Shown here: piece after piece, positions 1-64,000 of the stretch | Position numbering within the stretch: position 1 is the first letter of the stretch | Layout: each line of letters starts with the position of its first letter | Origin: a virus | Virus record (IMG/VR): IMGVR_UViG_3300027788_000008 | Span: 1-64,000 of that record | Direction: 5' to 3' (one strand) | DNA length: 64,000 nucleotides | Program-made: the position numbers and the translations under genes | Notes under the pieces: model-generated | Told to the model about the DNA's origin: nothing | Seen by the model: only the letters and a program-made list of their open reading frames with translations | The model's database searches: none

Positions 1-165
1 GTCTGCGCCAAACCGACAGACGTCTTTATATGCAACGCAAACTTCGACAACATCGAAGAGTATTATCCTTGGCCAATAGAAGTCCGTGACTCTTTCACGA
101 CCATCCAGAAAGAACGTGGTTGTCTGTCCAAGCACAACTACAACGAGAATTATAGGATACTATGA
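1..165 (+). CDS. 3' end of a probable glycosyltransferase (partial)
   Basis: Open frame from base 1 (VCAKPTDVFIC...YYPWPIEVRDSFTTIQ...HNY) ends at TGA overlapping the next ATG; adjacent to GT-like genes. Confidence 0.5.
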   Translation, partial: VCAKPTDVFICNANFDNIEEYYPWPIEVRDSFTTIQKERGCLSKHNYNENYRIL

Positions 166-815
166 ACGGATGCTTTGTAACAGGATGTGACAAGAATACC
201 GAATGGCAGATGCCTTGGTTTTTGGATAATTATAACAAGCACTGCGACCTCCCATTATTCATATCAGACTTCGGTATGACTCAAGGTATGCTCGAGAAAG
301 TTTCTGGTTCTGCTCATCGCATTATAACATGTTCCTCGAACGGTTGGTTCTCGAAGATAGAAGCGATGTTGGAGGCATCACACCAAGAGTTTAATAGAGT
401 CTGCTGGATAGACACCGACTGTCAAGTCATGGCAGACCCCAAATCAATATTCAACTATGTTGTTCATAATAAACTGACGATGGTCAAAGATCACCCTTGG
501 AGTTTGCGAAGACCGCAAGAAGGAGACTGGCATAATACTGGTGTTGTTGCGTTCGAAGGAAGACCACCTGTTCTTCGTATGTGGTTAACTGAATCGCAGA
601 ATCAGTTTAGGTATCGCGGCGACCAAGAATCGATGCATGGACTTATAGATGGCGACCCTATTCGTAAGATGATGCTGATAGCAGATGCTCCCCACAGGTT
701 TAATGTTCTTAGAATAGACCATATAGATAAAAATGTTCCGAAAAATCCAGTGATACTGCATTGGACTGGTGAGAAAGGCAATGATGAAATTAGGAGGCAG
801 ATGAAAATAGTATGA
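162..815 (+). CDS. GT-A fold (GT8-like) glycosyltransferase
   Basis: WIDTDC (DxD), HNTGVV, GDQE and ILHWTG motifs. Confidence 0.7.
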   Translation: MNGCFVTGCDKNTEWQMPWFLDNYNKHCDLPLFISDFGMTQGMLEKVSGSAHRIITCSSNGWFSKIEAMLEASHQEFNRVCWIDTDCQVMADPKSIFNYVVHNKLTMVKDHPWSLRRPQEGDWHNTGVVAFEGRPPVLRMWLTESQNQFRYRGDQESMHGLIDGDPIRKMMLIADAPHRFNVLRIDHIDKNVPKNPVILHWTGEKGNDEIRRQMKIV

Positions 816-1435
816 AGAAGGTCCACATACTAGGAAACGGGGACATGTGTGAGATGATGCCAGAGTCCACTAGGTTCAAACGAGAAGGAAAGTTGATTGT
901 ATGCAACAAACCACCATTTGAAGTCGGCGACGTCTACGCCACCTGTATAGTCGACTTCAAAATGTGCGCCGCACTTTTCGAAAGATCTATCGTTCTTGAC
1001 GAATACTCTTGGATCTGCGGCACCCGTCCCAAAATGTTCATGGAATCGAATCCCTCTTTTAGTATGAAGCACTCATCGCATATTCGCGAATTCTACACCA
1101 CAATTCCTTCTTATGCAGGAAAAGGCAATCAAGGCGCAACAAACCTCAACTGTGGCCATCTCGCAACTCATTATGCGGCCACCCGACACAAACCCGATGA
1201 GATCCACATGTACGGTTTCGACTCGATCTTCGACCACAACATGAGATCCTATACGGACATTGTTCTAAACAGCGACCGCACCGACATCAATAATTATCGC
1301 CTTCTCGATATCTGGCGTCCCATTTGGAACGGCATTTTCAATGAGTTTAAAGACATCAAATTCGTCCTATATCACAAGCACCCCAACACCAAAATACCCA
1401 CACCCTCCAATGTGGAATTCGTCACCTCAACGTAA
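812..1435 (+). CDS. Rossmann-type transferase-like protein (Maf/DUF115/GT29-like)
   Basis: ILGNG, IVCN, NCGHLA and IHMYGFD motif series. Confidence 0.45.
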   Translation: MKKVHILGNGDMCEMMPESTRFKREGKLIVCNKPPFEVGDVYATCIVDFKMCAALFERSIVLDEYSWICGTRPKMFMESNPSFSMKHSSHIREFYTTIPSYAGKGNQGATNLNCGHLATHYAATRHKPDEIHMYGFDSIFDHNMRSYTDIVLNSDRTDINNYRLLDIWRPIWNGIFNEFKDIKFVLYHKHPNTKIPTPSNVEFVTST

Positions 1436-1523
1436 GTTGTTGATTCTATTCAGTTTTTCAGACTTTGTCTTTGTACCCTCATCGCGCTATAATGGTTGCA
1501 GTTGAGAGAGAAACCAAGAGGAA
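1433..1523 (+). repeat. Early promoter cassette copy 1 (IHF-like site, sigma70 promoter, RBS)
   Basis: About 90 bp near-identical to 1746-1840; TTGTCT(1465)-17 bp-TATAAT(1488). Confidence 0.85.
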
Positions 1524-1529
1524 GTGAGT

Positions 1530-1748
1530 ATGAAAAACGAAGTCACAGCATATGGTATCCTAAAAGCACTTGGCGAGTCCAACTCGTCTTTGAATGCACA
1601 TGCTATCGCAGTGTTAGCGAACATCGATACTACCAGCGAGAACCTCCAGAAGATCAAAGACGAATTGTATGATTTCGCTGATCTGGGATTCGTGGCGGTC
1701 AATACTGCCCGCAATCGTAACCAACCTTGGTTCAGGGTTGTTGTCTAA
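1530..1748 (+). CDS. Small early hypothetical protein
   Basis: ATG at 1530 after GAGGAAG; lies between the two promoter cassettes. Confidence 0.7.
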   Translation: MKNEVTAYGILKALGESNSSLNAHAIAVLANIDTTSENLQKIKDELYDFADLGFVAVNTARNRNQPWFRVVV

Positions 1749-1840
1749 GTTGTTGATTCTATTCACTTTTTTAGACTTTGCCTTTGTGCCACCATCGCGG
1801 TATAATGGTTGCAAGTTGAGAGAGAAACCAAAAGGAAGAG
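1746..1840 (+). repeat. Early promoter cassette copy 2
   Basis: TTGCCT(1778)-17 bp-TATAAT(1801), AAGGAAG RBS; repeat of 1433-1523. Confidence 0.85.
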
Positions 1841-1843
1841 ATT

Positions 1844-2098
1844 ATGTCAGTAGCAGATAAAATGAGTCAAGCGTATGTCCTCGGTGCCGATGATCAAAAG
1901 AGAGCACTGGCGAAACAGATCAACGCGCAAGAAGATACAGTCAAGCAGCAGCGTCAAGAACTCGAAGCACTGCGCGAACTTTGCGATGACCAAGCACGTA
2001 TCATCCAGTCTATGCAGAAGCAGGCACAAAGGAAACTCGAAAGCAAGTTTGCCGAAGACGAGTCAGACGTTGAACAACTTTCAAAGCAAGGGAGATAG
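1844..2098 (+). CDS. Small early coiled-coil hypothetical protein
   Basis: RBS present; Q/E/K-rich heptad-like sequence. Confidence 0.7.
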   Translation: MSVADKMSQAYVLGADDQKRALAKQINAQEDTVKQQRQELEALRELCDDQARIIQSMQKQAQRKLESKFAEDESDVEQLSKQGR

Positions 2099-2101
2099 AA
2101 A

Positions 2102-2350
2102 ATGAACAGTGTATTTGTTATAGAACAAAATGTTGATTATGAAGGTGATACGCTTCGATCCATACACGCCACACGCGAGGGTGCGTTGAGTGAACTGAAT
2201 CGCAGGCATGCCGAGGCGACTGAGTTGGGCGAGGAATATCTTGGAGAGATGCAACTCGAAACGGACAATGTCAACATGTGTATAAAGAGTGCATACTTCC
2301 GCTTTCGCGATGGCGGTTTCTATATGTCAGAGCAAACACTGGAGGCATAG
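2102..2350 (+). CDS. Hypothetical early protein
   Basis: GGGAG RBS, operon packing. Confidence 0.7.
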   Translation: MNSVFVIEQNVDYEGDTLRSIHATREGALSELNRRHAEATELGEEYLGEMQLETDNVNMCIKSAYFRFRDGGFYMSEQTLEA

Positions 2351-2353
2351 ACC

Positions 2354-2560
2354 ATGAGAGATAAGATATATTTTGTCGACAGTCCCGATGACAGTCTTTG
2401 GTTCGGTTCATTCCAAGAGGCGAAAGATGAGTTTGTCTACAACCACATAGAAGTCTCTCACACTGAGAGCGTAGAGATAGAGTGGACTGATGAAGACACT
2501 GCCAAATTTGTCTCGAGCGTCGGAGAGTATCGTCTCTGGAGCAAGAAGGTTGTTGGTTGA
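2354..2560 (+). CDS. Hypothetical early protein
   Basis: GGAGG RBS, operon packing. Confidence 0.7.
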   Translation: MRDKIYFVDSPDDSLWFGSFQEAKDEFVYNHIEVSHTESVEIEWTDEDTAKFVSSVGEYRLWSKKVVG

Positions 2561-2585
2561 CATATCAATCCGTTTGAACGATAAT
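2557..2585 (+). promoter_or_regulatory. sigma70-type promoter
   Basis: TTGACA-17 bp-GATAAT, followed by AGAG as in the other promoters. Confidence 0.7.
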
Positions 2586-2608
2586 AGAGTCCATACTCGA
2601 GGAGTTAC

Positions 2609-2767
2609 ATGGCAATTGAAGTAATACTGATCACTTATGAGGGACAAGAAGAGTCTCCGTACAAAAGGCAAGCATCATCATACTCTGCTGCAATGGAGAT
2701 GATCGAGAAACTCGAGCAGGAGTATCCTGACCGTAAATGGAATATTGAAACGAAGGACGTATCATGA
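2609..2767 (+). CDS. 52-aa hypothetical protein (not in ORF track)
   Basis: GAGGAG RBS; MAIEVILITYEGQEESPYKRQ...ETKDVS; ATGA overlap with the next gene. Confidence 0.7.
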   Translation: MAIEVILITYEGQEESPYKRQASSYSAAMEMIEKLEQEYPDRKWNIETKDVS

Positions 2768-3036
2768 AGAAGAAGCAAATACCAACCAAAGAAGTTGTTA
2801 TTAGACATATGAAAGGAGGAGTTGTTGCATTCAAATTCACCAAGGCAGACGGCGAGTTGCGCGAAATGAAAGGCACCCTCCAAAGTGCACTCATTGACGA
2901 ACTTTCACACAAAGAGACATCGCCCAATCCACGAACGAACCCAGAAGACCTTGTTGTTTGTTGGGATGTGGAGAAAAAAAGTTGGCGTTCATTCAAACTC
3001 AGCACCCTTGTGGAATATTCTGGATTAACTGGATGA
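2764..3036 (+). CDS. SH3 beta-barrel protein (DUF2693/WYL_2-like)
   Basis: FTKADGELREMKGTL and WDVEKKSWRSFK motifs. Confidence 0.75.
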   Translation: MKKKQIPTKEVVIRHMKGGVVAFKFTKADGELREMKGTLQSALIDELSHKETSPNPRTNPEDLVVCWDVEKKSWRSFKLSTLVEYSGLTG

Positions 3037-3602
3037 GTGACTTCGAACACCTGCTGACCCCAGCACAAAAACGCGCAACCAAAAAAGAGCAGAAGCGTCT
3101 TTCCATGATGGAAGAGATGGGTATTGCTCCAAGAAGACCTATAAAGCGCAAGCGCAAACCGATGTCCCCCGAGCAGAAAGAAGCAGCAGTCGAAAGACTG
3201 GCAGCAGCACGCGAGAAGAAGAACGCTGGCAAAGCACCAAATTGCCACCCTGACGTTGCTGCTCTCGATGACGCACATCCGCTGAGTTATAATAACACCA
3301 AGGTGATACTCAAAGACTGGCGAGAGAAATTGCGAGCAATGCGCGACCAGAAAGATTCTAAAGATACAAACGCTCGGCGTGAGTATCAAGTCGCCGAGGC
3401 ATATGTCAAGAACCTCGCTATATACATCAAGGACGGAATCTACCTTGACCACAAATATGGTGCAAACAGAGAAGGGACTATGAATACCATTTGCTTGGTC
3501 CCCGCTTACAACCCAGATGGTTCTGTCAAAAGGACTCTCGGTATGTATTATCCAGACCTTGATGCAACATGGACAGAAGAATTTGCTAAAGAATATCAAT
3601 AG
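3033..3602 (+). CDS. Conserved hypothetical protein of T4-like phages
   Basis: Start at ATGA overlap (3033); basic N-terminus with ERLAAAREKK. Confidence 0.65.
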   Translation: MSDFEHLLTPAQKRATKKEQKRLSMMEEMGIAPRRPIKRKRKPMSPEQKEAAVERLAAAREKKNAGKAPNCHPDVAALDDAHPLSYNNTKVILKDWREKLRAMRDQKDSKDTNARREYQVAEAYVKNLAIYIKDGIYLDHKYGANREGTMNTICLVPAYNPDGSVKRTLGMYYPDLDATWTEEFAKEYQ

Positions 3603-3610
3603 GAGTTATT

Positions 3611-3832
3611 ATGGAAAATGAAGAAAACACGTTGGTGGGATTAACCCGACCAACGTTTAACAGTGTAGTCGATTACCTTATGTCAAAACCATATGGTGAA
3701 GTCTCTACACTGATGCAAGAACTACAACAAGACTCGAAGGTAATTACAGTCAGTCCCACGCAAGAAGTAGAACCCGAGCAGACTTCATTTGAGTCAAACA
3801 AAGGTGGCGGTGAGGAGAGCGCAGATGAATGA
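3611..3832 (+). CDS. Hypothetical protein
   Basis: AGGAG RBS; YLMSKPYGEV motif. Confidence 0.65.
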   Translation: MENEENTLVGLTRPTFNSVVDYLMSKPYGEVSTLMQELQQDSKVITVSPTQEVEPEQTSFESNKGGGEESADE

Positions 3833-4070
3833 GGAAGTTAATCCCAACCTCGAATTCTTGACCAAGTCCAAGTTCAGCAAGATTGTTGAACAGACGGTAC
3901 AAGAAATGAGGATGACATACATTGACGCGGTGATTTATTGCTGTGAGAAGAATAAGATAGAAGTCGAAGACTCACGTAAGTATGTGTCGACTGTCATCAA
4001 GGCAAAGTTGGAAGCAGAAGCAATGAGTCTAAACTTTCTCGCGAAGTCAGCAGAGTTACCATTTGATTGA
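3825..4070 (+). CDS. 33: Late transcription coactivator gp33
   Basis: KFSKIVE...TYIDAVIYCCE...KAKLEAEAMSLNFL; upstream of gp32. Confidence 0.85.
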   Translation: MNEEVNPNLEFLTKSKFSKIVEQTVQEMRMTYIDAVIYCCEKNKIEVEDSRKYVSTVIKAKLEAEAMSLNFLAKSAELPFD

Positions 4071-4080
4071 TAATCATCTG

Positions 4081-4108
4081 TTGACATCTCATCTTGGATG
4101 CTTATAAT
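4081..4108 (+). promoter_or_regulatory. sigma70-type promoter
   Basis: TTGACA-16 bp-TATAAT. Confidence 0.75.
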
Positions 4109-4170
4109 AGAATGTCTGGTTGAGGAAACAATCAGGCATTTTTAACACACACACACATAAGGAGACATTT

Positions 4171-4401
4171 ATGTCTAGCAACAAAACTCCATTCGAACTC
4201 AGGTTCGACATCTTCAACGAAGCAAAAAGTATACTCAGTGAGCAATACTACAGTGAAAGAGAAGATGCACTTTCTCGTCACCAGATTGAGACAGAAGCGG
4301 GAAACAAACCAGAATTTCCAGAACTACCATCATACCCATCCTTTTATGCGATCAGGGATATGGCAGCGCGTATAAACAATTTCGTGTCTGATGGCAAATA
4401 A
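4171..4401 (+). CDS. Conserved small phage protein (KTPFELR type)
   Basis: TAAGGAG RBS before ATG 4171; has its own promoter. Confidence 0.75.
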   Translation: MSSNKTPFELRFDIFNEAKSILSEQYYSEREDALSRHQIETEAGNKPEFPELPSYPSFYAIRDMAARINNFVSDGK

Positions 4402-4411
4402 TAATCATCCG

Positions 4412-4440
4412 TTGACATCTCAATCCCGTTCGGTTATTAT
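4412..4440 (+). promoter_or_regulatory. sigma70-type promoter of gene 32
   Basis: TTGACA-17 bp-TATTAT. Confidence 0.7.
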
Positions 4441-4527
4441 AGATACTCTTGGCGAATACTGCCAAGAACGCATGACGAATACTGTCAGGCAAACACAAAC
4501 TATACTTCAGTTATATAAGGATCCAAT

Positions 4528-5442
4528 ATGGATATTAGTAAATTAAAATCTCGTCGTTATGACATTAACAAACTCGTTTCTGCTGCGCAAGAGGCAGGTG
4601 GTGGTGATAAAACCGACCGAAAAGACAACCCCGACATCTGGAAACCAACTGTAGACAAAGCGCAGAATGGTTACGCTGTCATTCGATTCCTCCCTTCCGA
4701 AAGTGAAGTCCCTTGGGTACGCTATTGGGACCACGGATTCAAAGGTCCAACTGGTAAGTGGTACATCGAGAAGTCCCTGACTTCACTCGGCAACCAAGAC
4801 CCACTGGGCGAGTATAATACCAAACTTTGGAACTCTGGTGACGAAGACGATCGCAAAACCGTTCGCCTTCAGAAACGTCGACTCCACTATGTTTGCAACA
4901 TCCTTGTGGTATCAGACCCATCTGCTCCTGAGAATGAAGGCAAAGTCTTCATGTATCAGTTCGGCAAAAAGATCTTCGATAAGATCCAAGAGATGATGAA
5001 CCCTCAGTTTCCTGGAGAAACTCCTGTAGACCCGTTTGATCTTTGGACTGGAGCAGACTTCCAGTTGAAGATTCGTCAGGTTGAAGGTTATCGCAACTAT
5101 GATCGTTCTGAGTTTAAAGCACCAAGTGAATGTTGCAATGGTAACGAAACTGAATTACAAACTGTATGTAATGGTCTGCATGACATTAACCAGTTTGTTG
5201 ATCCAGCAAACTATAAGTCGTATGACGCACTACAAACTAAACTGTTTGAGGTACTGGGTCAGACCGCACCAAGCACTGTCAAAGGTGACGTTGCTATCGA
5301 CACAGTAGCAGAGGCACCTTCCGCCCCCACTGCTCGTGAACCAGAAGTTGCTGTGAGTGCTGCTGCAACTGCTGAAGAAGCAGGCGACGGTGGTGATGAG
5401 GATGCATTCTCATACTTCCAGAAGTTGGCCAACGCTGACTAA
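4528..5442 (+). CDS. 32: ssDNA-binding protein gp32
   Basis: NGYAVIRFLP, HGFKGPTGKWYIE, FGKKIFDKI, YRNYDRSEF; acidic tail. Confidence 0.97.
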   Translation: MDISKLKSRRYDINKLVSAAQEAGGGDKTDRKDNPDIWKPTVDKAQNGYAVIRFLPSESEVPWVRYWDHGFKGPTGKWYIEKSLTSLGNQDPLGEYNTKLWNSGDEDDRKTVRLQKRRLHYVCNILVVSDPSAPENEGKVFMYQFGKKIFDKIQEMMNPQFPGETPVDPFDLWTGADFQLKIRQVEGYRNYDRSEFKAPSECCNGNETELQTVCNGLHDINQFVDPANYKSYDALQTKLFEVLGQTAPSTVKGDVAIDTVAEAPSAPTAREPEVAVSAAATAEEAGDGGDEDAFSYFQKLANAD

Positions 5443-5463
5443 CATTTAAATCTGTTCAACTAT

Positions 5464-5481
5464 GGCACCCTTCGGGGTGTC
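5464..5481 (+). terminator. UUCG hairpin after gene 32
   Basis: GGCACCC-TTCG-GGGTGTC; no clear U tract. Confidence 0.55.
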
Positions 5482-5595
5482 CTATCGGCGGTATTATCAC
5501 CGTCATTAAACCAAAAATTTGGAATAGACAAGACATAAATAAATTGTGTCCAGATAATCTGGATTTTTGAATCATTTAATACATAAGGAATTATT

Positions 5596-6315
5596 ATGAA
5601 AACAACTTTAATCTGTGGGGCAGTCACTGCCGCATTATTCGCTGGCAATGCTGCTGCCAATACATTCGTTGAAGACCTGTCACTAGACGGTTCTCTTGCT
5701 GTGACATCCGACTATCGCTTCCGTGGTATCAGTCAGTCCAACGAAGATGTTGCGCTACAAGGTTCTATCAACCTTAATCACACATCAGGTTTTCATGCTG
5801 GTGTTTGGGGTTCTTCAATCGACTTCAATTCTGTCGGTAACGATGAAGCAACCCTTGAACTAGACTACACTGCTGGATATACATTTTCAGTATCCGATGT
5901 TGCGGTTGATGTAGGTTACATCTACTACACCTATCCTAATGACGGTAGCAACGACAACAACGACTACGGTGAAGTTTACGCTGCTGCTGATTGGAAAGGC
6001 GTTGAAGTCGGTGTTAACTGGACTGATGACGGTTATGCTAAAAGCGGTAAGGCGACATATGTCTTTGCTGGATACAGTCACCAATTTGGTATCGTAACTG
6101 TTGGCGCACAAGTAGGTGAAACTTTCTTGGACACTGCTACCTTTGCTAATGGTGATGACAAGTATTTCAACTTTGAAGTATCTGGTGCGGTAACTTTACT
6201 AGAAAAGTTAGATGTAGAAGTCGCATATGTTGGAACCGACTTGAGCAAGAATGATATCGGTGGACTTGACTGGGCAGAAAATGCTGTGGTCGCTACTGTT
6301 ACTCTTAATCTCTAA
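5596..6315 (+). CDS. TorF/TIGR02001-like outer membrane beta-barrel protein with signal peptide
   Basis: Signal peptide ending AAA; SDYRFRGISQS, GFHAGVWGS, ELDYTAGY and DVGYIYYTYP motifs. Confidence 0.9.
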   Translation: MKTTLICGAVTAALFAGNAAANTFVEDLSLDGSLAVTSDYRFRGISQSNEDVALQGSINLNHTSGFHAGVWGSSIDFNSVGNDEATLELDYTAGYTFSVSDVAVDVGYIYYTYPNDGSNDNNDYGEVYAAADWKGVEVGVNWTDDGYAKSGKATYVFAGYSHQFGIVTVGAQVGETFLDTATFANGDDKYFNFEVSGAVTLLEKLDVEVAYVGTDLSKNDIGGLDWAENAVVATVTLNL

Positions 6316-6335
6316 TATTTTCTGCATGATCCTTG

Positions 6336-6360
6336 AAGCACCCTGCGGGGTGCTTTTTTT
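6336..6360 (+). terminator. Rho-independent terminator
   Basis: GCACCC-TGCG-GGGTGC followed by T7. Confidence 0.85.
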
Positions 6361-6387
6361 ATTCTTTAAAAACCGCCCACCATTGTA

Positions 6388-6395
6388 TATAAATA
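6388..6395 (+). promoter_or_regulatory. T4-type late promoter
   Basis: TATAAATA, 5 nt before the gp2 ATG. Confidence 0.8.
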
Positions 6396-6400
6396 AACGT

Positions 6401-7000
6401 ATGAACGAAACCTTATTCAAAGTATACAAAGACCAACTGGAAGCAGAAGGACTGGACGCCAACACAAAGGCGTCTCGCGATTGGTTCTTTGATAAGATGA
6501 ACGAGATCGGCAACGTAAATGTTGACCGAAATGCGATACGAAGTCGGTTACCAGTTGCGGCAAACTATTTCATTGGAAGGATGTACATGTTCTTATACAA
6601 ACCAGAGAATAGGTTAACATTAAAATATTATGACAGATTCCCCCTTGTGATAATGTTGGAACACTATAAAGAAGGATTTCTTGGATTGAACCTTCACTAC
6701 CTTCCTATCGACCTGCGCCAAAGATTGTACTACAACCTCATCCCCCGTGCAACAACAGAGAAGTTCAATAATAGGACGAGACTCAAGATTAACTATCAGT
6801 ATCTGCTAGGGAAGACGTTCTTGCGCGGACACAAACCCTGTGTGAAGAGGTATCTGTACTCCGGCATAATCGGCAAGGTTGCGAATGTACCTGCTAATGA
6901 ATGGGAAGTAGCGGTCCATCTACCAACAGCATACTTTAAGAAAGCAACTGCAAGCAAAGTACATAAAGAGAGTAGGATGTCGGCAAGGAAAATAAAATGA
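6401..7000 (+). CDS. 2: DNA end protector gp2
   Basis: GRMYMFLY, YYDRFPL, GLNLHYLP, PCVKRYL, EWEVAVHLP. Confidence 0.9.
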   Translation: MNETLFKVYKDQLEAEGLDANTKASRDWFFDKMNEIGNVNVDRNAIRSRLPVAANYFIGRMYMFLYKPENRLTLKYYDRFPLVIMLEHYKEGFLGLNLHYLPIDLRQRLYYNLIPRATTEKFNNRTRLKINYQYLLGKTFLRGHKPCVKRYLYSGIIGKVANVPANEWEVAVHLPTAYFKKATASKVHKESRMSARKIK

Positions 7001-7566
7001 GCACATTTAGCACAGACACGTTGCGCAGCACCATTATAAAACAAAATGGGTTGGCTTCTAACAACCGATATCGGATTGTACTTCCAAGACTCTCGGGTAA
7101 TATAAAGGCAGACGGAAATGTAATCAACAAAGAACCCGCTGACAGGGAAGATCTGGGAACACTTTGTACCAGTGCTAGATTGCCTGGAAAGGTTCTGTCT
7201 GTTGTAGATAGAAACATTGGATTAGAACAGATCAAGATCGCCAATGGTTTTACTTTCAGTGACGCGAACCTGTCATTTTACCTGACCAACGAATACTCTG
7301 CGAGAAAATACTTCCAAGAATGGATGGATTGTGTGGTCTCGCCTAAACCGCCATTCACAGCAGGTTTTCATAGCAACTATGCGAAGAGAATTACAATTGA
7401 ACAGATGGACAGGGATAGCAAAGTCATCTATACAGTTGAATTGATCAAAGCATACCCGACATCCATATCGGAGATAGACCTAAATAATCAAGCACAGACC
7501 GCTGCATTAGAGTTGACCGTGTCTCTGACATATTCAAATTACATCATAAAAGATAACACCAATTGA
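6997..7566 (+). CDS. Baseplate tail-tube initiator (gp54-like)
   Basis: Tube-fold pattern LPGK...FQEWM...AYPTSI; synteny. Confidence 0.7.
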   Translation: MSTFSTDTLRSTIIKQNGLASNNRYRIVLPRLSGNIKADGNVINKEPADREDLGTLCTSARLPGKVLSVVDRNIGLEQIKIANGFTFSDANLSFYLTNEYSARKYFQEWMDCVVSPKPPFTAGFHSNYAKRITIEQMDRDSKVIYTVELIKAYPTSISEIDLNNQAQTAALELTVSLTYSNYIIKDNTN

Positions 7567-7579
7567 ACCGGAGTTTATA

Positions 7580-8302
7580 ATGGCATTACCGAAGATTAAC
7601 GAAACGCTGAATTTTAATATGACAATCCCGTCGACGGGAAATAAAATTAAGTACCGACCATACCTGGTCAAAGAAGAAAGGATACTTCTGCAAGCATTCG
7701 AGTCGAAGGATATGCAGATGTGTTTAGTTGCAATGTCTGACACGTTGACGGCATGCATAGACCCAAGGGAAAATATAGAAGTAGATAAACTCTCTACATT
7801 TGACATAGAGTATATGTTCACTCAACTGCGCGCGAAGTCTGTGGGGGAAACCTCTACGATATTGATTTCTTGTTCTGTTGATGACTGCACCGAAAAAAAT
7901 GAATATGTTATCAACCTTGATGATTTGAAGGTGGAAGTGTCGAAAGGAAGCAATGTTATCGTTATAACACCAGAGATATCCGTTGAGATGGCATACCCCA
8001 CGTATGCGACTATGATTAAAGAAGGCACCAGAGATACGAATAAGGAAAGTCCTTCTAATCCAGTTCAGATTATGGCAGGATGCATTGCTGCTGTTCTGAC
8101 CAGAGAAGAGAGAATCGAAGCAGCAGATGAAACAATAGAAAGCATGGAAGAGTTTGTCGGGAATATGACAGCAAATCAGTTGCAACAAATGGCAGCGTTT
8201 TTAGAAAATATGCCTGCATTGAAACATAATGCAGAATTCGAATGTACTAAATGCGAAAAGAAAAACAGCGTAGAGTTGAAAGGGTTATCTGATTTTTTCT
8301 AA
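7580..8302 (+). CDS. 26: Baseplate hub assembly protein gp26-like
   Basis: MALPK, YRPYLVKEE, FDIEYMFTQLRAKSVGE, CxxC, ends GLSDFF. Confidence 0.9.
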   Translation: MALPKINETLNFNMTIPSTGNKIKYRPYLVKEERILLQAFESKDMQMCLVAMSDTLTACIDPRENIEVDKLSTFDIEYMFTQLRAKSVGETSTILISCSVDDCTEKNEYVINLDDLKVEVSKGSNVIVITPEISVEMAYPTYATMIKEGTRDTNKESPSNPVQIMAGCIAAVLTREERIEAADETIESMEEFVGNMTANQLQQMAAFLENMPALKHNAEFECTKCEKKNSVELKGLSDFF

Positions 8303-8490
8303 TATCCCTGTCACACGATAACCTTGTAAACCATTACAAGACCAATTTCGCTTTGATGCAACACCATAATTATAGTTTGACGGAGTTGGATAATATGTTA
8401 CCGTGGGAGAGGGCAATCTACATTATGCTTCTTATTCAGTACATAAAAGAGGAAAACGAAAAAATGGAAGCAAGAAAGGCGGCACGATAA
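8293..8490 (+). CDS. 51: gp51-like hub assembly ORF in the -1 frame of gp26 (not in ORF track)
   Basis: SHDNLVNHYKTNFALMQHHNYSLTELDNMLPWERAIYIMLL; frame opens right after TGA at 8290-8292; first ATG only at 8356. Confidence 0.8.
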   Translation, partial: FFLISLSHDNLVNHYKTNFALMQHHNYSLTELDNMLPWERAIYIMLLIQYIKEENEKMEARKAAR

Positions 8491-10721
8491 TGGCAGAGAG
8501 TATACTGGAAGGCGTATCAAAGCAGTTGGTTATATTCAATAACAACTTACCCAACTTGATGGACGCGCAATTCGAGACTATCGAAGGCACGTTTGAGAGT
8601 CTTGCGGAAGTCAACGGCAACGCGATGGATCTCATGGCACAGACCCTCCTGCGTATTGAAATGATCATGCTCGACTTCCTAAAGGTCATTCCCGCTACGG
8701 TTGAAGAAGGGTTTGACAGATCCATCGCATTAGATCTGTTCTTAGAAAAAAAGAGAAGTCGTGAGGAAGACCCTGTCAATAAGAAACCCAAAAAAAAGGG
8801 GAATAAATTCATATCTGCATTCAACGAGGGGAAAGCAGAGGTAGAAAAAGAAGGGTTTGTGGAAGATATTATCGATAAATGGTTGCCACTCACTGCCCTG
8901 ATGGCATCAGCTGGCACAGCGTTTGCCGTGTTAAGCACTGTGATAGTCCCTCTTCTCCCCGTGATCTTGGGAGTTGCTGCTGCAATTGGCGCATTGGTAT
9001 ATGTCTTCATGACAGCACTCGATTATTTCAACAGCAACGAAGGTTCCCTTGGTGATAAACTTCTCGCTGGAATTGAAGGAATTTTTCAGGCCATATTGAG
9101 AATAGTAACGTTGCCTATCGATCTGCTTGTGGGAGCGATAACCACAATTCTTTCCACAATTGCCACGTGGATACTTGGCGAAGGAAATTTTATCAGTAAA
9201 TTTCTAGACGACTTTTCAATATTTGATATCCTTTCTGGGGTCTTAAGCGATGTCTTCGCATTCATCGGCGACATAGTTGATTTTTTCGTCGACGTTGGCA
9301 AGACGATAGGTGGTTATATCTCCAAAGTCTGGGATTCTTTCGAACCTGCACGGAAAGGCATGGCAGCAATGTTCGCCGGAATCGGTAAGTTCATAGATTG
9401 GATTATATCTATCGGAAAAATCGCAGCAAAGTTCTTGGGTCTATCACTTCCCGAAGGTGATGACGAAGAACAAGGAGAATATGTTTCACCGATAGAATTG
9501 TCCCGAGGGCAACAAAATGATGCTGAAAGATCAGCGAAAGACTCTGGTCTTTATGAAAAGAATACAATCGGTCTCACAGGCAATGTTGAATCAGTGGTCG
9601 ATGAGTCGATGCTTGGGAGTGCCACAGCAGAACAACTACAGGCAATAGTCAACGACGGCGACATCTCTGACATGCAGATGGAATTGGTTAAAGACATGTT
9701 GGCGTTAAAGACAGGAACCACCCGCACTGACGTCACCACCACCACGACCTACCTGCCATCCACTCTCACTGGCACACGCTATAGCGAGGACGAAGAGGCG
9801 TCTTCTGCGGGTGATTTGGGTAATGCAATAAAATCCGTCAGACCCGCAATGGACGCAGGAGAAGCAGCAGATGCAGAAGTGAAGGCAGCAGCATCAAAGA
9901 AAAAACGAGATGAATTTTTGGCATCAGTCCCACCCGAAGAACTCGCAGCGATCAAAGCAGAGATGGGTCTCGGTACAAGTGATGTCGAAGTTGTCGAAAC
10001 TGACCAACACAAATTGAATCAGTTTGCTGCGCAAAACCGCAAGTCGCATCGCAGGGCAAGAGAGGCTGAGGTTTACTCGCAGAAAGAACTTACCAGAATG
10101 GCACATGAACAGCAAGCAAATGTTAGTCCAGAAGTGGCCGCTGCTGCGGCACGGCAAGCAGCTTACAAAGCGAGCGGTGGAGCACCGGAGACGGGGTCTC
10201 CCATCAGCATGCTGTCCCCCAACGCGGAAGGGGAGGCGAACATCAAGTCCATGATGAACAATAATGTTACGCCACCCACTGAAGAAGAATATGCCGACAT
10301 GCGATCAAAGGTAATGTCTCCTAAAAATTATGATTTGTCTACGATCACTGCCCCCGTCGATGCCATAAATACAAGACCAGGATACCAAGAAAAACTGGCC
10401 AGCGAACGTCTGCGGAAGAAAGGCACAGTTGCTACTGCTATGACTCGTTCACTTCCACTGCCCGCAGACATGTATCAAGATTATCAAGTTAAACCTGCAA
10501 TGGCACCGCTCTCTAGTGCGGGAGTATCAACAGACCTCGGTGCCCAGTCAGTTAAGTTGAATGATAACAAGTCCGCTGTCGCTGCTACACAATCTGCTTC
10601 GAACACAGTGGTGAGTGCTCCATCTACAACAAACGTTGAGAACAAAACGATAAATTCTGGTCCAATACCATCTGCTATGGACAGGAGTGACCGTACCCAC
10701 AGGAGAAAGGGCACTACCTAA
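8490..10721 (+). CDS. Probable tape measure protein (gp29-like)
   Basis: TAATG overlap start; long helical/hydrophobic A-G-I-rich region; follows gp26/gp51. Confidence 0.6.
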   Translation: MAESILEGVSKQLVIFNNNLPNLMDAQFETIEGTFESLAEVNGNAMDLMAQTLLRIEMIMLDFLKVIPATVEEGFDRSIALDLFLEKKRSREEDPVNKKPKKKGNKFISAFNEGKAEVEKEGFVEDIIDKWLPLTALMASAGTAFAVLSTVIVPLLPVILGVAAAIGALVYVFMTALDYFNSNEGSLGDKLLAGIEGIFQAILRIVTLPIDLLVGAITTILSTIATWILGEGNFISKFLDDFSIFDILSGVLSDVFAFIGDIVDFFVDVGKTIGGYISKVWDSFEPARKGMAAMFAGIGKFIDWIISIGKIAAKFLGLSLPEGDDEEQGEYVSPIELSRGQQNDAERSAKDSGLYEKNTIGLTGNVESVVDESMLGSATAEQLQAIVNDGDISDMQMELVKDMLALKTGTTRTDVTTTTTYLPSTLTGTRYSEDEEASSAGDLGNAIKSVRPAMDAGEAADAEVKAAASKKKRDEFLASVPPEELAAIKAEMGLGTSDVEVVETDQHKLNQFAAQNRKSHRRAREAEVYSQKELTRMAHEQQANVSPEVAAAAARQAAYKASGGAPETGSPISMLSPNAEGEANIKSMMNNNVTPPTEEEYADMRSKVMSPKNYDLSTITAPVDAINTRPGYQEKLASERLRKKGTVATAMTRSLPLPADMYQDYQVKPAMAPLSSAGVSTDLGAQSVKLNDNKSAVAATQSASNTVVSAPSTTNVENKTINSGPIPSAMDRSDRTHRRKGTT

Positions 10722-11223
10722 TCTTAGGTTTCTTGCGATAGGGTGCCATTGGTTTTATTTTCTTAATGGTTCCTGGAGTTTTCTTGAGTATTCCCATTTC
10801 GGTCAACTCCACTTCTGTCCAAATATCAAAACCATAACCATTCTCTTTGGCAATTTTCTCTGCTGCTTCCCACTTATTGCGGTTCTTGATATAAGCGAAT
10901 GCCTCGTTGAGTCCCCTCTTTGATCGAGGGTTCTTTGATTTTGGTGGTTCTGTTTGCCTTTTGGGTTTTACTTCGACGAGTAGTATGGTTCCGTTTTTGA
11001 ACTTAATCCAGAAGTCCATGTGATAGTTGTGGTACTTCTTATCAACCTCATAGAAGTATCTTATTATAAAGTCTTCACTGTTCCACTCTGCAACGCCAGC
11101 GTTCCCGTCGAGATATTTCATGACACTTCTTTCCCAACTGCTTCTGTACACAACGTTATGCTCATCACCCTTATACTTATTTGGGTGTTTGACTTTGTAT
11201 TTGCCTCGATAAGTCTTGTTCAT
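10714..11223 (-). CDS. 4: Head completion nuclease gp4
   Basis: YRGKY...KYKGD, YRSSWE, WNSE, LVEVKP, KWEAA. Confidence 0.92.
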   Translation of the reverse strand: MNKTYRGKYKVKHPNKYKGDEHNVVYRSSWERSVMKYLDGNAGVAEWNSEDFIIRYFYEVDKKYHNYHMDFWIKFKNGTILLVEVKPKRQTEPPKSKNPRSKRGLNEAFAYIKNRNKWEAAEKIAKENGYGFDIWTEVELTEMGILKKTPGTIKKIKPMAPYRKKPKIR

Positions 11224-11227
11224 GGTG

Positions 11228-11259
11228 TATAAATAAGTGGAAAGATAATAATATTTATA
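11228..11259. promoter_or_regulatory. Face-to-face late promoter pair for gp48 (+) and gp4 (-)
   Basis: TATAAATA at 11228 and TATTTATA at 11252. Confidence 0.8.
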
Positions 11260-11269
11260 GGGATACAAA

Positions 11270-12022
11270 ATGGCAGAGATAACCTTCCCAGAAGATATCG
11301 AAACATATAAAGGCCAGGTACGGTTCACTTTGGTGGATAATGAGGATCAAGTTATTACAGGCAGACAAGTCAACCTGTTCTTGCCTACGGGTTTGCAGTA
11401 TTCTGATAAAGTAGAGTACGAGAATGCTGATCTTGGCGGAGTCGGCGCAGTAATGGCAGGCGGCGCAGGAAATACAATGGGTGGTGCTCCTTCTGAGGCA
11501 ATGGGCAGCGAAGATGTACGAAAGAGTATTATGGCATCCATCGCATCAAAACTTGGAGATACTACTGGACAGATTGGCCGCGCAAGAACAAAGACCGCAC
11601 CCAACCCAAACACACGTGCCTTATTTAAACAGGTTCATCTCCGCTCTTTTTCATTCCAATTCAAACTTATACCAACCACGGAAACAGAAGCAAACAAAAT
11701 CACTAATATAGTTAAACTGTTTAGAACAGAGTTGTACCCCGATGAGATACCTTATACCGTTCCAGTGACGGGATCCATCATAAGTGTCGGTTATAATTTT
11801 CCGAATAGGTTTAAGATAGAGCAGTTTTATGATAACCGTTTAAATATACACGCACAGAAGATCAAACCAGCATACCTTGATTCTTTCACCACAAACTATA
11901 ATACAACGACCCAAGCATACTTTCAGGGCGAGAACGGCGCATATTTTTCTGAAGTTGATATTGCCATGACCTTTACTGAGTCTAAGACTCTTTCTAGAAT
12001 AAGTATAGGAGAGGGATTCTAA
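11270..12022 (+). CDS. 48: Baseplate tail tube cap gp48
   Basis: NPNTRALF...RSFSFQFKLIP...EA...FTE. Confidence 0.8.
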   Translation: MAEITFPEDIETYKGQVRFTLVDNEDQVITGRQVNLFLPTGLQYSDKVEYENADLGGVGAVMAGGAGNTMGGAPSEAMGSEDVRKSIMASIASKLGDTTGQIGRARTKTAPNPNTRALFKQVHLRSFSFQFKLIPTTETEANKITNIVKLFRTELYPDEIPYTVPVTGSIISVGYNFPNRFKIEQFYDNRLNIHAQKIKPAYLDSFTTNYNTTTQAYFQGENGAYFSEVDIAMTFTESKTLSRISIGEGF

Positions 12023-12023
12023 A

Positions 12024-12980
12024 ATGTCTGGAACTAAATTTTTCAAGAACTTCCCTGAAACCGATTATCGTTTTGGCGATAATGAACGTCCAGTCCCATT
12101 CGATAATCTTTCGGTGTATATCGATATCTTTGATCAAGTTCGTGAAGATTACATCTATTATGAATCATATTATATAAAGAACAACCAAAGACCCGATCAA
12201 CTCTCGTATGAAATTTATGGAACGACAGACTACTATTGGACTTTCTTTTTATCCAATGAACACCTGCGCGTTCACGGGTGGCCACTTGACAATTCTGAGA
12301 TATATGCTCAGGCAAAACTCTATTACCCCAATCAATCGATCTCTACTAACGGTGTCAGCACAGGTTCCAGCACAAACGAATTGGGGGTCAGAGCAACAGA
12401 CCCTCTTTGTGTTAGCACTAAGTTCATTCCAGGTGCATGGGTTTGGATACCCAGCACCAGACAGGTCGTACAAATATTACGGATTGACCAGCAACTCGCC
12501 ACCATCTATCTAGATACAAAGGAACCAATCTCATCTGGATATGGTGACAGTGCTATTGTTGTTTCCGCTGCCAATGCCACCCTAATCAAACAGATGTATA
12601 TAGATGCACTGGCAGCTGCGCAGGAAGACGATTCGGTCTACACCCTGCCAAACTTCCAGAACATACCCGACCTAATCCTTGAAACGACAACCATAGAGAA
12701 AGCATACCTTGGTTACGATTCGATCCATCATTATGAGCGAGACGTTGTAGATAGTTTTACGAGTAGGGTGGTGAAACAATGGGTCTATCCTCAATTCCAA
12801 ACCTCCAGAGAACTCGCGTATGCGTTTGACTGGTCCACTGTCTCCACTGAAGAGTCTGTGACATACCTGCAAAGGATGCAAGAAACGAATGATGATATTA
12901 GATCAATTTCTATCATTCGCCCATCAACGATAACACAGGTTGTTTCTGAGTTCAATGCGCTGCTGAAGCAGAGGTTATAA
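12024..12980 (+). CDS. 53: Baseplate wedge gp53
   Basis: FFKNFP, RPDQLSYEIYG, YYWTF, WPL, IHHYE. Confidence 0.85.
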   Translation: MSGTKFFKNFPETDYRFGDNERPVPFDNLSVYIDIFDQVREDYIYYESYYIKNNQRPDQLSYEIYGTTDYYWTFFLSNEHLRVHGWPLDNSEIYAQAKLYYPNQSISTNGVSTGSSTNELGVRATDPLCVSTKFIPGAWVWIPSTRQVVQILRIDQQLATIYLDTKEPISSGYGDSAIVVSAANATLIKQMYIDALAAAQEDDSVYTLPNFQNIPDLILETTTIEKAYLGYDSIHHYERDVVDSFTSRVVKQWVYPQFQTSRELAYAFDWSTVSTEESVTYLQRMQETNDDIRSISIIRPSTITQVVSEFNALLKQRL

Positions 12981-14362
12981 TGCCACAAACCAACGCGCAA
13001 GAATTTAAGATTACTGAAGCGACTATCTTCGCTGAAAGATTTGAAGAAGAATACAACATAACAATGTACCTCGGAGAGTTGTCTTTTTTCGAGGATTTAG
13101 AGAAACCATACGTCACCGCACAAATAGTTTGTATGGATGACCTCGGGGTTTTTGATGAAATAAAGATCCGTGGATCTGAGCAAATAAGATTTACTGTGGG
13201 CACCGCAGAGGAACAACCAAACGGAGAGTTATCATTTACCATAGTGATGAACATTGTTTCGATTATACAAACGAATAAGGTCGGCGACAGATCTGAGATT
13301 TATCACATCAACTGTATCTCCCCTCATGCATATCGCGATGCCAACGTAAAGATCTCGCGATCCTATACAGGAAAATTAGAGTTAATCGCTCAAGCAATCC
13401 TAAAGAACCATCTCGACGTCGACGTTGATACATCTTATATGGGTGCTTGGACTTCTATGCAGAAACCTGTTAAGATAATAACTCCATACATCAGCCCACT
13501 AGAGTCCGTTGAATGGTTGATGAACCGTGCCACAACTTTGATTGGTTCCCCTTTCTATGTCTGGCAAACTATATATGACCAAACGACTGACGGTCATGAT
13601 ACTCTCCGCTTTGGCAATATGGAGTTTATGATGAATGCCGCCACGTTCAACGAAGATCTCCCTCTGACATACTCCGCCGCCACATCAGCGAGCGTGGCAG
13701 ATAAAAAACATCAAAGTCAGACAGGTGTTAAGAGTATAAGGGCAGAGAATATACAAGACACGCTGAAGATGATACACGAAGGTGCTATAGGTTCTAACCT
13801 AAATACAACGGACACGTTCACTGGACAGAGTTTTAGTAGGCACTATTCGATCACCGAACATCTTGAGAGACTAGAAACCATGAGAGTTGTTCCATACGGT
13901 GCTGACCAAAATGTATTTGATGATCAGCAATCGCTGACCTTTTCTGGACAAAAAAAACCAATATCTGCCTGGAACGCTCGCGAATTCAGTACAATTACAT
14001 CGTATGGAACATATGGTTTTGTAAATAGTTATCATGACGTGCAGGATGCTTCTGAGGCACTGAACAAACTACGTGCACCTGCTGTGAAGAGTATGTTTAA
14101 CAAAAACATGTTTGATATAGTAATACCAGGAATTGTTTTCTTCGCAGAACTAGGCAACGGCAATTCCGGTGTTTCTGTCGGAGATACGGTGTTTATAGAC
14201 TTCCTGTCTTCTAATACTGATGATGACGCAGGCGGGGTCTATAATGAAGAAATGTCTGGTAAGTATTTGATTCATAAATGTAGGAATATATTCAAGAACA
14301 CCACGCATGAGATTGTTGTCACGATATCCAAGATTGCAACCAAGCCGGTAAAAATGATATGA
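12980..14362 (+). CDS. Probable baseplate hub protein (gp27-like)
   Basis: Between gp53 and gp5; ends SGKYLIHK..H. Confidence 0.6.
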   Translation: MPQTNAQEFKITEATIFAERFEEEYNITMYLGELSFFEDLEKPYVTAQIVCMDDLGVFDEIKIRGSEQIRFTVGTAEEQPNGELSFTIVMNIVSIIQTNKVGDRSEIYHINCISPHAYRDANVKISRSYTGKLELIAQAILKNHLDVDVDTSYMGAWTSMQKPVKIITPYISPLESVEWLMNRATTLIGSPFYVWQTIYDQTTDGHDTLRFGNMEFMMNAATFNEDLPLTYSAATSASVADKKHQSQTGVKSIRAENIQDTLKMIHEGAIGSNLNTTDTFTGQSFSRHYSITEHLERLETMRVVPYGADQNVFDDQQSLTFSGQKKPISAWNAREFSTITSYGTYGFVNSYHDVQDASEALNKLRAPAVKSMFNKNMFDIVIPGIVFFAELGNGNSGVSVGDTVFIDFLSSNTDDDAGGVYNEEMSGKYLIHKCRNIFKNTTHEIVVTISKIATKPVKMI

Positions 14363-15279
14363 ATGTCATATCCTCAGAGTATTATGGTGATGACGTCCGT
14401 TGGTTTGTCGCTACTGTTATAGACAATTCTCCGCCATATGGTCTTGAAGGTAGAGTACAGGTTCGAATACACGGTATACATTCAACAGACGTTAATGATA
14501 TCCCGCAATTAGACCTACCATGGGCCCAAGTGATGTCGCCCAGCGACACATATGGTAGTTCTGGAATGGGTACGCACTGTCAGATACTTCCTGGCTCTTT
14601 GGTCTTTGGTATGTTCCTTGATGGTAAACACTCACAACTGCCTATGGTACTTGGTTCTTTGCCAAGAATCGAATATCCTTCTTCCGTCCAGGCATCTGGA
14701 CAAAAAGACCAAGAATCATCTCCGTTTTCTTATGACTTTCAACAGTCTAATTCGCAATTCCAAGACCCTGTTTTCTATAATGAGTACGATCCAGAGAATA
14801 CGTCATTCCTAGACTATGTTTCAGTGGACGTTGCTAGGTTCTTTATCGACAACGGATATACAGCAAAACAGGCAAGTTGCATCACTGGTGTTTTATACTC
14901 AGTCAGCGGACTAGACTCAAAATTCTCCTCTGGATACGGTTTATACGGCATTGCTGGGTGGAAAATCGGAAGTCCCCGATATACAATGCTAAATGCATTT
15001 ATCCAAAGACTCTCACCATCCCGTTCAATAGATGATTTTGATGGACAATTGATGTTTGTTCTCCAAGAACTTAGAACAACTAAATCTATTGTATATTCTA
15101 AAATGATGCGACTTACAAACATAAGAAACTTGTACGAGGGCGATATCGCGCAACCCGACGCGTTCGTGAACGGACACGTCTCTGTGCTGCTTAGACACTA
15201 TATAGACAACCCCCTTACGGATCAGACGGATGCTGAAGGCGTCTCGAAATCTATATATGACTCTCTCGGAGGAAGATAA
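14359..15279 (+). CDS. 5: gp5 N-terminal OB-fold plus degenerate phage tail lysozyme domain
   Basis: GRVQVRIHGIH, DLPWAQ, VFGMFLDG, PMVLG; C-half GYTAKQA..ITG..GIAGW..QLMFVLQEL. Confidence 0.8.
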   Translation: MNVISSEYYGDDVRWFVATVIDNSPPYGLEGRVQVRIHGIHSTDVNDIPQLDLPWAQVMSPSDTYGSSGMGTHCQILPGSLVFGMFLDGKHSQLPMVLGSLPRIEYPSSVQASGQKDQESSPFSYDFQQSNSQFQDPVFYNEYDPENTSFLDYVSVDVARFFIDNGYTAKQASCITGVLYSVSGLDSKFSSGYGLYGIAGWKIGSPRYTMLNAFIQRLSPSRSIDDFDGQLMFVLQELRTTKSIVYSKMMRLTNIRNLYEGDIAQPDAFVNGHVSVLLRHYIDNPLTDQTDAEGVSKSIYDSLGGR

Positions 15280-16164
15280 TGGCAAAAGTGAACCTCGGTG
15301 AACTGAATAATTATGTAAAGTCGCTATACAACCAAGTCAATCTAGAAGAACTGACGGGGATTCACGCTGAAGCTATTCGTGCTTGGTTTATCGAAAATAT
15401 GACCAAGATTGGAAGATACTCCAATAGAGACTTTGAGCGGTTTGGATCCTTGTCATCGACACAAGACAGGCAAGGCAGACAAGACGGTTGGGTTGCCTTG
15501 ACCGAAGAGGTTGCAGATATAGACGCTGTTACATACGGCACAGGCGCACTATACATCCATGGAGAGATGGAGATCCCTGGATCCACAGCAGGGATAAAGG
15601 GCGACACTTTTCATCACTGTGACGCCACTGGACAAGATTTCATTAAAACCCCAAAGAGTTATGGTGATACCAAAGGTGGGTTTTCGGGCGAGGATCGCAC
15701 CAGTGACCAAGGCGAAAACGAACCGGATTTTGCACTAGGGTTTGTCTGGTCGTTTCTAGAAATACCGGCGCAAGGCGGAAACCATGGATATACAGCGATC
15801 ATACAAAGTGTATCCGGTATCCCAATTGCCTCAGAGAAGGCAATTCTCCCGAAGGTCACCTCTGGACGTGCCACCCCTTCTAGATTTAATGACGGAAGTG
15901 TATATCATCTTTCGAACGAGAGAAATAATTACCCATGGGTCATTATAAATTCCACCCAACCAAAAAGTATAGATAACTTATTGAAAAATACTTTTAACAA
16001 TGATACCGGCATGTATGACCGTCGAACGCCTTGGATCGCAAGGAAGGGTGGATATGCTCCTGGCAACCGAGTTAAGGTGACCACTGCCGATAGACAAGAA
16101 ATATTAAACTACATTTCGCCAACCATCGACGAGTACACTCCATTACCTCAAACGGAAGACGACA
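15279..16164 (+). repeat. Direct repeat, copy 1 (about 0.88 kb)
   Basis: Near-identical to 17076-17955. Confidence 0.95.
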
Positions 16165-17051
16165 ACGAAGTGTTCTCGATACCAGATGGTCTGGTAATGT
16201 CGGGTGACATGAATGTCGAAGCGTTTGGATCACGCACAACGTTGACACATGACATAGTAGTACCAGCTGAAGGGCGTACTGTGTCATCAAGTTTTGTTAC
16301 TAGTTCAGACCCGCTACATGGAGCGCAGTTCAATTTTGAACTGCTCACTCTTCCTGGTGGAATGCTGGAAGTATGGGTGTCTGATACTCCTGGTGGTCGT
16401 GCAGTGTCTGGCGATTGTGGAACCATCAAGTCCGCATTTTTGTCTGTTTTGCACGTCAAGCAGCAGTTGACTGGCAGGACGTGTTCTCTCAATACTTCGA
16501 CTGAATACTTCCTGAACATGCGCCACCTAGATCCTTCGGTGGCAGAGAAAACATATCGTAGGACGACAGCTAAGACACTTTCAACTTCGATCGAGGATGA
16601 GTTTGATGTTAGTCCCAGTAATGGAAGATTGTTATTGATCGCTCCCATTCCGCACGAGACAATGGGCAACACAATCAGGCTTGACCAACTTCTCGACCTT
16701 CCGGTTGGGCGTGTGGTGTCAAGCATGTTCACCACCATAGACAGTGTGACATCCTATGGTGAATTTGTTTTCCACGACGTGCCTGGAGACCCCCTGCCTT
16801 ATCCATCTGTGAACTTCTGGATTTCTCGCACACCTAATGGAGCTCCTATAGTAACGGGTGTTATGGAAGTAGAGGCCATTAAATACAACGGGAACGGTGT
16901 CTCTTGGTTGAAGTGGACGAATTACGACGCCGGTTTCTCTGGTTTCATCACATTGGAACCCAACACGGAATATTATCTAAACGTAGAAGATGTCAATAAC
17001 TATGGACAATCTGGTCGAATCGATAGATGGATTCGTGTCCTGCGTCTTTAA
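15279..17051 (+). CDS. Putative structural protein, paralog 1 (conserved N-half plus two beta-rich domains)
   Basis: 590-aa ORF inside the gp5 locus; N-terminus duplicated at 17076. Confidence 0.75.
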   Translation: MAKVNLGELNNYVKSLYNQVNLEELTGIHAEAIRAWFIENMTKIGRYSNRDFERFGSLSSTQDRQGRQDGWVALTEEVADIDAVTYGTGALYIHGEMEIPGSTAGIKGDTFHHCDATGQDFIKTPKSYGDTKGGFSGEDRTSDQGENEPDFALGFVWSFLEIPAQGGNHGYTAIIQSVSGIPIASEKAILPKVTSGRATPSRFNDGSVYHLSNERNNYPWVIINSTQPKSIDNLLKNTFNNDTGMYDRRTPWIARKGGYAPGNRVKVTTADRQEILNYISPTIDEYTPLPQTEDDNEVFSIPDGLVMSGDMNVEAFGSRTTLTHDIVVPAEGRTVSSSFVTSSDPLHGAQFNFELLTLPGGMLEVWVSDTPGGRAVSGDCGTIKSAFLSVLHVKQQLTGRTCSLNTSTEYFLNMRHLDPSVAEKTYRRTTAKTLSTSIEDEFDVSPSNGRLLLIAPIPHETMGNTIRLDQLLDLPVGRVVSSMFTTIDSVTSYGEFVFHDVPGDPLPYPSVNFWISRTPNGAPIVTGVMEVEAIKYNGNGVSWLKWTNYDAGFSGFITLEPNTEYYLNVEDVNNYGQSGRIDRWIRVLRL

Positions 17052-17075
17052 CGAACAGCAACAGAGAATTTTAAT

Positions 17076-17955
17076 ATGGCAAAAGTGAACCTCGGTGAAC
17101 TGAACAATTATGTAAAGTCACTATACAACCAAGTCAATCTAGAAGAACTGACGGGGATTCATGCAGCTGCTATTCGTGCTTGGTTTATAGAAAATATGAC
17201 CAAGATTGGAAGATACTCCAATAGAGACTTTGAGCGGTTTGGATCCTTGTCTACACAAGACAGGCAAGGCAGACAAGACGGTTGGGTTGCCTTGACCGAA
17301 GAGGTTGTAGACCCAGGAGAAACCACATACGGCACAGGCGCACTATACATCCATGGAGAGATGAGGATTCCTGGATCCACAGCAGGGATAAAGGGCGACA
17401 CTTTTCATCACTGTTCCGACACTGGACAAGATTTCATTAAAACCCCAAAGAGTTATAGTGAGACCAAAGGTGGGTTTTCGGGCGAGGATCGCACCAGTGA
17501 CCAAGGCGAAAACGAACCGGATTTTGCACTAGGGTTTGTCTGGTCGTTTGTAGAAATACAACCGCAAAGCGGAAACCATGGATATACAGATATCGTAAAA
17601 AGTGTATCCGGTATCCCAATTGCCTCAGAGAAGGCAATTCTCCCGAAGGTCACCTCTGGAAGCGTCACCCCTTCTAGATTTAATGACGGGAGTGTATATC
17701 ATCTCTCTAACGAGAGAAATAATTACCCATGGGTCATTATAAATTCCACCCAACCAAAAAGTATAGATAACTTATTGAAAAATGATATTAACAATTCCAA
17801 CGGCATGTATGATCGCCGAATTCCTTGGATGGCAAAGGGTGGATATGGACCTTCCAGCCGAATTAAGGTGACCACTGCCGATAGACAAGAAATATTAAAC
17901 TACATTTCGCCAACCATCGACGAGTATACTCCATTACCTCAAACGGAAGACGACA
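17076..17955 (+). repeat. Direct repeat, copy 2
   Basis: Near-identical to 15279-16164; identity ends after ...QTEDD. Confidence 0.95.
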
Positions 17956-18485
17956 TGGAACAACGCGAATATTTAGAAGAAGGGACTTACAGTAATTTAA
18001 AATTGCGCGAGACCGCGCCATGGCTTCCTCCGATTATGCACCGCACACAAGTTCATTCAGATGTAATCCCCCTGCCAAAAGGAACGGTGGTCTCAACCAG
18101 GTTCACTACCCCACCTGATAGATTCTCTTCCGGCCAGATAGTTACGATCCATCACCAGCAATATGCCCATTTCATGCCAATGGTGAACTTCTGGATTTCT
18201 AATATACCTAATGGACCTCCTATTGACGCCAACGCCATATTCGAGCGAGGAATTGAGACGTCTGAAATGAACTATACGATAGGTTGGAGCTTTCAGAATC
18301 GAGTGAGATTGGAACCAGACCGAAACTATTACGTCAACATAGAAGATTCGGATCCCTATGGTTCAGAACCTGGATGGACGGGTGGTGGTAATACGCTGCT
18401 CGAGGGTAAAATTAAACGCAAAGTTAAGCATTACGGACCAACACCTTCAGACACTGTATTCGCCAACGATCCCGATGCCGCCTAA
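17076..18485 (+). CDS. Putative structural protein, paralog 2 (same N-half plus one beta-rich domain)
   Basis: 469-aa ORF. Confidence 0.75.
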   Translation: MAKVNLGELNNYVKSLYNQVNLEELTGIHAAAIRAWFIENMTKIGRYSNRDFERFGSLSTQDRQGRQDGWVALTEEVVDPGETTYGTGALYIHGEMRIPGSTAGIKGDTFHHCSDTGQDFIKTPKSYSETKGGFSGEDRTSDQGENEPDFALGFVWSFVEIQPQSGNHGYTDIVKSVSGIPIASEKAILPKVTSGSVTPSRFNDGSVYHLSNERNNYPWVIINSTQPKSIDNLLKNDINNSNGMYDRRIPWMAKGGYGPSSRIKVTTADRQEILNYISPTIDEYTPLPQTEDDMEQREYLEEGTYSNLKLRETAPWLPPIMHRTQVHSDVIPLPKGTVVSTRFTTPPDRFSSGQIVTIHHQQYAHFMPMVNFWISNIPNGPPIDANAIFERGIETSEMNYTIGWSFQNRVRLEPDRNYYVNIEDSDPYGSEPGWTGGGNTLLEGKIKRKVKHYGPTPSDTVFANDPDAA

Positions 18486-18524
18486 TGGCATCTACGAATA
18501 ATCGCAGCAACAGAGAATTTTAAT

Positions 18525-20075
18525 ATGGCAATTTCTTTTCAATCAACCAGCAACCAGCTAATTGCTGAGGGCATAAAGAATGCAAGTGGATCTCTCGACT
18601 CTCTCGCCACATTTTCTGGCGAATCTATGCCAGAAGTTATTCGTAACCAAATTTCTGACCTGATAGCAGAAAACATTACTATTGATGGCGACATCCCTTC
18701 GGAGATAATCACGGCGGTAGCGGAGATTATGCATAAGTTCACCCCAACGTTGAGTGTCACTGAACTATCAAAGATCCTTTTAACGAACAGTCTATTTGGA
18801 CAACTCTCGGGAACCGAACTTACTATTACTTCTATAATACAAGATAACCTCGGCACATTTATGAATCAGTACAACCTTAAATACCTCGAAATCATTGGAG
18901 GGTTTTCGGCAGTTCTGGGCAATTATGGTATAAGTGATGGTCTGGCAGCAATAACAGACAAACTGTCGGGCGACTTATCAGTACTTGTTACATCATCGTT
19001 AGGCAGTGTGCTCAGTGTATCGGAACTCAGTAAAGTTTCCCCCTCTGTAGTGGCCACATTTCTTAAAGGGGATGGAATTATAAACCTAATTACTGATCTG
19101 CCCGAAGTATATGCTATGCGTCCTATTCCACACATGATTCAGGCTGGCATCATGGGAGATATCGAGGAGGGACTCGACTCAGGTCCACTCGAAGACTTTA
19201 ATATAGATCTCGATGATCAGTCGGATTTCCAAAGAGACAACTTTGCTGCTGCATATGTCAAGACTTCATCGGGTACAGAAGTACCATTCCAAACCTTGAC
19301 AGGAGTAATGGGAAAGACCAGAGGCACAATAGCAGGAACAGTTGAACAAACAGAAATTCTTCCTGGACCTAATCCGTTTCTGATTGATGCAGATACGATA
19401 AACCCATCCGGAAGTTTTATTTCTTCCGTAGAAGAACTTGAGTCAGAAATGGCAAGCATCACTCGGGACATCTCTGAGGTTATAGTTCACTGGTCTGAGA
19501 CATACACCAATGCCAACCTCAGTGGCGCACAACTGACAGAACTTACTGGCGCAGGCGATAACGCATATCACTTCATTATAAGGCGTGATGGTGCGCTAGA
19601 AAGAGGAGTTCCTCTCAATGTAGTCGGTGCGCATTGCGATATCCGTAATCACGACCAATATTCTTTGGGTGTCTGTTTCGTTGGTGGACTTAATGTTTCT
19701 ACTGGTTCTTCAAATGTATATGATGTTGCATCATCTCGTTCTCTAACGTTAGCACAATACAACACTTTCTACCAAATTATGAGAGTTTTCTTTTTGCAAT
19801 ACCCAGGAGGACAGGCACTGGGACACATGGATATCGACCCTGGACATGAAGACCCTGGATTTGATGTGCGGGATTATGTACAAACCAACTTCAACAAGCA
19901 AAGTTTATACTCGAATCCAGAGTCACAACCTGCTCTGTCTCCCACGGACATCATTGATAAGGATGCCACCGCCAGGACGGGTTCTGGTAATTTAGTTCAA
20001 TACACTGAACAGGATAAAACCCAAAGAATCATTGACAGTATCCAAAGAATCCTAAAAGGAGAAGGTTCAGAATGA
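18525..20075 (+). CDS. Protein with C-terminal N-acetylmuramoyl-L-alanine amidase (T7 lysozyme-like) domain
   Basis: IVHWS, YHFIIRRDG, VGAHC, SLGVCFVGG, GHMD, DPGFDV. Confidence 0.8.
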   Translation: MAISFQSTSNQLIAEGIKNASGSLDSLATFSGESMPEVIRNQISDLIAENITIDGDIPSEIITAVAEIMHKFTPTLSVTELSKILLTNSLFGQLSGTELTITSIIQDNLGTFMNQYNLKYLEIIGGFSAVLGNYGISDGLAAITDKLSGDLSVLVTSSLGSVLSVSELSKVSPSVVATFLKGDGIINLITDLPEVYAMRPIPHMIQAGIMGDIEEGLDSGPLEDFNIDLDDQSDFQRDNFAAAYVKTSSGTEVPFQTLTGVMGKTRGTIAGTVEQTEILPGPNPFLIDADTINPSGSFISSVEELESEMASITRDISEVIVHWSETYTNANLSGAQLTELTGAGDNAYHFIIRRDGALERGVPLNVVGAHCDIRNHDQYSLGVCFVGGLNVSTGSSNVYDVASSRSLTLAQYNTFYQIMRVFFLQYPGGQALGHMDIDPGHEDPGFDVRDYVQTNFNKQSLYSNPESQPALSPTDIIDKDATARTGSGNLVQYTEQDKTQRIIDSIQRILKGEGSE

Positions 20076-22477
20076 CAACTAACAATAACAAGATTACAGA
20101 TCGTCTCGCAGCAGAGGGTGGACTTGAGAAAGAATCCACCACTGGTATCGGTCGTGATGGCATGGCAGATCCAACAGGAGAATATCCCCTCCGAGACAAC
20201 TGGTTCAACTCGAGCGTCAGCAACGTTGCACGTGGAATTGTGATCAATGAATTATGGATGGGCGGTTCAACTATGGGAGTGAGTTTCGACATACCATATG
20301 CCACTACATCAATATTCCCGTTTAACCAAGCAAACACAACGCCTTCTGGACACTCCTTTGAAATAGACGACACCCCAGGAAATCAGAGAATACTCATTAA
20401 GCACCATACTGGCGCTGGTGTTGAATTGAAGCAGGATGGTTCTGTTGTTCTCGTTTCGCGCACCCACCAAGTACAGGTCATCGGTGCCGACCATGAATTG
20501 GTTGTTAGTGGACAAGGAAACTTGACATACAATGGCGATCTAAATCTGACTGTCAACGGGGACTACAATGTTGATGTTGGCGGCACATATAATATGCGAG
20601 TAGGTGCTAATTTCAATCACTCTGTCAACGGATCTCACCTGACTGAAGTTGGTGATATCCACAGCACACTTGTTCGTGGCAACAAAGATGTGAAAGTTTG
20701 GGGCGATACGTTCAACTTTTATTCCTCAGAATTGAAGGTTGTTGCAAAGAAAGACATTCGTACCATTGTCGGACAAGACTTCATAGTCAATTCAGCAAGG
20801 AATGTGAGACTTACTTCTGAGGATACTTTCTCAACCTCATCAGGCACTCGCGCCGTTATTTCTGGCGGAGACGTTGTAGTCACTGGTGCCACTGGTAAGA
20901 TCGGCGGCGCGAACTTCCACTACACGGGTTCACTATATACCGGACCATCAGATGATAACGGTTCAGAGACTATATTCCAAGGCAACCTCGTGGGTCGTGC
21001 TCTGGAAGCATGGACCTCAAAGTTCTCGAAGTATTCTGAAGAATCTTTCCACTCACATATCTCAAACTATGCAACCAAGGCGGAATTTGCTGATGAAGCA
21101 AATGTGGCAATTTGGGCCGATGAATGCAACCTAGCCAACTCAGATAATTCCGGCGTCACCCCGCCAGAACCCACTCTAGAGTATGCTGCTTGGACCGCCG
21201 GAACAGCACAGGACGCAAGATCGCATCTTTCTCCCAGCGCAGATGATGGTGAAACACCTGGACCAGAATACCAGTTCGACTGGGGTTGGAGAGTAGAAGA
21301 GAAAACTGTCTTCGATCAGGCACAATCTAGAACAGATTATACCGATGTCACTCCAAATTATTCTACCAGTAGGGAATGGTGGGAAGTATACAATAAGTTG
21401 TCTCCATATGCTGTGCGTAAAGTGGTTATTGACCCCGACAGCACCCTAGAGAATAAAATTTCAAAACGAGACGAATACAGCATGTATTTTAGCTGGTCGC
21501 CGTCAACGTCAGAGATCCGGTCAAAACTAAGAGTGATGGACGGTGGTCAAGATAGTCGGACTGCACCAGAAAAACAAACAGATGGAGAAAAATGTATACG
21601 ATCTCTATTAGAAGAGAACAGAATATCTTCTTCCTATTCCCAGCGTCTTCCAGCTGTAGAGTATTCTACAACAAGGACTGGCCAGCAAGAACCAACGCCC
21701 CGATTTGGATACACTCTTCTCGGCAACCCAATAGAACGTTCGTCAAAAACATTCACTCCAAAGAACAGGGGTGCCGCATCTCGCACCATAGTCGCCGATC
21801 CTATATACAACCCAGACCGCCACAGTCGACCAATAACGAGTTCGACCAAGTTGTCTCGCTCGAATAGCGTTTCGAAGTTTCTCGGTGCACCTGGATCTAA
21901 ATGTTCATTGGATTCTATTCCTCTGCTCGCCACCAGACAAGACCTTGCACGGCAATGGTACCTGCACGCTTGGTTGATGGAAGGTGTTTCTACGATCAAA
22001 GATTTCTCATCTTATAGGTTAGATGTGACTGAAGGTTACTACAAACCAGCGCATGGTATAAGGGAAGCATATAAACCAACTGAAACACTAGATAAAAAAT
22101 ATTGGCGCGAACCATTTAAGTCTACAGATAGTCCGTCAATACATCGTTCCATAGTCACTGACACGCCCAGCATTGCTGAGTTAAAAAACAATGGACGGGC
22201 AGTTGTGTACACCTTATACAACTCCGTGGGCAAGGTTGATTTTGGCGCAACATTCGATCTCTCTCTGCATATAAGAGACATGTTCTTCTTCGACCAACTG
22301 AGTATTGACTACGATGAGACCAATCCAGATGGGACACTATCCCAACAGATTATTATTGTTATGCCCAAGATCACCCCTTCGTTTGAAGCAACCTTCGAAA
22401 TGAAAGTCTGTTCATACTATAATAGGTCCATCTATGGTGGACATGATCTGGTCGAAATCACCAAAAACTCTGGGTAA
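20072..22477 (+). CDS. gp5 C-terminal part (beta-helix spike) with long extension
   Basis: TPSGHSFEIDDTPGNQRI..HHTG; VxG octapeptide repeats. Confidence 0.8.
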   Translation: MTTNNNKITDRLAAEGGLEKESTTGIGRDGMADPTGEYPLRDNWFNSSVSNVARGIVINELWMGGSTMGVSFDIPYATTSIFPFNQANTTPSGHSFEIDDTPGNQRILIKHHTGAGVELKQDGSVVLVSRTHQVQVIGADHELVVSGQGNLTYNGDLNLTVNGDYNVDVGGTYNMRVGANFNHSVNGSHLTEVGDIHSTLVRGNKDVKVWGDTFNFYSSELKVVAKKDIRTIVGQDFIVNSARNVRLTSEDTFSTSSGTRAVISGGDVVVTGATGKIGGANFHYTGSLYTGPSDDNGSETIFQGNLVGRALEAWTSKFSKYSEESFHSHISNYATKAEFADEANVAIWADECNLANSDNSGVTPPEPTLEYAAWTAGTAQDARSHLSPSADDGETPGPEYQFDWGWRVEEKTVFDQAQSRTDYTDVTPNYSTSREWWEVYNKLSPYAVRKVVIDPDSTLENKISKRDEYSMYFSWSPSTSEIRSKLRVMDGGQDSRTAPEKQTDGEKCIRSLLEENRISSSYSQRLPAVEYSTTRTGQQEPTPRFGYTLLGNPIERSSKTFTPKNRGAASRTIVADPIYNPDRHSRPITSSTKLSRSNSVSKFLGAPGSKCSLDSIPLLATRQDLARQWYLHAWLMEGVSTIKDFSSYRLDVTEGYYKPAHGIREAYKPTETLDKKYWREPFKSTDSPSIHRSIVTDTPSIAELKNNGRAVVYTLYNSVGKVDFGATFDLSLHIRDMFFFDQLSIDYDETNPDGTLSQQIIIVMPKITPSFEATFEMKVCSYYNRSIYGGHDLVEITKNSG

Positions 22478-22532
22478 AAACCCAGTGTAGCAACTTTGAT
22501 TTCGACTCAGTTCAAATCTCTCTCCGAACCTG

Positions 22533-22540
22533 TATAAATA
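22533..22540 (+). promoter_or_regulatory. Late promoter
   Basis: TATAAATA before gp25. Confidence 0.8.
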
Positions 22541-22566
22541 AATACATAATACAAAGGCAGAGAAAT

Positions 22567-23064
22567 ATGGCATTACAAAGAATCGTTCCTGGACTTTCTA
22601 AAAACACGAAGATCACTACAAAGATAAAGTTGTTCTCTGATGTAGATCTCTCTTTCACAGCAAAACAAGGAAGTGAAGACAATGGTAATGGGGTGTTCCG
22701 AGGCGACCTATATAAGAAGGTAGATGCAGCTGCTGTAAAACAGTCGGTGCAGAACATTATACTAACCAATCAACTCGAGAAACCGTTTGAACCAAAATTT
22801 GGAGCAAACCTGAGATCGTTTTTGTTTGGATTGTCAAGTTCATTCTCTGATGATACGATCAAAGATCAAATCAAAACACAGGTAGAACGATGGGAACCCA
22901 GAGCAAAAATTACTGATGTGATTTTCTTTAATGGCCAGACATTAATCCCTCTAGGCACAGGCGACATCTCTACCCACTTCGACAACACCATAAGAATCGT
23001 GATTGAATTTGATATAAATAATAAAGGATTCTCCACCTCTGTACAATTAAATAGGTTTCGATAA
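22567..23064 (+). CDS. 25: Baseplate wedge gp25
   Basis: SDVDLSF, AVKQSVQNIILT, EKPFEPKFG, WEPR. Confidence 0.92.
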   Translation: MALQRIVPGLSKNTKITTKIKLFSDVDLSFTAKQGSEDNGNGVFRGDLYKKVDAAAVKQSVQNIILTNQLEKPFEPKFGANLRSFLFGLSSSFSDDTIKDQIKTQVERWEPRAKITDVIFFNGQTLIPLGTGDISTHFDNTIRIVIEFDINNKGFSTSVQLNRFR

Positions 23065-24965
23065 TGAGCACCACAATAAAATCTACCGAATTAGATTTCC
23101 AGAACATAAAAGAATCCCTAAAAGAATTCCTGAAATCGGGTGAAGAATTTAATGACTTTGATTTTGAAGGTTCTGCTCTAAATAATATACTTGATGTGTT
23201 AGCATATAACACACACTACAATGCCCTACAGACAAACTTTGCATTGAATGAGTCCTTTCTTGTGACTGCACAATTGAGACCATCTGTTGTTTCTCTTGCA
23301 GAAGGATTGGGTTATGTTCCTGATTCGAAGAAGTCTTCTGTGATAACCGTAAAACTGACAATCGACGCAACTGGAGTTGCTGGACTCCCCCCTACCGCTA
23401 TAACAATTACTCCAGGACAGCTGTCTACACGCGGCACACGAGATAGGATAGACTACACATATACTAACCGAACCAGTCTCAGAGCAGATAAAAGTACTGG
23501 TGTTTTTACATTTCATCCGATTTCTTCTCCAGACGATCCTATCTTATTATATGAAGGAGATCCGCAGAAGGTACAATTCATTGTTGGCAATTCTGCAGAT
23601 TCTATATATATTATTCCCGATAAAGATATCGACATCTCAACAGCAATTGTTAAAGTTTTTGAGAACCAAGGTTCTGCCAATGTGGAGAATGGAGAATACT
23701 CGGTGTATACAAATCTTTTAGACGCGTCTACAATCAGTTCTGGTTCTCGTCTATATGTTCTGCGTGAATCGCCTAACACTTTCTTTGAACTTTCCTTTGG
23801 TAATGGCACCTCTTTGGGACTGACCCCACAAGCAGGAAACGTTATTGAGGTTGACTATCTCCGAACAAACGGGTCTGAACCCAACGGGATTGCCTCACTA
23901 TCTTTAACAGCAGATCTTTACCTTGGGGAAATAGCGATAGAACCCGACAAAGTTGGTATCAGTGTAATAAATCAAGCATCGGGAGGCACCCCCAAAGAAG
24001 GAATAGAATCAATTAGAAAGAATGCCCCATTCCAATTTGCCGCACAGAATAGAATGGTGACCGCTGATGATTATTCTTCCTTGATCTTAAAGAAATATTC
24101 TCCTTTCATAAAGGATATCCAATCTTGGGGTGGTGAAGATAACCCAGACCCTGATTATGGTACTGTGTTTACTTCAATTGTCTGGAAAGATAATATAAAT
24201 GCTACGACCCTGGCCAATACGAGACAGGGCATATTAGATTTATCCGACCAGTTTCAAATAGCATCATTCAAACTAACATTCACCGATCCTGTCGTGACTT
24301 ATATTTCTACTGAAGTTTTTTATCAGTTCAATCCTGCATTGACGGGATTGTCTTCTTCGAAAATCCGCGAGACGGTTCTAGATACAGTCTCTGATTATTT
24401 TGATAATAACACTGGAAAGTTCTCACAAACATTCAGACTATCAAACTTGCTGACAGAGGTGGATGCTGCTGATCCATCTGTGTTATCTTCTCGTGCCAAT
24501 ATTATCCTGAGTAGAAGAATAATCCCTCAGCTGTTAACTACTCGAGACTATGTGGTTAATTTCCCTGCTGCTCTTAGAGATCCTGAACTCTCAACTGTAA
24601 AGACGGTGTGGTCATCTAATTTCACATATAATGGCGGCAGTGTTTTCATCAGAAACAAACTAGACCAAAGGACTGTTGCCGCGAGCGGAGAATATGGTTC
24701 ACAACCATCAAATGTCTTACAGGTGGTGGGAGTTAGCACAGGACAGGTAGTGGTAGACAACATTGGTACATATGATGATGTACTGGGCACCATTTCTATC
24801 ACTGGATTAAGAGTGCAAGACATAGCAGGATCTGTTAATTTTATACAGATGTTTGGTGTTCCCGCCAACCAGTCTGTTATAAACTCTGTTAGGAACAACA
24901 TAATAGAATTTGACACAGTAACGGATACATCTTTCGCCACCCCAATCGTCGTCGAAACAAGGTAA
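23064..24965 (+). CDS. 6: Baseplate wedge gp6
   Basis: LDFQNIK, DFDFEGS, LAYNTHYN, QNRMVTADDY, WGGED. Confidence 0.95.
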   Translation: MSTTIKSTELDFQNIKESLKEFLKSGEEFNDFDFEGSALNNILDVLAYNTHYNALQTNFALNESFLVTAQLRPSVVSLAEGLGYVPDSKKSSVITVKLTIDATGVAGLPPTAITITPGQLSTRGTRDRIDYTYTNRTSLRADKSTGVFTFHPISSPDDPILLYEGDPQKVQFIVGNSADSIYIIPDKDIDISTAIVKVFENQGSANVENGEYSVYTNLLDASTISSGSRLYVLRESPNTFFELSFGNGTSLGLTPQAGNVIEVDYLRTNGSEPNGIASLSLTADLYLGEIAIEPDKVGISVINQASGGTPKEGIESIRKNAPFQFAAQNRMVTADDYSSLILKKYSPFIKDIQSWGGEDNPDPDYGTVFTSIVWKDNINATTLANTRQGILDLSDQFQIASFKLTFTDPVVTYISTEVFYQFNPALTGLSSSKIRETVLDTVSDYFDNNTGKFSQTFRLSNLLTEVDAADPSVLSSRANIILSRRIIPQLLTTRDYVVNFPAALRDPELSTVKTVWSSNFTYNGGSVFIRNKLDQRTVAASGEYGSQPSNVLQVVGVSTGQVVVDNIGTYDDVLGTISITGLRVQDIAGSVNFIQMFGVPANQSVINSVRNNIIEFDTVTDTSFATPIVVETR

Positions 24966-24970
24966 TATAA

Positions 24971-27900
24971 ATGTCTCTTGATAAAACACTCACTGATTTA
25001 AATCGTAGAGACCTTACGTTCGAGCGATATGATGTTTATGATGCTCTACCCGAGCACTTTGATGAAAAGTATCCCAATTTAGTTCTTTTCCTCCAGGCAT
25101 ACTACAAAAGTCTAGAGGATAAAACAAATCCTGTTTCTAAAATTAAAGAACTCATGGTTGCGAGGGACATAATACAAACTAGAGCAGAGTTTCTTTCTTT
25201 CATAGCAAGCGAACTCCTTCTGGGCAAACCATATTTTGAAGCATTTGCAGATAAACGTTCTGCCCTGCAATACTCCAGTTTGTTGTATCGCTCCAAAGGT
25301 ACTGAGTTCTCCATTAAGCAGTTCTTTCGCATTTTCTTTTCTGTTGACATTGAGGTGAATTATGGCAGGGATGAAATGTTTATCATCGGCGAACCCTCTT
25401 CTGAGATGCTCGAGTATGTGGGCATCGCCGCTGGTGAATCTATGTTCGACTATACATTTCCCAATGGTGACTTCAATATCATCTGTGAAGTCCCCGCTGC
25501 CCTTCAATCCACTTATGGCGAATTCGCTCAACTGATTGCTGGAAAACACTACACTGTTGATTATTCAAATAGGAAGGTCACATTATTACCCCACGCCGGA
25601 CTTGTCGCTGACGACGGCATTAACACCAAGTTGGGTATTCTTCCTACGGGAGTGAGACTCAGAATAAGAACAGAACTTCGATCGTACACCACAATTGGTT
25701 CTGACGCGACAAACAAGAAAATAACAGATAATGAGTTTTATCAGTTATACGGTCTCATGATATCTACTCCTTTATCTGTTAACATATGGAAAGATGCATA
25801 TAAGACTTTTGTGCACCCAGCTGGAATGTTCTTGTCTGGGCAAATCTCACTAAGGTCGATATTCTCCTATGTCGATGTTTATCCGAAGAAGAAAGACCTA
25901 GACACTGGGGTGATATGGCAGATCAGTCTTGGGTTGGGGTCGATGCCCAATGCTACAATCCAACCACCACCACCACTCCTTATACAAGAGATGGCCCGTG
26001 TAATGCTCAAACAAGGAGGGTATGGGTTACACACTACTTCTTATCTCGAGATCGGACCAGGACCAAACGGTTATAGAATACTGACTAGGGTAAATGACCA
26101 AATGGATATTTATTCAGTAGAAAACTGGCACACGCAGTATAACAACCTCGCTCGCGCTGATGATGTCAATGCCCGAACACTGGATGAAGAATCTGTTGAC
26201 GGTGGACCAACACGTGGACCTGATATGTCCAACACAATCAACTTACTCGATGAAGATGTTTGGTACTATAACATCCTACACCCTCAAACCAACTCACCAA
26301 TATATGGGGGAAACTTTCAAGGAGTTTATTCTACTGGAGATCTTCAAACTGTTGCACCAACAGTTTCTGGAACACAGGCAGTAATGCTGGGCACGTTGTA
26401 CGTTGATAATCTTACGGGCGACGATACTAATCCAGGAACCAGCGTGGCTCCTTACGCCACCATCGACCATGCCATGCGCTCGCTGGTTCCTGGATATACC
26501 ACAGTCCTCATTGATAATGGACCATCGAACCCATATCGTGTTCACGACCGCCCCAGTACTGATTATCTTTATGTCAGTAATAAAACAGGCACAGCACTGA
26601 ATCCAATAATTCTTTCGGGTGATCCAGATTCTCAGGCACACACGCGAAATGATCCAGATCGCCCAACAACTCAGTATACCAATGCATATATCGTAGGCAG
26701 TCTCCACCTGACGGGTTGGTATGAATCCTTAACATACACTGATGTTTGGGAAGTCGCTAATCCATTCCCAGATTTTACATCAACCCAACTGTATGGTTGT
26801 ACATACACAAAATGGACGGATGACGGAGTAGTTGGATTAGGAAGACTACTTCCAGGACTCGCCGCTGATAGTCTTTTAGAGGGAGAATGGTGGAAAGACT
26901 CGACCAAACTCTACTACAAACCCAAGGTCGACGATGTCCTATTGGGCGACACCGCCCATCACCTAGAATATTCGGAAAACATGATCTTCAGTTTGAAACG
27001 TATTAAGCATATGACCTTTGACGGTCTATCGCTATCGCATGCTGCTGGTCCAGGTATTCGAACCGCCGGTGCTGGTGTCGTTCGTGATATAGACGATGAT
27101 CTCATACAAGTTGAGGATTGGTGTAACGATATAACGATTCAGAATTGTTTCATCAGAGAAACCAGAACTGGCGTAATTTTATCCCAAGGATCTCGATACA
27201 TAGTCCAAGATTGTGTAATATTAGATACCCAGAATGGTGGTATAGGGTTGATGGGCAGCAATGGAAACTGGCCTAATTCGAACTATTCATATCCAATAAG
27301 CAATACTCTGGTTCAGAATAATATAGTGGGTAGAACAAGAAATAATGATGGAATTTTCTATCACGCCAATAGCGAATATGTAGACGATGTATTCAATGAT
27401 GGACTCGGGCGCACGGATGATATCGGGGATAATCACAGAGCACTGAATAATATATGTTTTTCTTGTGCAGAGAACGGGTTCGACATTACTTCCGGAACTA
27501 GTATCTCACTAGAAGGAAATATTACCCACGATAATAACCAAGTTGGAATTTCTGTCGGGCACTATGCTAGAGATGTCACTATAAGAAATCATCAAAGTAT
27601 TAACGATGATGCTTCTCAGAATTACGGAGGAGCCTTTGGCATAAACGATTCACGAAACGTACTGATTGAAGGAGCTGTTGTTACTAATCCTGGTAGGATG
27701 TGTATATCTATCAGGAATGATGCGCAAAATATCGAGATCAAAAATAGCACATTTACTTCTGGAACAGATACTTCTCGTCTCGAGTTAATAGGTATTTTCA
27801 CCGATGAATCCAAAGAATATAATGTGTCTCCTCGTGGCGGATTTCAACACGGACTCGCTACTGTGCCGCAACGTCCTAAAAATATCACCATCAAGGACAA

Positions 27901-30900
27901 CACATTCAATATTGCTTTCGGCGGCATAAACCAAAACGCAAGCAGGAACAATTACTTCCCCGTGTTTGTAACGTTAAACACGCTTCCGATCAGAGGATAT
28001 AATTTCCAAATCACCGGAAATACATTTAACACATCCTCGAATAACATAGCATTCCAACCTGGATCCACTGGACTTAACGACTTTGGTCCATATAAGGCGG
28101 TGAATACTTTGCCTGATCGAGATATTGGGGGACAACCAACAGTCCACGTGCAGTCGGCAAACCAGGAATTCTTTGCTGCTGGAAACTTTGGAGAGGGGGA
28201 ACTTGCTGACATCTGGAACTTCTGGCCAACCGACGTAACTCCTGTGGGAAGAGATGGCAATACTAGCAAGGGTTTGATATTAAGCGGAAATGTGAAAGGA
28301 AATCTAACTCTTTATTCTTCCGCGCATCAACTTTCCTCCCACTGGGACGCCATAACAGTAGAAGGCGTGAATGGCGATCCAGATGCTAGTTACAGGGAAC
28401 GAACAAACTGGACAATCCCAACACCCTCGCAGATAGGAACATCTAGGGCAGTTGCTTACAAAGATACTTTAAATGCTAATTTATCTGCACAAGCAGAGTG
28501 GTCTGGTGACCATAGAAACTCTGCTGGACCCATAGTCTGCGTTAATATCAACACCACTGCGTTTGGTTTAAGTTTCGTGTGGTATTCTGGTGCTAGTGGC
28601 ACAGACTCCTTCCTTGCTCTTTTTGAGGTTGGACAACAAAGCGAAGACTTGAATCTTGTCGGCATCAGCGCAGCATACCCACATGTTGACGGAACTTCTT
28701 TACGCTTACGAATGGATCTAGATCAAGGCGTATTAAAATGTTACGCAGGAATAAGACCTGTTGGTGGGTCTTCTCTTGTATCATCTACAAACCAATCGGC
28801 ACTTACCCTGATACCCCTGACCGACGCTGAGGGTGGCACATCATTCTCTGACACATATAATGTAGAAACTAATAGTCCTGATTTGTTCTTAGCAACATAC
28901 CATGGTGTTTATCTTATAAACAACCAAGAAGGCGGGGACAGAGATACTAGTATAGACTATGTGCATTATCCAAATTATCTAAGAGATCTCCCCTCCCCGA
29001 TACCTGCAGGGCGATATTTCAGAACAGAATTTACAGACCCAGATACAAGTCGCGCGACTCTAGATGGCACGCCTAATACTTTATGGAGACTGACAAAAGA
29101 TAAATCTATACGAGACTACATAAACTACCACAACACTCAGTGTTGGAGTCCTGATGGAAGATATATATGTATCGAACGTTGGACAACTGGCCCAGGTTCT
29201 GATAACTATTCCGCCGCTGGTGGCAAGGCCAGCATCGAAATTTGGATTATTGACCTCGAATTAGACAAGGAGTTTCGAATAGACTCCGGCATGGCCCCAC
29301 GCTGGGCGAACCTTAGCAACACGCTCTTCTTTGTGCATCGCACTGGAAACGGAGAGGACGTGTATAAGACTACTGCTCCATCAGGATTGGAAGTTAAACG
29401 GTTTGTTGTAGAGACTGGAGAACTTACCACCATATCTTATGGTGTTGAGGAACTGGGCGAGACTAATAGTGATGATACATACTTATATGGTGTCCAGCGT
29501 TACCGCTCAAGCGAACAGCAGAGTTCCGGCGACTATCTCTCGATTCCTGGACAGGAAAGGGTTTCTGTGCTTATGGAAATTCTTCCAGATTCAACCTCAC
29601 AACCTGTCAGATTTGGTGATGGTACAGGAAGTCGTCCTCTCCCCAGCCGAAACCACCCCGTCGTCATTATGAGGAACAAATTGAGAGGTGTAGACCAAGG
29701 AAAACCATTCACTCCCAGTCGAACTCACTCCGACCTTGATGGTACAAATATGCGCACCGGCACGATTTTCATTCAAGCAGGACATCAATCCTGGAATGGT
29801 GATGGATCCTACCACGTGGTAGGAAACTCTCAGGCACAAGGACGTAAATGGAATGAAAGTTATCCAAGTGATATGAACAAATTGGCCAACGCAAGAACCT
29901 CTGACCCAGGACCATGTGGTCATAGTGGAAGGTGGATAGTATCACGCGGGACGATTTTAGATCTAAGGACAGGGGGTCACTGGGAAATGTCCCATGGATA
30001 TTCTAAAATAGTATATCCTTCTGGCACTGGAGATGTTTCTGAACCTTACGACCAAGATGCCAAAGGTAGTCCTGACGGAACAAAGGTTTGTCTTGTTAGC
30101 AACTTTGATCTCGAGAGCAAAGCGGTCACCCGCCCCACTATTCCAACAGGTCGGTCAGACGATGACATTACGGTTTTGTCTACTGCTAATTTTCCAGAAA
30201 GTGGTGATCTAGTTTTTGAGTCAGAAGTTATTGGATATTCTAGTAAAACACCAACATCCTTTAAAGGGATTGAACGAGGAAAGTACACTACCAAGGTGTA
30301 TGGTGTAGAGGCAGGAAAACCTCTTACGCTTCTCGATTCTCGTATCTTAGCAGAACAAGACCGTGACGCTAGCAATAGACCCAACTACATGGACGATACC
30401 AAATTCAACCCCAGTTCTGGTGACCTCCGCCACCAGAATCTGACAGACGCTTATGTTGTGGTCGTGCGCAAACCTGATGCCCCACACCTTCGGGAACATC
30501 CAACCATCATCGGACAAATACAATTGATTCCTGGAGAAAACCACTGGGAAACAGCAGGTTATCGTATCTTCAAAGATGGGCAACCACTGGTTAGTGGCAG
30601 TGCAACTATAGACCCTGGAGCAACCATATCTCTCCCAGCTGGTGTTTACACTGCGACATCTGTCGAATATAACGGGTTAGAAGGCAAGATTAGTAACGAG
30701 ATCACCACCACCACTACTAAGACACTAGACATCTTAGAAGAGATTCCAGGCGACTTCAGTTGGATAATTGAATTGTGGGTTGTTGTTACCGACGGCACCC
30801 CCGCATACACAACCGAGGCACTTGGTCTGGCTGCGCCTGAAGCGACCATGATTGAGTTTCATTATAGTGAAGGAGTAATTTCCTCTAGTTTATATCTCAA

Positions 30901-31342
30901 CGGAAAACGAAGCACGCGGAACTATACTGATTACTTCGGCGTTCAAACCAAAAAAGAGTATTATGATGTTGTAAATGCAGAGAGTGTGCTTAGATTGAGG
31001 GAGTTTTATATAGATCCGACAACCGTGGTCGCAAAAGACGGCTCCGCAATTACCGACGACGAAAAATTGGGTATATACAGCGAAGAAGTTTTTAACACCG
31101 AAACTGGGATGATGATATCGGACAAGCATTGGAGGTATGATAACGATGGATTTGGTGGAGAGAATGTGAAACGCGCAAAGCTTGCCCAGGAGTGGACATA
31201 CAGCAATGGTGTACCGACATCGAATATTGTCGGGGGTAGTGCGAAATATATTAAAGAAGGCGATCTCTGGGTTAGATATAAATGGTCTGGTGGAACGGGA
31301 TATGATCACTACAATCCCGTAGATGATTGGGTAGTGTATTAA
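24971..31342 (+). CDS. 7: Baseplate wedge gp7 fused to beta-helix and beta-propeller carbohydrate-active-like domains
   Basis: FLQAYY, YRSKGT..S..FFRIFF, FYQLY, VHPAG in the first ~300 aa; between gp6 and gp8. Confidence 0.8.
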   Translation: MSLDKTLTDLNRRDLTFERYDVYDALPEHFDEKYPNLVLFLQAYYKSLEDKTNPVSKIKELMVARDIIQTRAEFLSFIASELLLGKPYFEAFADKRSALQYSSLLYRSKGTEFSIKQFFRIFFSVDIEVNYGRDEMFIIGEPSSEMLEYVGIAAGESMFDYTFPNGDFNIICEVPAALQSTYGEFAQLIAGKHYTVDYSNRKVTLLPHAGLVADDGINTKLGILPTGVRLRIRTELRSYTTIGSDATNKKITDNEFYQLYGLMISTPLSVNIWKDAYKTFVHPAGMFLSGQISLRSIFSYVDVYPKKKDLDTGVIWQISLGLGSMPNATIQPPPPLLIQEMARVMLKQGGYGLHTTSYLEIGPGPNGYRILTRVNDQMDIYSVENWHTQYNNLARADDVNARTLDEESVDGGPTRGPDMSNTINLLDEDVWYYNILHPQTNSPIYGGNFQGVYSTGDLQTVAPTVSGTQAVMLGTLYVDNLTGDDTNPGTSVAPYATIDHAMRSLVPGYTTVLIDNGPSNPYRVHDRPSTDYLYVSNKTGTALNPIILSGDPDSQAHTRNDPDRPTTQYTNAYIVGSLHLTGWYESLTYTDVWEVANPFPDFTSTQLYGCTYTKWTDDGVVGLGRLLPGLAADSLLEGEWWKDSTKLYYKPKVDDVLLGDTAHHLEYSENMIFSLKRIKHMTFDGLSLSHAAGPGIRTAGAGVVRDIDDDLIQVEDWCNDITIQNCFIRETRTGVILSQGSRYIVQDCVILDTQNGGIGLMGSNGNWPNSNYSYPISNTLVQNNIVGRTRNNDGIFYHANSEYVDDVFNDGLGRTDDIGDNHRALNNICFSCAENGFDITSGTSISLEGNITHDNNQVGISVGHYARDVTIRNHQSINDDASQNYGGAFGINDSRNVLIEGAVVTNPGRMCISIRNDAQNIEIKNSTFTSGTDTSRLELIGIFTDESKEYNVSPRGGFQHGLATVPQRPKNITIKDNTFNIAFGGINQNASRNNYFPVFVTLNTLPIRGYNFQITGNTFNTSSNNIAFQPGSTGLNDFGPYKAVNTLPDRDIGGQPTVHVQSANQEFFAAGNFGEGELADIWNFWPTDVTPVGRDGNTSKGLILSGNVKGNLTLYSSAHQLSSHWDAITVEGVNGDPDASYRERTNWTIPTPSQIGTSRAVAYKDTLNANLSAQAEWSGDHRNSAGPIVCVNINTTAFGLSFVWYSGASGTDSFLALFEVGQQSEDLNLVGISAAYPHVDGTSLRLRMDLDQGVLKCYAGIRPVGGSSLVSSTNQSALTLIPLTDAEGGTSFSDTYNVETNSPDLFLATYHGVYLINNQEGGDRDTSIDYVHYPNYLRDLPSPIPAGRYFRTEFTDPDTSRATLDGTPNTLWRLTKDKSIRDYINYHNTQCWSPDGRYICIERWTTGPGSDNYSAAGGKASIEIWIIDLELDKEFRIDSGMAPRWANLSNTLFFVHRTGNGEDVYKTTAPSGLEVKRFVVETGELTTISYGVEELGETNSDDTYLYGVQRYRSSEQQSSGDYLSIPGQERVSVLMEILPDSTSQPVRFGDGTGSRPLPSRNHPVVIMRNKLRGVDQGKPFTPSRTHSDLDGTNMRTGTIFIQAGHQSWNGDGSYHVVGNSQAQGRKWNESYPSDMNKLANARTSDPGPCGHSGRWIVSRGTILDLRTGGHWEMSHGYSKIVYPSGTGDVSEPYDQDAKGSPDGTKVCLVSNFDLESKAVTRPTIPTGRSDDDITVLSTANFPESGDLVFESEVIGYSSKTPTSFKGIERGKYTTKVYGVEAGKPLTLLDSRILAEQDRDASNRPNYMDDTKFNPSSGDLRHQNLTDAYVVVVRKPDAPHLREHPTIIGQIQLIPGENHWETAGYRIFKDGQPLVSGSATIDPGATISLPAGVYTATSVEYNGLEGKISNEITTTTTKTLDILEEIPGDFSWIIELWVVVTDGTPAYTTEALGLAAPEATMIEFHYSEGVISSSLYLNGKRSTRNYTDYFGVQTKKEYYDVVNAESVLRLREFYIDPTTVVAKDGSAITDDEKLGIYSEEVFNTETGMMISDKHWRYDNDGFGGENVKRAKLAQEWTYSNGVPTSNIVGGSAKYIKEGDLWVRYKWSGGTGYDHYNPVDDWVVY

Positions 31343-31398
31343 CTATAAGAGATAAGTTATATAACTTATCCTCTTTAGAAATAAACACCCTGGATGCG

Positions 31399-31406
31399 TA
31401 TAAATA
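31399..31406 (+). promoter_or_regulatory. Late promoter
   Basis: TATAAATA before gp8. Confidence 0.8.
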
Positions 31407-31439
31407 AACACATAGATAGAAATTAAGGACACTATAATA

Positions 31440-32990
31440 ATGACAGCGACAATTACCGATAGAATAAAACGTGAGATGTTGAAGAAAGTATTCGACAGAA
31501 CACAGAACATTGGCATTGAAGTAAATACGGATTCTGACCGCCACTTTCTGGCCATTGGACGTTGTAGCGAATGGCCTGATGAAGCAGATCCACCCACACC
31601 GACTTCTGCTGCGGATGAAGAATTGAAATTTCGTTCAAGCATACAGGCAATGAAACTAATTACCGATGTGTCATATGTTGTTCCGAGACACTCTTGGAAT
31701 TCTGGTAACTTCTATGAGGCATGGTCTACGCAGTATAACTCTAATACAACTATAGGTGCCACAACTGGCAATAGTATTATTCCTAACCCCTACTATGTTC
31801 TAACTGACGAAAACAATGTCTTCATTTGTGTGCAACAAGGCAAGACTGTCTCTGGTGTTGCCCGTCCATCTTTATATAAACCAACTAACACAGCAGATGG
31901 GGTGTTTCCCGCAGGTGATGATGGATACTTTTGGAAGTACATGTACAATATTGGTGCAGAGTTATCTCGAAAGTTTTTAACATCAGCATATATGCCAGTA
32001 GAGCGCATTGTTGATCTCGCCTATGGCGGCCCGAGTGCCGACGACCTATCTATATCCCGACTAAACCAAAGATCGATTCAGGCAGGAGCAATACCTGGAC
32101 AACTAATAGGAATTGCAATAGATAATCCTGGACGGGATTATGTATCGCCACCCACCATAACTATAAAAGGTGTCCCACGCAAAGGTGTTATCGCCAAAGG
32201 GACCACGAACCTCAGCAAGGACGGACACCCCGTCGCCACGGGAGCTATTGCCGCCGCCAAGATTAATGACGGAGGAATATCTGATGTTATTATGAAAAAC
32301 GCTTTCGTAGATACTGCCTTTACTTTCGGTCAAAATTACACCGACGCATCTATATTCGTCAGCGGTGGGGGTGGAAGTGGTGCAGTATTGCGCGCAATCG
32401 TTTCTCATGACTCTGGCATGGGTGGCAACCCAATCATTGACTTAAATTCAACTGCCCTTATGTTCACCACTCAACTCACTGGCAGTGAGAATGAAGATTT
32501 CCCAACCACAAATGACTTCCGCCAGATTGGTATAATACGCAACCCACATAGAGATTCTGCTCAGTATGGTAGTTTTCCTCTAACGGGTGAAGACTCTTAT
32601 GCTAGAGCATCAACTCTGCGAGCATCTAAAGCACTACATGTTACTACTACCACCCTGAATGCCATAAATATAACTGGTGACCAGTCTGTCAGTCAAGTTA
32701 GTAGTCCATCCGTTAACGCAACCATAGACTATTACGATGGAAACGGTATCTTGTATGTTCATCAAACAAGAGAAACTGGATATATGCCATTCGACAGCAA
32801 CTCAGACGTGACGGTGTCTGGTGGCGGTGGAAGCGCAACCACGATTGCTAACGCAGTCAACGATATGCCAATACTGCGCCCTGCTGAGGTTGATAATTTC
32901 TCCGGAGAGATATTATACATAGATAATAGAACAGCAGTTTCTCGCGATGCAGATCAAACAGAAGATATCAAGGTTGTAATTGACCTCTAA
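31440..32990 (+). CDS. 8: Baseplate wedge gp8
   Basis: DGYFWKYMY, DFRQIGIIRNP, SGEILYIDNR, QTEDIKVVI. Confidence 0.9.
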   Translation: MTATITDRIKREMLKKVFDRTQNIGIEVNTDSDRHFLAIGRCSEWPDEADPPTPTSAADEELKFRSSIQAMKLITDVSYVVPRHSWNSGNFYEAWSTQYNSNTTIGATTGNSIIPNPYYVLTDENNVFICVQQGKTVSGVARPSLYKPTNTADGVFPAGDDGYFWKYMYNIGAELSRKFLTSAYMPVERIVDLAYGGPSADDLSISRLNQRSIQAGAIPGQLIGIAIDNPGRDYVSPPTITIKGVPRKGVIAKGTTNLSKDGHPVATGAIAAAKINDGGISDVIMKNAFVDTAFTFGQNYTDASIFVSGGGGSGAVLRAIVSHDSGMGGNPIIDLNSTALMFTTQLTGSENEDFPTTNDFRQIGIIRNPHRDSAQYGSFPLTGEDSYARASTLRASKALHVTTTTLNAINITGDQSVSQVSSPSVNATIDYYDGNGILYVHQTRETGYMPFDSNSDVTVSGGGGSATTIANAVNDMPILRPAEVDNFSGEILYIDNRTAVSRDADQTEDIKVVIDL

Positions 32991-33002
32991 AGGAAATTAA
33001 GA

Positions 33003-36000
33003 ATGGCAAACCAGTTTACAGGATCAACATTTTCAGGAACATATAAAGACGACTTTTTGGATAGCGCAGGTTATCACAAAATCCTCTTCAATTCTGGACG
33101 TGCACTTCAAGGAAGAGAGTTAAACCAATTACAGACTATTCTGCAAAGACAGATAACTCGTATGGCAAACAACCTCTTCATGGACGGTGCTGCTGTTTCG
33201 CCGAAGTCATCGGGCGCAGGCACCGACATAGTGGATTATGTTATTGTTGAGCGGTTATTTGTTCCCGATGAAGATTACATTGGTGCTGTGTTTAGGGGAG
33301 AAGCAGGAATAGGAACAGGTGGACTTGTTTTTCAAGTATCACATATTGAACCTGCTCCCGACATAGACGCAAATTTAAACGCGAAAGCGTTGTATGGACG
33401 TTATCTTTCTGCTGGACAAGAAGTCACCAATAGTGATGTGCAGACTTCTTTTTTAACATTCAACGATCAAGAGAAATTGACAAATATATCGCACAGCGGT
33501 GCTGGTCTTCTGGCTTCGGTTTATGTGAGAACACAACCTGCTCCGAGTAGTACCCAATCTACAGGTAAAGGCGTCCTCTTTTCTATGCAACGTGCTGATT
33601 TCTATACACAAGGTCACTTCGTTCATGTTTCTAAACAAACGATTGCAATCTCTAAGTTCACCAATTACGCCGACGCTCAAGTCGGTTTCCAAGTTAAACA
33701 AGATATAGTCACAACTGCTGACGATGATGCACTATATGATAATCAAGGCACACGCCCCAACCTTTCTAGTCCAGGTGCAGATCGTTACCGTATTAGGATG
33801 ATCTTGGCCACGCGTGAATCTGTTCCCGATGAAGAAGACTTCGTTACATTCGCTACTGTTCGTGCTTCTAAGATTATACAGATCAAAGAAGGAACTGACA
33901 ACTTCAATCAGAACGAAAGTCGTATGGCAAAACGCCACTTTGATACCCACGGAAACTTTATTGTCAATGACTTCGATATACAGTTCAATGATGCAGACGA
34001 CATTAATAGTTTACTGTATGAAGTGCCAGCTGTACAAAATGGGGTTGCTCCGATTGCCTTCCTTGACGGATATCGTCTCCAACATCAAATCCCTGCTCAG
34101 TTTGTAATTCCAAAACCTCTCACCTATGTAGCAGAGCAGGCCCAGAAACTGGAGGTTGGTTATAAAAACTATATATCTTTGGGTTATGACACTAGAGATA
34201 TAAACTTATCACAACTTGATTTTGGAAACGCAACGGACGCCCCAGGTTCTAGATATTCGGTGAATCATTCCATAGACTTGATCGATTCTGATGGTGTTGA
34301 TGGTCTCGGCGGCAATGTTGTTGGTACTGCCCACCTGAAGACCCTCGTTTCTACAGGAAGGTTAGACTCAGATGCTTACCGTGTATACCTGAAAGATATA
34401 TCTATGGATCCTGGTAAGAATTTCCGTCTGGTAAGGAAACTTCGATCGAGCACAGGCGACGGTTCGGTGTCTTCGCTGAACGCTTTGATGCACCTCGACA
34501 CCCCTCTTGACGGGATTATCCCAACTAATCTTGGCGGCAACTCGCTGGGACACAATGGTAATCTGTATATCACCGAACCCCAAATAAACACCAGTTTGTT
34601 CCGAGTTCCTGGTGGTCGTGTCAAATCATTGATTCCGACAAAGATACCTGTGCAACGCATGGCACAACAGGAAATTGTAGCAGGCACCGACGCAGATGCC
34701 AACGCAATTCTTAAACTGACACTAACATGTTTCAGTGGCGAATCCTTTATCGATACAGCAAACTGGATCATAATTAACAACACCACGAGTGCCGTCATTG
34801 ATATACCGTTTGCTGACATCGACACAAGTGCCGCCAACAATGTGATAATAACTGTCCCTTCTGCGAATGGTGTAGTTGCTACTGATATATGCCAGATAAT
34901 ATACTATGTAGAGAAAAGCGGAGAAACTGGACTCTCCCCAAAAACAAAAACATATACAGAGGCATGGGCCCCATTCACCCGCACTGCTGGCGAAGATACA
35001 TTCAAGGCTGAGATCGCTGGTTATTCAACCCTCTTTGATGGAATAGAGTTGGTGAAAGCACGCGAACGCGGCATTTGGATCTCCGGCCACCCAGATTGGA
35101 TAGATAACAGTGGTTTTGGACCGACCAGCGAAGAGCATGATACATACGAGTCCTTTATGGGACCAGAAGTGACGCACCAGTTGACTTTTGACGGTGGACA
35201 GAGAGACAACTTCTATGGCCCAATCCAGATAAAGGCAGATGGTGTCCAGGATCATGTTCTGGTTATTTATGCGAAAGTTGCATACTTTACACACAGTGCA
35301 ACCGGAGATTATTTCTCTGCCAATTCTTATGTCCTCGATGATGAATTTGCTTATGCAGACATACCATCATTTACATCAAAATCCACCGGAGAATTTTTTC
35401 AACTGCATGACTGTATAGACTTCCGTGGCACTAAGAGCAAAAACCTCACCAGTGCGCTCTTAGGTTCGACTCTCGAAATTCCTCGAGACGGTGGCCTTAT
35501 CGAGTATGACGTGGAATTCTACAACTCTCGTGTAGACCACGTTGCATTGACATATGATGAGTCCTTTAAACCTCAGATAGTTATCAACCAAGGGGAGGAA
35601 TCCCAGAATGTAGTATCTCCAGGAGAGGTGCAAAACCAGATGGTCTTGTTTGATATCTTACTTCCTGGAAACACGAAAGGTGCCACTGACATTATGTTTA
35701 ACCGTCGAGAATATCGCGGATATCAGATGAGCGACATAGAGGCAATTTCACGAAGAGTTTCCAGGGTTGAAGAGACTACATCTCTGAATGCCCTAGAAAA
35801 TGAAGCAAGCAACCTTGTTGAACTCGCACCAGATGGAACTTTACGGTCGAAGACAGGTCTCTTTGTAGATGACTTTGCGAAAGGCATGGCTCTGACAGCA
35901 TCAACAATAGGCAATGACTTCCTCGATGATCCTTCTTTTGCAACTTCTTCCTATGATGAGGACACTAATACAGTCCACGGAAAGTTAGCACTAGAGAGCA

Positions 36001-38987
36001 TTGGGTTCCAATATGACGTCGCCGGAGACAAAATAGGGATTCGTGGTGCTGGGGTATCTGGACTGCCAAGTAATTCTGGACTAGTTGTCAAAACAGAAAA
36101 CCTTCTACTTGAATACGATCATGTGTGCGACCCCTCTATGAAACAAGAAATGATTTCTTGGAAAAGTGGAGATGATGCTGAGGAGCATGGTTATTATAAT
36201 GTCAACCCATTCAATGTATTTCTAGGAGAAGGCATGCTGCGCCTGCGCCCAGCATCCGACACATGGTTCGACCAACGCCGACTACCAGATCTGCACACAA
36301 ATGCCTCGCCAATCTATAAGCAAATCGGAGAAAAACTGGTACCAAGGACGATTACCATGACCCGCACAGCAACGCGCACCTGGATCCTCGCGCGTGGCCG
36401 CCGCATACCCAGAGGTAGGCATGGGGTGTTCGAAGAACAGACCATGAGAACTCAAACCGTCGTTGGCGTAGCTACTCTTTCGCAAGCAGTCGAGAACGAA
36501 TTCGTCTCCAGCCAGTCATCCACTATCAAGACCGGAGAGAGGAGAGTCGCGGTACTCTCTATCCCATTTATGCGTCAAAAGAGAGTATTCGCATCTGCAG
36601 AAGGTCTGCGTCCAAATACCCGTTACTGGCCATTTATGCGTGGCATAAATATGTCACAGTGGTGTATCGACCTCGGTAAGACAGCACACGCGTCTGCACT
36701 ATTGGCTGGAAAACATAGGACCGCACTAGCACCCACAAACGTAAATATGGTTCGATGTCCAGGTACTATTACGTCTGGAATCAACGCCAACCAAAAACTG
36801 ATAACCGACGCAAACGGCGAATTGTATTTCCAGTTATGGATCCCGAACACTGCTCGAGTTTCAGTTCCTAATTCCACCCAGTTCAACACACAGCAGGAAT
36901 GGCAGAAATGGCAGAATAATCAAAAAAGATATGCCAGTACCTATGGCGCGAATTCAGCAGCTGCTATGAATGCGAATGGATGGAAATTCCGTTGCGGCAC
37001 AGCACCAATTAAACTTCTTGATATATCTGTTAACAATGAATCTGATGCACTCTCGCTTGCGCGCACAACTTTTACATCCACGGGAAGTGTGAACGTTATG
37101 CAATCATCCTTCCTTACCACTCGCACAATCTCCTACAAGAACGTTTTTGGTGAAGCTGACGTCACTGGTAGCGTCACCACGACTAATAACGACTGGGTTA
37201 GATGGGTACCAAGAGACCCACTGGCCCAGACGTTCACGGTGGACGGTGGAGAAGGTGTTCCTGGTGTATTTGTGACGAAGATAGACATCTTCTTACATAA
37301 GGCACCAAGGACTGCCACAAATGGAGGACAAGACTTATCGATACCTCTTCAACTCCAATTACGCCCTGTCATTGCAGGTGTCCCAGACCGCGAGATCGTC
37401 AGCGAACAGCACAGTGTCTATAAAACTGCTGATGAGTGCTGGAGTGCTATCAATGGACAAACGCAAACTCTCGCTAAAAATCAAGGCGGCCCACTGGAAC
37501 ACCCAGTCACCTTTGAATTCAAAGAACCAGTCTATCTGCGTTCTGGTGATGAGTATGCATTCGTACTATTGGCCGAAACAGACAACTATGAAGCATATGT
37601 CGCTTCTACATATGATTTGATTTTGGGTTCTACTTCAAAACGTGTGAACAAGCAACCAGCGAATGGTTCTTTGTTCCTTTCACAGAATGGTTCCACATGG
37701 ACTCCAAAGCAGAATCAAGATATGGCATATCGTATCTACACTGCAAAGTTCAAATCTGAGGGTAGAGCAAACTTCTACAGCAACCCAATTGAGAAACATC
37801 GCCACAACTACGATACAAGTCTTTCTGTCGACACTAGTAACCTAAACCGCTTCCGTGTATCCCACCAAGGTCATGGTCTTGGTGTAGGTGACAAGGTTGG
37901 TATGGAAGGTCTCCCCAATTTTGCTGATAACCTCGAAGGTGATGCATCAAAATATTATGGTGTATTGGGTCGTTCTATAATAAATTCTACTAATGTAGTT
38001 GAAGATCCGGACGTTAATGGATACTATGTTACACTTGATTCTGCGTTCGACGCCCAATCTGGCACCTTCGGTTCAACATCATTAGAGACCAATAGAGGTT
38101 TCCCGATTGATGTTGCAGTATTGAACTATCAAGACTTGCTGGTGGAAGAAACTACAATAAAGTATACTTCTAACTTTATTAGCGGTTTCAGTCACTCAAA
38201 TGGTGCACTAAGTGGATCCCAAGACCTGCGCTTTACTGAAGACCCCAGCGACACTATTATGCAAAATGGAACAAACCTGTTTTTCGATACCCCGAAGTAT
38301 GTTGGAAACTTGAATCAAGAATGGTACAGTATCGCACCCCTCAACGACTCTGCGGCCTCCATTGTGATCAGCGCGGAGTTTTCTTCTACACAAACATCGA
38401 CATTTGGAGACCCCACCCCAGCACAGACTGCATCTGGATATGTTTCTGACGTTTCTCCGATGATAGATATGCAGTCAATAAATATGCTTCTAGTCAACAA
38501 CGTCGTAGATAACCAAGTCCTTGCCGATATCGACAATGCAGATACTGCTCTTGGCGGTCGCAACAAACCAGCAAACTTTGTTCCTGAGACTGCCCCATTA
38601 TCAGGCACATCTGCATCGAAGCACATAACAAAGGTTGTCACTTTGAAGCAAGCAGCGAAAGGTCTGCGTATACTGGTTGATGCTTACAAACCACCTGCCG
38701 CAGATTTAGATCTATATTATAGAGTTGGGACAGAATTAGATGATAACCTGTATGAAAGAGATTGGGTTCTACTTCCTAGTCAGAACACACCACCTTCTGC
38801 ATTGCGGAATGCAGAAGTGGAGCAGATGACGTTTGCTGAGTACCGATACCTTGCTGGAATTGGACAAACTTCGACCTCAGCAGACTTAGATGACTTCGTC
38901 ACCTTCCAAGTAAAGGTTGTACTGCGTACCACAAACACCTGTGAGTCCCCTGTGATAAACTCTATTCGTGCCATTGCTCTAATATAA
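33003..38987 (+). CDS. Large virion structural protein (DUF4815/VrlC-like)
   Basis: YKDDF, GRALQGRELNQLQ, PGADRY, RV..VE..TSL, DPLAQTF, LFLSQNGSTW. Confidence 0.85.
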   Translation: MANQFTGSTFSGTYKDDFLDSAGYHKILFNSGRALQGRELNQLQTILQRQITRMANNLFMDGAAVSPKSSGAGTDIVDYVIVERLFVPDEDYIGAVFRGEAGIGTGGLVFQVSHIEPAPDIDANLNAKALYGRYLSAGQEVTNSDVQTSFLTFNDQEKLTNISHSGAGLLASVYVRTQPAPSSTQSTGKGVLFSMQRADFYTQGHFVHVSKQTIAISKFTNYADAQVGFQVKQDIVTTADDDALYDNQGTRPNLSSPGADRYRIRMILATRESVPDEEDFVTFATVRASKIIQIKEGTDNFNQNESRMAKRHFDTHGNFIVNDFDIQFNDADDINSLLYEVPAVQNGVAPIAFLDGYRLQHQIPAQFVIPKPLTYVAEQAQKLEVGYKNYISLGYDTRDINLSQLDFGNATDAPGSRYSVNHSIDLIDSDGVDGLGGNVVGTAHLKTLVSTGRLDSDAYRVYLKDISMDPGKNFRLVRKLRSSTGDGSVSSLNALMHLDTPLDGIIPTNLGGNSLGHNGNLYITEPQINTSLFRVPGGRVKSLIPTKIPVQRMAQQEIVAGTDADANAILKLTLTCFSGESFIDTANWIIINNTTSAVIDIPFADIDTSAANNVIITVPSANGVVATDICQIIYYVEKSGETGLSPKTKTYTEAWAPFTRTAGEDTFKAEIAGYSTLFDGIELVKARERGIWISGHPDWIDNSGFGPTSEEHDTYESFMGPEVTHQLTFDGGQRDNFYGPIQIKADGVQDHVLVIYAKVAYFTHSATGDYFSANSYVLDDEFAYADIPSFTSKSTGEFFQLHDCIDFRGTKSKNLTSALLGSTLEIPRDGGLIEYDVEFYNSRVDHVALTYDESFKPQIVINQGEESQNVVSPGEVQNQMVLFDILLPGNTKGATDIMFNRREYRGYQMSDIEAISRRVSRVEETTSLNALENEASNLVELAPDGTLRSKTGLFVDDFAKGMALTASTIGNDFLDDPSFATSSYDEDTNTVHGKLALESIGFQYDVAGDKIGIRGAGVSGLPSNSGLVVKTENLLLEYDHVCDPSMKQEMISWKSGDDAEEHGYYNVNPFNVFLGEGMLRLRPASDTWFDQRRLPDLHTNASPIYKQIGEKLVPRTITMTRTATRTWILARGRRIPRGRHGVFEEQTMRTQTVVGVATLSQAVENEFVSSQSSTIKTGERRVAVLSIPFMRQKRVFASAEGLRPNTRYWPFMRGINMSQWCIDLGKTAHASALLAGKHRTALAPTNVNMVRCPGTITSGINANQKLITDANGELYFQLWIPNTARVSVPNSTQFNTQQEWQKWQNNQKRYASTYGANSAAAMNANGWKFRCGTAPIKLLDISVNNESDALSLARTTFTSTGSVNVMQSSFLTTRTISYKNVFGEADVTGSVTTTNNDWVRWVPRDPLAQTFTVDGGEGVPGVFVTKIDIFLHKAPRTATNGGQDLSIPLQLQLRPVIAGVPDREIVSEQHSVYKTADECWSAINGQTQTLAKNQGGPLEHPVTFEFKEPVYLRSGDEYAFVLLAETDNYEAYVASTYDLILGSTSKRVNKQPANGSLFLSQNGSTWTPKQNQDMAYRIYTAKFKSEGRANFYSNPIEKHRHNYDTSLSVDTSNLNRFRVSHQGHGLGVGDKVGMEGLPNFADNLEGDASKYYGVLGRSIINSTNVVEDPDVNGYYVTLDSAFDAQSGTFGSTSLETNRGFPIDVAVLNYQDLLVEETTIKYTSNFISGFSHSNGALSGSQDLRFTEDPSDTIMQNGTNLFFDTPKYVGNLNQEWYSIAPLNDSAASIVISAEFSSTQTSTFGDPTPAQTASGYVSDVSPMIDMQSINMLLVNNVVDNQVLADIDNADTALGGRNKPANFVPETAPLSGTSASKHITKVVTLKQAAKGLRILVDAYKPPAADLDLYYRVGTELDDNLYERDWVLLPSQNTPPSALRNAEVEQMTFAEYRYLAGIGQTSTSADLDDFVTFQVKVVLRTTNTCESPVINSIRAIALI

Positions 38988-39214
38988 TGTCCAGCAGATA
39001 CATAAAAGTTGAGGGACATTCTGGTTGGTATAAGGACATAGAAACAGGAACTATTATAAATACAAACGAACAAGAGATTTCCATTGCCAGAGCAACTAGA
39101 GAAAATTATCTAAAACGAAAGAATGTGCAAGACAAATTAGAAAATGATGTCTCTTCTTTAAGAAGTGAGATCTCGGAACTAAAAAAACTTATACAAGGGA
39201 TGATAGGAAAATAA
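38987..39214 (+). CDS. Conserved small coiled-coil protein
   Basis: KVEGH...D..TGTIIN; heptad C-terminus. Confidence 0.75.
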   Translation: MSSRYIKVEGHSGWYKDIETGTIINTNEQEISIARATRENYLKRKNVQDKLENDVSSLRSEISELKKLIQGMIGK

Positions 39215-39215
39215 A

Positions 39216-40499
39216 ATGGCATCAATTCTATGGCAACCAATACCACAACCTGTTTATCAAACAACAGACACTTTCCAACAATTAGTCAATAAACTAAATG
39301 ATGGAAGAATGCAACTCGACTCCGACTTATCCTATCTTGACTCTGCGATTGGTCCATTTCAAGAAGGTTCTACCTTTGAGAAAGTATACGGACTAACAAC
39401 AACTGCGTACACCCTTATTGATGCAATACGGGAACTTGATGAAGACCTACATGGACAAGGCGGCGGCACCTTTTCTACTATGACAACCACTAACTCAAGT
39501 AATGTTGTGGGTGCCATCAATGAAATCGAAGCAGTATTTGATGCGAGTCAGGGTAGAATCGACACCACAGGTCCACTCACCTCAACGTCAAACGGTGATA
39601 CTTCCTTCTCACCCACAGGAGACTTCCTCGTTGATGCTACTGGCAGCATAATTTTTGATACTGATGACAATACTGTTGTTCTTAGGGATGGTAGCACAGT
39701 AGATGATGCTCCGGTCAACCGTTTTACTTACACCCTTGGTGGATCTAATGTATTGGATGTCATTGGAAATTACACGATGACCTCCACAGGTGATATACAC
39801 ATTGAATCACAAAGCGGAGACTTTGAATTACGCAATGCCGGCCCACTGTTTGATGGCGTTGGCGCTGGTGTTGTCACAACCACCCTGAGCACCACCACCA
39901 ACCATCATAAGGTCATCACTCCCACACATACTACCTTGAAGGGAGGAGGAAACATATATCTTTCGCCCCTTGGTACGGGTGCTGGCCAGGATGAAGGTTT
40001 AGTTATCTTGACAGACGTCAACGAAAATACAATCTACAGTTTTAAGGTAGTTGATGTCACCGCTCTCGATGAAAATAACGACCTTATCAATTCCACTGCA
40101 GAATTTACCATTAATGGACCAAGCGCAAGGATAAAGAATAGTTCTGGTCCGCTCGAGGTTAGATCATCCGGATCGATCACGTTACGCTCTGCCACAGGAG
40201 AAATTCTTCTCGACAATAATGGGACGAGGTTAGCAAATTTTACTGATGCTAGTGGACATCTAAAGGTCAATTCGGGATCCACTGGTCGCAATGCTCTTCG
40301 TTTCTATGACGCTGATAACGGTGAAGATGTAGGACAAACGAATCTTCAGGTTTATGGCATGATCACCCTGCCAGACACTGGTGCAGGTAGTATAAGTAGT
40401 AGTGAGATAACTTCCAACACAGTGCATGGCGCGATAGACGAGGTGAATGCTCGTATTCCCACTGTCTACAACGCCGCTGGCGTCGCTCTGAACGCATAG
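39216..40499 (+). CDS. Fibre/whisker-like structural protein
   Basis: TDTFQQLVNKLN start; three T..(v)gAI(n/d)E repeats; beta-rich body. Confidence 0.6.
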   Translation: MASILWQPIPQPVYQTTDTFQQLVNKLNDGRMQLDSDLSYLDSAIGPFQEGSTFEKVYGLTTTAYTLIDAIRELDEDLHGQGGGTFSTMTTTNSSNVVGAINEIEAVFDASQGRIDTTGPLTSTSNGDTSFSPTGDFLVDATGSIIFDTDDNTVVLRDGSTVDDAPVNRFTYTLGGSNVLDVIGNYTMTSTGDIHIESQSGDFELRNAGPLFDGVGAGVVTTTLSTTTNHHKVITPTHTTLKGGGNIYLSPLGTGAGQDEGLVILTDVNENTIYSFKVVDVTALDENNDLINSTAEFTINGPSARIKNSSGPLEVRSSGSITLRSATGEILLDNNGTRLANFTDASGHLKVNSGSTGRNALRFYDADNGEDVGQTNLQVYGMITLPDTGAGSISSSEITSNTVHGAIDEVNARIPTVYNAAGVALNA

Positions 40500-40507
40500 G
40501 TTTATAA

Positions 40508-42760
40508 ATGCCAACTTTAAAGACAATCCCCGCCTGTGCCACTATTCCATTCGCGCTAAATCCACTCAGCACGGATAAAGAAGATTGGGCATCCAAGAAT
40601 AGTCAAATGGGGAATGTTGTATTGCAACCCGTTACACCAGAAGATGGTGTTGCCAAAAACTACTATGGGTCTATAGATCGCATAGGAAATCACTTAGAGC
40701 AGAGTGATATGTCTTCTATAGGTACGGCCACCGATACAAATTATACGGCAGAAACCGGAGACCACTCAGGAACTACACTTGTAGTTGCTACCCTAACAGA
40801 CAATATCTATCAAAACACCACTACACCCCATAATAATGCAGTGCTCAATTGGGATGGCGAATTCGCCGCCGATGTAGTCTCTTTAGACGATAATGGCGAT
40901 ATCCATGTGATGAATGAGGATGATCTCCTTGCCTATGGTACAAGGTTGCTCCAAAAGAGTTTGGAAACTGAATCCGTCGGTTCATTTCGAATAGCATCAA
41001 ACTACAACGAAGGTGAAGCTGATGGTTCGCCGAATCATCCGGAGGCATTTGAGTCTGATATCGCTGGCACTGGAGGTACATGGGAAAACTGGTCCTCGGG
41101 TTTCATGAACTCCCAATCCGACCCAAAATACAAATACTCGATTTGGCGCAAAACCGCGAATGACCCCGAAACCCCTGCTGGAAAACTTTACAACCCAGAT
41201 GACGTGCCAGAGTTACTAAAAAGATCAAGACCCCTGATTTTGAAAGATACATTTGATTTAGAGGAAATGGACGATTATGCATTTTCTTTCTTCAACGCCT
41301 CATGCACCAACCTAGCTAGATTGAGTACCACGTTAGGTGATATGCTGCTTCTGCCTTCTACGCAAACCCCTGCGGGCAATGGCGAGACTGGAACATGGCA
41401 GACACGCGGTAGTATGAAAGACAGGATCAGGCAGACCACAGATATACAATATACTAGTGCCACCTACAATGGTCCCCAAAACCCTGTAACCTACAACACC
41501 CCATATGAAGGATACTATGCGGGTGTCCGCTTCGTGGACGTTCCTGGTACGTTTCAAGGATACGAGCGTGACAGCTTCGAAGGTACGCGAGATTGGGCGG
41601 GGTCTTATGCTGGATCCAGAAACTTTTCGGGGTCGTATACTGGACAGAGAAACTTTTCACATCAATATGTTGGAACGGGATACTACAATGGACAGAGGAG
41701 GTATCAGGGATCGCGCTCTGCAAATTTCCCTGGACCAAAGCGGTCCTACATTGGACAGGTGGCCACTGGGTTCATCCAGTACATCACCACGACCACCCAG
41801 CGTCCTGACGCTGGCACCTTTTCCGACAGCAGTTTCATCCGTACATATGTCAGTTCCCAGCAATACAGACAGTACCAAAGAAACGTCCAAGGCTCGTTCG
41901 CCGGAATCAAATACTACACTGGAAGTAGGCCATATCTTGGTCGCCGCTATTATCAGGGACGCCGCTATTATGTGGGACCAGGATATTTCAGAGGCAGTTT
42001 CAGAGGCATCGGGAAGCAGATTATGAACCCCCAGCGAGGCGATAATAATCCAGCGATACGGGGGGATGTTCGGATTTTTGACGGTGGTCCCTGGCGGACG
42101 GGTTTCTTTATTGGATATCTCAGCAACTATCATAAGTTTTTATCGAATATCGAACCATTTCTAGGTCAGTGGAAGAATTTCAATTCCCCCCCTCAATCAG
42201 AAAAATTTATCGATCCCAATCACCCATACACAGGAGCGCGCCTCACAAATTTCCCTGGACCAAACTACAGAAGTGTCTGGGCATTTTATAATGGATTTCG
42301 GCAAACTAATGTAAATACCGTGTCCTATGAAACAGTCTACAGGCAGGTCAACACCCCCTACACTGATGGCATTACCTCTTTCGCCGGCACAAGATTTTTC
42401 AACTATGCTCAAGGGGCATTCTCGAGTCCGGCGAATTCCGAGAACTTTACTAATACTGAACAATACGGCGGTTCCAGACAACGCAATAGATCTTTCGATG
42501 GTTTTAGAACTTATCAGGGAAACTATAGTGGATTTCGAACAAAACCTGGTTCTTATAATGGAACCAGAGCTGCCGACTTTAATGGATTCCGCTCGGAGAG
42601 ATACGAAGCACCTGCTTCGCCATATACAGGAACATATCAATCTCAGAGAGTGGTACAGTATAATACGACATCGAATATCCAGTATACCGGAGAAACCATT
42701 GTCGCAGCGATGAGGACTTTAGAGACTTACACGCTGTACGTCAAGGTATCTGAGACATAA
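40508..42760 (+). CDS. Fibre-like protein with aromatic-x-Gly-x-Arg repeats
   Basis: Many (Y/F)xG(xR) units from about residue 310 to 725. Confidence 0.6.
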   Translation: MPTLKTIPACATIPFALNPLSTDKEDWASKNSQMGNVVLQPVTPEDGVAKNYYGSIDRIGNHLEQSDMSSIGTATDTNYTAETGDHSGTTLVVATLTDNIYQNTTTPHNNAVLNWDGEFAADVVSLDDNGDIHVMNEDDLLAYGTRLLQKSLETESVGSFRIASNYNEGEADGSPNHPEAFESDIAGTGGTWENWSSGFMNSQSDPKYKYSIWRKTANDPETPAGKLYNPDDVPELLKRSRPLILKDTFDLEEMDDYAFSFFNASCTNLARLSTTLGDMLLLPSTQTPAGNGETGTWQTRGSMKDRIRQTTDIQYTSATYNGPQNPVTYNTPYEGYYAGVRFVDVPGTFQGYERDSFEGTRDWAGSYAGSRNFSGSYTGQRNFSHQYVGTGYYNGQRRYQGSRSANFPGPKRSYIGQVATGFIQYITTTTQRPDAGTFSDSSFIRTYVSSQQYRQYQRNVQGSFAGIKYYTGSRPYLGRRYYQGRRYYVGPGYFRGSFRGIGKQIMNPQRGDNNPAIRGDVRIFDGGPWRTGFFIGYLSNYHKFLSNIEPFLGQWKNFNSPPQSEKFIDPNHPYTGARLTNFPGPNYRSVWAFYNGFRQTNVNTVSYETVYRQVNTPYTDGITSFAGTRFFNYAQGAFSSPANSENFTNTEQYGGSRQRNRSFDGFRTYQGNYSGFRTKPGSYNGTRAADFNGFRSERYEAPASPYTGTYQSQRVVQYNTTSNIQYTGETIVAAMRTLETYTLYVKVSET

Positions 42761-42831
42761 AACCCAACAATCTCTAATTGCTCTTTAGTGATTCGCATAT
42801 ATAAGTGTACAATTGAAAACCGGAGAATATT

Positions 42832-43314
42832 ATGACAGTAAAATCAAGAAGATGGGAAGACAATGCATTCTGGCACAACCCTGAAAAGGATATGGCGGAA
42901 GCAATCCTTATATTACAAGACGAATCGAATCGGGAAATTACTCAAGTCCTTACTGTTCGAAAACTTAACGAGGAAGGCGACGAGAATTTAGACTTTTTAG
43001 AACTTATCAACAGTGTTGGTATTGATAAAATTGACCAGAATACTGAAGAAAGAAAGATTCGCAAGGAGAAGGAGAAGGAAGAACATTCTATTCGTGAAGA
43101 GTCAGAAAAAAATGCGAGGGAACTGGAAAGACTCTTTGACTCCAAGATCAAGATGCTTGCCCTAGAAGATATTTCTTCTACAAAAAATAAAGTCCTTAAA
43201 AGCAAGTTGCGTCGATCGAAGAATATAGTCGAACTGAATATGTATGCACAACTGATCATTATGGAAAAAAATGGAATTGGATTCGTAACTTATGATACCG
43301 AGCAAAAAGACTAA
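42832..43314 (+). CDS. Hypothetical protein (possible fibre assembly chaperone)
   Basis: GGAG RBS; charged helical protein directly after the fibre gene. Confidence 0.6.
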   Translation: MTVKSRRWEDNAFWHNPEKDMAEAILILQDESNREITQVLTVRKLNEEGDENLDFLELINSVGIDKIDQNTEERKIRKEKEKEEHSIREESEKNARELERLFDSKIKMLALEDISSTKNKVLKSKLRRSKNIVELNMYAQLIIMEKNGIGFVTYDTEQKD

Positions 43315-44050
43315 AGGTTATCTTATAGTTGCATCCTCAGATGAAATTTATTATCATTGGGCATGCAACCTCCTTGACGGAATAAAAGACTTCTACCCAG
43401 AAGCAAAGATCTGCCTCGTCACAGAACAAAGATTTCTCGATCACAAAGCAGACCAAGCAGATAAAGTTATTATCTGCGAAGACCACTATCGCTCTAAACT
43501 CTGGGGCATGGCTAACACCCCATGGGATCAAACTTTCTACATGGATGCTGATATGGAAATACTGCATGAGGACATCGCCAAGGTGTTTGATGAACAAGGC
43601 GAATCTGACTTGATGTTCTGTGCACTAGAAGAATCCCACTACCACGTATTCATGGGCGGCAAGTTCCCAGGTGGACAGTTCGCACTTGCTGGGGCAGTCT
43701 GCCTGTATCGCAAGAACAAACTTGTTATGGAGTTCATGCAAGACTGGTATGATTTGTATGTCGACCAGCGTGCAGGCAATTGGTGGCCAAAGAATGAATA
43801 TGGACAACCCGATTATAAACTGTATCCAGAAGACTTGGCCATATGGGACCAATTCACTCTTTGGTGGTTGGTTAATAAAGAACCCAAGTATTCATCTCTT
43901 ATTATAGAAACGTTTAAAGACACACTAAAGTGGAACCATTGGTCCACCCTTAACAGGGTAGACTTCCCTTTAAAAGATGACACTGTCCTGTTGCATTTAT
44001 CTGCACGCGCAGCAAAATCGCTTAGTAAGATTGAGATTGATACTATATGA
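43292..44050 (+). CDS. GT-A fold glycosyltransferase-like protein
   Basis: TPWDQTFYMDAD (DxD), WDQFTLW, WN, LLH. Confidence 0.7.
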   Translation: MIPSKKTKGYLIVASSDEIYYHWACNLLDGIKDFYPEAKICLVTEQRFLDHKADQADKVIICEDHYRSKLWGMANTPWDQTFYMDADMEILHEDIAKVFDEQGESDLMFCALEESHYHVFMGGKFPGGQFALAGAVCLYRKNKLVMEFMQDWYDLYVDQRAGNWWPKNEYGQPDYKLYPEDLAIWDQFTLWWLVNKEPKYSSLIIETFKDTLKWNHWSTLNRVDFPLKDDTVLLHLSARAAKSLSKIEIDTI

Positions 44051-44691
44051 TCGACGTGCCTATACTGAATGCTGATTTAAAAACCATACTGGATACATTT
44101 ATCCCTCTGGTTGAATCTATAGACTTTGATAAAGTCTGTCTAACGGACGACATTGTTGATGATTGGTGCAGTGTTGACTATTTAAATCGAATAAAAAAAA
44201 GAGGGCGCACACATGGTGGATATCCAGCAATTCTGAAAGGTACATGTCCAGAATTCAATTCGTTTGACTACAATGACAATGAAGAAAAAACCTCCATTAT
44301 CTCTAGATTTGATAAAGCGGCCCAAGAAATTGCTTCTTGGTCTGGCGCACGTAACCGAGCATTGTGTGCTGTGTATCCCCCAGGAGGTTTTATTTCATGG
44401 CACAATAATGCCAACGCTGCGGGGTATAATGTTCTGTTTACATGGTCTTCAGAGGGTGATGGACAATGGGAACACATAGACCCAATGACCCAAGAACACG
44501 TAGTTATCCCAGACAAGAAGGGTTGGCAATGCAAGTTTGGATATTATGGAACATATGATGAAACTGACAAATTATTGTACCATTGTGCTAGAACAAATTG
44601 CCTGCGCTTCACGATAGCGTTTGTATTCAACGCCGACGAAAGAGGTGAATCTATGGCACAGATGCTGACCGAGGAAATATCTGAATACTAA
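44047..44691 (+). CDS. 2OG-Fe(II) oxygenase-like protein
   Basis: YPPGGFISWHNN...YHCA....RFTIAF. Confidence 0.7.
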   Translation: MIDVPILNADLKTILDTFIPLVESIDFDKVCLTDDIVDDWCSVDYLNRIKKRGRTHGGYPAILKGTCPEFNSFDYNDNEEKTSIISRFDKAAQEIASWSGARNRALCAVYPPGGFISWHNNANAAGYNVLFTWSSEGDGQWEHIDPMTQEHVVIPDKKGWQCKFGYYGTYDETDKLLYHCARTNCLRFTIAFVFNADERGESMAQMLTEEISEY

Positions 44692-44780
44692 ATAAGGTTA
44701 ACAAACCATTCAACGAGAACACTCCCTCCACTGCCTCTGGTACTGTAGGAGGAACGATAAACATAATAGGTGCCTAGTGT

Positions 44781-44897
44781 ATGAGACAAATTACTGTCAA
44801 GAAGAAAGACACTCGAAGAATAGTAGTATCTGATAAACAACTACAAAAAGTTGAGATTAAAGAGAAAGAAACAAGATCGATAAAAATAAAATCCTGA
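44781..44897 (+). CDS. 38-aa basic peptide with 10-aa periodicity (not in ORF track)
   Basis: MRQITVKKKD TRRIVVSDKQ LQKVEIKEKE TRSIKIKS; AGGTG RBS; CTAAATA upstream. Confidence 0.6.
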   Translation: MRQITVKKKDTRRIVVSDKQLQKVEIKEKETRSIKIKS

Positions 44898-44952
44898 ACA
44901 AGTAGTTTGGATAGAGACTAAATAGAGAAAAGAAACCCAGGACTGAACAAAG

Positions 44953-45315
44953 ATGGCACAGTACGAAGATTTAGAAATAGACCAAGGGTCTGATACCAAG
45001 TGGCAAATTAAGATGCTACTGGCAGACGGAACCCCAAGAGACATAACTGGATATACAGTCCGTGGTAATGTCAATAGAAGTTATGATGCAGACAATAGCG
45101 AGATGTTAGCGTTCACAACGAGTCTTGTCGCGCCAGCAACAGGTGGTGTCTTAGAGTTCATGTTAACCAATATACAAACAGATGCAATGACGCGCAGGCG
45201 TTATGTGTATGATCTGGAAGTAGAATACGTCCACCCCTCTAGTGGAGCAACCATTGTAGAAAGAATACTTGAAGGCAACCTTGTTGTTTCCCGAAGTGTT
45301 AGCAAATTTGATTAA
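44953..45315 (+). CDS. BppU-like structural adaptor
   Basis: IDQGSD, DITGYT, RYVYDLE, RILEG. Confidence 0.7.
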   Translation: MAQYEDLEIDQGSDTKWQIKMLLADGTPRDITGYTVRGNVNRSYDADNSEMLAFTTSLVAPATGGVLEFMLTNIQTDAMTRRRYVYDLEVEYVHPSSGATIVERILEGNLVVSRSVSKFD

Positions 45316-45326
45316 GGAGAAATAGA

Positions 45327-45701
45327 ATGGCGGTAACATTATCAGAAACAGCGCGAAACGGTATTGCGGACTATGTCTGTGGGAGGATTAATGATGGAGG
45401 CACCGGTTCTGTCCGATTCTTTACCTCAGGAAATTCTTTGGTTGCAAAATTAAATTTTTCTGACATCGCGTTTCAACCAGCAGTAGGAGGAACCGCTGTA
45501 AATAACCCCATTTCCCCCGATGCGTTTACACTTGGCGGGGTGATCGACACATTCAAAGTATTCTCTGGCGGCGGAATAGAGATATTTGGAGGTACATGTA
45601 GCGCAATATCTGGCGGTGGCGACATTGAGTTATTTACTCTTACGATCACACCAAACGATGTTGTCGATCTCAGTCGACTTACTTTCTCAGCACCATCATA
45701 A
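45327..45701 (+). CDS. Small beta-rich virion protein
   Basis: TAAGGAG RBS; LSETARN...GGGDIEL. Confidence 0.6.
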   Translation: MAVTLSETARNGIADYVCGRINDGGTGSVRFFTSGNSLVAKLNFSDIAFQPAVGGTAVNNPISPDAFTLGGVIDTFKVFSGGGIEIFGGTCSAISGGGDIELFTLTITPNDVVDLSRLTFSAPS

Positions 45702-45707
45702 AAACCC

Positions 45708-46205
45708 TTGATAGATTTTCGCGGCAAAAAGTGGGATAATTTCGGCAAGGAGTTTATGTCACGGAATTCAAGTTTGTCCCACTGGGAATGCGATAAATAC
45801 TTCGTCGGAACCGCATATGACCAAATATTCTTTATGGTTCTTTTCAAATACAAACCGAACGATTTAGTCGAGACTAGTGTCAAGACTAGTGTCATTGCAG
45901 ACTGGGACGCAGTACGACTTTGTGGGTTTGATTATAAGCAGAAAATTAAACTAAGAGACATTGCAATTTACGCAGCTGGAAATTATTTCTTTGAAACCCT
46001 CGGACATAACCATGGATATGGGTTCATAAAGAAAACAGACAAGAAGGTCATAAAGTTGATTGATCGTATCAATGAAGCACCTATGGAAGAAAGTGGTCTC
46101 AGTAGTCCATCAGGCGTGCCATTAATGCGATGGGACTTTTACAAAGAGGATTTTAGGAGGGGTGTGCTCTTAGATCGCGCAAAGAAGGCAATATATAACT
46201 TTTGA
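45708..46205 (+). CDS. Hypothetical protein, possibly GNAT-like (start TTG 45708 or ATG 45756)
   Basis: YFFETLG..GYGFIKKTDKKVIKL weakly resembles the RimJ-type GNAT C-half. Confidence 0.45.
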   Translation: MIDFRGKKWDNFGKEFMSRNSSLSHWECDKYFVGTAYDQIFFMVLFKYKPNDLVETSVKTSVIADWDAVRLCGFDYKQKIKLRDIAIYAAGNYFFETLGHNHGYGFIKKTDKKVIKLIDRINEAPMEESGLSSPSGVPLMRWDFYKEDFRRGVLLDRAKKAIYNF

Positions 46206-46206
46206 T

Positions 46207-47595
46207 ATGAAATTTTTTATATGTAATGATAGATCCAAATTCACTAAACTGCAACCTGAGAATTATGGTGGGTGGTTTTTTATACGCGAACCCGACGTTG
46301 AAATTTGGGAAGGCGAAGACTGTATTGTTCTATATTGCGGTTACCTGATTGAAGGAGACATACAAGAAGTTTGTAAGGAATTTAGTTTTAAAGAAGCGAA
46401 CGGAAACTTCTTTGCAGTTAAACTGACAAAGGATAATTATGAGATATCAGTAGACTATTTTCAGAACCATAAACTATTTGTATCCACCAAATACGGGACA
46501 GAAATAAGCAACCACATCCCTTATATGACGATCGAAGACATAGACCACACTAGGATATGGGTTGAATCGGATGATTATGGTCGTGAGTATTCTGATGCTG
46601 CCCGCACAACCTACTATGATCACATCTCAATATTCAACCCCCAATATAATTACATACAAGATGCCAAAGATTCTCATGCTCAAGAAGTCTGGCAAGACCT
46701 TGATGAACTCACCGAATACATACACCAATGTATGCAGCACCACTCAGAAGTAATCAAAGAAAAGTATCCGTTACGATACTGTTCTCTCAGTGAAGGAATA
46801 GACTCTGCCTTGCAATCAGTTTTCTTCCCTGAAGACCTCCAACTTCTCTATACTGTAGACACAGCAGATTCAGAGCAACATTATGATTTGATCAAACTTG
46901 CACAAAACAACTTTCCTAACACAAACAGATACACATACAAATCAAGACGGAACCGTAAAGATTGCTTAACCCATCTGATAGATTCTTCCTGTCGCTGGAC
47001 GTCGATAATCCCTACATTCAGACATCTTAACATGCAAAAAATTAAACCTGATATTTTTATGTATGGGGTTAATGGTAATGAAATGTTTGTTAGAGATTTG
47101 ATACCGCACGTGCTCGTATTATTTTTAAAATACTATAGTAGTGATACGTCTTCAATGATAGATAAGATTAAATCTGACATTTATGATAAAGGTGATATGT
47201 ATGGTTCCGCATACACTAACTCTGTCGACTACGATTTTGAAGGAACTGTCGATACATGTATAGAAATGTACAGAGGTTTGTCATACGAGGAAATCGAAGA
47301 TATTTTGATGATACTCTCTACACCCAAATTATACACGCGCACTATATCCAGTAACAACAACGTCCTTTCTGCATCATTATATAATGACAGGAGAATATTT
47401 CACGAGGTTATGAAAGGTAGAAATGACTGGTTAGAAACCAATGCAATGGATGCACCGATCATGCGCGCAATACTGGATAAATATGACTACAACTTTGTCA
47501 CCCCAAGGAATTGCACTCTTAGTGCTGACTATGAACAACTGAATTACACCGCACATGAGGCAACTGTAGAACGAGACATTAGACAAAATATATAA
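46207..47595 (+). CDS. Asparagine synthetase-like ATP-dependent amide ligase
   Basis: SLSEGIDS (PP loop), YGVNGNEMF, N-terminal NGNFFAV..VDYF; no Cys at position 2. Confidence 0.7.
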   Translation: MKFFICNDRSKFTKLQPENYGGWFFIREPDVEIWEGEDCIVLYCGYLIEGDIQEVCKEFSFKEANGNFFAVKLTKDNYEISVDYFQNHKLFVSTKYGTEISNHIPYMTIEDIDHTRIWVESDDYGREYSDAARTTYYDHISIFNPQYNYIQDAKDSHAQEVWQDLDELTEYIHQCMQHHSEVIKEKYPLRYCSLSEGIDSALQSVFFPEDLQLLYTVDTADSEQHYDLIKLAQNNFPNTNRYTYKSRRNRKDCLTHLIDSSCRWTSIIPTFRHLNMQKIKPDIFMYGVNGNEMFVRDLIPHVLVLFLKYYSSDTSSMIDKIKSDIYDKGDMYGSAYTNSVDYDFEGTVDTCIEMYRGLSYEEIEDILMILSTPKLYTRTISSNNNVLSASLYNDRRIFHEVMKGRNDWLETNAMDAPIMRAILDKYDYNFVTPRNCTLSADYEQLNYTAHEATVERDIRQNI

Positions 47596-47613
47596 CTGCG
47601 TGCTTTCTGGATG

Positions 47614-47621
47614 TATAAATA
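47614..47621 (+). promoter_or_regulatory. Late promoter
   Basis: TATAAATA before gp13. Confidence 0.8.
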
Positions 47622-47647
47622 GAACTAAACACTGAAGGACGAGAAGA

Positions 47648-48412
47648 ATGGCAGTTATAGCAACGAGACAAGGTCTTATCGATTATTCTCTTAGGAGATT
47701 GGGAGAACCTGTTATCGAAATTAACGTCGACGAAGATCAAATAGAAGATAAAGTCGATGATGCATTGCAGGTGTATCAAGAGTTTCACGATGATGCCACT
47801 ATTCGTCTATACTATGAGCACGTGATGACCTCTGCTGATATAACGAATAAGTATATCACCATACCAAGCAGCATCTTGTATGTAACCAAAATGTTTCCTG
47901 TTAACACCTCCATGGTACAGAGTTCGAACTTCTTTTCATTCCAGTACCAGTTTGCGATGAGCGACATGCAAAATATGACAGGTGCTGGTGGACTGGGTGG
48001 AGGTATGGCATACCTAGAACAAGTTCAGCAGTTTATGTCTCTCATTGATATGAAAATAAATGGACTCCCTCTGATAAATTTCTCTCGGCGGTCCAACCGT
48101 GTCTACCTCCACAGTGATATTTCCGACGGACAGATAAAAGAAGGCGGACATATCGCATTAGAAGTTTACCAGATTGTAGACCCAGCAGTGAACGGTTCTA
48201 TATGGAATGATATGTTTATGAAGGACTACACAACTTCCTTGATCAAAGAGCAGTGGGGTCAGAACATGAGCAAGTTTGAGGGTATGCAACTTCCAGGAGG
48301 TATCACTATCTCTGGCAGACAGATTCTTGAAGAAGCAAAGGGTGAGATAACTGAACTGCGCGAGCGCATGCGACTGGAACAAGAACTCCCACCCGAGTTT
48401 TTTGTAGGTTAA
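47648..48412 (+). CDS. 13: Neck protein gp13
   Basis: LRRLGEPVIEINV, KEQWGQN.SKF.G.QLPGG. Confidence 0.95.
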   Translation: MAVIATRQGLIDYSLRRLGEPVIEINVDEDQIEDKVDDALQVYQEFHDDATIRLYYEHVMTSADITNKYITIPSSILYVTKMFPVNTSMVQSSNFFSFQYQFAMSDMQNMTGAGGLGGGMAYLEQVQQFMSLIDMKINGLPLINFSRRSNRVYLHSDISDGQIKEGGHIALEVYQIVDPAVNGSIWNDMFMKDYTTSLIKEQWGQNMSKFEGMQLPGGITISGRQILEEAKGEITELRERMRLEQELPPEFFVG

Positions 48413-48415
48413 ATA

Positions 48416-49315
48416 ATGGCAACTTCTAGACATTTTAGGCACAACGTTCGGTCAGAACAGAACCTGTATGAAGACCTCATTGTAGAGTCTCTCAAGTTTT
48501 ATGGCACCGACATCTACTATCTTCCACGAGAAGTAGTGTCCCGTGATATGGTATTCAATGATGAAATCCTATCACGCTTTGCCAATGCATATAGCATTGA
48601 GGTATACCTCGAAAACCTTGAGGGGTTTGACGGAGACGGAGATCTGTTTTCGAAGTTTGGTGTGGAGATTCGAGACGCAGCAACCCTATTGATGTCTCGT
48701 CGAAGATGGAACAACGAGATACGAAAGTATCAAGAAACTCCAGAAGAGAAATACTATCGTCCAAGAGAAGGTGATTTGATTCATGTTCCTTTGAGTGGTT
48801 CGACTTTCGAGATAATGAAAGTTGAAGATGAAAACCCATTCTACCAACTCGGAAAATTACCTGTATTCAAGATGCGTTGCGAGTTGTTTGAATTTACTAA
48901 TTCTGATTTTGAGACAGGCGTACCAGAGATCGACGACATAGAAGATTTCACAGCGTACCAGTGGCAGTTGACAATGAACCCTCCTTCTGTTGCATATATT
49001 AAAGGCGAGACTGTCACACAAACCCACAGCACTCACATAATAACTGGTGAGGTTGTGAACTGGCAACCCTCTGATAACATACTTCGCCTCGCCCACGTTG
49101 GCAACAACAAGGGAGACTACAGAGAATTCACAAACTCTATTGCCGTCGTTGGCACAGAGTCGGGTGCTAGTGCCACCCCAACTCTGGTTGAAGAGTTGCA
49201 GGAGATACAACCAGCAAGTCCTGGAGGCGCGAGTGGTAACGTTGACTCATTCAGCGTATCTGCGTTTGAATTCCTCGACTTCAGCGAGACTAATCCCTTC
49301 GGAGGAATCGTATAA
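48416..49315 (+). CDS. 14: Neck protein gp14
   Basis: YYLPRE, SKFG, RPREGDLI, PFYQLG, DFSETNPFG. Confidence 0.95.
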   Translation: MATSRHFRHNVRSEQNLYEDLIVESLKFYGTDIYYLPREVVSRDMVFNDEILSRFANAYSIEVYLENLEGFDGDGDLFSKFGVEIRDAATLLMSRRRWNNEIRKYQETPEEKYYRPREGDLIHVPLSGSTFEIMKVEDENPFYQLGKLPVFKMRCELFEFTNSDFETGVPEIDDIEDFTAYQWQLTMNPPSVAYIKGETVTQTHSTHIITGEVVNWQPSDNILRLAHVGNNKGDYREFTNSIAVVGTESGASATPTLVEELQEIQPASPGGASGNVDSFSVSAFEFLDFSETNPFGGIV

Positions 49316-50112
49316 TGTTCGGCAAGCACTTTTATAATGAGCGTGTACGAAAGTCTGTTGCTGTATTTGGCGCAATGTTTGACAACATATACATTATTCG
49401 TAAACACGGAAGCACAACATACGATCAGATGAAAGTGCCTTTGGCTTATGCTCCCCAACGTAAGTTTCTCGAGCGGATTGCTGAGATGAACAACGGGGAA
49501 GATAACGAAAGGCAACTTGCTATCAAACTACCACGTATGTCATTTGAGATAGTGAACATGCAATATGATGCACAGCGTCAGTTACCGAAGATGAATAGTG
49601 TTTCCAGACCTGGAATGACACCAGGAACTAGACAAAAGTTTCACACCCCAACTCCATACATTATTTCTTTTGAGTTGAGCGTGTATGCCAAGCAACATGA
49701 TGACGCACTACAAGTTGTCGAGCAGATACTACCATACTTTGCTCCACAATATACTCTTTCTGTTAAACCTGTCTCTGACATTGACATAGTTGAAGATGTT
49801 CCTGTCATTTTACAGTCTGTCGCATTCACAGACGACTTTGAAGGCGTTGTTGAGGCAAGGAGAACCATCGTATATACATTACAGTTTGATATGAAGATAA
49901 ACTTCTATGGTCCAAAGGCAAACGACTCTGCGATCATTAACCGAATCGATATGGATTTATATGCCATGGACGGTCCAGTTGGCAATGATTCTGATTATGC
50001 CGAGACAGTGAGGGTCGAAACAAACCCCAACCCTGTTTCGCGTGATTCTGACCACACTATCGTTTCTGACGTACTCGCCACCGACGAATTTGTCCCACAC
50101 CCATTCCAGTGA
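49315..50112 (+). CDS. 15: Tail sheath stabiliser gp15
   Basis: VPLAYAP..KFL, LPRMSFE, QVVEQILPYF. Confidence 0.95.
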   Translation: MFGKHFYNERVRKSVAVFGAMFDNIYIIRKHGSTTYDQMKVPLAYAPQRKFLERIAEMNNGEDNERQLAIKLPRMSFEIVNMQYDAQRQLPKMNSVSRPGMTPGTRQKFHTPTPYIISFELSVYAKQHDDALQVVEQILPYFAPQYTLSVKPVSDIDIVEDVPVILQSVAFTDDFEGVVEARRTIVYTLQFDMKINFYGPKANDSAIINRIDMDLYAMDGPVGNDSDYAETVRVETNPNPVSRDSDHTIVSDVLATDEFVPHPFQ

Positions 50113-50155
50113 GAACCCCTATATACTCTCTGTATGCTAAAGGAATCTGATTGTT

Positions 50156-50548
50156 ATGAGTGATGATAAAGAAGACAAAGATAATGATTATGAATTTGCT
50201 CGAGAGACTCTGTATGATATGATCTGTAAAGGTCGTGATGGCGTAGAGGAAATGCTCGAGGTTGCGAAAGCATCTGAGCATCCCCGCGCATATGAAGTGC
50301 TAGCAAAACTGATGAAGGATACTGCTGATGTTTCTGGACAACTACTACACCTCCACCAACAAAAGAAAAATATAGAGAAGGTAGACAGAGCATCCACACC
50401 AACATCTTCTGGCGACACTAACGTGTTCATTGGTTCTACCACAGACCTCCAACGTATGTTGAAGGATATAAATGGCGAAAAGGATGTGATTCCGACAGAT
50501 TATGACACAATTGAAGATTCCACAGATAGTCGACACGACCAAGAATAA
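50156..50548 (+). CDS. 16: Terminase small subunit gp16
   Basis: DYEFARE, HPRAYEV, VFIGSTTDLQ. Confidence 0.93.
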   Translation: MSDDKEDKDNDYEFARETLYDMICKGRDGVEEMLEVAKASEHPRAYEVLAKLMKDTADVSGQLLHLHQQKKNIEKVDRASTPTSSGDTNVFIGSTTDLQRMLKDINGEKDVIPTDYDTIEDSTDSRHDQE

Positions 50549-52145
50549 GTCAGATACAAATTATCTCGCTAACCCACATATCAAACGGGACGGCATAGAA
50601 GAAGATTGGACAAAAGAGAAGGTGGGGGAATATGCCAAGTGCATGTCTGACCCATCATACTTTGCTCGAGCATATCTTAAAGTGATCAACTTGAACGATG
50701 GTCTGGTTCCATTTGAACTATATCCATATCAAGAAGAAATGTTCAATCATTTCAACAATAACAGATTCTCCGTAATCCTTGCATGTCGCCAGTCGGGTAA
50801 GTCTATATCCTCTGTTGGATACATTCTATGGTATGCTCTATTTCACCCCGAGAAGAATATCGCTATTGTAGCAAACAAAGGTGCTACTGCGAGAGAAATG
50901 CTCTCTCGTGTTACCCTTATGTTGGAGAACCTCCCGTTCTTTCTACAACCTGGATGTAAGAGTCTGAACAAAGGCACCATTGAATTCAGCAACAACTCAA
51001 AGATATTCGCAGCTGCCACTTCGGGATCTTCTATTCGTGGTCAGTCGGTCAACCTGCTGTTTATGGATGAGTTTGCCTTTGTCGAGAAAGCAGCTGAGTT
51101 CTATACGTCAACATACCCTGTTGTATCTTCTGGTAAGAATACAAAGGTCATCGTGACTTCCACTGCTAATGGCATCGGTAATCCTTTCCATAAGATATGG
51201 GAAGGTGCTGTACAAGGCGTGAATGAATTCAAACCATTTCGTGTTGACTGGTGGGATGTTCCTGGAAGGGACGAGAAGTGGAAGGCAGAAACAATCGCAA
51301 ACACTTCACAAATACAGTTCGACCAAGAATTCGGAAACACATTCTTTGGAACTGGAGATACCCTCATTAACCCTGAAACCCTTCTAAACTTGAAGACTTC
51401 TCGTCCCAAGAAGATCCTTGAGGGTGGCGATCTACTTGTATATGATGAAACCCGCAAGGGTTCGCAATACGTCATGTGTGTTGATGTTGCAAAAGGCAGG
51501 GGGCAGGATTTCTCTACGTTTAACGTGATCGATATTACTAGCAGACCATTCAAGCAGGTCGCTGTCTATCGCAACAATCTTATATCTCCGTTGCTCTTTC
51601 CAGATATTATTTATAAATGGGCAAATTCCTACAATGAGGCATACGTTATTATAGAATCAAACGATGCTGGTGCAATTGTTTGTAATGGTATCTACCATGA
51701 GATGGAATATGAAAACGTACACATGGAGTCAATGACCAAGTCCAGTGGTATTGGTGTAGAGATGACACGAAGAATAAAGAGAATAGGTTGTTCTGGATTT
51801 AAAGACCTATTAGAGACAAATAAACTTGAAGTTGTAGATGAAAATACCATACTAGAGATCTCTACATTTGAGGTTAAGGGTGCTTCATATGAAGCGTCCT
51901 CTGGTAACCATGATGATCTTGTTATGAACTTTGTTATGTTTGGATACCTAACATCGACAACGTTCTTTCAAGAGTTGACTGACATAGATATTAAGAAGAT
52001 GATGTTTGACCAAAGGATGAGAGAGATTGAAGAAGATGTACCACCATTTGGTTTCCAGGACAACACTGGCGTGGAAGAGATTACTTACGAACAGAGAATG
52101 GATCCATGGAGCATGTTGCACGGAGATGAGGAGATCCTTTCGTAG
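50502..52145 (+). CDS. 17: Terminase large subunit gp17
   Basis: RQSGKS, MDEFAF, STANG, DVAKG.GQD, HDDLVM. Confidence 0.97.
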   Translation: MTQLKIPQIVDTTKNKSDTNYLANPHIKRDGIEEDWTKEKVGEYAKCMSDPSYFARAYLKVINLNDGLVPFELYPYQEEMFNHFNNNRFSVILACRQSGKSISSVGYILWYALFHPEKNIAIVANKGATAREMLSRVTLMLENLPFFLQPGCKSLNKGTIEFSNNSKIFAAATSGSSIRGQSVNLLFMDEFAFVEKAAEFYTSTYPVVSSGKNTKVIVTSTANGIGNPFHKIWEGAVQGVNEFKPFRVDWWDVPGRDEKWKAETIANTSQIQFDQEFGNTFFGTGDTLINPETLLNLKTSRPKKILEGGDLLVYDETRKGSQYVMCVDVAKGRGQDFSTFNVIDITSRPFKQVAVYRNNLISPLLFPDIIYKWANSYNEAYVIIESNDAGAIVCNGIYHEMEYENVHMESMTKSSGIGVEMTRRIKRIGCSGFKDLLETNKLEVVDENTILEISTFEVKGASYEASSGNHDDLVMNFVMFGYLTSTTFFQELTDIDIKKMMFDQRMREIEEDVPPFGFQDNTGVEEITYEQRMDPWSMLHGDEEILS

Positions 52146-52156
52146 ATCGTGATAGT

Positions 52157-52164
52157 TATAAATA
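52157..52164 (+). promoter_or_regulatory. Late promoter
   Basis: TATAAATA before gp18. Confidence 0.8.
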
Positions 52165-52241
52165 AGAGCATTGAACGCTCGATGGCGGGTGTCATCCTTA
52201 TAATGATACATATAATTTTCGATCGAAACGAGGAATAAAAA

Positions 52242-54077
52242 ATGGCACTAACAACTTCCATGTCCCCCGCAATCGATGTTAAAGAAATAGATCTCACTGG
52301 TGTTGCGCCAAATGTAGAAACTTCTTTAACAGGAATGGTGGGTCAATTTCAATGGGGTCCAGTAAACGAACCTACTTCTATTCAGAATAAACAACAACTC
52401 GTAGAGGTATTCGGAACTCCGTCTCCCACTAATGCTGTTGATTTTTACTCTGCTGATAAGTACCTTCAATACTCATCCAACCTTATAATCAACCGACAAA
52501 TAACTCAGACCGGCGAACCTGATGCTACAGATAGCGCACTGAACTCCACCTTGTCTGGAGGAGTCCTTCTGGTAGAGAACGATAAATCTTGGGAAGGTAT
52601 ATCGACAACCGAAACGTTTGTTGGAAAATATCCTGGATCATTAGGAAACTCTTTGTCAGTTTCTATTTTTGCTATTGAGAGTGGATCAAATGATTCCGCT
52701 TCTGCCACGCTCGATAACTGGGTCTCGTGGCCGTATGCTAATCGTTTTGATGGTATCCCAGGAACTTCTACTTGGGCAAGACAGCAATCTACTTCGACAG
52801 TACATGATGAGGTTCATGTTGTTGTTATCGATCACGGTGGCAAGATCAGCGGCACAAAGAATACTGTACTTGAAATCTACCCATATGTTTCTGTTGCCTA
52901 CGGTGCAAAGACTGTGGACAACGGTAACAACTACATAGGTGATGCTATCAATAATGGTTCATCTTATATTCGTTTCGGCGACTGGACGAAAACAGCTGGC
53001 GTCATCGACGCAGCTGCCATCACCGCATCCCCTTGCGTCTTAGGAGCTAACTGGGGAAAGACACCAGAAGCAGCTGTCAATGCCGGCGTATCAGACTTCG
53101 CCACGGACGTCGCAGTACTCGACTTTACGGCCGCCGGTAAGGTGACAAATCCGTTAACGGGCGGAGCAGACCACCAAGCACTGACTACTGGTGATTTTGC
53201 CCTTGCATTTGATAACTTCGAAGACCCTGAAGCAGTTGATGTTCAGATTTTGGTCGCTCCAGGTATGACGACTTCCGCGTCTCAAATTACAGTAGTCAAT
53301 GACCTCGTGGCCATTGCTGAGGGGATTCGTAAGGATTGCGTCATTGTTACTTCGCCAGACCGAACGTCTGTTGTTAACAATGCAAACCCTGTGGGCACCA
53401 GCATTTTAACATGTAACGGTTTCAGTGCGTCCAACTACTTGTTTGTTGATAACAACTATCTGCGCGTTCGGGACGAATATAATGATAATTATATCTACAT
53501 CCCTGCTGCCTCAAGCACTGCTGGTTTGTTTGCTGCTACTGATGCCAATTATGGTCCATGGTACTCGCCTGCTGGTGAACAGCGTGGAGAATACCTTGGC
53601 ATCAGTGATTTGGCGTACACTCCTAATAAGAGCGACCGTGACACTCTGTATAAAGTTGGGATCAACCCAATAGTACAGTTCAGTGGAAGGGGCGTCTTGT
53701 TGTTCGGCGACAAGACCAAGCAATCACGACCAAGTGCGTTTGACCGCATTAACGTTCGTCGTCTGTTCCTTGCTATTGAGAAATCTATCGCAATCGCTGC
53801 TCGCAACTTTATGTTCGAGTTCAATGATGATTTCACCCGCTCTGAGTTTGTTGCGATCGTAGAACCTCTTCTGCGTGAAATACAATCACGAAGAGGTATC
53901 AGCGATTTCTTCGTTCAGTGTGATAATAGAAACAATACATCAGAAGTCATTGCACGAAATGAAATGGTCGCTTCTATGTTCATTAAACCTGCTTACTCAA
54001 TCAACTTCATTACTCTCAACTTCGTTGCTACCCGCGACGGGTCGGCGTTCGAAGAAGTTGTTGGTACGCTTTCTTAA
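52242..54077 (+). CDS. 18: Tail sheath gp18
   Basis: SP...KEIDLT, PWYSPAG, SAFDRINVRRLF, FEFND. Confidence 0.97.
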   Translation: MALTTSMSPAIDVKEIDLTGVAPNVETSLTGMVGQFQWGPVNEPTSIQNKQQLVEVFGTPSPTNAVDFYSADKYLQYSSNLIINRQITQTGEPDATDSALNSTLSGGVLLVENDKSWEGISTTETFVGKYPGSLGNSLSVSIFAIESGSNDSASATLDNWVSWPYANRFDGIPGTSTWARQQSTSTVHDEVHVVVIDHGGKISGTKNTVLEIYPYVSVAYGAKTVDNGNNYIGDAINNGSSYIRFGDWTKTAGVIDAAAITASPCVLGANWGKTPEAAVNAGVSDFATDVAVLDFTAAGKVTNPLTGGADHQALTTGDFALAFDNFEDPEAVDVQILVAPGMTTSASQITVVNDLVAIAEGIRKDCVIVTSPDRTSVVNNANPVGTSILTCNGFSASNYLFVDNNYLRVRDEYNDNYIYIPAASSTAGLFAATDANYGPWYSPAGEQRGEYLGISDLAYTPNKSDRDTLYKVGINPIVQFSGRGVLLFGDKTKQSRPSAFDRINVRRLFLAIEKSIAIAARNFMFEFNDDFTRSEFVAIVEPLLREIQSRRGISDFFVQCDNRNNTSEVIARNEMVASMFIKPAYSINFITLNFVATRDGSAFEEVVGTLS

Positions 54078-54100
54078 AAGACATCTAAGGAGAAACAAAG

Positions 54101-54640
54101 ATGGCATTTTTACAAGTAGACGATTTTAAAGGCAAGATGAAAGGTGGCGGTGCTCGGGCCAACATGTTTGAAGTTAATGTCAATTATCCAGGATATACTG
54201 GTGGACAGAAAGAAATGACTAACTTTATGTGTCGTGCGGCATCACTGCCTGGATCGACCATTGCAGCTGTGGAAGTCCCATTCCGTGGTCGTATCATTAA
54301 ACTTGCGGGAGACCGCACGTTTGAACCTTGGCAGTTGACTGTATATAACGACACAACGTTTGAAGTCCGTGATGCTTTTGAAGCATGGATGGATGGCATG
54401 AATACTCATGCTGGAAACTCCGCCGAGAGAGCAAACAATAACGGTGTCGGAACATATGCTACCAATATGGAAGTCATACAACTGAATCAACTTGGTGAAG
54501 GAGTCAAGACTTACTTCTTGAAGAACTGTTTCCCAACTAACGTATCTGCGATCGACCTTGATTATTCACAAGCAGGCGAGATCGAGCAGTTCACCGTTAC
54601 TATTGAGTATGATTACTGGACAAACGACAACACCAACTAA
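54101..54640 (+). CDS. 19: Tail tube gp19
   Basis: GGARANMF, PFRGR, GDRTFEPW, IEQFTVT. Confidence 0.97.
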   Translation: MAFLQVDDFKGKMKGGGARANMFEVNVNYPGYTGGQKEMTNFMCRAASLPGSTIAAVEVPFRGRIIKLAGDRTFEPWQLTVYNDTTFEVRDAFEAWMDGMNTHAGNSAERANNNGVGTYATNMEVIQLNQLGEGVKTYFLKNCFPTNVSAIDLDYSQAGEIEQFTVTIEYDYWTNDNTN

Positions 54641-54663
54641 GGTTGGCGAGTCGTCCTAAGTAT

Positions 54664-54694
54664 AAGCAGGGGGAGGAAACTCCTCCTGCTTTTC
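54664..54694 (+). terminator. Terminator-like hairpin after gene 19
   Basis: GCAGGGGGAG-GAAA-CTCCTCCTGC followed by TTTT. Confidence 0.65.
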
Positions 54695-54730
54695 ATCACT
54701 ATATAATGCAATTACGAACAAGGAAAGAAA

Positions 54731-56296
54731 ATGGCAGACAACGGTATTAAACTGTTTGGATTCGAGATAAATCGTTCCAAGAAAGACAAGGAAGCAGTTG
54801 AATCAATTCCTTCAGGCAGCGTTGTGCCACCAACAGACGATGATGGTACTGGTTATGTAACCTCGTCACCTCTGGTCTCTGGCACATACATGGACATCTA
54901 TGCCGACCTAAAATTTAAAGATCAAGCAGATCTTATCCGAAAATATCGCGCCAATTCAACCCACCCTGAAGTGGACATGGCTATAGAAGAAATCGTCAAT
55001 GAAGCAATTGTTATTCCAGATGACGAAAACGTGGTTGAAGTAAACCTCGATAATGTTGAAATCTCAGCAAACATTAAAAAGAAAGTACACGCAGAGTTCC
55101 AACATGTACTGAACATGTTAACATTCAACGAAAGAGCACACGACATTTTTCGCTCCTGGTATGTTGATGGTAGGTTATACCACCACCTAATTGTTGACAA
55201 ATCTCAACTCAAAAATGGTATCCAGGAAGTTCGTTATATCGACTCCACCAAAGTCCGTAAGGTCAAGAACGTCAAGAAGAAAGTTGACGCAGCAACAGGC
55301 GTATCTGTTGTAGACAAGATAGAAGAGTTCTATATCTATAATGAGAAACCTGTCGGCGATAAATCGAACGCAGCATCTCACACAATAGATGCGAAGAATA
55401 CTTCTGTCAGACTGAGTAACGATTCTGTTAGTTATGTTACCTCCGGTTTGTTAGATGAATCGAGGACAATGGTCGTCTCCCACTTACACAAAGCAATGCG
55501 CCCAATGAACCAACTGCGCATGATGGAAGACTCCCTCATTATCTACAGATTAGCAAGGGCACCTGAGCGTAGAATTTTCTATGTAGATACTGGTAACTTG
55601 CCACGTGGTAAGTCTGAGGCATATGTCAACAACCTAATGACACGCTACAGAAACAAACTTGTGTATGATCAAACGACAGGCGAACTGAAAGATTCTCGCA
55701 AGCACATGTCTATGCTGGACGACTTCTGGTTACCTCGACGTGAAGGAGGCCGCGGTACTGAAGTGACTACACTTCCAGGCGGTACAAACCTTGGCGAAAT
55801 TGATGATGTTAAATATTTCCAACGCAAAGTATACCAAGCATTGAACGTGCCTGTTTCTCGCCTTGAGCAAGAACAGGCATACTCCTTGGGTCGTGCGACT
55901 GAGATAAACCGTGAGGAAATAAAATTCCAGAAGTTTATTACTCGACTTCGCGCAAGGTTCAGCAAGTTGTTCTATCATATTTTGCGCCAACAGTTAGTGT
56001 TGAAGGGGGTCATCACTGATGCAGATTGGCAAGAACTCTTTCACAACCGTATCCGAGTCGAGTTCTATAAAGATAATCATTACACAGAGTTGAAAGACGC
56101 TGAAGTAATGACTCAAAGACTCCAACTGGTCGATCAAGCATCACAGTATGTTGGAGAGTACCTGAGTAAAGAGTGGGTAATGACGAATATTTTCCGCTTC
56201 ACCAAAGAAGAAGCGGAAGAGATGGCCACCACTATCAAGGCAGAAATAGAATCTGGTGATGTTGATCCAGACGCAGATGAAAAAGAGCAAAACTGA
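54731..56296 (+). CDS. 20: Portal protein gp20
   Basis: WYVDGR, RAPERRIFYVDTGNLP, WLPRREGGRGTE. Confidence 0.98.
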   Translation: MADNGIKLFGFEINRSKKDKEAVESIPSGSVVPPTDDDGTGYVTSSPLVSGTYMDIYADLKFKDQADLIRKYRANSTHPEVDMAIEEIVNEAIVIPDDENVVEVNLDNVEISANIKKKVHAEFQHVLNMLTFNERAHDIFRSWYVDGRLYHHLIVDKSQLKNGIQEVRYIDSTKVRKVKNVKKKVDAATGVSVVDKIEEFYIYNEKPVGDKSNAASHTIDAKNTSVRLSNDSVSYVTSGLLDESRTMVVSHLHKAMRPMNQLRMMEDSLIIYRLARAPERRIFYVDTGNLPRGKSEAYVNNLMTRYRNKLVYDQTTGELKDSRKHMSMLDDFWLPRREGGRGTEVTTLPGGTNLGEIDDVKYFQRKVYQALNVPVSRLEQEQAYSLGRATEINREEIKFQKFITRLRARFSKLFYHILRQQLVLKGVITDADWQELFHNRIRVEFYKDNHYTELKDAEVMTQRLQLVDQASQYVGEYLSKEWVMTNIFRFTKEEAEEMATTIKAEIESGDVDPDADEKEQN

Positions 56297-56340
56297 TACT
56301 CGGAAGAGTATCATAAACATGTAAATTATTGGAGATTATA

Positions 56341-56718
56341 ATGAGTGAAGAAACTGTAGATTATGAAGTGATTACACCAAGCATAGAAAATATGCTAGAT
56401 GCCATCAAAGGCAATAAACCACTAGACTCGGGCAAGATATTCGCCGATCTCATGTCGGGTAAGATCGAAGATGCTCTTGAACAAGAGAAAATTCGCATTG
56501 CTGACGCTGTTTATAATAGAGACGGTTCCGATGATGAAGAAACTGAGGAAGAAACTGAGGAAGAAGAATTTGAGTCCGACGTTGAAGATGAATCCGAAGT
56601 TGAAGATGAATCCGACGTTGAGGAAGTTGAACACGAACTCGAATATGACGTTGAAGAAGAATCTGATGAAGAGATAGAGATGGATATCGAAGACATCCTT
56701 GATGAAGACGAAGATTAG
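56341..56718 (+). CDS. Acidic prohead core protein (gp67-like)
   Basis: Follows portal; E/D-rich tail with 12- and 18-bp tandem repeats at about 56536-56621. Confidence 0.65.
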   Translation: MSEETVDYEVITPSIENMLDAIKGNKPLDSGKIFADLMSGKIEDALEQEKIRIADAVYNRDGSDDEETEEETEEEEFESDVEDESEVEDESDVEEVEHELEYDVEEESDEEIEMDIEDILDEDED

Positions 56719-56724
56719 AGATAG

Positions 56725-56732
56725 TATAAATA
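56725..56732 (+). promoter_or_regulatory. Late promoter
   Basis: TATAAATA, 6 nt before ATG 56739. Confidence 0.8.
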
Positions 56733-56738
56733 AACAAT

Positions 56739-56939
56739 ATGAGATACTTTACAGAGTTGCGAAATAAAACACCGATAGGCGATCTAGTCTACAGCAAGAA
56801 ACACAACAGAGTTGTTTGTGCTGTATATAAGACCAAGAAAGGTTTTGATGCGTATATTGACGGTGATCATCTCGACACCTTCCGTTCTAATAAGGACGCT
56901 GTAAAAGCAATAGAGACTGCAATCAAGGAATTATTTTAA
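56739..56939 (+). CDS. Small conserved head-module protein
   Basis: AYIDGDHLD motif; TAATG overlap with gp21. Confidence 0.7.
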   Translation: MRYFTELRNKTPIGDLVYSKKHNRVVCAVYKTKKGFDAYIDGDHLDTFRSNKDAVKAIETAIKELF

Positions 56940-57604
56940 TGAAACTGATCGCTGAATTCAATGAACAGAATGTCAACTGCATCGTCGAGAAAAACGAGAA
57001 AGGCGAAAAGTCTTACTTCATTGAAGGTGTATTTGCACAAGCAGAGCAAAAGAATCGGAACGGTAGAATCTACCCGAAGAAAATTATGAAGTCTGCTGTG
57101 GACAAGTATGTCGAAGAGCAAGTTTCAAAGAACCGAGCAGTTGGCGAGTTGAACCATCCTGAAGGTCCAACAGTCAACCTCGACAAAGTTTCGCATCTCA
57201 TCACTGACCTTCATTTTGAAGGCAATGATGTGGTCGGAAAGGCATCAATATTAGATACTCCGATGGGTAAAATTGTAAAAGGTTTGCTTGCAGGTGGTGT
57301 CAACCTTGGTGTCTCAACTCGTGGAATGGGTAGTCTTGAGCAACGTGGCGGTGCCTCGTATGTTGGAGAAGACTTTGTTTTAAGTACAATTGATATTGTA
57401 CAAGATCCATCAGCACCAAACGCTTTCGTTAATGGAATTATGGAAGGTGTTGACTGGTACTGGAACAAAGGAATCTTAGTGGCTCAAGAAATATGTGAAG
57501 AACAAGAGACTGAAATCGTTACTCCTACTGTAAGGGCATATTCGTATGCTGAACAGACTCGTGAGTTCAAAAATTTCCTCTCCTCCCTAAAAGAAACCTT
57601 ATAA
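56939..57604 (+). CDS. 21: Prohead protease gp21
   Basis: NRNGRIYP, GELNHP, GVSTRGMGS, DPSAPNAFV. Confidence 0.97.
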   Translation: MKLIAEFNEQNVNCIVEKNEKGEKSYFIEGVFAQAEQKNRNGRIYPKKIMKSAVDKYVEEQVSKNRAVGELNHPEGPTVNLDKVSHLITDLHFEGNDVVGKASILDTPMGKIVKGLLAGGVNLGVSTRGMGSLEQRGGASYVGEDFVLSTIDIVQDPSAPNAFVNGIMEGVDWYWNKGILVAQEICEEQETEIVTPTVRAYSYAEQTREFKNFLSSLKETL

Positions 57605-57616
57605 AAGGAGTCCATT

Positions 57617-58639
57617 ATGGATGAAGAAAGCAATATAGAACTTCATGACGAAGTTGTAGAAGAAACCGATAAGAACACTGAAGATCAGTCTGTTGCGTCA
57701 GTAGACAAAGCAGCAGATGGTACTTCCCAAGCACCAGCACGCAAGGGTGACAAGAAGAACAGTGATCCAATGCCAAAAACCAAAGGTGCAATGATCAACG
57801 CCATGTATAGCAAATTGAGCGGTATGAAGAAGCAAGACCTTGCTGCTTCTTACAGTTCTGTTATGGGCGAAGACGTTGACTTTTCTGATGAAGAAGTTTT
57901 TGCAGAAGAATCTGCTGACTACTCTGAAGAATTGACTGCGCTGGTCGAGTCTGAAGCAACTCTTTCCGAAGAGTTCAAAATTAAGACTGCTGTCATTTTT
58001 GAAGCGGCATTGAATGCAAAACTCGCTGAAGAAGTTGAGCGAATTGAAGATGCTTATGAAACTAAACTTTCGGAAGAATGTGAATCACATTCTGAAGAGC
58101 TAGTTGAGAAAGTAGATTCCTACCTAAACTATGTAGTTGAGAACTGGATGGCAGAGAACGAAGTTGCTGTTCAAAATGGACTGCGCGCCGAGATCGCTGA
58201 GAACTTTATGGAGAATCTGAAAGGATTATTCGTTGAGTCTTATATCGACGTGCCAGAAACCAAGGTCGACTTAGTTGACGATTTGGCAGACCAAGTTGAG
58301 GAACTCGAAGAGGCACTCAATAGAACTACTGAAGAAGCAATCGCACTGAGTGAAGCAGTTGAACTTCTGCAAAGAGACGCTATCGTTTCTGAAGCAGTAA
58401 GCGACCTTGCTGAAACTCAAGCAGAAAAGTTTGAAAAATTAGTTGAAAGTGTAGACTTTGAAGATGCTGAAACTTTCGCATATAAAGTTGCCACTGTCAA
58501 AGAATCTTTCTTTGCCCAAAGTGTTGTGGTAGAAGAAGATGTTATCGAAGATTCTGTTCCTGGCGATGATGTGACCGAAGAAGTTTCTGGTCAAATGTCG
58601 AAATATTTAAACGCAATCCGTAAAGTAAACCAAGTATAA
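57617..58639 (+). CDS. 22: Prohead scaffold gp22
   Basis: LSEEFK..IFEAA, VDSYLNYVVENW. Confidence 0.93.
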   Translation: MDEESNIELHDEVVEETDKNTEDQSVASVDKAADGTSQAPARKGDKKNSDPMPKTKGAMINAMYSKLSGMKKQDLAASYSSVMGEDVDFSDEEVFAEESADYSEELTALVESEATLSEEFKIKTAVIFEAALNAKLAEEVERIEDAYETKLSEECESHSEELVEKVDSYLNYVVENWMAENEVAVQNGLRAEIAENFMENLKGLFVESYIDVPETKVDLVDDLADQVEELEEALNRTTEEAIALSEAVELLQRDAIVSEAVSDLAETQAEKFEKLVESVDFEDAETFAYKVATVKESFFAQSVVVEEDVIEDSVPGDDVTEEVSGQMSKYLNAIRKVNQV

Positions 58640-58666
58640 TAATTACCACTCTAGGAGTTTTAAAAA

Positions 58667-60007
58667 ATGGAAATTAACTACGAAAATCTGGTCGCCAAAT
58701 GGGCACCAGTATTAAACGAAGAGTCAGCTGTAGCCATTACTGACCGCCACCGCCGCAATGTAACTGCTTGTATTCTTGAGAACCAAGAACGCGCTATGAT
58801 TGCTGAAAGTGGACAGTCTCAGTTTATGACTGAAGTTGCTGCTAACGTCACAACATCTGCTGCTAAGTGGGATCCAGTATTGATCTCTCTCGTTCGTCGC
58901 GCTATGCCTAACCTTATGGCATATGACATCTGTGGTGTTCAACCAATGACTGGACCAACTGGTCTGATCTTTGCAATGAAGTCTAAGTATAAGACTACTG
59001 CTGGCGGCGCAACTGCCACTGATGAAGCATTGTTCGGCGAAGCAGTGACTCCATACTCTGGCGACACTGCTGTCACACAAACTGCTGACGGTTCTGGTCT
59101 TGACGGTCTCGACGACACTGGCACCGTAAACACCAGTATCGATGACGAGCGAGCTGGTCCAACTGTTGGTGGTGGTATGACCACTGCAACTGCTGAAGCA
59201 CTCGGCAACACTGGTAATGCATTCTCTGAAATGGGTTTCACCATTGAGAAAGCAACAGTTGAAGCAAAGTCACGTGCCCTGAAAGCAGAGTACACCATTG
59301 AACTAGCACAAGACCTGAAAGCAATTCACGGTCTTGACGCTGAAACAGAACTTGCTAACATCTTGTCTGTTGAAATCCTTGCCGAAATCAACCGTGAAGT
59401 TATCCGTACTGTAAACAGTCAAGCAAAGACTGGTGCTAGCACTGCTAACACCGCACTTAACGGTGTATTCAATCTCGACACTGATGCTGACGGGCGTTGG
59501 TCTGCTGAGAAGTTCAAAGGTCTGATGGTACAACTTGACCGCGAATGTAATGCAATCGCGAAAGAAACTCGTCGTGGTAAAGGAAATGTTGCTATCGTCT
59601 CTTCTGACGTTGCTACTGCTCTTGTTGCTGCTGGCGTGCTGGACTACGCTCCCGCAATCTCTGCTAACCTGCAAGTAGACGATACTGGTAACACCTTTGC
59701 TGGTGTTATTAACGGTCGTATTCGTGTATACATCGATCCATATGCTACTGTCGACTATGTTACTGTCGGGTACAAAGGAACAAACGCTTATGATGCAGGT
59801 ATCTTCTACTGCCCATACGTTCCTCTGCAAATGGTTCGTGCCGTTGGCGAGAATGACTTCCAACCACGTATCGGGTTCAAGACTCGTTATGGTATGGCAG
59901 CTAACCCGTTTGCTGGTACAGGCACTTCAGGTGTGGGCGCAGCAACTGCTAAGACCAACCAGTACTATAGGATCTTCCGAGTTGACGCTCTGATGGTTTC
60001 TACATAA
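58667..60007 (+). CDS. 23: Major capsid protein gp23
   Basis: GVQPMTGPTGLIFAM, ELAQDLKAIHGLDAE, FQPRIGFKTRYG. Confidence 0.99.
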   Translation: MEINYENLVAKWAPVLNEESAVAITDRHRRNVTACILENQERAMIAESGQSQFMTEVAANVTTSAAKWDPVLISLVRRAMPNLMAYDICGVQPMTGPTGLIFAMKSKYKTTAGGATATDEALFGEAVTPYSGDTAVTQTADGSGLDGLDDTGTVNTSIDDERAGPTVGGGMTTATAEALGNTGNAFSEMGFTIEKATVEAKSRALKAEYTIELAQDLKAIHGLDAETELANILSVEILAEINREVIRTVNSQAKTGASTANTALNGVFNLDTDADGRWSAEKFKGLMVQLDRECNAIAKETRRGKGNVAIVSSDVATALVAAGVLDYAPAISANLQVDDTGNTFAGVINGRIRVYIDPYATVDYVTVGYKGTNAYDAGIFYCPYVPLQMVRAVGENDFQPRIGFKTRYGMAANPFAGTGTSGVGAATAKTNQYYRIFRVDALMVST

Positions 60008-60106
60008 TATCCTATAGTACGGTAGAAAGACCTGGACGTCGAACGCGGCGTCCTAACCTTCCCTACCTTGGGACAAAAACCTAAAATAAGAATAACAAGG
60101 TTTATG

Positions 60107-60132
60107 ACCCGCTCTTCGGAGCGGGTTTTTTT
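60107..60132 (+). terminator. Rho-independent terminator after gene 23
   Basis: ACCCGCTC-TTCG-GAGCGGGT followed by a T run. Confidence 0.92.
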
Positions 60133-60212
60133 ATGCCCTCAAAACCTTCAACAACACGTAAAGTAAAATCGCTTCCAAATTTTCCGCTATATTTTTTCGT
60201 CTAAAAACGTTG

Positions 60213-60240
60213 TTGACATTTAAGTCTAAATAGATATAAT
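60213..60240 (+). promoter_or_regulatory. sigma70 promoter with a nested late-like CTAAATA
   Basis: TTGACA-16 bp-TATAAT; TCTAAATA lies inside the spacer. Confidence 0.7.
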
Positions 60241-60266
60241 AGAGAGAGTTAATCGAGGAAAGAACA

Positions 60267-60782
60267 ATGACAAGTAGTATAAGCAACAACACCAATTTAT
60301 TCCAACCAACAGGATTTAAGGTTATTATTGATCGTCAGAACTTCGCAAACTTAGAATTTTTTGTGCAGGGAATCTCACATCCAGGGGCAAACTGTCCCGC
60401 TATAGAGACAGCTGTTAAGAGACTCCAGGGTATACCAATGCCAGGAGGACAGATGGAGTATAGCGAGTTGACTATGGATGTGTTGCTCGACGAAGACATG
60501 AACTCGTATAAAGAGATGTACAACTGGTTGTTGCGTAGTGTTAATAGTGAAATGATAACTCGTCGCGACGACTTTGGAGGCGGACGTTCCACCCAACCGA
60601 CTTATTCTGACATCACTCTTGTGGCCCTCACCAGTCATAACAATAAAAGTGTAAAGTTTAAATATGTTGACGCACTACCTGTTTCGATCGGAGAAATACG
60701 GTTTGAGGCACAGAACCAGTCAGTTGAGTATGTTACATTCCCCGCAAGTTTTAGATTTTCTTATTTTGAGATAGTTGAATAG
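60267..60782 (+). CDS. 3: Tail completion protein gp3
   Basis: NLFQPTGF, LDEDMNSYKEMYNW, SDITL, FRFSYF. Confidence 0.88.
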   Translation: MTSSISNNTNLFQPTGFKVIIDRQNFANLEFFVQGISHPGANCPAIETAVKRLQGIPMPGGQMEYSELTMDVLLDEDMNSYKEMYNWLLRSVNSEMITRRDDFGGGRSTQPTYSDITLVALTSHNNKSVKFKYVDALPVSIGEIRFEAQNQSVEYVTFPASFRFSYFEIVE

Positions 60783-60785
60783 TAT

Positions 60786-61226
60786 ATGGATTTAGATGGT
60801 ATTCTTGCCCAGTGGGTAACTGATTGTGAGATTGGACATAACCTTGATTCTGCATCACGCGAGACTCCTCAGTTACACGGCAAGTATCTTGGTTATTATA
60901 TACAAGCAAAACTTATGATGAAACGTGCAGAAGATAAACAACAAATTCTTCTCAAGAACAAATTCTTGTGGTACAACGGAAAATTGTCCCAGGACGAGAT
61001 TGTTGATCTTGGTTGGGTACACGACCCATTCAATGGTCTAAAGATAATGAAGGGTGACCTTTCATACTATTATGACAGTGACCCTGAGATACAAAAAAGC
61101 GAAGCAACCATTGTGTACTACAAGACGATGGTCGAAGCACTCAAGGAGATTATGGACACGTTGAAGTGGAGACACCAAACTATCGGTAACTCTATCCGCT
61201 GGAAGCAGTTCGAAGCGGGAGTATAA
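60786..61226 (+). CDS. uvsY: Recombination mediator UvsY
   Basis: PQLHGKYL, WYNGK, DPF, I.NSI.W..FEAG. Confidence 0.9.
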   Translation: MDLDGILAQWVTDCEIGHNLDSASRETPQLHGKYLGYYIQAKLMMKRAEDKQQILLKNKFLWYNGKLSQDEIVDLGWVHDPFNGLKIMKGDLSYYYDSDPEIQKSEATIVYYKTMVEALKEIMDTLKWRHQTIGNSIRWKQFEAGV

Positions 61227-61229
61227 ATA
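61222..61229 (+). promoter_or_regulatory. Late promoter of uvsW
   Basis: TATAAATA overlapping the uvsY stop codon. Confidence 0.75.
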
Positions 61230-61256
61230 CTACATATCCAATAAGGCAATGTAGTT

Positions 61257-62720
61257 ATGAACAATTTAACAGTCCAATTGCTGAATCACTCTATGATGGT
61301 TGTGAAGTGCGATGCTGGAGTACGAGCGGAGTTGTCCGAGTATTTCTCATTCTTTGTTCCTGGACATAAGTTCATGCCGAGTTTCAAGCGCAAGCAATGG
61401 GACGGAAAGATTAGATTGTTTAATGCCATTACCAGTGAACTTAATGTCGGATTGTATGTCAAACTCTGTAAGTTTGCTGCTGACAGACACTACCACTTAC
61501 AGATGGAGCATAGCGACTATGGTCTACCAACCGCAAGAAACAAGGTAAACCACCAACAACTGGTTGCATCACAAGCATTGTGGGGCATGCCCTTTCCTCC
61601 TAGAGACTATCAGTACGAAGCAATCACGCATGGCATATCGAATAAGCGTTGCATCCTGTTATCCCCAACTGGTTCTGGTAAGTCGTTTATTATATATAAT
61701 CTTATGCGTTGGTATCTTGATGGACATGACAAAGCAGTCCTTGTCGTTGTTCCAACGACCTCCCTCGTGGAGCAGATGTACAAAGACTTCTCTGACTATG
61801 GCATGGATGTAGATACCGATGTACATAAAATTTACTCAGGCAAGGACAAGAAGACCACTAAGAGGGTCATTGTCACAACTTGGCAGTCAGTGTATCGCCT
61901 TGGTCCAGATTGGTTTAATGCCTTTGGTTGTGTGTTTGGAGACGAGTGTCATTTATTTAAGGCAAAATCTTTGGCAACAATGATGAATAAGTGCAGCGAA
62001 GCAGAGTATCGTTTCGGGACCACGGGCACGCTGGATGGAACCCAGTGTAACAAGTTGGTACTCGAGGGACTCTTTGGTCCAACAAAGCGAGTGACGTTCA
62101 CCAGAGACCTACAGGACAACGGAACACTCGCTCGATTGAAGATAGACATGCTGATGCTTGACTATCCTTTGCAGCTGCGTAAATTTAACAAGGATCGGAC
62201 ATATCAGGAAGAAGTAGATTTCCTTGTGGGGTATGAACCAAGGAACAGATTGATACGCAACATTGCTTTAACACAAACCGGAAACACTCTTGTACTGTAC
62301 CAGTTCGTCGAGAAACACGGTGAAGTGTTGCATAAAATGATTAAGGAGAAAAATGATCAGGTGTTCTATGTTCATGGTGGCACGGATGTTTCTGACAGAG
62401 AAGCAATTCGTGGAATTGTTGAGCGTAGTGAAGGTGCCATCATTGTTGCCTCAATGGGAACATTTAGCACGGGAATTAACATCAAGAATCTGCACAATAT
62501 TGTATTTGCCTCCCCATCAAAGTCGCAGGTCAAAGTGTTGCAGGCAATAGGAAGAGGTTTACGCAAAGCAGAAAATGGACAGGATACGAAATTGTTCGAC
62601 CTTGCTGATGATTTGTCAGTTGAGTCCAAGAAGAATTTCACCCTAAAGCATTCGGAAGAGAGAGTTAAAATGTATAATACGGAAAAGTTTAAATTCGAAA
62701 TACACAAGGTGGTGTTATGA
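61257..62720 (+). CDS. uvsW: RNA-DNA/DNA helicase UvsW
   Basis: WDGKIRLF, SPTGSGKS, DECH, GTTGT, QAIGRGLR. Confidence 0.97.
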   Translation: MNNLTVQLLNHSMMVVKCDAGVRAELSEYFSFFVPGHKFMPSFKRKQWDGKIRLFNAITSELNVGLYVKLCKFAADRHYHLQMEHSDYGLPTARNKVNHQQLVASQALWGMPFPPRDYQYEAITHGISNKRCILLSPTGSGKSFIIYNLMRWYLDGHDKAVLVVVPTTSLVEQMYKDFSDYGMDVDTDVHKIYSGKDKKTTKRVIVTTWQSVYRLGPDWFNAFGCVFGDECHLFKAKSLATMMNKCSEAEYRFGTTGTLDGTQCNKLVLEGLFGPTKRVTFTRDLQDNGTLARLKIDMLMLDYPLQLRKFNKDRTYQEEVDFLVGYEPRNRLIRNIALTQTGNTLVLYQFVEKHGEVLHKMIKEKNDQVFYVHGGTDVSDREAIRGIVERSEGAIIVASMGTFSTGINIKNLHNIVFASPSKSQVKVLQAIGRGLRKAENGQDTKLFDLADDLSVESKKNFTLKHSEERVKMYNTEKFKFEIHKVVL

Positions 62721-63139
62721 GTAAAATAAATTTGGAAGAAGACAAAATACTACAGATAAAATTGATGACAGGACAAGAGATACTTGCCCAGTCTATCGAA
62801 GTTGATACAGAAGATTCATTCGTTGTCAGTCACGCACTAGAAATGGTTGCTGTTGAGTACGAAGATGACGAGTTGCAGTTGAACAAGTCTTATTACATCC
62901 TGCGACCTTTTATTTCTTATCCATCAGCACTTGACGTTGTTGTTTCTATCAACCCAACCGCTATTGTGTGCATCAACAAACCGAGCAAGAAGGTTATTGA
63001 GCAATATACAAGTTCCTGTGATACTATACAAGAGATGCTACTTGATGAAGTTCCTGAAGAGGCAGTACCACACAATACACCAAATGGGAATGTCCTCACC
63101 TTTCCTCCCACCCCACCTAAATTATTGACCGAAGATTGA
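62717..63139 (+). CDS. Conserved hypothetical protein (Sm-like fold suspected)
   Basis: IKLMTGQEILA; between uvsW and gp55. Confidence 0.65.
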   Translation: MSKINLEEDKILQIKLMTGQEILAQSIEVDTEDSFVVSHALEMVAVEYEDDELQLNKSYYILRPFISYPSALDVVVSINPTAIVCINKPSKKVIEQYTSSCDTIQEMLLDEVPEEAVPHNTPNGNVLTFPPTPPKLLTED

Positions 63140-63164
63140 CATTACACACTACTTGATGTAGAAT
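63136..63164 (+). promoter_or_regulatory. sigma70-type promoter of gene 55
   Basis: TTGACA-17 bp-TAGAAT, then AGAG. Confidence 0.75.
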
Positions 63165-63197
63165 AGAGTTCTACCGTATGAATAATGGAATACAAGT

Positions 63198-63785
63198 ATG
63201 AAACCTAGCGAACGCCCACATTATGTGAACAATGCACAATTCAGTCAAGCAGTCGTAGACCATGTTAAGTCTGTTCGTGACTCTGAGGGCACAGGCGAGG
63301 AAGCACCGCAAATGCCCACCTATGTTGCTACCTGTTTTCTTAAGATAGCAGAAGGTCTCTCACATAAGTCTAACTTTGTGCGATACACCTATCGAGAAGA
63401 GATGGTAATGGATGCGGTTGAGAACTGCCTTCGTGCATGTAAGAACTATGACATAGAAGCAGCAACCCGCAAGGGCAAACCAAATGCATTTGGGTATTTC
63501 ACCCAGATATCTTGGTATGCGTTCTTACGTCGAATTAAAAAAGAACAACGCCAACAAGATGTCAAGATGAACTATATTGCTGAGTCTGGATTGGACGAGT
63601 TCGTGGTAGATCCTGGTGAAGACCCGCAGGTTGCCAAGGCAGTACAATCGTTTGTCGACAACCTTCGTCTTCGAATTGATGAGGTTAAAAATAAAGACAC
63701 TAAGATAAAGGAATATAAGAAGAAGACTGCAATAAAGCGCACAGTGCGTGTAGACTCTGACCTTTCTAGTTTCTTAGAGGGATAG
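63198..63785 (+). CDS. 55: Late sigma factor gp55
   Basis: HYVNN, CFLKIAEGLS, NF..YTYREEM, NAFGYFTQI..AFLRRI. Confidence 0.96.
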   Translation: MKPSERPHYVNNAQFSQAVVDHVKSVRDSEGTGEEAPQMPTYVATCFLKIAEGLSHKSNFVRYTYREEMVMDAVENCLRACKNYDIEAATRKGKPNAFGYFTQISWYAFLRRIKKEQRQQDVKMNYIAESGLDEFVVDPGEDPQVAKAVQSFVDNLRLRIDEVKNKDTKIKEYKKKTAIKRTVRVDSDLSSFLEG

Positions 63786-63787
63786 AT

Positions 63788-64000
63788 ATGAAGATCGCAA
63801 TCCTTAACGATACCCACTGTGGTATTCGTAATAGCAGCGATATATTTATCGAGTCTCAGGAACGTTTTTATAACGAGGTTTTCTTCCCATACCTGAATGA
63901 ACACAACATCACAAACGTATTGCATCTCGGGGATTATTATGAGAATCGCCGATTCATAAACTTCAAGGCACTCAACAGCAATCGTAAAGTGTTTCTTGAG
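63788..64000 (+). CDS. 47: Recombination endonuclease gp47 (partial)
   Basis: MKIAILNDTHCG.RN, FFPYL, LHLGD. Confidence 0.93.
   Translation, partial: MKIAILNDTHCGIRNSSDIFIESQERFYNEVFFPYLNEHNITNVLHLGDYYENRRFINFKALNSNRKVFLE

Follow-up and report, generated by a model that had tools for sequence, protein, structure and literature searches.

The locus analysed here raises the question of whether a phage gene resembling T4 gene 26, and the short open frame that follows it in another phase, are two genes or a single tail-assembly gene read in two ways. The window is a 64,000-nt stretch of DNA (IMG/VR record IMGVR_UViG_3300027788_000008, positions 1 to 64,000), and all features given below lie on its + strand. 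The gp26-like gene (7580..8302, TAA included) encodes in the 0 frame a 240-aa protein, hereafter the short form, assigned as a tail assembly/hub chaperone by profile matches to PF12322 T4_baseplate (4.3e-53, residues 11-240) and phrog_150 (5.5e-53). Directly upstream lies a 189-aa tail-tube-like gene (6997..7566; PF06841 Phage_T4_gp19, 1.5e-6; phrog_45 tail tube, 2.7e-37). The gp26-like frame ends with GAT (8291) TTT TTC TAA (8300-8302), which places an X_XXY_YYZ heptamer, T_TTT_TTC (8293..8299), next to the stop codon as the proposed site of a tandem -1 slip. A TGA read from the sequence at 8290..8292 closes the -1 frame just 5' of the heptamer and thereby excludes an upstream start for what follows, a 'gp51-like' extension of 63 codons plus TAA (8299..8490) that would be read only after a slip. 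This extension matches phrog_634 'baseplate hub assembly catalyst' (7.4e-28) and, within phrog_150, columns 231-278 at the C-terminal end. Its stop codon (TAA, 8488-8490) overlaps the ATG (8490-8492) of the next gene as TAATG. That gene (8490..10721, 743 aa) is named tape-measure-like as a lead, on weak matches to phrog_1272 tape measure (6.6e-4) and by the presence of PF25671 T4_Tape_measure on the nearest ESM Atlas clusters of its product (0.95 and 0.94). The positions given in the first-pass annotation for the heptamer, the opening of the -1 frame after TGA, the first ATG of that frame (8356) and the tape-measure overlap were all verified in the sequence. The order tail tube, chaperone, tape measure recurs in KVP40, phiM7 and ORM_20, each with the tail-tube gene at the same position.

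Judged from sequence, the gp26-like gene is very probably a tail-assembly (tape-measure/hub) chaperone gene that gives two products by a -1 slip on T_TTT_TTC. Most ribosomes would end at TAA 8300-8302 and release the 240-aa short form. A minority would slip back by one base while tRNA-Phe molecules sit on TTT-TTC of the heptamer; the slipped tRNAs would re-pair on TTT-TTT, and reading would resume with CTA at 8299. The predicted product is a long form of 303 aa (240 + 63) carrying a 63-residue helical tail, with the junction ...GLSDFF|LISLSHDNLVNHYK and the predicted junction peptide GLSDFFLISLSHDNLVNHYK, of the GLSDFF-LISLSH type. The short form would be the counterpart of T4 gp26 and the long form that of gp51, and the logic of the pair would be that of lambda G/GT. 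We infer the occurrence, ribosomal nature and efficiency of the slip, together with the binding partners of each form; by analogy with lambda, the short form may bind the tape measure and the tail of the long form may recruit tube or hub proteins.

The first-pass annotation had proposed to test marine T4-like genomes for conservation of the heptamer and of the -1 phase, and both are conserved. Related IMG/VR loci were gathered with a 9-sequence alignment as query, and the junctions compared number 99, of which 88 are non-redundant: 11 come from close relatives, 80 from diverse IMG/VR loci and 8 from cultured phages, namely KVP40, phiM7, ORM_20, LPCS28 and four cyanophages. The downstream frame is in -1 phase in all 99. 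TTTTTT stands in the same phase in 88/88 non-redundant junctions, where codon usage would predict about 0.45 per sequence, and each of the six Ts is invariant (2.0 bits each). The seventh base is C in 46 junctions, T in 29 and A in 13, and the codon before the heptamer is limited to AGT, GAT, AAT or TCT. The 0-frame residues around the heptamer are variable (S/D/N before it, F or L in the A site); since these amino acids vary around invariant Ts, the constraint acts on the nucleotides. A 0-frame stop follows within 0-1 codons of the heptamer in 78 of the 80 diverse loci.

A frame break at a homopolymer could also be a sequencing or assembly indel, or a sign of decay, the true gene being an in-frame fusion or a pseudogene. 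Errors do gather in homopolymers, and a small number of metagenomic proteins (P0132, P0023) are indeed in-frame fusions; both points count in favour of this reading. Against it, the same break recurs at 88 non-redundant loci, cultured phages with finished genomes show it too, and both frames are under purifying selection across the homologous junctions. At the window locus itself, a metagenome contig from an independent run (X4, 744 nt, covering 7600-8343) is identical to the window without any indel, which excludes an assembly error as the cause of the frame break. Another contig, divergent in sequence, also crosses the junction without gaps. An indel or pseudogene is thus effectively refuted. 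RNA-library contigs cover 7718-8029 and 8358-8616, and the slip site falls between them.

The same homopolymer could also act during transcription, with RNA polymerase adding or dropping a U on the T-run (6-8 Ts) so that edited mRNAs encode the in-frame fusion. We consider this highly improbable, because the run begins at codon position 3 in 88/88 junctions and is never extended 5', a fixed phase that matters for tandem tRNA re-pairing and not for polymerase slippage, and because the seventh base is never G. Six Ts are, moreover, short for efficient bacterial transcriptional slippage.

A ribosomal -1 slip also fits the way in which the extension appears to begin. In the window, the -1 frame reaches its first ATG only at 8356 (a TTG stands at 8353), with 21 codons of the conserved peptide already behind it and no SD ahead of it. 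Across the 80 diverse loci, the -1 frame is open for only 0-15 codons upstream of the heptamer, closure of the TGA type immediately 5' of the heptamer recurs in 11, and the first -1-frame ATG is usually found at codon +20/21, where it encodes a conserved internal Met. The -1-frame coding signature is nevertheless present from the heptamer to this Met, with information by codon position of 1.13/1.41/0.63 upstream of the first Met, that is, with third-position relaxation. No conserved independent start for the extension was found across the homologous junctions examined, in agreement with the first-pass annotation. The many database records that show a separate small 'gp51' after gene 26 would instead have the tail made as its own protein, by independent initiation or by coupled termination-reinitiation downstream of the gp26 stop, with no fusion. 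This is very unlikely: in the window the frame is closed by TGA before the heptamer and its only ATG is internal to the conserved peptide, and neither the third-position relaxation upstream of the conserved Met nor the invariant in-phase TTTTTT is accounted for by it. The annotations themselves disagree, with gene-caller starts for the extension scattered and annotated products of no length at all (omitted), 31 aa, 38 aa, 53 aa and 55 aa, so that, as the first-pass annotation had proposed, the separate small gp51 genes look like gene-caller artefacts. KVP40 (TAATG) and phiM7 (GTGATG) have an ATG that overlaps the gp26 stop, which speaks for the two-protein reading there, and in these phages a small protein of its own could arise in addition through coupled re-initiation.

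The comparison with T4 bears on both the fusion and the start. T4 gp26 (208 aa) and gp51 (249 aa) are hub assembly chaperones (Leiman et al. 2010, PMC3004832, Table 2), and both carry the PF12322 domain (8.8e-64 for gp26, 3.9e-52 for gp51). The first-pass annotation had asked whether T4 gp51 aligns across both parts of the locus, and it does: PF12322 spans residues 1-201, and the tail, residues 200-249, aligns to the -1 peptide of the window (BLASTP, 8e-6), which also matches the C-terminus of Aes012 gp51 (tblastn). In T4 and Aes012, a single ORF encodes gp51 as PF12322 followed by the homologous tail, and gp26 is PF12322 alone. The two parts are also found joined in frame in a natural fusion, P0092, which likewise favours the two-product reading. 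The short form of the window aligns with gp26 as far as its ...GL.EFF end (the T4-type ..GLKEFF.. resembling ..GLSDFF of the window), and the predicted long form is colinear with gp51. That T4 gp51 has the tail covalently on the PF12322 domain counts further against a separate small protein, as does the loss of the heptamer in phages with two genes, which that reading leaves unexplained: the heptamer is absent in 7/7 two-gene T4-type phages, T4 having GAG TTC TTT. Among complete genomes, one PF12322 gene is present in P-HM2, KVP40, phiM7 and LPCS28, and two are present in T4. The window's record does not show the T4 arrangement of short and long forms from two separate genes; it holds one PF12322 gene, and because the record is only ~42% complete, a second copy may lie elsewhere in the phage. 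In a tree of these proteins, a branch with 99/99 support splits the frameshift-type genes from T4-type gp26 and the N-terminal part of gp51. T4 differs from the window in that gp26 and gp51 come from two divergently transcribed genes without a slippery heptamer, and in that gene 51 is separated from the tape measure gene 29 by genes 27 and 28, whereas the chaperone gene of the window abuts the tape-measure-like gene.

Structural prediction points in the same direction with moderate strength. The AlphaFold model of the 240-aa short form has a pLDDT of 90.5, and when residues 1-95 were compared with 48,161 chains in an exhaustive VIA search, the top three were 3fgx (Z 8.6), YqbN (3klu, Z 6.7) and the HK97 TAC (2ob9, Z 6.7); p2 ORF12 (3d8l) gave Z 3.2 against the same domain. 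No significant PDB match for the chaperone was obtained by sequence search or by Foldseek. The modelled N-terminal domain therefore resembles HK97-type tail assembly chaperones at a moderate level of support, as the Z values are middling and Foldseek by itself was non-significant. The tail was modelled in the natural in-frame fusion P0092 in place of the 303-aa form of the window, and is predicted there as four helices.

A conserved -1 frameshift in tail assembly chaperone genes was described for lambda gpG/gpGT (Xu, Hendrix & Duda 2004, Mol Cell 16:11, as cited in PMC12859696). The locus in the window shares with lambda G/GT and with P2 gpE/E+E' a place flanked by the tail tube and tape measure genes and a -1-frame extension without a start of its own. 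It differs from lambda G/GT in showing no detectable sequence similarity, in encoding a protein of about double the length, to which a Cys-rich beta domain is added, and in its heptamer (U_UUU_UUY/A in the family of the window, G_GGA_AAG in lambda). The proposal of the first-pass annotation that these T4-like phages use a G/GT-type recoding system is well supported by the invariant heptamer, by the tail tube and tape measure flanks and by the chaperone-like N-terminal domain.

The first-pass annotation also took this reading to be new, which it apparently is not. Poly-T -1 signals in the TAC-N genes of T4-like phages were reported by Vladimirov, Gautam & Davidson (Virology 2022, 566:9-15), as that work is described in PMC10885494 and PMC12846349; according to the same two accounts, some T4-like phages, T4 included, have one short gene and one fused long gene. 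As far as these accounts describe it, the system is the same in family (PF12322) and in its short and long forms, and nothing essential differs. The production of two forms from one gene in T4-like phages thus appears to have been published in 2022, and the locus in the window appears to be a well-supported, unannotated instance in an uncultured marine phage. There is a small chance that the 2022 paper covers only part of the matter, for instance the chaperone role of gp26/gp51 and a handful of frameshift cases, and that three points have so far gone unreported: the strict, family-wide U_UUU_UUN signal with a 0-frame stop 0-1 codons on, its systematic loss in exactly those phages in which one ancient duplication took the place of recoding, and the faulty annotation of 'gp51' in about 600 phage records. 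If true, the three together would amount to a clean natural experiment on the replacement of a programmed frameshift by gene duplication.

The main value of the instance lies in a well-controlled confirmation and in an annotation fix. Long-tailed phages near-universally have a frameshift in their tail chaperone genes, and the instance fills what had looked like a 'T4 exception': the predicted frameshift is kept by most T4-like phages (marine, cyanobacterial, vibrio, rhizobial), and two paralogous genes have taken its place in T4 and its close relatives. In hundreds of phage genomes the tail either goes unannotated or appears as a tiny gene of its own named 'baseplate hub assembly catalyst'; to annotate a joined CDS with ribosomal slippage would be more accurate.

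Candidate stimulators of the slip were examined on both sides of the heptamer. The -1 frameshift of E. coli dnaX is composed of an upstream SD, the heptamer A_AAA_AAG and a hairpin. A putative dnaX-type element, AAAGGG (8280..8285, Lys-Gly codons), lies upstream of the heptamer with 7 nt between the two. The first-pass annotation had noted this motif, and its position is conserved: the element stands at a fixed distance upstream of the heptamer (GG at -11/-10), and anti-SD binding at -4 kcal/mol or better occurs at this position in 82% of 88 junctions, compared with 3.5% in the background. In this anti-SD-complementary element at a fixed distance the family resembles dnaX. The motif also coincides with conserved [K/R/E]-Gly codons, of which [K/R]-Gly is kept in T4-type gene 26, where no shift is needed; because the same bases are codons that persist there, the conservation is confounded by protein constraint, and the motif is a possible stimulator. 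A hairpin downstream, CTTGTAA-ACCA-TTACAAG (8323..8340), was likewise confirmed as present in the window, where it begins 23 nt past the heptamer and belongs to the MFE fold. It occurs only in the window and close relatives and is not conserved family-wide (65.6% of cells paired, compared with 64.3% in shuffles; 45/500 shuffles reach the observed value), so that it is probably not a conserved stimulator, and in having no conserved downstream hairpin the family differs from dnaX. RNAalifold gave no consensus RNA structure on the 88 junctions, and pairing between an upstream AGG and a downstream CCU, inspected by eye, was inconsistent across junctions. The segments downstream of the heptamer fold somewhat better than shuffles, with a mean z of -1.2 compared with -0.16 upstream.

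The gp26-like ORF of the window (240 aa, 7580..8302, + strand; PF12322 'T4_baseplate', E 4.3e-53; phrog_150 'baseplate hub') ends in GAT TTT TTC TAA, which places the slippery heptamer T_TTT_TTC (8293-8299, + strand) in X_XXY_YYZ phase beside the stop codon. As the first-pass annotation had described, the -1 frame opens immediately after a TGA (8290-8292, + strand) directly 5' of the heptamer and contains no ATG before 8356, which is residue 22 of P0001 (the 65-residue -1 frame translation) and lies within its conserved block. The frame remains open up to a TAA (8488-8490, + strand) whose final A also begins the ATG of a 743-aa ORF, and a slip is predicted to yield a product of 240 + 63 = 303 aa. 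P0001 matched phrog_634 'baseplate hub assembly catalyst' (7.4e-28), and one profile, phrog_150, covered both parts (columns 5-232 in the gp26 part, C-terminal columns 231-278 in P0001). An assembly error at the junction was excluded and the frame break taken as real DNA, because a 744-nt contig from an independent metagenome run was identical to the window across the junction, and another run supplied a divergent contig that spanned it without gaps.

Both the heptamer and the -1 phase, proposed from this one sequence, were conserved across junctions. All 11 close IMG/VR relatives (gp26 60-70% identical) had a stop immediately after GAT TTT TTY, and the same -1 peptide. Among 80 more diverse loci, retrieved by a tail-peptide profile search, TTTTTTN was found in the same phase in 80/80 (N = C in 40, T in 26, A in 14), with the 0-frame stop 0-1 codons past the heptamer in 78; the -1 frame was open for only 0-15 codons 5' of the heptamer (0 in 11), and its first ATG was mostly at codon +20/21, with an upstream ATG in two loci only. 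Cultured phages of several clades shared the arrangement: four cyanophages, Vibrio phage KVP40, Sinorhizobium phage phiM7, Ochrobactrum phage ORM_20 and Cronobacter phage LPCS28. By tblastn the tail was matched in 596 phage records, and nearly all alignments began at residue 1, which lies at the heptamer. At the DNA level, 8280-8464 (junction and tail-coding) was the only part of window 7000-9000 matching cyanophage genomes by blastn (70-80% identity); the gp26 body gave no such match.

In a non-redundant set of 88 junctions (mutual identity <=90%), each of the six Ts carried 2.0 bits, and TTTTTT was expected about 0.45 times per sequence from the codon usage of the same genes. The codon holding the first T was AGT, GAT, AAT or TCT only, never a C-ending synonym, and the A-site codon was TTC, TTT or TTA; the neighbouring amino acids therefore vary while the nucleotides are fixed. 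The TTTTTTA variant (0-frame Phe-Leu; heptamer at about 1501 in loci L027, L035, L041, L046, L055, L057, L061, L065, L075, L077, L089, L094 and L098), which is the heptamer of the HIV-1 gag-pol slip site, likewise places the constraint on nucleotides, not on a Phe-Phe dipeptide. Information per codon position of the -1 frame from the heptamer to the conserved Met was 1.13/1.41/0.63, a pattern that is a translation signature of this frame upstream of any ATG. The strict phase of the T-run speaks against transcriptional slippage there.

Separate initiation of a small tail protein is unlikely in the window, where no start lies ahead of residue 22, and would leave the invariant in-phase heptamer without explanation. 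Gene callers placed the start of the tail ORF at many different positions; a common 'MW...' extension of 14 codons arises as a side effect of 0-frame Lys-Cys-Gly codons and is shut in the window by the TGA. In addition to the heptamer, KVP40 (TAATG, L016 about 2001-2015) and phiM7 (GTGATG, L019 about 2001-2022) have a -1 frame ATG overlapping the gp26 stop, and there a free small tail protein, possibly made by translational coupling, may coexist with the predicted frameshift product.

The first-pass annotation also named a hairpin and an SD-like element, considered here as possible stimulators of a slip. The hairpin is present in the window, starting 23 nt past the heptamer, but its pairing across the family was no better than in shuffles (65.6% vs 64.3%) and alifold gave no consensus structure at the junctions. 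Downstream segments gave slightly more stable folds than their shuffles (mean z -1.2, vs -0.16 for upstream segments); lineage-specific structures may therefore exist. The SD-like element, a candidate stimulator, is strongly position-specific (-4 kcal/mol or better in 82% of junctions vs 3.5% background), but it coincides with [K/R/E]-Gly codons that are retained in T4 gene 26.

The gp51 of T4 and of Aeromonas phage Aes012 (249 aa) spans both parts, with PF12322 at residues 1-201 followed by the tail (T4 200-249 aligning with P0001 residues 2-53), and gp26 (208 or 201 aa) is PF12322 alone; by these domain contents, two paralogous genes encode the short and long forms in T4-type phages. In-frame gp51 of this kind was found in 1381 phage records. 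The heptamer was absent at equivalent places in 7/7 two-gene phages from five genera; in T4 gene 26 the site is GAG TTC TTT, and the T4 gp26 C-terminus ...RGLKEFFELL lines up with ...LKGLSDFF of the window. The gp26 end ...GL.EF[F/V/I/L] is kept without the heptamer in T4 (L102 5303-5929, - strand) and in further two-gene phages (L103-L107). Pseudotevenvirus and Slopekvirus carry gp54, gp51, gp26 and gp25 on one strand, in contrast to the divergent 26/51 pair of T4. Complete genomes of P-HM2, KVP40, phiM7 and LPCS28 held one PF12322 gene each and T4 two; one copy was found in the window's record, a linear IMG/VR fragment (75,278 bases) with a completeness of about 42%. In an unrooted maximum-likelihood tree of the PF12322 domain, one 99/99 branch split frameshift-type genes from T4-type gp26 and gp51N, the latter a clade with support 100/98, which fits a single duplication in the two-gene lineage. 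Frameshifting is, to our knowledge, near-universal in other long-tailed phages, and from this, the tree being unrooted, we infer a direction from frameshift to two genes. Three metagenomic proteins (P0092, P0132, P0023) fuse PF12322 and tail in frame outside the T4-type clade, the P0092 junction reading ..ISEWFVICLAH.. with no Phe-Phe; some of these may be homopolymer sequencing errors and others independent fixations of the frameshift.

The chaperone-like gene sits between tail-tube-like and tape-measure-like genes, the latter called from phrog_1272 (6.6e-4) and nearest Atlas clusters with PF25671 T4_Tape_measure. The short form gave a confident AlphaFold model (pLDDT 90.5), with which Foldseek returned nothing significant; an exhaustive structural search with residues 1-95 ranked 3fgx (Z 8.6), 3klu (B. 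subtilis YqbN, Z 6.7) and 2ob9 (HK97 tail assembly chaperone, Z 6.7) first to third, giving moderate model-based support for a chaperone fold. The tail of P0092 (a natural in-frame fusion, 270 aa; pLDDT 88.4) was modelled as four helices. In GenBank, gp26 and gp51 of some Acinetobacter phages are already named 'tape measure protein assembly chaperone', and both are listed as hub assembly chaperones, with gp51 called essential, by Leiman et al. 2010 (PMC3004832). The phenomenon appears to be published already, since two papers (PMC10885494, PMC12846349) cite Vladimirov, Gautam & Davidson (Virology 2022) for poly-T -1 frameshift signals in the TAC-N genes of T4-like phages and for a two-gene arrangement in T4; the window locus would be a sound new instance with a predicted slip.

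Elsewhere in the window, a 239-aa ORF (5596-6315, + strand; PF09694 Gcw_chp, a bacterial protein of unknown function, 2.7e-31) with a signal-peptide-like N-terminus, lying between the gp32 and DNA-end-protector genes, looks like a host-like auxiliary gene. A 204-aa ORF (10714-11328, - strand) with a TnsA-like endonuclease N-terminal domain (PF08722, 7.7e-15), opposite in strand to the flanking tape-measure-like and gp48-like genes, probably represents the insertion of a mobile or homing endonuclease into the tail module. Sequence near-identical to the window was found in marine metagenomes from 17 studies (2017-2025), and the phage is therefore widespread in seawater.
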